In this document: in pieces, positions 1 to 13,735 of the stretch
Position numbering within the stretch: position 1 is the stretch's first letter
Layout of the letters: every line of letters starts with the position of its first letter
Origin: Eledone cirrhosa
Lineage: Eukaryota
Assembly (NCBI GenBank): GCA_964016885.1
Contig: CAXHJY010000904.1
Location: forward strand, 1 to 13,735
Direction: 5' to 3'
DNA length: 13,735 nucleotides
Program-made: the position numbers and the translations under genes
The notes under the pieces: model-generated
Database searches by the model: none
What the model was told of the DNA's origin: nothing
What the model saw: the letters and a program-made list of their open reading frames with translations, nothing else

Positions 1-345
1 GGCGAATAAAATTTCGTAGCTCTCTGAAATACAAAGGTCGCAGCCCTTGTGTCCTCCGTCGTAAGAGCGCGCTTTCTGGAGTATTTTCCAATTAAGCGTG
101 AAGGGGTGGAGTTCCTTTTGAGGTCCCAAACGTAGGAGGCGAGTGTTGTTTGGTTTGATTTATCCGGTCTTCTGAAGGAGTGGGTATGGCATACCAGCGG
201 GTCTTAAAGGTGTTGGAGGTCATGCCGATGTAAGATTTTTTGCAATCCTCGGTGCCCGAGATGACATCGCATTTGTATACGATGTCGTTTGTGAGGCATT
301 TGTTTTCTAGTGGGCATGTTTCCTTATTTAGGCAATTACATAGAG
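1..345 (-). mobile_element. Penelope-like retroelement fragment: Cys-rich linker plus GIY-YIG endonuclease domain, 5'-truncated at the microsatellite, two -1 frameshifts, runs off the left edge
   Basis: Manual minus-strand translation from 343: [51 protein letters not shown] / (1-nt loss ~189-190) HTHSFRRPDKSNQTTLASYVWDLKRNST / (1-nt loss in G-run 103-106) FTLNWKILQKARSYDGGHKGCDLCISESYEILFA. Shows CxCx5Cx5C, IVY (275-283)...YIG (224-232), the conserved R..H helix and CxLC-x2-E. This matches the C-terminal endonuclease of invertebrate PLEs and, from recall, the Naiad-type clade. Confidence 0.88.
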
Positions 346-384
<39 letters not shown>

Positions 385-823
385 ATATATATATTTATAT
401 ATATATATATGTATGTATATATATATATATTTATATATATATATATATGTATGTATATATATATATATTTATATATATATATATATATGTATGTATATAT
501 ATATATATTTATATATATATATATATATATGTATGTATATATATATATATTTATATATATATATATATATGTATGTATATATATATATATTTATATATAT
601 ATATATATATATGTATGTATATATATATATATTTATATATATATATATATATGTATGTATATATATATATATTTATATATATATATGTATGTATATATAT
701 ATATATTTATATATATATATGTATGTATATATATATATATTTATATATATATATGTATGTATATATATATATATTTATATATATATATGTATGTATATAT
801 ATATATATTTATATATATATATG

Positions 824-864
<41 letters not shown>

Positions 865-1065
865 ATATATATATATTTATATATATATATGTATGTATAT
901 ATATATATATTTATATATATATATGTATGTATATATATATATATTTATATATATATATATATATGTATGTATATATATATATATTTATATATATATATGT
1001 ATGTATATATATATATATATGTATGTATATATATATATATTTATATATATATATATATATGTATG

Positions 1066-1130
<65 letters not shown>

Positions 1131-1143
1131 ATATATAATATAT
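346..1143. repeat. Compound (AT)n micro/minisatellite with higher-order unit GTATG(TA)~7TTT(AT)n, about 30-42 bp
   Basis: Read directly: alternating GTATG and TTT interruptions of an (AT)n tract. The GTATG-to-TTT spacer is mostly (TA)7 and the TTT-to-GTATG spacer varies. Confidence 0.97.
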
Positions 1144-4100
1144 ATAAACGGAAAAAATGAAACGATATTTCATTTCCCACTCTTAGTACGGCTGTTACTT
1201 AAATATAAGTATGTACACGTACATACATATATGTATACCGACGTACAGTAGTATGTATATATATATATACATACATGCACACATATATATATGCACGTAT
1301 GGATTCACCGAACATTTATTATAATGCTCGGTGTGTTTGTAAACAAACATCCCGTATTAAGCCGTAGTGTCTAGCAACCACCGTTGCTCGTTTGTTCAAC
1401 ACTGACAAAGGAACGCTGTACTAGTTTCAAGCTTGTTAGCTATCGTCAGCAACGTATACCTTCCTGCCAGATTGTTGAACGTATATACTTACCTTATGCA
1501 TATTAACGGCTGAGTAGCCCAATATGCATATCGAGTGGGTTAATCGGCCGGGTGCACCGAAAACGATAAACGGAAAAAATGAAACGATATTTCATTTCCC
1601 ACTCTTAGTACGGCTGTTACTTAAATATAAGTATGTACACGTACATACATATATGTATACCGACGTACAGTAGTATGTATATATATATATACATACATGC
1701 ACACATATATATATGCACGTATGGATTCACCGAACATTTATTATAATGCTCGGTGTGTTTGTAAACAAACATCCCGTATTAAGCCGTAGTGTCTAGCAAC
1801 CACCGTTGCTCGTTTGTTCAACACTGACAAAGGAACGCTGTACTAGTTTCAAGCTTGTTAGCTATCGTCAGCAACGTATACCTTCCTGCCAGATTGTTGA
1901 ACGTATATACTTACCTTATGCATATTAACGGCTGAGTAGCCCAATATGCATATCGAGTGGGTTAATCGGCCGGGTGCACCGAAAACGATAAACGGAAAAA
2001 ATGAAACGATATTTCATTTCCCACTCTTAGTACGGCTGTTACTTAAATATAAGTATGTACACGTACATACATATATGTATACCGACGTACAGTAGTATGT
2101 ATATATATATATACATACATGCACACATATATATATGCACGTATGGATTCACCGAACATTTATTATAATGCTCGGTGTGTTTGTAAACAAACATCCCGTA
2201 TTAAGCCGTAGTGTCTAGCAACCACCGTTGCTCGTTTGTTCAACACTGACAAAGGAACGCTGTACTAGTTTCAAGCTTGTTAGCTATCGTCAGCAACGTA
2301 TACCTTCCTGCCAGATTGTTGAACGTATATACTTACCTTATGCATATTAACGGCTGAGTAGCCCAATATGCATATCGAGTGGGTTAATCGGCCGGGTGCA
2401 CCGAAAACGATAAACGGAAAAAATGAAACGATATTTCATTTCCCACTCTTAGTACGGCTGTTACTTAAATATAAGTATGTACACGTACATACATATATGT
2501 ATACCGACGTACAGTAGTATGTATATATATATATACATACATGCACACATATATATATGCACGTATGGATTCACCGAACATTTATTATAATGCTCGGTGT
2601 GTTTGTAAACAAACATCCCGTATTAAGCCGTAGTGTCTAGCAACCACCGTTGCTCGTTTGTTCAACACTGACAAAGGAACGCTGTACTAGTTTCAAGCTT
2701 GTTAGCTATCGTCAGCAACGTATACCTTCCTGCCAGATTGTTGAACGTATATACTTACCTTATGCATATTAACGGCTGAGTAGCCCAATATGCATATCGA
2801 GTGGGTTAATCGGCCGGGTGCACCGAAAACGATAAACGGAAAAAATGAAACGATATTTCATTTCCCACTCTTAGTACGGCTGTTACTTAAATATAAGTAT
2901 GTACACGTACATACATATATGTATACCGACGTACAGTAGTATGTATATATATATATACATACATGCACACATATATATATGCACGTATGGATTCACCGAA
3001 CATTTATTATAATGCTCGGTGTGTTTGTAAACAAACATCCCGTATTAAGCCGTAGTGTCTAGCAACCACCGTTGCTCGTTTGTTCAACACTGACAAAGGA
3101 ACGCTGTACTAGTTTCAAGCTTGTTAGCTATCGTCAGCAACGTATACCTTCCTGCCAGATTGTTGAACGTATATACTTACCTTATGCATATTAACGGCTG
3201 AGTAGCCCAATATGCATATCGAGTGGGTTAATCGGCCGGGTGCACCGAAAACGATAAACGGAAAAAATGAAACGATATTTCATTTCCCACTCTTAGTACG
3301 GCTGTTACTTAAATATAAGTATGTACACGTACATACATATATGTATACCGACGTACAGTAGTATGTATATATATATATACATACATGCACACATATATAT
3401 ATGCACGTATGGATTCACCGAACATTTATTATAATGCTCGGTGTGTTTGTAAACAAACATCCCGTATTAAGCCGTAGTGTCTAGCAACCACCGTTGCTCG
3501 TTTGTTCAACACTGACAAAGGAACGCTGTACTAGTTTCAAGCTTGTTAGCTATCGTCAGCAACGTATACCTTCCTGCCAGATTGTTGAACGTATATACTT
3601 ACCTTATGCATATTAACGGCTGAGTAGCCCAATATGCATATCGAGTGGGTTAATCGGCCGGGTGCACCGAAAACGATAAACGGAAAAAATGAAACGATAT
3701 TTCATTTCCCACTCTTAGTACGGCTGTTACTTAAATATAAGTATGTACACGTACATACATATATGTATACCGACGTACAGTAGTATGTATATATATATAT
3801 ACATACATGCACACATATATATATGCACGTATGGATTCACCGAACATTTATTATAATGCTCGGTGTGTTTGTAAACAAACATCCCGTATTAAGCCGTAGT
3901 GTCTAGCAACCACCGTTGCTCGTTTGTTCAACACTGACAAAGGAACGCTGTACTAGTTTCAAGCTTGTTAGCTATCGTCAGCAACGTATACCTTCCTGCC
4001 AGATTGTTGAACGTATATACTTACCTTATGCATATTAACGGCTGAGTAGCCCAATATGCATATCGAGTGGGTTAATCGGCCGGGTGCACCGAAAACGATA

Positions 4101-6967
4101 AACGGAAAAAATGAAACGATATTTCATTTCCCACTCTTAGTACGGCTGTTACTTAAATATAAGTATGTACACGTACATACATATATGTATACCGACGTAC
4201 AGTAGTATGTATATATATATATACATACATGCACACATATATATATGCACGTATGGATTCACCGAACATTTATTATAATGCTCGGTGTGTTTGTAAACAA
4301 ACATCCCGTATTAAGCCGTAGTGTCTAGCAACCACCGTTGCTCGTTTGTTCAACACTGACAAAGGAACGCTGTACTAGTTTCAAGCTTGTTAGCTATCGT
4401 CAGCAACGTATACCTTCCTGCCAGATTGTTGAACGTATATACTTACCTTATGCATATTAACGGCTGAGTAGCCCAATATGCATATCGAGTGGGTTAATCG
4501 GCCGGGTGCACCGAAAACGATAAACGGAAAAAATGAAACGATATTTCATTTCCCACTCTTAGTACGGCTGTTACTTAAATATAAGTATGTACACGTACAT
4601 ACATATATGTATACCGACGTACAGTAGTATGTATATATATATATACATACATGCACACATATATATATGCACGTATGGATTCACCGAACATTTATTATAA
4701 TGCTCGGTGTGTTTGTAAACAAACATCCCGTATTAAGCCGTAGTGTCTAGCAACCACCGTTGCTCGTTTGTTCAACACTGACAAAGGAACGCTGTACTAG
4801 TTTCAAGCTTGTTAGCTATCGTCAGCAACGTATACCTTCCTGCCAGATTGTTGAACGTATATACTTACCTTATGCATATTAACGGCTGAGTAGCCCAATA
4901 TGCATATCGAGTGGGTTAATCGGCCGGGTGCACCGAAAACGATAAACGGAAAAAATGAAACGATATTTCATTTCCCACTCTTAGTACGGCTGTTACTTAA
5001 ATATAAGTATGTACACGTACATACATATATGTATACCGACGTACAGTAGTATGTATATATATATATACATACATGCACACATATATATATGCACGTATGG
5101 ATTCACCGAACATTTATTATAATGCTCGGTGTGTTTGTAAACAAACATCCCGTATTAAGCCGTAGTGTCTAGCAACCACCGTTGCTCGTTTGTTCAACAC
5201 TGACAAAGGAACGCTGTACTAGTTTCAAGCTTGTTAGCTATCGTCAGCAACGTATACCTTCCTGCCAGATTGTTGAACGTATATACTTACCTTATGCATA
5301 TTAACGGCTGAGTAGCCCAATATGCATATCGAGTGGGTTAATCGGCCGGGTGCACCGAAAACGATAAACGGAAAAAATGAAACGATATTTCATTTCCCAC
5401 TCTTAGTACGGCTGTTACTTAAATATAAGTATGTACACGTACATACATATATGTATACCGACGTACAGTAGTATGTATATATATATATACATACATGCAC
5501 ACATATATATATGCACGTATGGATTCACCGAACATTTATTATAATGCTCGGTGTGTTTGTAAACAAACATCCCGTATTAAGCCGTAGTGTCTAGCAACCA
5601 CCGTTGCTCGTTTGTTCAACACTGACAAAGGAACGCTGTACTAGTTTCAAGCTTGTTAGCTATCGTCAGCAACGTATACCTTCCTGCCAGATTGTTGAAC
5701 GTATATACTTACCTTATGCATATTAACGGCTGAGTAGCCCAATATGCATATCGAGTGGGTTAATCGGCCGGGTGCACCGAAAACGATAAACGGAAAAAAT
5801 GAAACGATATTTCATTTCCCACTCTTAGTACGGCTGTTACTTAAATATAAGTATGTACACGTACATACATATATGTATACCGACGTACAGTAGTATGTAT
5901 ATATATATATATACATACATGCACACATATATATATGCACGTATGGATTCACCGAACATTTATTATAATGCTCGGTGTGTTTGTAAACAAACATCCCGTA
6001 TTAAGCCGTAGTGTCTAGCAACCACCGTTGCTCGTTTGTTCAACACTGACAAAGGAACGCTGTACTAGTTTCAAGCTTGTTAGCTATCGTCAGCAACGTA
6101 TACCTTCCTGCCAGATTGTTGAACGTATATACTTACCTTATGCATATTAACGGCTGAGTAGCCCAATATGCATATCGAGTGGGTTAATCGGCCGGGTGCA
6201 CCGAAAACGATAAACGGAAAAAATGAAACGATATTTCATTTCCCACTCTTAGTACGGCTGTTACTTAAATATAAGTATGTACACGTACATACATATATGT
6301 ATACCGACGTACAGTAGTATGTATATATATATATACATACATGCACACATATATATATGCACGTATGGATTCACCGAACATTTATTATAATGCTCGGTGT
6401 GTTTGTAAACAAACATCCCGTATTAAGCCGTAGTGTCTAGCAACCACCGTTGCTCGTTTGTTCAACACTGACAAAGGAACGCTGTACTAGTTTCAAGCTT
6501 GTTAGCTATCGTCAGCAACGTATACCTTCCTGCCAGATTGTTGAACGTATATACTTACCTTATGCATATTAACGGCTGAGTAGCCCAATATGCATATCGA
6601 GTGGGTTAATCGGCCGGGTGCACCGAAAACGATAAACGGAAAAAATGAAACGATATTTCATTTCCCACTCTTAGTACGGCTGTTACTTAAATATAAGTAT
6701 GTACACGTACATACATATATGTATACCGACGTACAGTAGTATGTATATATATATATACATACATGCACACATATATATATGCACGTATGGATTCACCGAA
6801 CATTTATTATAATGCTCGGTGTGTTTGTAAACAAACATCCCGTATTAAGCCGTAGTGTCTAGCAACCACCGTTGCTCGTTTGTTCAACACTGACAAAGGA
6901 ACGCTGTACTAGTTTCAAGCTTGTTAGCTATCGTCAGCAACGTATACCTTCCTGCCAGATTGTTGAA
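1144..6967 (-). repeat. Tandem array A of a 422-bp hammerhead-containing unit (13 full copies + 336-bp partial); retrozyme-like element, ribozyme sense on the minus strand
   Basis: Unit starts (ATAAACGGAAAAAATG) at 1144, 1566, 1988, 2410, 2832, 3254, 3676, 4098, 4520, 4942, 5364, 5786, 6210, 6632. Period is 422, except copy 12 (424 bp, one extra TA near 5898-5913). No substitutions seen by eye. Confidence 0.97.
1394..1480 (-). ncRNA. Type I hammerhead ribozyme motif (first of 14 minus-strand copies; others start at 1816, 2238, 2660, 3082, 3504, 3926, 4348, 4770, 5192, 5614, 6038, 6460, 6882)
   Basis: Reverse complement reads ACGUUG-CUGACGA-U-AGCU-AACA-AGCU-U-GAAAC-UA-GUA^CAGCGU. Helix I is ACGUUG/CAGCGU and the predicted cleavage falls between 1419 and 1418. 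Confidence 0.85.
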
Positions 6968-9609
6968 TCCATACGTGCATATATATATGTGTGCATATAT
7001 ATATGTGTGCATGTATGTATATATATATATACATACTACTGTACGTCGGTATACATATATGTATGTACGTGTACATACTTATATTTAAGTAACAGCCGTA
7101 CTAAGAGTGGGAAATGAAATATCGTTTCATTTTTTCCGTTTATCGTTTTCGGTGCACCCGGCCGATTAACCCACTCGATATGCATATTGGGCTACTCAGC
7201 CGTTAATATGCATAAGGTAAGTATATACGTTCAACAATCTGGCAGGAAGGTATACGTTGCTGACGATAGCTAACAAGCTTGAAACTAGTACAGCGTTCCT
7301 TTGTCAGTGTTGAACAAACGAGCAACGGTGGTTGCTAGACACTACGGCTTAATACGGGATGTTTGTTTACAAACACACCGAGCATTATAATAAATGTTCG
7401 GTGAATCCATACGTGCATATATATATGTGTGCATGTATGTATATATATATATACATACTACTGTACGTCGGTATACATATATGTATGTACGTGTACATAC
7501 TTATATTTAAGTAACAGCCGTACTAAGAGTGGGAAATGAAATATCGTTTCATTTTTTCCGTTTATCGTTTTCGGTGCACCCGGCCGATTAACCCACTCGA
7601 TATGCATATTGGGCTACTCAGCCGTTAATATGCATAAGGTAAGTATATACGTTCAACAATCTGGCAGGAAGGTATACGTTGCTGACGATAGCTAACAAGC
7701 TTGAAACTAGTACAGCGTTCCTTTGTCAGTGTTGAACAAACGAGCAACGGTGGTTGCTAGACACTACGGCTTAATACGGGATGTTTGTTTACAAACACAC
7801 CGAGCATTATAATAAATGTTCGGTGAATCCATACGTGCATATATATATGTGTGCATGTATGTATATATATATATACATACTACTGTACGTCGGTATACAT
7901 ATATGTATGTACGTGTACATACTTATATTTAAGTAACAGCCGTACTAAGAGTGGGAAATGAAATATCGTTTCATTTTTTCCGTTTATCGTTTTCGGTGCA
8001 CCCGGCCGATTAACCCACTCGATATGCATATTGGGCTACTCAGCCGTTAATATGCATAAGGTAAGTATATACGTTCAACAATCTGGCAGGAAGGTATACG
8101 TTGCTGACGATAGCTAACAAGCTTGAAACTAGTACAGCGTTCCTTTGTCAGTGTTGAACAAACGAGCAACGGTGGTTGCTAGACACTACGGCTTAATACG
8201 GGATGTTTGTTTACAAACACACCGAGCATTATAATAAATGTTCGGTGAATCCATACGTGCATATATATATGTGTGCATGTATGTATATATATATATACAT
8301 ACTACTGTACGTCGGTATACATATATGTATGTACGTGTACATACTTATATTTAAGTAACAGCCGTACTAAGAGTGGGAAATGAAATATCGTTTCATTTTT
8401 TCCGTTTATCGTTTTCGGTGCACCCGGCCGATTAACCCACTCGATATGCATATTGGGCTACTCAGCCGTTAATATGCATAAGGTAAGTATATACGTTCAA
8501 CAATCTGGCAGGAAGGTATACGTTGCTGACGATAGCTAACAAGCTTGAAACTAGTACAGCGTTCCTTTGTCAGTGTTGAACAAACGAGCAACGGTGGTTG
8601 CTAGACACTACGGCTTAATACGGGATGTTTGTTTACAAACACACCGAGCATTATAATAAATGTTCGGTGAATCCATACGTGCATATATATATGTGTGCAT
8701 GTATGTATATATATATATACATACTACTGTACGTCGGTATACATATATGTATGTACGTGTACATACTTATATTTAAGTAACAGCCGTACTAAGAGTGGGA
8801 AATGAAATATCGTTTCATTTTTTCCGTTTATCGTTTTCGGTGCACCCGGCCGATTAACCCACTCGATATGCATATTGGGCTACTCAGCCGTTAATATGCA
8901 TAAGGTAAGTATATACGTTCAACAATCTGGCAGGAAGGTATACGTTGCTGACGATAGCTAACAAGCTTGAAACTAGTACAGCGTTCCTTTGTCAGTGTTG
9001 AACAAACGAGCAACGGTGGTTGCTAGACACTACGGCTTAATACGGGATGTTTGTTTACAAACACACCGAGCATTATAATAAATGTTCGGTGAATCCATAC
9101 GTGCATATATATATGTGTGCATGTATGTATATATATATATACATACTACTGTACGTCGGTATACATATATGTATGTACGTGTACATACTTATATTTAAGT
9201 AACAGCCGTACTAAGAGTGGGAAATGAAATATCGTTTCATTTTTTCCGTTTATCGTTTTCGGTGCACCCGGCCGATTAACCCACTCGATATGCATATTGG
9301 GCTACTCAGCCGTTAATATGCATAAGGTAAGTATATACGTTCAACAATCTGGCAGGAAGGTATACGTTGCTGACGATAGCTAACAAGCTTGAAACTAGTA
9401 CAGCGTTCCTTTGTCAGTGTTGAACAAACGAGCAACGGTGGTTGCTAGACACTACGGCTTAATACGGGATGTTTGTTTACAAACACACCGAGCATTATAA
9501 TAAATGTTCGGTGAATCCATACGTGCATATATATATGTGTGCATGTATGTATATATATATATACATACTACTGTACGTCGGTATACATATATGTATGTAC
9601 GTGTACATA

Positions 9610-9616
<7 letters not shown>
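6964..9616 (+). repeat. Tandem array B: reverse complement of the same 422-bp unit (6 full copies + 105-bp partial); ribozyme sense on the plus strand
   Basis: Marker TGAATCC at 6964, 7402, 7824, 8246, 8668, 9090, 9512. Period is 422; the first interval is 438 because of a 16-bp duplication at 6975-7006. The array ends at ...GTACATACTTATAT (9616). Confidence 0.97.
7229..7315 (+). ncRNA. Type I hammerhead ribozyme motif (first of 6 plus-strand copies; others start at 7651, 8073, 8495, 8917, 9339)
   Basis: Helix I 5' ACGTTG 7254-7259; core CTGACGA 7260-7266; helix II T-AGCT-AACA-AGCT-T 7267-7280; GAAAC 7281-7285; TA; cleavage triplet GTA 7288-7290; helix I 3' CAGCGT 7291-7296. Helix I extends through AAGG/CCTT, CTGGCA/TGTCAG and GTTCAACA/TGTTGAAC. 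Confidence 0.85.
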
Positions 9617-9692
<76 letters not shown>

Positions 9693-9771
9693 ATACATAT
9701 ATATTTATATATATATATATATATGTATGTATATATATATATATATTGATATATATATATATATATGTATG

Positions 9772-9822
<51 letters not shown>

Positions 9823-9897
9823 ATATATATGTATGTATATATATATATATTTATATATATATATATATATGTATGTATATATATTTATATAAATATA
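9617..9897. repeat. Compound (AT)n block, near-copy of the block starting at 10039
   Basis: Shares rare interruptions with the downstream block: TATACATA (C9696 vs C10124) and TATTGATA (G9748 vs G10176). Confidence 0.9.
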
Positions 9898-10038
9898 TTT
9901 ACAAACACACCGAGCATTATAATAAATGTTCGGTGAATCCATACGTGCATATATATATGTGTGCATGTATGTATATATATATATACATACTACTGTACGT
10001 CGGTATACATATATGTATGTACGTGTACATACTTATAT
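9898..10038 (+). repeat. Isolated 141-bp partial copy of the 422-bp unit, without the ribozyme
   Basis: TTTACAAACACACCGAG...GTACATACTTATAT matches 9476-9616. TGAATCC at 9934 is exactly 422 bp after 9512. Confidence 0.95.
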
Positions 10039-13394
<3,356 letters not shown>

Positions 13395-13735
13395 AAATAA
13401 AGTTAAATAAAAGTCAAATGATTAAAATTTAGCTTCGTTTATTACTGCTATATATATTTCAGTGACAGCCATCTCTGGCTGTGACCTCTTCAGGCAGTTT
13501 GAATTAGTATGGTATAGACAAGTACATATGTTGTTTAGGTGTATGATATTGTCAATACTCTGATATGCCCAGTTCCTTGTTGGGTTGTTAATTCACTGGG
13601 GAACTGGAGTCATATGAATTCAAACAAACGAATTTTAGTGTCACAGGTCCCCTTCTCCTCTCATTGGTCAGTTATTAGTGTTGTCATTGTTGGAGTTAGC
13701 TTAAAAATTGATAAAATGGTAGAAGGGACAAGGTG
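13395..13735. other. Unique non-repetitive flank, unassigned (intronic/intergenic-like)
   Basis: AT-rich, with no ORF in the supplied track and no recognisable motif. Confidence 0.5.

What the first reader, a model, noticed from the sequence alone, without database searches (positions are those of the whole stretch)
1144..9616. The 422-bp satellite-like unit is a hammerhead-ribozyme element (candidate non-LTR retrozyme family producing a 422-nt circRNA)
Seen: each unit holds one complete type I hammerhead motif with both core boxes (CUGACGA; GAAA), a GUA cleavage triplet and complementary helix I arms, giving 20 copies in total, and the unit has no coding capacity. Established: short non-coding tandem repeats with one type I hammerhead per unit (newt satellite 2, Schistosoma SM-alpha, Dolichopoda pDo500, metazoan non-LTR retrozymes) are transcribed as multimers and self-cleave to monomers, which in retrozymes circularise; they are thought to be mobilised by PLE reverse transcriptases. 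Inference: this is such an element, on the large side, and possibly an unannotated family. A multimeric transcript would release 422-nt monomers starting CAGCGUUCC and ending ...GAAACUAGUA.
Basis: partly seen in the sequence, partly recalled or inferred. Interest (0 to 1): 0.92.

Follow-up and report, generated by a model that had tools for sequence, protein, structure and literature searches.

The report
Ribozyme repeat carrying Penelope insertion footprint
This is a short self-cutting RNA repeat of a known animal type, and its scattered copies bear the insertion footprint of Penelope-like transposons, which points to the enzyme that spreads it and suggests it is copied round and round from an uncut or circular RNA.

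Summary
Confirmed: 20 type I hammerhead cores lie in a 422-bp non-coding repeat, and helices covary across sister families. It is an animal non-LTR retrozyme; cleavage and circular RNA are untested. The array is two head-to-head arms inside (TA)n whose outer ends sit at two fixed unit positions, 275 and 216. Genome-wide, 420 and 218 exact junctions join these positions to (TA)n, against 0 at the cleavage site and 0 at a control position. Of 18 two-armed loci, 16 pair one end of each kind. This is the Penelope-like element (PLE) footprint: an inverted 5'-truncated copy with a tail on one end. Hydra-clade PLEs in the same genome show it too. Arms read through the cleavage site without scars, and private variants often fill both arms. 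Best reading: a PLE reverse transcriptase primes at two internal sites and copies an uncut template, most likely a circle. The helper PLE is unidentified. I found no such footprint reported for retrozymes.

The parts
1144..6967 (-). Arm A: 13.8 tandem units. Outer 3' end at 1144 = unit position 275 (numbered from the cleavage site), running into (TA)n. Inner 5'-truncated end at unit position 362.
6964..9616 (+). Arm B: 6.2 tandem units, inverted relative to arm A. Starts at unit position 112 with a 16-nt stutter (6975-7020). Outer 3' end at 9616 = unit position 216, running into (TA)n.
6964..6967 (.). Head-to-head inversion junction with 4-nt microhomology
7229..7315 (+). Type I hammerhead ribozyme motif (one of 20 copies); predicted cleavage after 7290
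7291..7712 (+). One 422-nt monomer, cleavage site to cleavage site (predicted linear or circular RNA)
7498..7513 (+). 6-bp hairpin (unit 208-223) whose loop holds the short fixed end (unit 216); inferred reverse-transcription start site 1
7507..7565 (+). 59-nt 'tail' (unit 217-275), present at one insertion end only. It includes a hairpin (unit 234-274) whose 3' foot is the long fixed end; inferred start site 2.
346..1143 (.). (TA)n-type microsatellite, left flank (target)
9617..13394 (.). (TA)n-type microsatellite, right flank; same polarity as the left flank up to about 11,600, then inverted
9898..10038 (+). Partial unit (76-216) again ending at the short fixed end
1..345 (-). 5'-truncated, twice-frameshifted endonuclease region of a young Hydra-clade PLE family (neighbour, not part of the retrozyme)
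13396..13735 (-). 3' terminal repeat of a second Hydra-clade PLE family, with its own type I hammerhead (core begins at 13493), ending in the same microsatellite

Best explanation
The unit is a young subfamily of an animal non-LTR retrozyme, and the window holds one insertion of it. Step 1 (inferred, as in characterised retrozymes): arrays are transcribed, the hammerheads cut, probably as dimers, and monomers are ligated into circles. Step 2 (footprint shown, enzyme inferred): a Hydra-clade PLE protein nicks both strands of a (TA)n microsatellite and starts reverse transcription at two fixed internal RNA sites, unit 216 and unit 275. Step 3 (read-through shown, template form inferred): each cDNA runs backwards through the ribozyme junction for 0.1 to 16 units, so the template was uncut, most likely a circle copied by rolling. 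Step 4 (shown as structure): the two cDNAs join at variable points, leaving head-to-head arms with the 59-nt tail on one end only. Odds: functional retrozyme about 0.9; PLE-driven about 0.85; circle rather than uncut linear multimer about 0.6.
For: Fixed ends: 420 and 218 exact (TA)n junctions, against 0 at the cleavage site and 0 at unit 356. Among 21 loci chosen by an internal match, 18 have two arms and 16 of these pair a 275 end with a 216 end. Among 62 ends taken in chromosome order, 32 were called automatically with a 216-type inverted partner. Four sister families, down to 61% identity, end at the homologous hairpins. An autonomous PLE of the same genome shows one short and one tailed end in 5 of 6 inverted pairs. 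Its proteins carry the Hydra motifs and the (TA)n preference given in PMC8557442. PMC11167929 shows that the PLE tail lies between two internal start sites and that both strands are cut and extended. Of 123 arms, 88 cross the cleavage site; 275 of 275 junction contexts have unchanged length; 2 of 123 inner ends lie within 5 nt of the site, 2.9 expected. Within-locus pairs share the TA-run class in 738 of 831 cases, shuffled mean 0.43; private substitutions fill both arms in L034 (6 of 6) and L136 (4 of 4). Contigs of other runs show the 275-to-TA end.
Against: Cleavage, expression and circles were not observed. In Li et al. 2026, 8 of 9 predicted retrozymes did not cleave in vitro. No helper PLE with sequence similarity to the unit was found among the four families compared. 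Of 62 ends, 24 have a single arm. Some variants fill only part of one arm (L041: 7 of 14 units; L155: 5 of 7), and the two arms of L041 differ; one template circle does not explain this. The Anolis PLE uses uncut linear RNA in vitro and starts at sites not homologous to the target, whereas both ends here end in TAT, homologous to the target. Published tails are 30-40 bp; this one is 59. The covariation count rests on a few related families, and the core was fixed by the search pattern.
Confidence: 0.75

Rival explanations
1. Same PLE footprint, but the template is an uncut linear multimeric transcript of an existing array; circles, if made, are by-products.
For: Ribozyme mutants do not affect PLE insertion in vitro and unprocessed RNA is the main substrate (PMC11167929). 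Block-wise variants in L041 and L155 fit copying of a mosaic parent array. Weak helices II and III could leave transcripts uncut.
Against: Copying can only shorten a linear template, yet arms reach 16 units. Whole arrays uniform for a private substitution on both arms (L034, L136) need a source array that was already uniform. Helices are kept by compensatory change.
Confidence: 0.3
2. Arrays grow locally by unequal crossover or slippage from a short PLE-derived insertion, as proposed in the discussion of Li et al. 2026.
For: Arm-restricted blocks of variants (L041, L155). Many insertions are shorter than two units. The window holds a partial duplicate at 9898-10038.
Against: Both inverted arms are multimeric and share private variants. 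Hundreds of dispersed, near-identical insertions keep the two fixed ends. No similarity to the PLE terminal repeats compared. It may add to array length but cannot explain the origin of the arrays.
Confidence: 0.1
3. The hammerhead is a relic or inactive, and the unit is simply a non-autonomous PLE passenger or satellite.
For: U-U at the base of helix II and a 2-bp helix III; no Rfam match; 8 of 9 tested frog elements were inactive.
Against: 8 of 15 pairs show changes on both sides, against at most 3 in slid controls. Axolotl HHR_Amex2 has the same U-U and cleaves, better as a dimer (PMC7229834). The motif is kept in families only 61% identical.
Confidence: 0.08
4. A LINE-type enzyme mobilises the RNA, and the inversion is L1-style twin priming.
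For: LINE-like ORFs occur in nearby loci. Twin priming also gives head-to-head arms (recalled, not read).
Against: LINE priming starts at the RNA 3' end and the second primer lands at variable places (recalled). Here there are 0 junctions at the monomer 3' end, and both starts are fixed and internal.
Confidence: 0.04
5. The inverted array is an assembly or read-chimera artefact of a small unplaced contig.
For: The window is a whole 13.7-kb contig, and its units are nearly all identical.
Against: The same structure, with different junctions, occurs at dozens of chromosomal loci. Short-read contigs of other runs hold the 275-to-TA end and opposite-strand joints. The copy number in this one contig remains unverified.
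Confidence: 0.02

Closest known systems
Metazoan non-LTR retrozymes (coral, mussel, axolotl; Cervera and de la Pena 2020, PMC7229834; read: parts 2-3 of 6, Discussion, passages)
   Same: Tandem non-coding repeats under 50% GC with one canonical type I hammerhead each; short palindromic helix III; U-U at the base of helix II as in HHR_Amex2; self-paired circular fold; PLEs in the same genome.
   Different: No head-to-head arms, fixed ends or tail in the text I read ('inverted' occurs 0 times). The 2020 review says the repeats show no conserved motif pointing to their helper (PMC7761336, passages). Expression is shown there and not here.
Vertebrate retrozymes related to PLE terminal repeats (Li, Clavereau and Pollet 2026, bioRxiv 10.64898/2026.07.22.740005; read: parts 1-3 of 5 and passages; supplements not seen)
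   Same: PLE connection, size range, dispersed monomers and multimers.
   Different: Their evidence is co-occurrence and sequence similarity, and they suggest local amplification. They do not analyse insertion ends ('tail', 'orientation' and 'junction' occur 0 times). Here the footprint is present but similarity to a PLE was not found.
Penelope-like elements, Hydra clade (Craig et al. 2021, PMC8557442; passages) and Anolis Poseidon (Frangieh et al. 2024, PMC11167929; parts 1-2 of 4)
   Same: Inverted 5'-truncated copy, tail on one end only, two internal start sites in stem-loops, (TA)n target, type I hammerhead.
   Different: No ORF; both arms are multimers of a 422-nt unit; the tail is 59 nt and lies 216-275 nt from the cleavage site; both ends have TAT homology to the target.
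Non-autonomous Chlamys elements such as MRC1 (PMC8557442, passage)
   Same: Non-autonomous PLE passengers forming multicopy head-to-tail insertions.
   Different: They resemble their helper at the 3' end, and most Chlamys lack a canonical hammerhead.
Newt satellite 2, Schistosoma SM-alpha, Dolichopoda pDo500 (recalled; only a search listing seen for the newt paper)
   Same: Hammerhead-bearing tandem repeats.
   Different: The snRNA-type internal promoter that I recall for newt satellite 2 was not supported here.

Membership tests
Type I hammerhead ribozyme | Core CUGANGA, GAAA and UH with three helices, helix I open | tested here: met
   (0 of 20,000 shuffles)
Type I hammerhead ribozyme | Helices kept by compensatory change | tested here: met
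   8 of 15 pairs in 22 sequences, slid controls at most 3; sequences come from a few related families
Type I hammerhead ribozyme | Match to an Rfam hammerhead model | tested here: not met
   a library limit rather than a defining feature of the fold
Type I hammerhead ribozyme | Site-specific self-cleavage | not testable with these tools
   needs in vitro transcription
Non-LTR retrozyme | Tandem units with one type I hammerhead each | tested here: met
Non-LTR retrozyme | Non-coding, GC under 50%, unit of a few hundred bp | tested here: met
   longest ATG ORF 51 aa, GC 38%
Non-LTR retrozyme | Dispersed multicopy family | tested here: met
Non-LTR retrozyme | Monomer folds as a highly self-paired circle | tested here: met
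   z -8.0 on 30 shuffles, 71% paired; partly driven by the TA-rich hairpin
Non-LTR retrozyme | Expressed as linear and circular monomer RNA | not testable with these tools
   needs stranded RNA reads or a northern blot
Non-LTR retrozyme | No LTR, PBS or PPT; target-site duplication when visible | tested here: inconclusive
   no LTR-like flanks seen; PBS and PPT not searched; duplications cannot be read in (TA)n
PLE-type insertion | Inverted 5'-truncated copy next to the first arm | tested here: met
   18 of 21 loci; 38 of 62 ends after review by eye
PLE-type insertion | Tail between two fixed internal starts, on one end only | tested here: met
   59 nt against the published 30-40
PLE-type insertion | (TA)n target as in the Hydra clade | tested here: met
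Autonomous PLE | ORF with reverse transcriptase and GIY-YIG endonuclease | tested here: not met
   the unit has no ORF
Derivative of a PLE terminal repeat | Sequence similarity to the terminal repeat of a resident PLE | tested here: inconclusive
   none with four families beyond TA-rich tracts; the genome holds more families

The most novel reading that the evidence does not exclude
Animal retrozyme circles are direct substrates of PLE reverse transcriptase. One enzyme complex primes a single circular RNA at two conserved hairpins and rolls round it from both target nicks, writing two inverted concatemers in one step. The hairpin pair would be a portable PLE-recruitment signal that needs no sequence similarity to the helper, and each array would be a clonal record of one RNA circle.
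Probability: 0.45. Interest if true: 0.8.

Novelty: new variant of a known kind. Interest (0 to 1): 0.62.

Why it matters
Which enzyme mobilises animal retrozymes, and whether their tandem arrays come from rolling-circle reverse transcription or from later local expansion, is stated as open in the papers read. This family supplies the missing genomic signature, two exact start sites, and candidate helpers with intact frames in the same genome. That allows a direct in vitro test with circular against linear RNA. It also bears on how PLEs make their inverted, one-tailed insertions, and on how ribozyme satellites arise. The retrozyme itself is ordinary for its class.

Tried and rejected
Rfam: only AT-rich microRNA-family noise and one snoRNA chance match.

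Expression: no RNA holder listed; the four runs laid were contigs of unknown kind and cannot show RNA ends.

snRNA-type internal promoter: older families carry ATGCAAAT and the youngest subfamily ATGCATAT, but three U2 upstream regions have no octamer and match the units no better than shuffles (24 comparisons, lowest p 0.15). U6 upstream regions were not examined.

Origin from the flanking PLEs: no similarity beyond TA-rich tracts.

Priming at the monomer 3' end: 0 junctions.

Pile-up of inner ends at the cleavage site: none. A cluster at unit 387-411 on the short-end arm (9 of 42) has p about 0.05 and is left as a lead. The cluster at 231-255 on the long-end arm reflects very short insertions.

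PLE proteins: Pfam and PDB sequence searches did not recognise them (one homologue hit RVT_1 at 9e-6), so the Hydra assignment rests on motifs compared by eye.

Two scripts for calling partner arms were faulty and were replaced.

Earlier-findings look-ups were empty. The paper on the newt satellite 2 promoter was not held.
Full report
Observation. The window is a whole 13.7-kb contig of a 3.0-Gb genome, taken to be an animal's from its element content. It holds two arrays of a 422-bp unit: 13.8 copies on the minus strand (1144-6967) and 6.2 on the plus strand (6991-9616), between TA-type microsatellites. There are 20 hammerhead cores; 17 of 18 complete monomers are identical and one has an extra TA. 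The motif is a type I hammerhead: helix I with a long extension, CUGACGA, a 4-bp helix II over a U-U mismatch, GAAA, a 2-bp helix III within the palindrome ACUAGU, and GUA ending at 7290. A descriptor I wrote hit 0 of 20,000 shuffles. Rfam did not recognise it. The longest ATG-started ORF is 51 aa. PMC4209133 (part 1 of 4 read) describes this short palindromic helix III as typical of animal hammerheads that work as dimers. PMC7229834 reports the same U-U in an axolotl ribozyme that cleaves weakly alone and better as a dimer.

Family. The genome has 1,621 exact copies of the 50-nt ribozyme and 38,363 matches to a looser motif, with a reversed control of 0. These fall into sister families with units of about 422-426, 430, 466 (two kinds) and 484-538 bp; the most distant is 61% identical to the window's unit. 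In 22 hammerhead sequences chosen from the variants, 8 of 15 pairs show changes on both sides and 91.5% of cells pair; slid controls give at most 3 pairs and 48%. The core is invariant by construction and the sequences are related, so this supports the fold without being a probability. All five units tested fold as circles at z -7.7 to -9.5 on 30 shuffles each, partly because of a TA-rich hairpin.

Architecture, not in the original finding. Positions are numbered from the cleavage site. The window's left arm ends at unit 275 and its right arm at unit 216, both pointing outwards into (TA)n. I fetched 20 loci found by an internal 331-nt match, a set biased to long arrays. With the window, 18 of 21 have two head-to-head arms, and 16 of the 18 pair a 275 end with a 216 end; one has 275/281 and one ran off the fetched stretch. 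The inner ends vary. Genome-wide there are 420 exact 275-to-TA and 218 exact 216-to-TA junctions. There are 0 at the cleavage site and 0 at unit 356, where the unit also ends in TA letters; only these two control positions were counted. I then took the 275 ends of contig C1 in order, the first 69 less 7 already held, giving 62 ends in 60 loci. The script called 26 with an inverted partner ending at 215-219, 6 with a tiny partner of the 216 type, 6 with other ends and 24 single. By eye, 3 of the 'other' calls are self-matches, 2 are stutters ending at 216, 1 ends near 275, and 3 'single' calls have a 216-type partner. That gives 38 of 62 inverted, 37 of them 216-type. The 216 end lies in the loop of a 6-bp hairpin and the 275 end at the foot of the next long hairpin. 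The four sister families end at the homologous places. Contigs from other sequencing runs show the TA loose end at 7565, which is unit 275 (21 contigs in X2, 2 in X5), and three opposite-strand joints, so the structure is not an assembly product.

What makes this footprint. PMC8557442 (passages) describes PLE insertions as having an inverted 5'-truncated copy and a 30-40-bp tail at one end only. It defines the Hydra clade by RWK, DKT, a CxCX5C linker, no CCHH, canonical hammerheads and (TA)n targets. PMC11167929 (parts 1-2 of 4) shows that a PLE protein cuts and extends both strands and starts at two internal RNA sites that delimit the tail. Both window flanks belong to such elements. Positions 1-345 are a broken piece of a family with 39,544 first-look candidates and intact 758-aa frames. 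Positions 13396-13735 are the end of a second family with an 894-aa frame. Both proteins show the Hydra motifs by eye (RWR or RWK, DKT, CxCX5C); profile libraries did not recognise them. The second family is an internal control: 5 of 6 inverted pairs have one short and one tailed end in (TA)n, and in the sixth the tailed arm runs on into the ORF. The unit has no similarity to the terminal regions of four PLE families beyond TA-rich tracts, and the genome holds more families, so the helper is not identified.

Template. Of 123 arms, 88 cross the cleavage site, about 250 crossings in all. All 275 junction contexts with intact flanks keep their length. Only 2 inner ends lie within 5 nt of the site, 2.9 expected (five doubtful partner calls, partners under 25 nt and one duplicate were dropped first). 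A cleaved linear monomer, or jumping between monomers, is therefore unlikely. Among 181 monomers at 40 loci, 738 of 831 within-locus pairs share the TA-run class, against a shuffled mean of 0.43 and maximum of 0.52. The dominant class is the same on both arms in 14 of 15 callable loci, and private substitutions fill every unit of both arms in L034 (6 of 6) and L136 (4 of 4). That fits one circle copied from both nicks, and also fits an uncut transcript of a uniform parent array. Against a single circle, L041 has different arms and a change in 7 of 14 units, and L155 has a change in 5 of 7 units on one arm. Template switching or later local growth must occur at least sometimes.

Mechanism. Shown: the ribozyme fold and its conservation, dispersal, the (TA)n target, two fixed ends, inverted arms and read-through of the cleavage site. 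Inferred: transcription, cleavage, circularisation, the PLE enzyme and rolling-circle copying. The promoter is unknown; the snRNA-type idea was not supported.

Comparison and novelty. The element works like, and on every testable feature belongs to, the animal non-LTR retrozymes; expression and cleavage remain untested. It is not an autonomous PLE. PLE mobilisation was proposed in PMC7229834 and supported by co-occurrence and homology in the 2026 preprint. The 2020 review states that these repeats show no motif pointing to their helper. Literature searches and term look-ups in the two main papers found no report of inverted arms, fixed ends or a tail in retrozymes. Subscription journals, Repbase and Dfam entries, and supplements were not seen, and the footprint may be common but undescribed.

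Verdict. The insertion footprint makes a stated open question directly testable. Interest 0.62; new variant of a known kind.

Noticed in passing
window 1-345 (-); L071 2944-5217 (-): Very abundant young Hydra-clade PLE family with intact 758-aa frames, its own type I hammerhead, a long TA-rich 3' region, and two fixed ends about 72 nt apart.
   Followed up: partly
window 13396-13735 (-); L176 2913-5594 (+): Second young Hydra-clade PLE family (894-aa frame, tail of about 100 nt) with a different hammerhead.
   Followed up: partly
L090 6200-7400 (-), L113, L192: A third PLE family, about 50% identical to the first, whose 3' region showed no hammerhead with my pattern and holds a diverged internal duplication.
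   Followed up: no
unit 387-411 (window 7677-7701): Inner ends of short-end arms cluster just past the cleavage site, over helix II and the core (9 of 42, p about 0.05); possibly a stall on the folded ribozyme.
   Followed up: partly
unit 311-318 (window 7601-7608): Octamer ATGCAAAT is kept in older families and changed to ATGCATAT in the youngest subfamily.
   Followed up: partly
L087, L096, L101, L109: Four independent loci hold the same minimal insertion: 30 nt of the long end joined through 3-nt microhomology to about 8 nt of the short end.
   Followed up: no
window about 11,600: The right microsatellite changes polarity here.
   Followed up: no
G000:C1:5738324-5752446 (L153, L154): A 466-bp sister-family insertion with about 31 units on one arm and under one unit on the other, with the homologous fixed ends.
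   Followed up: partly
L072 8757, L079 8198, L152, L158: Retrozyme and PLE ends are often nested in the same TA tract, as in the window.
   Followed up: no
G000:C3:307349256-307453739; G000:C19:31780605-31840331: Tandem arrays of U2 genes (2.2-kb period) and U6 genes (about 1.8-kb period).
   Followed up: no

What the first reader, a model, noticed from the sequence alone, without database searches (positions are those of the whole stretch)
1144..9616. Inverted-array geometry fits twin-primed rolling-circle reverse transcription of a circular RNA into an (AT)n target
Seen: the two arrays point outward in ribozyme sense (5' ends meet at 6964-6967), and both outer ends merge into (AT)n through short AT microhomology (TAT|ATAAACG at 1144; ACTTATAT|ATAT at 9616). 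The four array ends fall at four different unit phases (equivalent to 1144, 1479, 1307 and 1203 of copy 1), none at the cleavage site (1418/1419). The microsatellite has the same polarity on both sides, as expected for one interrupted tract, and the copies are near-identical. Established: twin priming gives this polarity in L1 inversions, and PLE insertions often carry inverted 5' segments. Inference: each 3' end of a cut (AT)n tract primed cDNA on a circular template (about 13.8 and 6.3 turns) and the two cDNAs were joined by microhomology.
Basis: inference. Interest (0 to 1): 0.82.

Follow-up and report, generated by a model that had tools for sequence, protein, structure and literature searches.

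The report
Twin-armed hammerhead retrozyme insertion
This is a fresh back-to-back insertion of a 422-base repeat carrying a hammerhead self-cutting RNA motif, and across the genome the two arms of such insertions almost always end at two different fixed points, which suggests that a Penelope-type transposon enzyme likely copies the RNA, probably a small circle, from both ends of a cut AT microsatellite.

Summary
The geometry is real. A 422-bp unit with a type I hammerhead forms head-to-head arms of 13.8 and 6.3 turns with no substitutions, joined by a 4-nt overlap inside a compound (AT)n tract.

In other loci 127 of 135 outer ends lie at two fixed sites, A (phase 1144) and B (phase 1203), and the genome holds 2,794 and 1,160 exact junctions. 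All 25 two-armed insertions in an end-blind sample are 5'-to-5', and 21 of 21 classifiable ones pair A with B. Inner ends are scattered. In 11 of 42 insertions neither arm can be a copy of the other, so single-strand fold-back is not the general route. Variants fixed in every unit of both arms favour a one-unit (circular) template, but no RNA was seen. Two neighbouring Penelope-like families show the same short/long end pairing.

Verdict: a new animal non-LTR retrozyme with the Penelope footprint. Twin priming is well supported, a circle is likely, and the partner enzyme is unknown. This scan already noted the same pattern for other retrozyme families in this genome.

The parts
1..345 (-). 5'-truncated fragment of a Penelope-like element (family 'PLE-A'; Cys linker plus GIY-YIG region; frameshifted here)
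   Evidence: (99% identical copies, 1,383 candidates)
346..1143 (.). compound (AT)n tract, left half of the target; interruptions of G/TT polarity
1144..6967 (-). retrozyme arm A: 13.8 turns of the 422-bp unit, RNA-sense 3' end at fixed site A (phase 1144)
1413..1455 (-). type I hammerhead of copy 1 (one per unit); predicted cut 1419/1418
   Evidence: sequence; fold; 1,809 exact core copies in the genome
1144..1203 (-). 59-nt 'tail' between sites B and A, present at only one end of a two-armed insertion
6964..6967 (.). 4-nt overlap joining the 5' ends of the two arms; this junction occurs once in the assembly
6975..6996 (+). 16-nt local duplication near the 5' end of arm B
6964..9616 (+). retrozyme arm B: 6.3 turns, 3' end at fixed site B (phase 1203)
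9617..11650 (.). compound (AT)n tract, right half, same polarity as the left tract
9898..10310 (+). direct duplication of the B-end junction (141 nt of unit plus about 280 nt of tract)
   Evidence: alignment
11660..13392 (.). compound (AT)n tract of opposite polarity
13393..13735 (-). 3' end with hammerhead of a second young Penelope-like family ('PLE-B'; 894-aa RT plus GIY-YIG frame in locus L066)

Best explanation
The array is a recent insertion of a non-coding hammerhead repeat (an animal non-LTR retrozyme) whose two head-to-head arms end at two different fixed sites, likely because a Penelope-type enzyme cut an (AT)n tract and primed two cDNAs, one from each cut end, on what was probably a one-unit RNA circle. 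Shown: family-wide 5'-to-5' polarity; outer ends at site A or site B, one of each per insertion; scattered inner ends; arms of independent length; unit variants fixed across both arms. Inferred: transcription, hammerhead cutting and ligation to a 422-nt circle; binding by an asymmetric (probably dimeric) Neptune-like RT-endonuclease that places one DNA end at A and the other at B, helped by only 3-5 nt of AT pairing; multi-turn synthesis with strand displacement, or on two copies of the RNA; and joining of the two cDNA 3' ends by microhomology or short fill-in.
For: Polarity: 25 of 25 two-armed insertions in 39 hammerhead-anchored loci are head-to-head. Ends: 127 of 135 3' ends lie at A or B. 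In the end-blind set 21 of 21 insertions with both ends at A or B are A/B (p about 4e-7); over all four sets it is 45 of 46. The genome holds 2,794 exact A junctions and 1,160 exact B junctions. Two primings: in 11 of 42 insertions neither arm lies within the other, against 12.0 (7-17) expected for independent arms and 0 for fold-back; arm A is the longer in 20 of 43. No template 5' end: 1 of 135 inner ends lies within 5 nt of the cut site. One-unit template: the two-change haplotype of L035 is in all units of both arms, and the 196-nt stretch has 7 exact hits genome-wide, all in that insertion. An RNA-sense A>G at phase 1234 is in 12 of 12 units of L121 and 5 of 5 of L122, both arms. Penelope link: PLE-B shows short/long end pairing in 5 two-armed copies and PLE-A in its two-armed copies. 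A purified Penelope-like protein cuts and extends both strands and starts at two internal RNA sites that bound the 'tail' (PMC11167929).
Against: No circle, transcript or cleavage was observed. Same-site insertions exist: L100 is B/B, L123 is A/A, and L110 was scored A/A but holds a B junction inside. 10 of 43 junctions are near-symmetric, more than the 3.4 expected (p 0.0015), which fits fold-back in a minority. L057 and L023 hold mixed unit types within one insertion, which points to multimeric templates, template switching or later conversion. In vitro the Anolis protein used mainly uncleaved RNA (PMC11167929). The two long old arrays are mosaics of unit types. No homology was found between the unit and the two neighbouring Penelope families, so the partner is not identified. 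L121 is not in an (AT)n tract.
Confidence: 0.65

Rival explanations
1. The same twin priming at sites A and B, but on a long uncleaved linear transcript of an existing homogeneous array, not on a circle.
For: Young arrays L011-L016 and the window share one unit sequence, so a multimer would look the same here. L057 and L023 are mixed. Unprocessed RNA was the main substrate in vitro (PMC11167929). Multimeric RNAs occur in axolotl (PMC7229834).
Against: A new mutation in one unit cannot become fixed in all units without a monomer amplification step. L035's haplotype has no other exact copy in the assembly (the assembly may lack the source). The phase-1234 change is all-or-none in L021, L121 and L122. 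There is no pile-up of inner ends at the cut site.
Confidence: 0.22
2. A single priming event, after which the cDNA folds back or self-primes and is copied as DNA to make the second arm (self-priming was proposed for Penelope head-to-head repeats in PMC3846280), with the second end set by endonuclease cutting.
For: 10 of 43 junctions are near-symmetric at hairpins or palindromes. In 31 of 42 insertions one arm could lie within the other.
Against: In 11 of 42 insertions neither arm can be a copy of the other, as many as expected for independent arms. This window's junction is asymmetric (1479 against 1307), and arm B lacks the AT slip that lies about 1,060 nt from the junction in arm A. In L023 the arms differ at phase 1557.
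Confidence: 0.08
3. A satellite grown by unequal crossing-over, with a later inversion.
For: Two long old arrays show reshuffled unit types. Local amplification is the scenario discussed in bioRxiv 10.64898/2026.07.22.740005.
Against: It cannot give thousands of dispersed copies with fixed A/B ends and one polarity. There is no divergence gradient with distance (0.040-0.046 and 0.074-0.083 at all spacings; neighbour tests p 0.11 and 0.47). The window has 0 substitutions.
Confidence: 0.03
4. The inversion is a fold-back chimeric-read or assembly artefact on this small unplaced contig.
For: The window is a whole 13.7-kb contig, and its junction occurs only there. No read spanning the junction was seen.
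Against: A chimera would mirror the junction and the flanks. Here the phases differ, the flanks have the same polarity, and the two ends are the canonical A and B sites. The same layout is found at dozens of loci on chromosome-scale contigs. Read-derived contigs of run X1 (possibly the source sample) show (AT)n loose ends at site A and an opposite-strand joint.
Confidence: 0.02

Closest known systems
Animal non-LTR retrozymes (Cervera and de la Pena 2020, PMC7229834: passages and Discussion read; Li, Clavereau and Pollet 2026, bioRxiv 10.64898/2026.07.22.740005: part 1 of 5, passages and Discussion read)
   Same: ORF-less, low-GC tandem unit with one type I hammerhead per unit; strongly folded predicted circle; co-occurs with Penelope-like elements; circle-templated tandem cDNA by a PLE was proposed there as a hypothesis.
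   Different: The unit is 422 nt, just above the 170-400 nt RNAs reported. Neither text describes inverted arms, (AT)n targets or fixed ends: word search found 0 'inverted' and 0 'microsatellite' in PMC7229834, and one irrelevant hit each in the preprint (supplements not read). RNA was not demonstrated here.
Endonuclease-bearing Penelope-like elements, Neptune/Naiad type (Craig et al. 2021, PMC8557442: passages read; Arkhipova et al. 2013, PMC3846280: passages read)
   Same: 5'-truncated inverted copy joined head-to-head, a 'tail' often at one end only, and (TA)n target bias.
   Different: No protein; multi-turn arms; a 59-nt tail against the 30-40 bp described. Those papers ascribe the tail to endonuclease resolution and the inversion to self-priming, whereas the arm-length test here favours two primings.
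Anolis Poseidon PLE in vitro (Frangieh et al. 2024, PMC11167929: parts 1-2 of 4 read)
   Same: Both DNA strands are cut and extended, AT-rich targets are used, two internal RT start sites bound the tail, and a dimer is predicted.
   Different: The paper reports no difference in start site between strands, initiation without homology, and an uncleaved linear template. Here the ends pair A with B and carry 3-5 nt of AT match.
L1 twin priming (as described in PMC12016303: passages read; the 2001 original was not available)
   Same: Two separately made cDNAs of opposite orientation, primed by the two DNA strands and joined at their truncated ends.
   Different: In L1 it occurs in about 20% of insertions, one primer sits at the poly(A) tail, the other start is variable, and overlap has a median of 12 bp. 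Here two arms are seen in 25 of 45 insertions, both starts are fixed, and the arms overlap by hundreds to thousands of bases.

Membership tests
Animal non-LTR retrozyme | Short tandem unit without ORF, LTR, PBS or PPT, low GC | tested here: met
   422-bp unit, 162 of 422 bases G+C; no LTR layout in the loci mapped; ORF absence judged from the sequence, no ORF scan run
Animal non-LTR retrozyme | Type I hammerhead in each unit | tested here: met
   Core motifs, helix I and II and palindromic helix III in each unit (sequence); no Rfam hammerhead among the rows shown
Animal non-LTR retrozyme | Dispersed multi-copy family | tested here: met
   2,794 A-end and 1,160 B-end exact junctions
Animal non-LTR retrozyme | Self-cleavage of the RNA | not testable with these tools
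   Needs an in vitro assay
Animal non-LTR retrozyme | Expressed as a monomeric circular RNA | tested here: inconclusive
   Circular fold -146.0 against -98.3 +/- 5.5 kcal/mol in 60 shuffles; indirect support from all-or-none variants; no RNA data
Penelope-mobilised element (insertion footprint) | Head-to-head 5'-truncated inverted copy | tested here: met
   25 of 25 two-armed insertions
Penelope-mobilised element (insertion footprint) | Tail at one end only (two 3' end sites) | tested here: met
   45 of 46 A/B; further exceptions L100 and L123
Penelope-mobilised element (insertion footprint) | (TA)n target bias | tested here: met
   Flanks; L121 is an exception
Penelope-mobilised element (insertion footprint) | Sequence shared with the pLTR of an autonomous partner | tested here: inconclusive
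   No blastn match to PLE-A or PLE-B element sequence; other PLE families were not examined
Autonomous Penelope-like element | RT plus GIY-YIG ORF | tested here: not met
   The unit is non-coding; such ORFs are only in the flanking families (Pfam gave only sub-threshold hits)
L1-type twin priming | Poly(A)-primed arm plus a largely non-overlapping internally primed arm | tested here: not met
   No poly(A); arm A extends past site B in 42 of 43 insertions, and both arms exceed one unit in 13 of 43. It works like twin priming but is not an L1 product.

The most novel reading that the evidence does not exclude
Penelope-type elements insert by obligate asymmetric twin priming: one protein dimer holds a single RNA circle, assigns the two cut DNA ends to two different fixed start sites, and both reverse transcriptases roll round the circle with strand displacement. 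This one rule would explain the partial tandems, the head-to-head inversion and the one-sided tail of Penelope elements, and would make hammerhead 'satellites' single-step rolling-circle products that also fix RNA edits in every copy.
Probability: 0.45. Interest if true: 0.75.

Novelty: new member of a known kind. Interest (0 to 1): 0.55.

Why it matters
How Penelope-like elements make their tandem and inverted insertions, and whether retrozymes move through their RNA circles, are stated as open in the papers read (PMC8557442, PMC7229834, the 2026 preprint). The short, very young retrozyme insertions give countable evidence: an A/B end rule, independent arms and all-or-none variants. They also give a minimal 422-nt substrate with two predicted start sites for the existing in vitro Penelope assay. 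The element class and the footprint are both known, and this scan has noted the pattern for other families in this genome, so the gain is mechanistic evidence and not a new kind of system.

Tried and rejected
Rfam scan: only sub-threshold miRNA hits to the AT hairpin among 150 rows shown of 291; rejected as chance.

Sequencing runs: no RNA holder listed, which is no evidence either way. Only contigs were available for the unit stretch laid.

Empty-site allele: both flanks are high-copy Penelope elements, so none could be sought.

'AT microhomology plus accessibility picks the ends': rejected as a sufficient cause. A and B are fairly unpaired (0.69, 0.61) and the longest AU runs are paired (0.00, 0.32), but other open AU runs (phases 1317, 1355, 1441, 1455, 1482; 0.66-0.99) are not used.

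'Flank polarity shows one interrupted tract' as a general test: uninformative, with 3 same, 2 opposite and 29 unscorable of 34. It holds for this window.

PLE-A or PLE-B as partner: no shared sequence. Retrozyme copies beside PLE-A ends in 2 of 8 loci are separated by (AT)n and look like nested insertions.

L021 as a private-haplotype test: not clean, since the variant has 32 hits including a 12-unit array. L031b heterogeneity was set aside because its duplicate L031c is homogeneous. Apparent mirrored variants in L052 were an alignment artefact at the junction. In one search two printed pair labels disagree with the counter, so only the total is used: 13 A-B pairs and no same-site pair in range.

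Literature: five answered searches and one search listed no paper on twin priming or head-to-head arrays for retrozymes, judged from listings. Subscription journals and supplements were not covered. The look-up of earlier scan notes by sequence returned nothing.
Full report
1. Observation. The window is the whole of contig C931 in a 3.0-Gb assembly. A 422-bp unit runs 13.8 times from 1144 to 6967 and, inverted, 6.3 times from 6964 to 9616. There are no substitutions, one AT slip in unit 12 and a 16-nt duplication just inside arm 2. The minus strand of arm 1 carries a type I hammerhead (1413-1455), with the cut predicted at 1419/1418. This is read from the sequence and a fold; Rfam showed no hammerhead among the rows listed. 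The circular unit folds at -146.0 kcal/mol against -98.3 +/- 5.5 in 60 shuffles. The compound (AT)n tract has one polarity on both sides up to about 11650 and then flips. The right junction is duplicated at 9898-10310.

2. Surroundings. Positions 1-345 are a truncated piece of a Penelope-like element (PLE-A); an intact copy has a 758-aa frame that resembles RT and GIY-YIG clusters in the Atlas. Positions 13393-13735 are the hammerhead-bearing 3' end of a second family (PLE-B; 894-aa frame in L066, copies over 99% alike). Both have a C-terminal GIY-YIG preceded by a Cys linker, which PMC8557442 gives for the Neptune and Nematis clades; no tree was built. Both flanks are high-copy, so no empty site could be sought.

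3. The family. The hammerhead core has 1,809 exact copies. I fetched the 41 loci behind the first 100 hits, the loci of the top BLAST hits, 19 loci anchored on A ends and 20 on B ends. One search classified 39 of the 41 end-blind loci; two long arrays were left out, as were arms under 83% identity, under 60 nt or touching a locus end. Of 45 insertions, 25 are two-armed, 19 one-armed and 1 a pair of adjacent insertions. All 25 are 5'-to-5'. 21 have one end at A (1144-1150) and the other at B (1196-1211), none is A/A or B/B, and 4 have one off-site end (one of these, L016, is B by exact mapping). Over all four sets 127 of 135 3' ends are at A or B, and 45 of 46 two-site insertions are A/B. Exceptions found by targeted looks are L100 (B/B) and L123 (A/A). 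Genome-wide there are 2,794 exact A junctions and 1,160 exact B junctions (the B pattern is stricter, so the ratio means little). Inner ends are spread over the unit (n=135; chi-square p 0.04 for a mild unevenness; 4 at A or B; 1 within 5 nt of the cut site). PLE-B shows a short end on one arm and a tailed end on the other in 5 two-armed copies, and PLE-A shows the same.

4. Two primings or one. If the second arm were a DNA copy of the first, one arm would always lie within the other. In 11 of 42 A/B insertions neither does, against 12.0 (7-17) when arm lengths are permuted. A is the longer arm in 20 of 43. Of 21 junctions examined by exact extension, 11 show overlaps of 1-10 nt and 10 show inserts of 1-18 nt. 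However, 10 of 43 junctions are near-symmetric (expected 3.4, p 0.0015). This may be two like cDNA ends annealing at a hairpin, or true fold-back in a minority; PMC3846280 proposed self-priming from such palindromes. This window's junction is not symmetric.

5. Circle or linear multimer. The window alone cannot decide, because other young arrays share its unit. L035 carries two changes in all units of both arms, and the 196-nt stretch holding both has 7 exact hits, all in that insertion. An RNA-sense A>G at phase 1234 is present in 12 of 12 units of L121, 5 of 5 of L122 (424-nt spacing) and 4 of 4 of L021. The A>G at phase 1322 is in 6 of 6 units of L124. Among rare variants fixed within an insertion, 5 distinct sites are A>G and none T>C in RNA sense (p 0.03), while single-unit changes are balanced (68 against 70). 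This is a small sample that hints at RNA editing copied into every turn; the lead came from an earlier scan note. Against a pure monomer model, L057 and L023 are mixed, and two old long arrays are mosaics without a distance gradient. No RNA was available to test expression.

6. Mechanism. Most likely the unit is transcribed, cut by its hammerheads and ligated to a circle (established for coral, mussel and axolotl retrozymes, PMC7229834; inferred here). A Penelope-type RT-endonuclease cuts both strands of an (AT)n tract and extends both ends (shown in vitro for the Anolis protein, PMC11167929). One end starts at A and the other at B. Site choice is probably set by the protein, since longer or equally open AU runs are not used. 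Each RT runs a variable number of turns, which needs strand displacement on one circle or two RNA copies. The two cDNA ends are then joined by a short overlap. My odds: twin priming at two fixed sites by Penelope machinery about 0.88; circular one-unit template given that about 0.73; together about 0.65.

7. Known and new. The element fits animal non-LTR retrozymes on every feature that could be tested, and its footprint is the known Penelope one (PMC8557442). Circle-templated tandem cDNA by a PLE was proposed in PMC7229834, and the 2026 preprint links the two by distribution and phylogeny while invoking local amplification for the tandems. My searches and the passages read gave no statement of the A/B pairing rule or of twin priming for retrozymes; supplements and subscription papers were not seen. 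Earlier notes of this scan reached similar readings for 310-, 434-, 467-, 473-, 483- and 556-nt units in this genome. They are not independent evidence, but they show the pattern is not special to this window.

8. Verdict. A real feature and a new member of a known kind. Interest 0.55.

Noticed in passing
window 346-1143, 9617-11650, 11660-13392: The flanking tract is an unusually long compound repeat. The part next to PLE-B is an inverted relative of the same code, which suggests tract amplification and inversion during insertion or repair. Most other loci have short plain (AT)n flanks.
   Followed up: partly
window 9898-10310; L011 4811-4975: The B-end junction with its flank is duplicated, here in tandem and in L011 inside the insertion. 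This may reflect template switching during repair.
   Followed up: partly
L065-L068, L026, L027 (PLE-B); L069-L076 (PLE-A): Two young autonomous Penelope-like families, each with over 1,300 search candidates, intact 894-aa and 758-aa frames, hammerheads and short/long end pairing with tails of roughly 95 and 70 nt.
   Followed up: partly
L036+L079 (C1 about 51.77 Mb) and L038+L039 (C1 about 53.35 Mb): Long old arrays (34 and 35 units examined) are mosaics of unit types, with near-identical pairs far apart and no neighbour similarity.
   Followed up: partly
L121 2243-7162: A young B/A insertion with 12 variant-bearing units sits in an A-rich site and not in (AT)n; it could give a readable target site.
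   Followed up: no
L031 and L080: Whole insertions with their flanks are repeated in tandem, so segmental duplication happened after insertion.
   Followed up: no
runs X4, X5, X6 (organisms B, C, D): Contigs of runs labelled as other organisms hold the unit. X4 has the laid 311-nt stretch without differences at low depth, which may be a relative, contamination or this DNA's source.
   Followed up: no

Follow-up and report, generated by a model that had tools for sequence, protein, structure and literature searches.

An abundant 422-bp hammerhead repeat of Eledone cirrhosa, a likely non-LTR retrozyme with Penelope-like insertion ends

Introduction

Most metazoan hammerheads are described as having a helix III of 1–2 bp with a 2–4-nt palindromic loop on top, and tandem copies of such hammerheads fold as an active dimer; in small RNA pathogens, dimer folding is held to protect the monomeric circles (PMC4209133, cited here, like the other papers below, from the parts of its text that were available), and the dimer model is repeated in a review (PMC6765202). 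The axolotl provides two instructive examples: HHR_Amex1 has one pair and a palindromic tetraloop, in HHR_Amex2 the base of helix II is a U·U, and their monomers were 6% and 22% cleaved in 1 h, with dimers performing much better (PMC7229834). Newt monomers cleave if the helix I extension is internally looped (PMC6155905). Among Xenopus retrozyme dimers, eight of nine showed no cleavage in vitro and one cleaved (bioRxiv 10.64898/2026.07.22.740005). The G10.1–C11.1 pair is highly conserved, though not absolute (PMC4209133), and a literature search for rate data on mismatches at 10.1/11.1 found nothing relevant.

The 2026 preprint ties retrozymes to Penelope-like elements by co-occurrence and phylogeny, and its available text does not mention tails (bioRxiv 10.64898/2026.07.22.740005). 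Insertions of Penelope-like elements are marked by an inverted 5'-truncated copy, a 30–40-bp tail at one end only, and targeting to (TA)n (PMC8557442). For an element from Anolis, reverse transcription in vitro starts at two internal sites that bound the tail, both DNA strands are extended by the element, which is predicted to be a dimer, and the hammerhead is not needed for insertion in vitro (PMC11167929). In literature titles and abstract openings, subscription papers aside, we found no description of tails or inverted arms of animal retrozymes.

Results

The window analysed here is an entire unplaced contig of 13,735 nucleotides in the 3.0-Gb Eledone cirrhosa assembly; its array copy number may be wrong. 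A type I hammerhead core of 43 nt lies at 7254–7296 on the forward strand, where the original prediction had placed it, and the 43-mer is present 20 times in the window, six times on the plus strand and 14 on the minus. It comprises the 5' strand of a 6-bp helix I (7254–7259), the CUGACGA box (7260–7266), U10.1 (7267), the AGCU-AACA-AGCU of helix II (7268–7279), U11.1 (7280), GAAA (7281–7284), the palindrome ACUAGU of helix III (7284–7289), and the 3' strand of helix I (7291–7296), all on the plus strand; the predicted cut is at GUA/C, between 7290 and 7291, with A17 at 7290. Both peculiarities named in the prediction are thus present in the sequence, the ACUAGU palindrome, whose 6-bp duplex in a double hammerhead is a folding prediction, and the U10.1·U11.1 mismatch (7267–7280, +), which closes the AGCU/AGCU helix II with its AACA loop. 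An equally possible reading of helix III is a single A-U pair closing a CUAG tetraloop, and an amphibian motif has likewise been described as one pair plus a palindromic tetraloop (PMC7229834). The minimum free energy fold of 7229–7320 (−29.6 kcal/mol) predicts an extended helix I with an internal loop adjoining the core (7229–7315, +); this internal loop and the 4-nt loop 2 are predicted by folding, with loop-loop contacts lying outside the scope of the program.

The motif has the features of a type I hammerhead, with a CUGANGA core, GAAA, and an NUH cut site, set around a three-way junction with helix I as its open arm, and it has U·U or, in relatives, C·A where G10.1–C11.1 would be expected. 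It also has those of a dimer-acting hammerhead, namely a 1–2-bp helix III, a 2–4-nt palindromic loop, and tandem copies. The Rfam hammerhead models gave no match at E≤10 on 7215–7400, and in the whole window no hammerhead family was among the 150 listed of 291 matches; the class assignment therefore rests on the core sequence, the folding, and covariation in helix I between subfamilies. Sub-threshold Rfam matches to miRNAs on a TA-rich hairpin were rejected as reflecting composition.

The repeat unit, counted from cut site to cut site, is 422 nt (7291–7712, +) and corresponds to the predicted monomer or circle; unit positions are numbered from 7291. Its circular minimum free energy is −146.0 kcal/mol (z of −9.7 against 60 shuffles). 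The window holds two arms placed head-to-head. The left, inverted arm (1144–6967, −) has 13.8 units and its 3' end at a long fixed site, unit position 275, and the right arm (6991–9616, +) has 6.2 units and its 3' end at a short fixed site, unit position 216; in both, the end is followed by (TA)n. The junction between the arms (6964–6990), known from the assembly alone, has a 4-nt overlap and a 16-nt slippage duplication. Unit positions 217–275, between the two end sites, make up a 59-nt 'tail' (7507–7565, +) that is found at the end of one arm only. TA-rich microsatellite flanks the arms on the left (346–1143, with the motif oriented as in 9620–11600) and on the right (9617–13394, with the orientation flipping near 11600). 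Units in the window are identical except for one 2-nt slip. A 141-bp piece of the unit (positions 76–216) lies inside the microsatellite at 9898–10038, exactly 422 bp past its counterpart in the last unit, and is either a local duplication or a polishing artefact. Among the sequencing runs listed, none of RNA contains the unit; two runs guessed to be RNA match it only in its TA-rich stretch at 7471–7510 and are therefore uninformative on expression.

The repeat is dispersed and abundant. Pattern searches of the genome recovered 1,838 exact 36-nt cores, as opposed to none for a reversed control, and 29,151 cores emerged once the pattern was relaxed with the AGCU helix II retained, of which 24,157 have U·U, an AAYA loop, and ACUAGUA; controls again gave 0 for both. 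Some 1,420 cores have a base other than U at 10.1, and the first 100 of these listed belong mostly to a C·A subfamily with a GUU site, with G-C in none of the 100. A further 523 cores are changed at 15.2; among the first 100 listed, three are palindromic again, each as a single copy. Copies form about 40 clusters over the first 123 Mb of the chromosome-scale contig C1. The window's subfamily and variants of it also occur in contigs under other organism entries (runs X6 and X7; organisms D and E).

Comparison of one unit per locus from 12 loci and the window shows sister subfamily units of 426–538 nt whose identity with the window unit is 77–85% outside the core; the core boxes, AGCU/AGCU, and ACUAGU are kept. 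One sister subfamily (L129–L140) has a 434-nt unit with C10.1·A11.1, a GUU cut triplet, and the same ACUAGU. The helix I pair 7257–7293, a U·G in the window, is G·U and A-U in sister subfamilies, a change on both sides, and the sequence of the helix I extension is similar across all subfamilies. In no subfamily compared is ACUAGU swapped for another palindrome, so that no covariation of the palindrome could be demonstrated within the superfamily. The mismatch at 10.1/11.1 is a stable family trait.

The original prediction regarded the motif as atypical, a description that did not hold up; both traits have been published, and U·U is present in four hammerhead families of the fetched loci, including an autonomous Penelope-like family with 758-codon frames. 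Because of this recurrence, U·U is a common local solution rather than an oddity. Other hammerhead families in the fetched loci have the palindromes ACGCGU, AGUACU, and AUAUAU, and one has a non-palindromic loop; the scan retained loops longer than 4 nt only if these were paired or palindromic, and such loops are hence no evidence. The families with ACGCGU and AGUACU (both with U·U), and one with G-C at 10.1/11.1 together with ACUAGU, are represented at L059, L060, L067, L100, L024, and L141.

Folding bears on whether neighbouring copies act together. In the natural tandem dimer a nested double hammerhead reaches −188.4 kcal/mol; two single active folds reach −172.7 and the free ensemble −192.6. 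The double hammerhead is thus favoured over two single active folds by 15.7 kcal/mol in the window unit, and the preference is 11.6–16.4 kcal/mol in all six sister units; it lies 4.2 kcal/mol above the free ensemble, and the helix III pair probability is about 0.01. For the monomer, the active fold is 7.75 kcal/mol less favourable than the ensemble. Within the isolated monomer and within the circle, the CUG of the core is predicted to pair with the UAG of the palindrome (probabilities of 0.89, 0.89, and 0.70), and this self-block has a probability of at least 0.66 in five of six sister units and is weak, at 0.21, in the C·A unit. Neither core contacts nor loop-loop and tertiary contacts are modelled by the program, which by design also puts a penalty on a lone pair, and these values rank folds rather than activity. 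With that reading, the double hammerhead is predicted to be the cheapest active fold, and the monomer to be damped by the CUG:UAG misfold. The proposal that two adjacent units pair through ACUAGU is therefore supported by modelling, as the arrangement follows a published model, is nested, and is better by 15.7 kcal/mol; it is also backed by a palindrome that is unchanged in subfamilies only 77–85% identical outside the core. The accompanying claim that cleavage needs a multimer is too strong, because axolotl monomers cleave to 6% and 22%, newt monomers with a looped helix I cleave, and our motif is predicted to have such an extension.

We mapped arms in 80 stretches of contig C1 (40 picked by hammerhead core and 40 by 3' end) and in the window. 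Of 154 arm 3' ends, unit position 275 accounts for 76 and position 216 for 59, the other 19 lying elsewhere; the classed ends run into (TA)n. The two fixed sites are 59 nt apart, the short one lies in a predicted hairpin loop, and a genome-wide count gives 3,842 and 1,570 exact matches to the end patterns. The two sites are used one per arm: 40 of 52 head-to-head junctions (counted after removal of one duplicated insertion) are 216/275, none is 216/216 or 275/275, and 12 have an unclassed end. If only loci picked by 3' end are considered, 18 junctions are mixed, none pairs like with like, and seven have an unclassed end. By coordinates alone, all 11 divergent pairs within 10 kb are mixed in the first 85 Mb, and one divergent 216/216 pair is found beyond that among the first 100 short ends listed. 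The same rule holds, as judged by eye, in seven two-arm loci of sister subfamilies. Within an insertion, 107 of 821 diagnostic sites (13%, a value inflated by one site in a TA run) distinguish the two arms, as opposed to 32% between insertions (permutation p 0.0005).

The 5' ends of the arms are scattered, with 4 of 106 within 10 nt of the cut site where 5.3 are expected, and on these numbers we rejected the cut site as a point where insertions terminate or stall. The cut site is crossed by 36 of 62 arms in loci picked by 3' end. Of 40 insertions, 34 have arms that together exceed one unit, and in 24 the cut site is crossed by both arms (half of these loci having been selected for containing a hammerhead); L1-style twin priming on one linear monomer was accordingly discarded. 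Because the arms total more than one unit and cross the cut site, the template is a circle or an uncut multimer rather than a cut linear monomer. An inverted 5'-truncated arm, a one-sided tail, and a microsatellite target are the marks of a Penelope-type insertion, and the insertions described here have all three; their one-of-each end pattern is the Penelope 'tail' signature. We regard this insertion pattern as more informative than the ribozyme traits.

A search for an autonomous partner among 27 Penelope-like loci found none that shares the unit or the tail. The pLTRs of these loci show no similarity to the unit, save for separate retrozyme insertions in L073 and L085, and the arms in 40 loci picked by 3' end map to repeat units, in no case continuing into a frame encoding reverse transcriptase plus GIY-YIG; the repeat is thus not contiguous with such a frame in the manner of an autonomous Penelope-like pLTR. 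The young Penelope-like family with 758-codon frames has a type I hammerhead at the frame start (L073:2689–2800 and 12 other loci), with U10.1·U11.1, a 4-bp helix III whose 8-nt loop contains CUAG, and 4,097 exact cores genome-wide. Among the first 100 of its hammerheads listed there are 14 head-to-head pairs with cores 4–21 bp apart (for example, C1 1116945–1117027 and 18006409–18006490), implying that both arms often begin just before the core. This family is a candidate partner by hammerhead traits only, having no sequence similarity to the unit.

Penelope-type fragments lie at both ends of the window. Positions 1–346 (−), outside the retrozyme, are a fragment of the endonuclease part of a young Penelope-like element and match loci that have 758-codon open frames at about 99% DNA identity; a GIY-YIG match, obtained on the long frame and not on the window fragment, is weak (E of 0.092). 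At the other end, 13394–13735 (−) is the end of a Penelope-type repeat that stops at a TA tract, as do three of its ten relatives while the other seven run on, and that has a separate hammerhead of its own at 13444–13498 (−) with a long helix II and a AUAUAUAU helix III; locus L164 puts a hammerhead of this type about 0.9 kb after a frame end. These fragments are neighbours in the same microsatellite.

Discussion

Beyond the observed motif, dispersed family, conserved core and palindrome, and end rule of two sites, one per arm, we consider it likely that the 422-bp non-coding tandem repeat is a non-LTR retrozyme that depends on transcription, cleavage, circles, and mobilisation in trans, steps that we infer as follows. 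Tandem transcripts are predicted to be cut best when neighbouring copies pair through ACUAGU, and the released monomers would circularise. A Penelope-like reverse transcriptase/endonuclease would then, as seems likely, paste copies into (TA)n tracts in trans, and the two ends of the DNA break would both start synthesis on one and the same RNA species, each from its own fixed site.

Three other accounts deserve consideration. The ribozyme might cleave adequately as a monomer through contacts between loop 2 and the internal loop of helix I, with an inherited palindrome that merely helps. The predicted internally looped extension, similar in sequence in all subfamilies, fits this, as do the newt monomers that cleave with such extensions (PMC6155905) and invertebrate retrozyme monomers cleaved at 0.1–0.8 per min (PMC7229834); however, the active monomer fold lies 7.75 kcal/mol above the ensemble, and amphibian motifs with a one-pair tetraloop or U·U are poor as monomers and much better as dimers (PMC7229834), so that we hold this account to be possible, if somewhat questionable. 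It is doubtful that the ribozyme is slow or dispensable and that an uncut multimeric transcript, not a circle, is the template for insertion. Anolis hammerhead mutants still insert (PMC11167929), eight of nine Xenopus dimers are inactive (bioRxiv 10.64898/2026.07.22.740005), and 36 of 62 arms in loci picked by 3' end cross the cut site freely, although such crossing is equally expected from a circle; moreover, subfamilies that diverge by about 20% elsewhere retain the core boxes and palindrome, a pattern indicative of selection on catalysis.

That the window's arrays arose by local amplification of ordinary satellite DNA, or through a fold-back error in the assembly, seems to us very improbable. 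The window makes up an entire unplaced contig of 13.7 kb, a single 2-nt slip is the one difference among its units, and the 141-bp piece recurs in exact 422 register within the microsatellite, all of which such an origin would accommodate; but the arms end at different sites, according to the rule seen on contig C1, where a fold-back would be symmetric, and some 40 clusters of copies are scattered through the first 123 Mb of C1.

Returning to the retrozyme interpretation, a more speculative extension, which we think unlikely as it stands, is that the palindrome is a two-state switch, in which UAG:CUG pairing locks the monomer circle and pairing with the next copy activates tandem RNA, and a dimeric Penelope enzyme, by rolling-circle reverse transcription, copies the surviving circle simultaneously from both fixed sites, each serving one DNA end. 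If true, this would supply a missing explanation for the survival of animal retrozyme circles, and the predicted CUG:UAG self-block in any case bears on why retrozyme circles escape re-cutting, a question left open in the available text of PMC7229834. That animal retrozymes borrow Penelope enzymes is a proposal so far based on co-occurrence and phylogeny; the strict rule of one short and one long end lends it support, and constrains how Penelope enzymes join both DNA ends. Being young, very abundant, and non-coding, the family is a useful test bed.

How the repeat compares with known systems can be considered at the level of the ribozyme and of the element. With axolotl Amex1 the motif shares one base pair with a palindromic tetraloop on top, and the available description of Amex1 reports no mismatch; with Amex2 it shares U·U at the base of helix II, Amex2 being described as having a 2-bp helix III and a tetraloop (PMC7229834). 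The Eledone motif combines both weak features, in a comparison with the axolotl and newt satellite 2 motifs that is by description only. The Penelope-like pLTRs (PMC4209133, PMC8557442, PMC11167929) share with the Eledone repeat a small palindromic helix III, an inverted 5'-truncated arm, a one-end tail, (TA)n targets, and two internal start sites bounding the tail. The Eledone hammerhead has a canonical 6-bp helix I and 4-bp helix II in contrast to the minimal form of the pLTR, the tail of the repeat is 59 nt rather than 30–40 bp (PMC8557442), and, unlike Penelope-like elements, the repeat has no open reading frame and both of its arms can span many units.

With the metazoan non-LTR retrozymes the repeat shares non-coding tandem units that measure a few hundred bp and each contain one type I hammerhead, a G+C content under 45%, dispersal in forms from partial monomers to long arrays, a highly self-paired predicted circle, and co-occurrence with Penelope-like elements (PMC7229834; bioRxiv 10.64898/2026.07.22.740005). 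Its unit of 422 nt (426–538 nt in sisters) is slightly above the 170–400 nt of Cervera and de la Pena 2020 (PMC7229834) and within the 51–972 bp of Li, Clavereau and Pollet 2026 (bioRxiv 10.64898/2026.07.22.740005). The inverted arms and fixed ends are features of the Eledone repeat that have no description in the available text of these two papers. The ribozyme traits, by comparison, are already in print, and the element, very abundant, is a likely addition to the animal non-LTR retrozymes.
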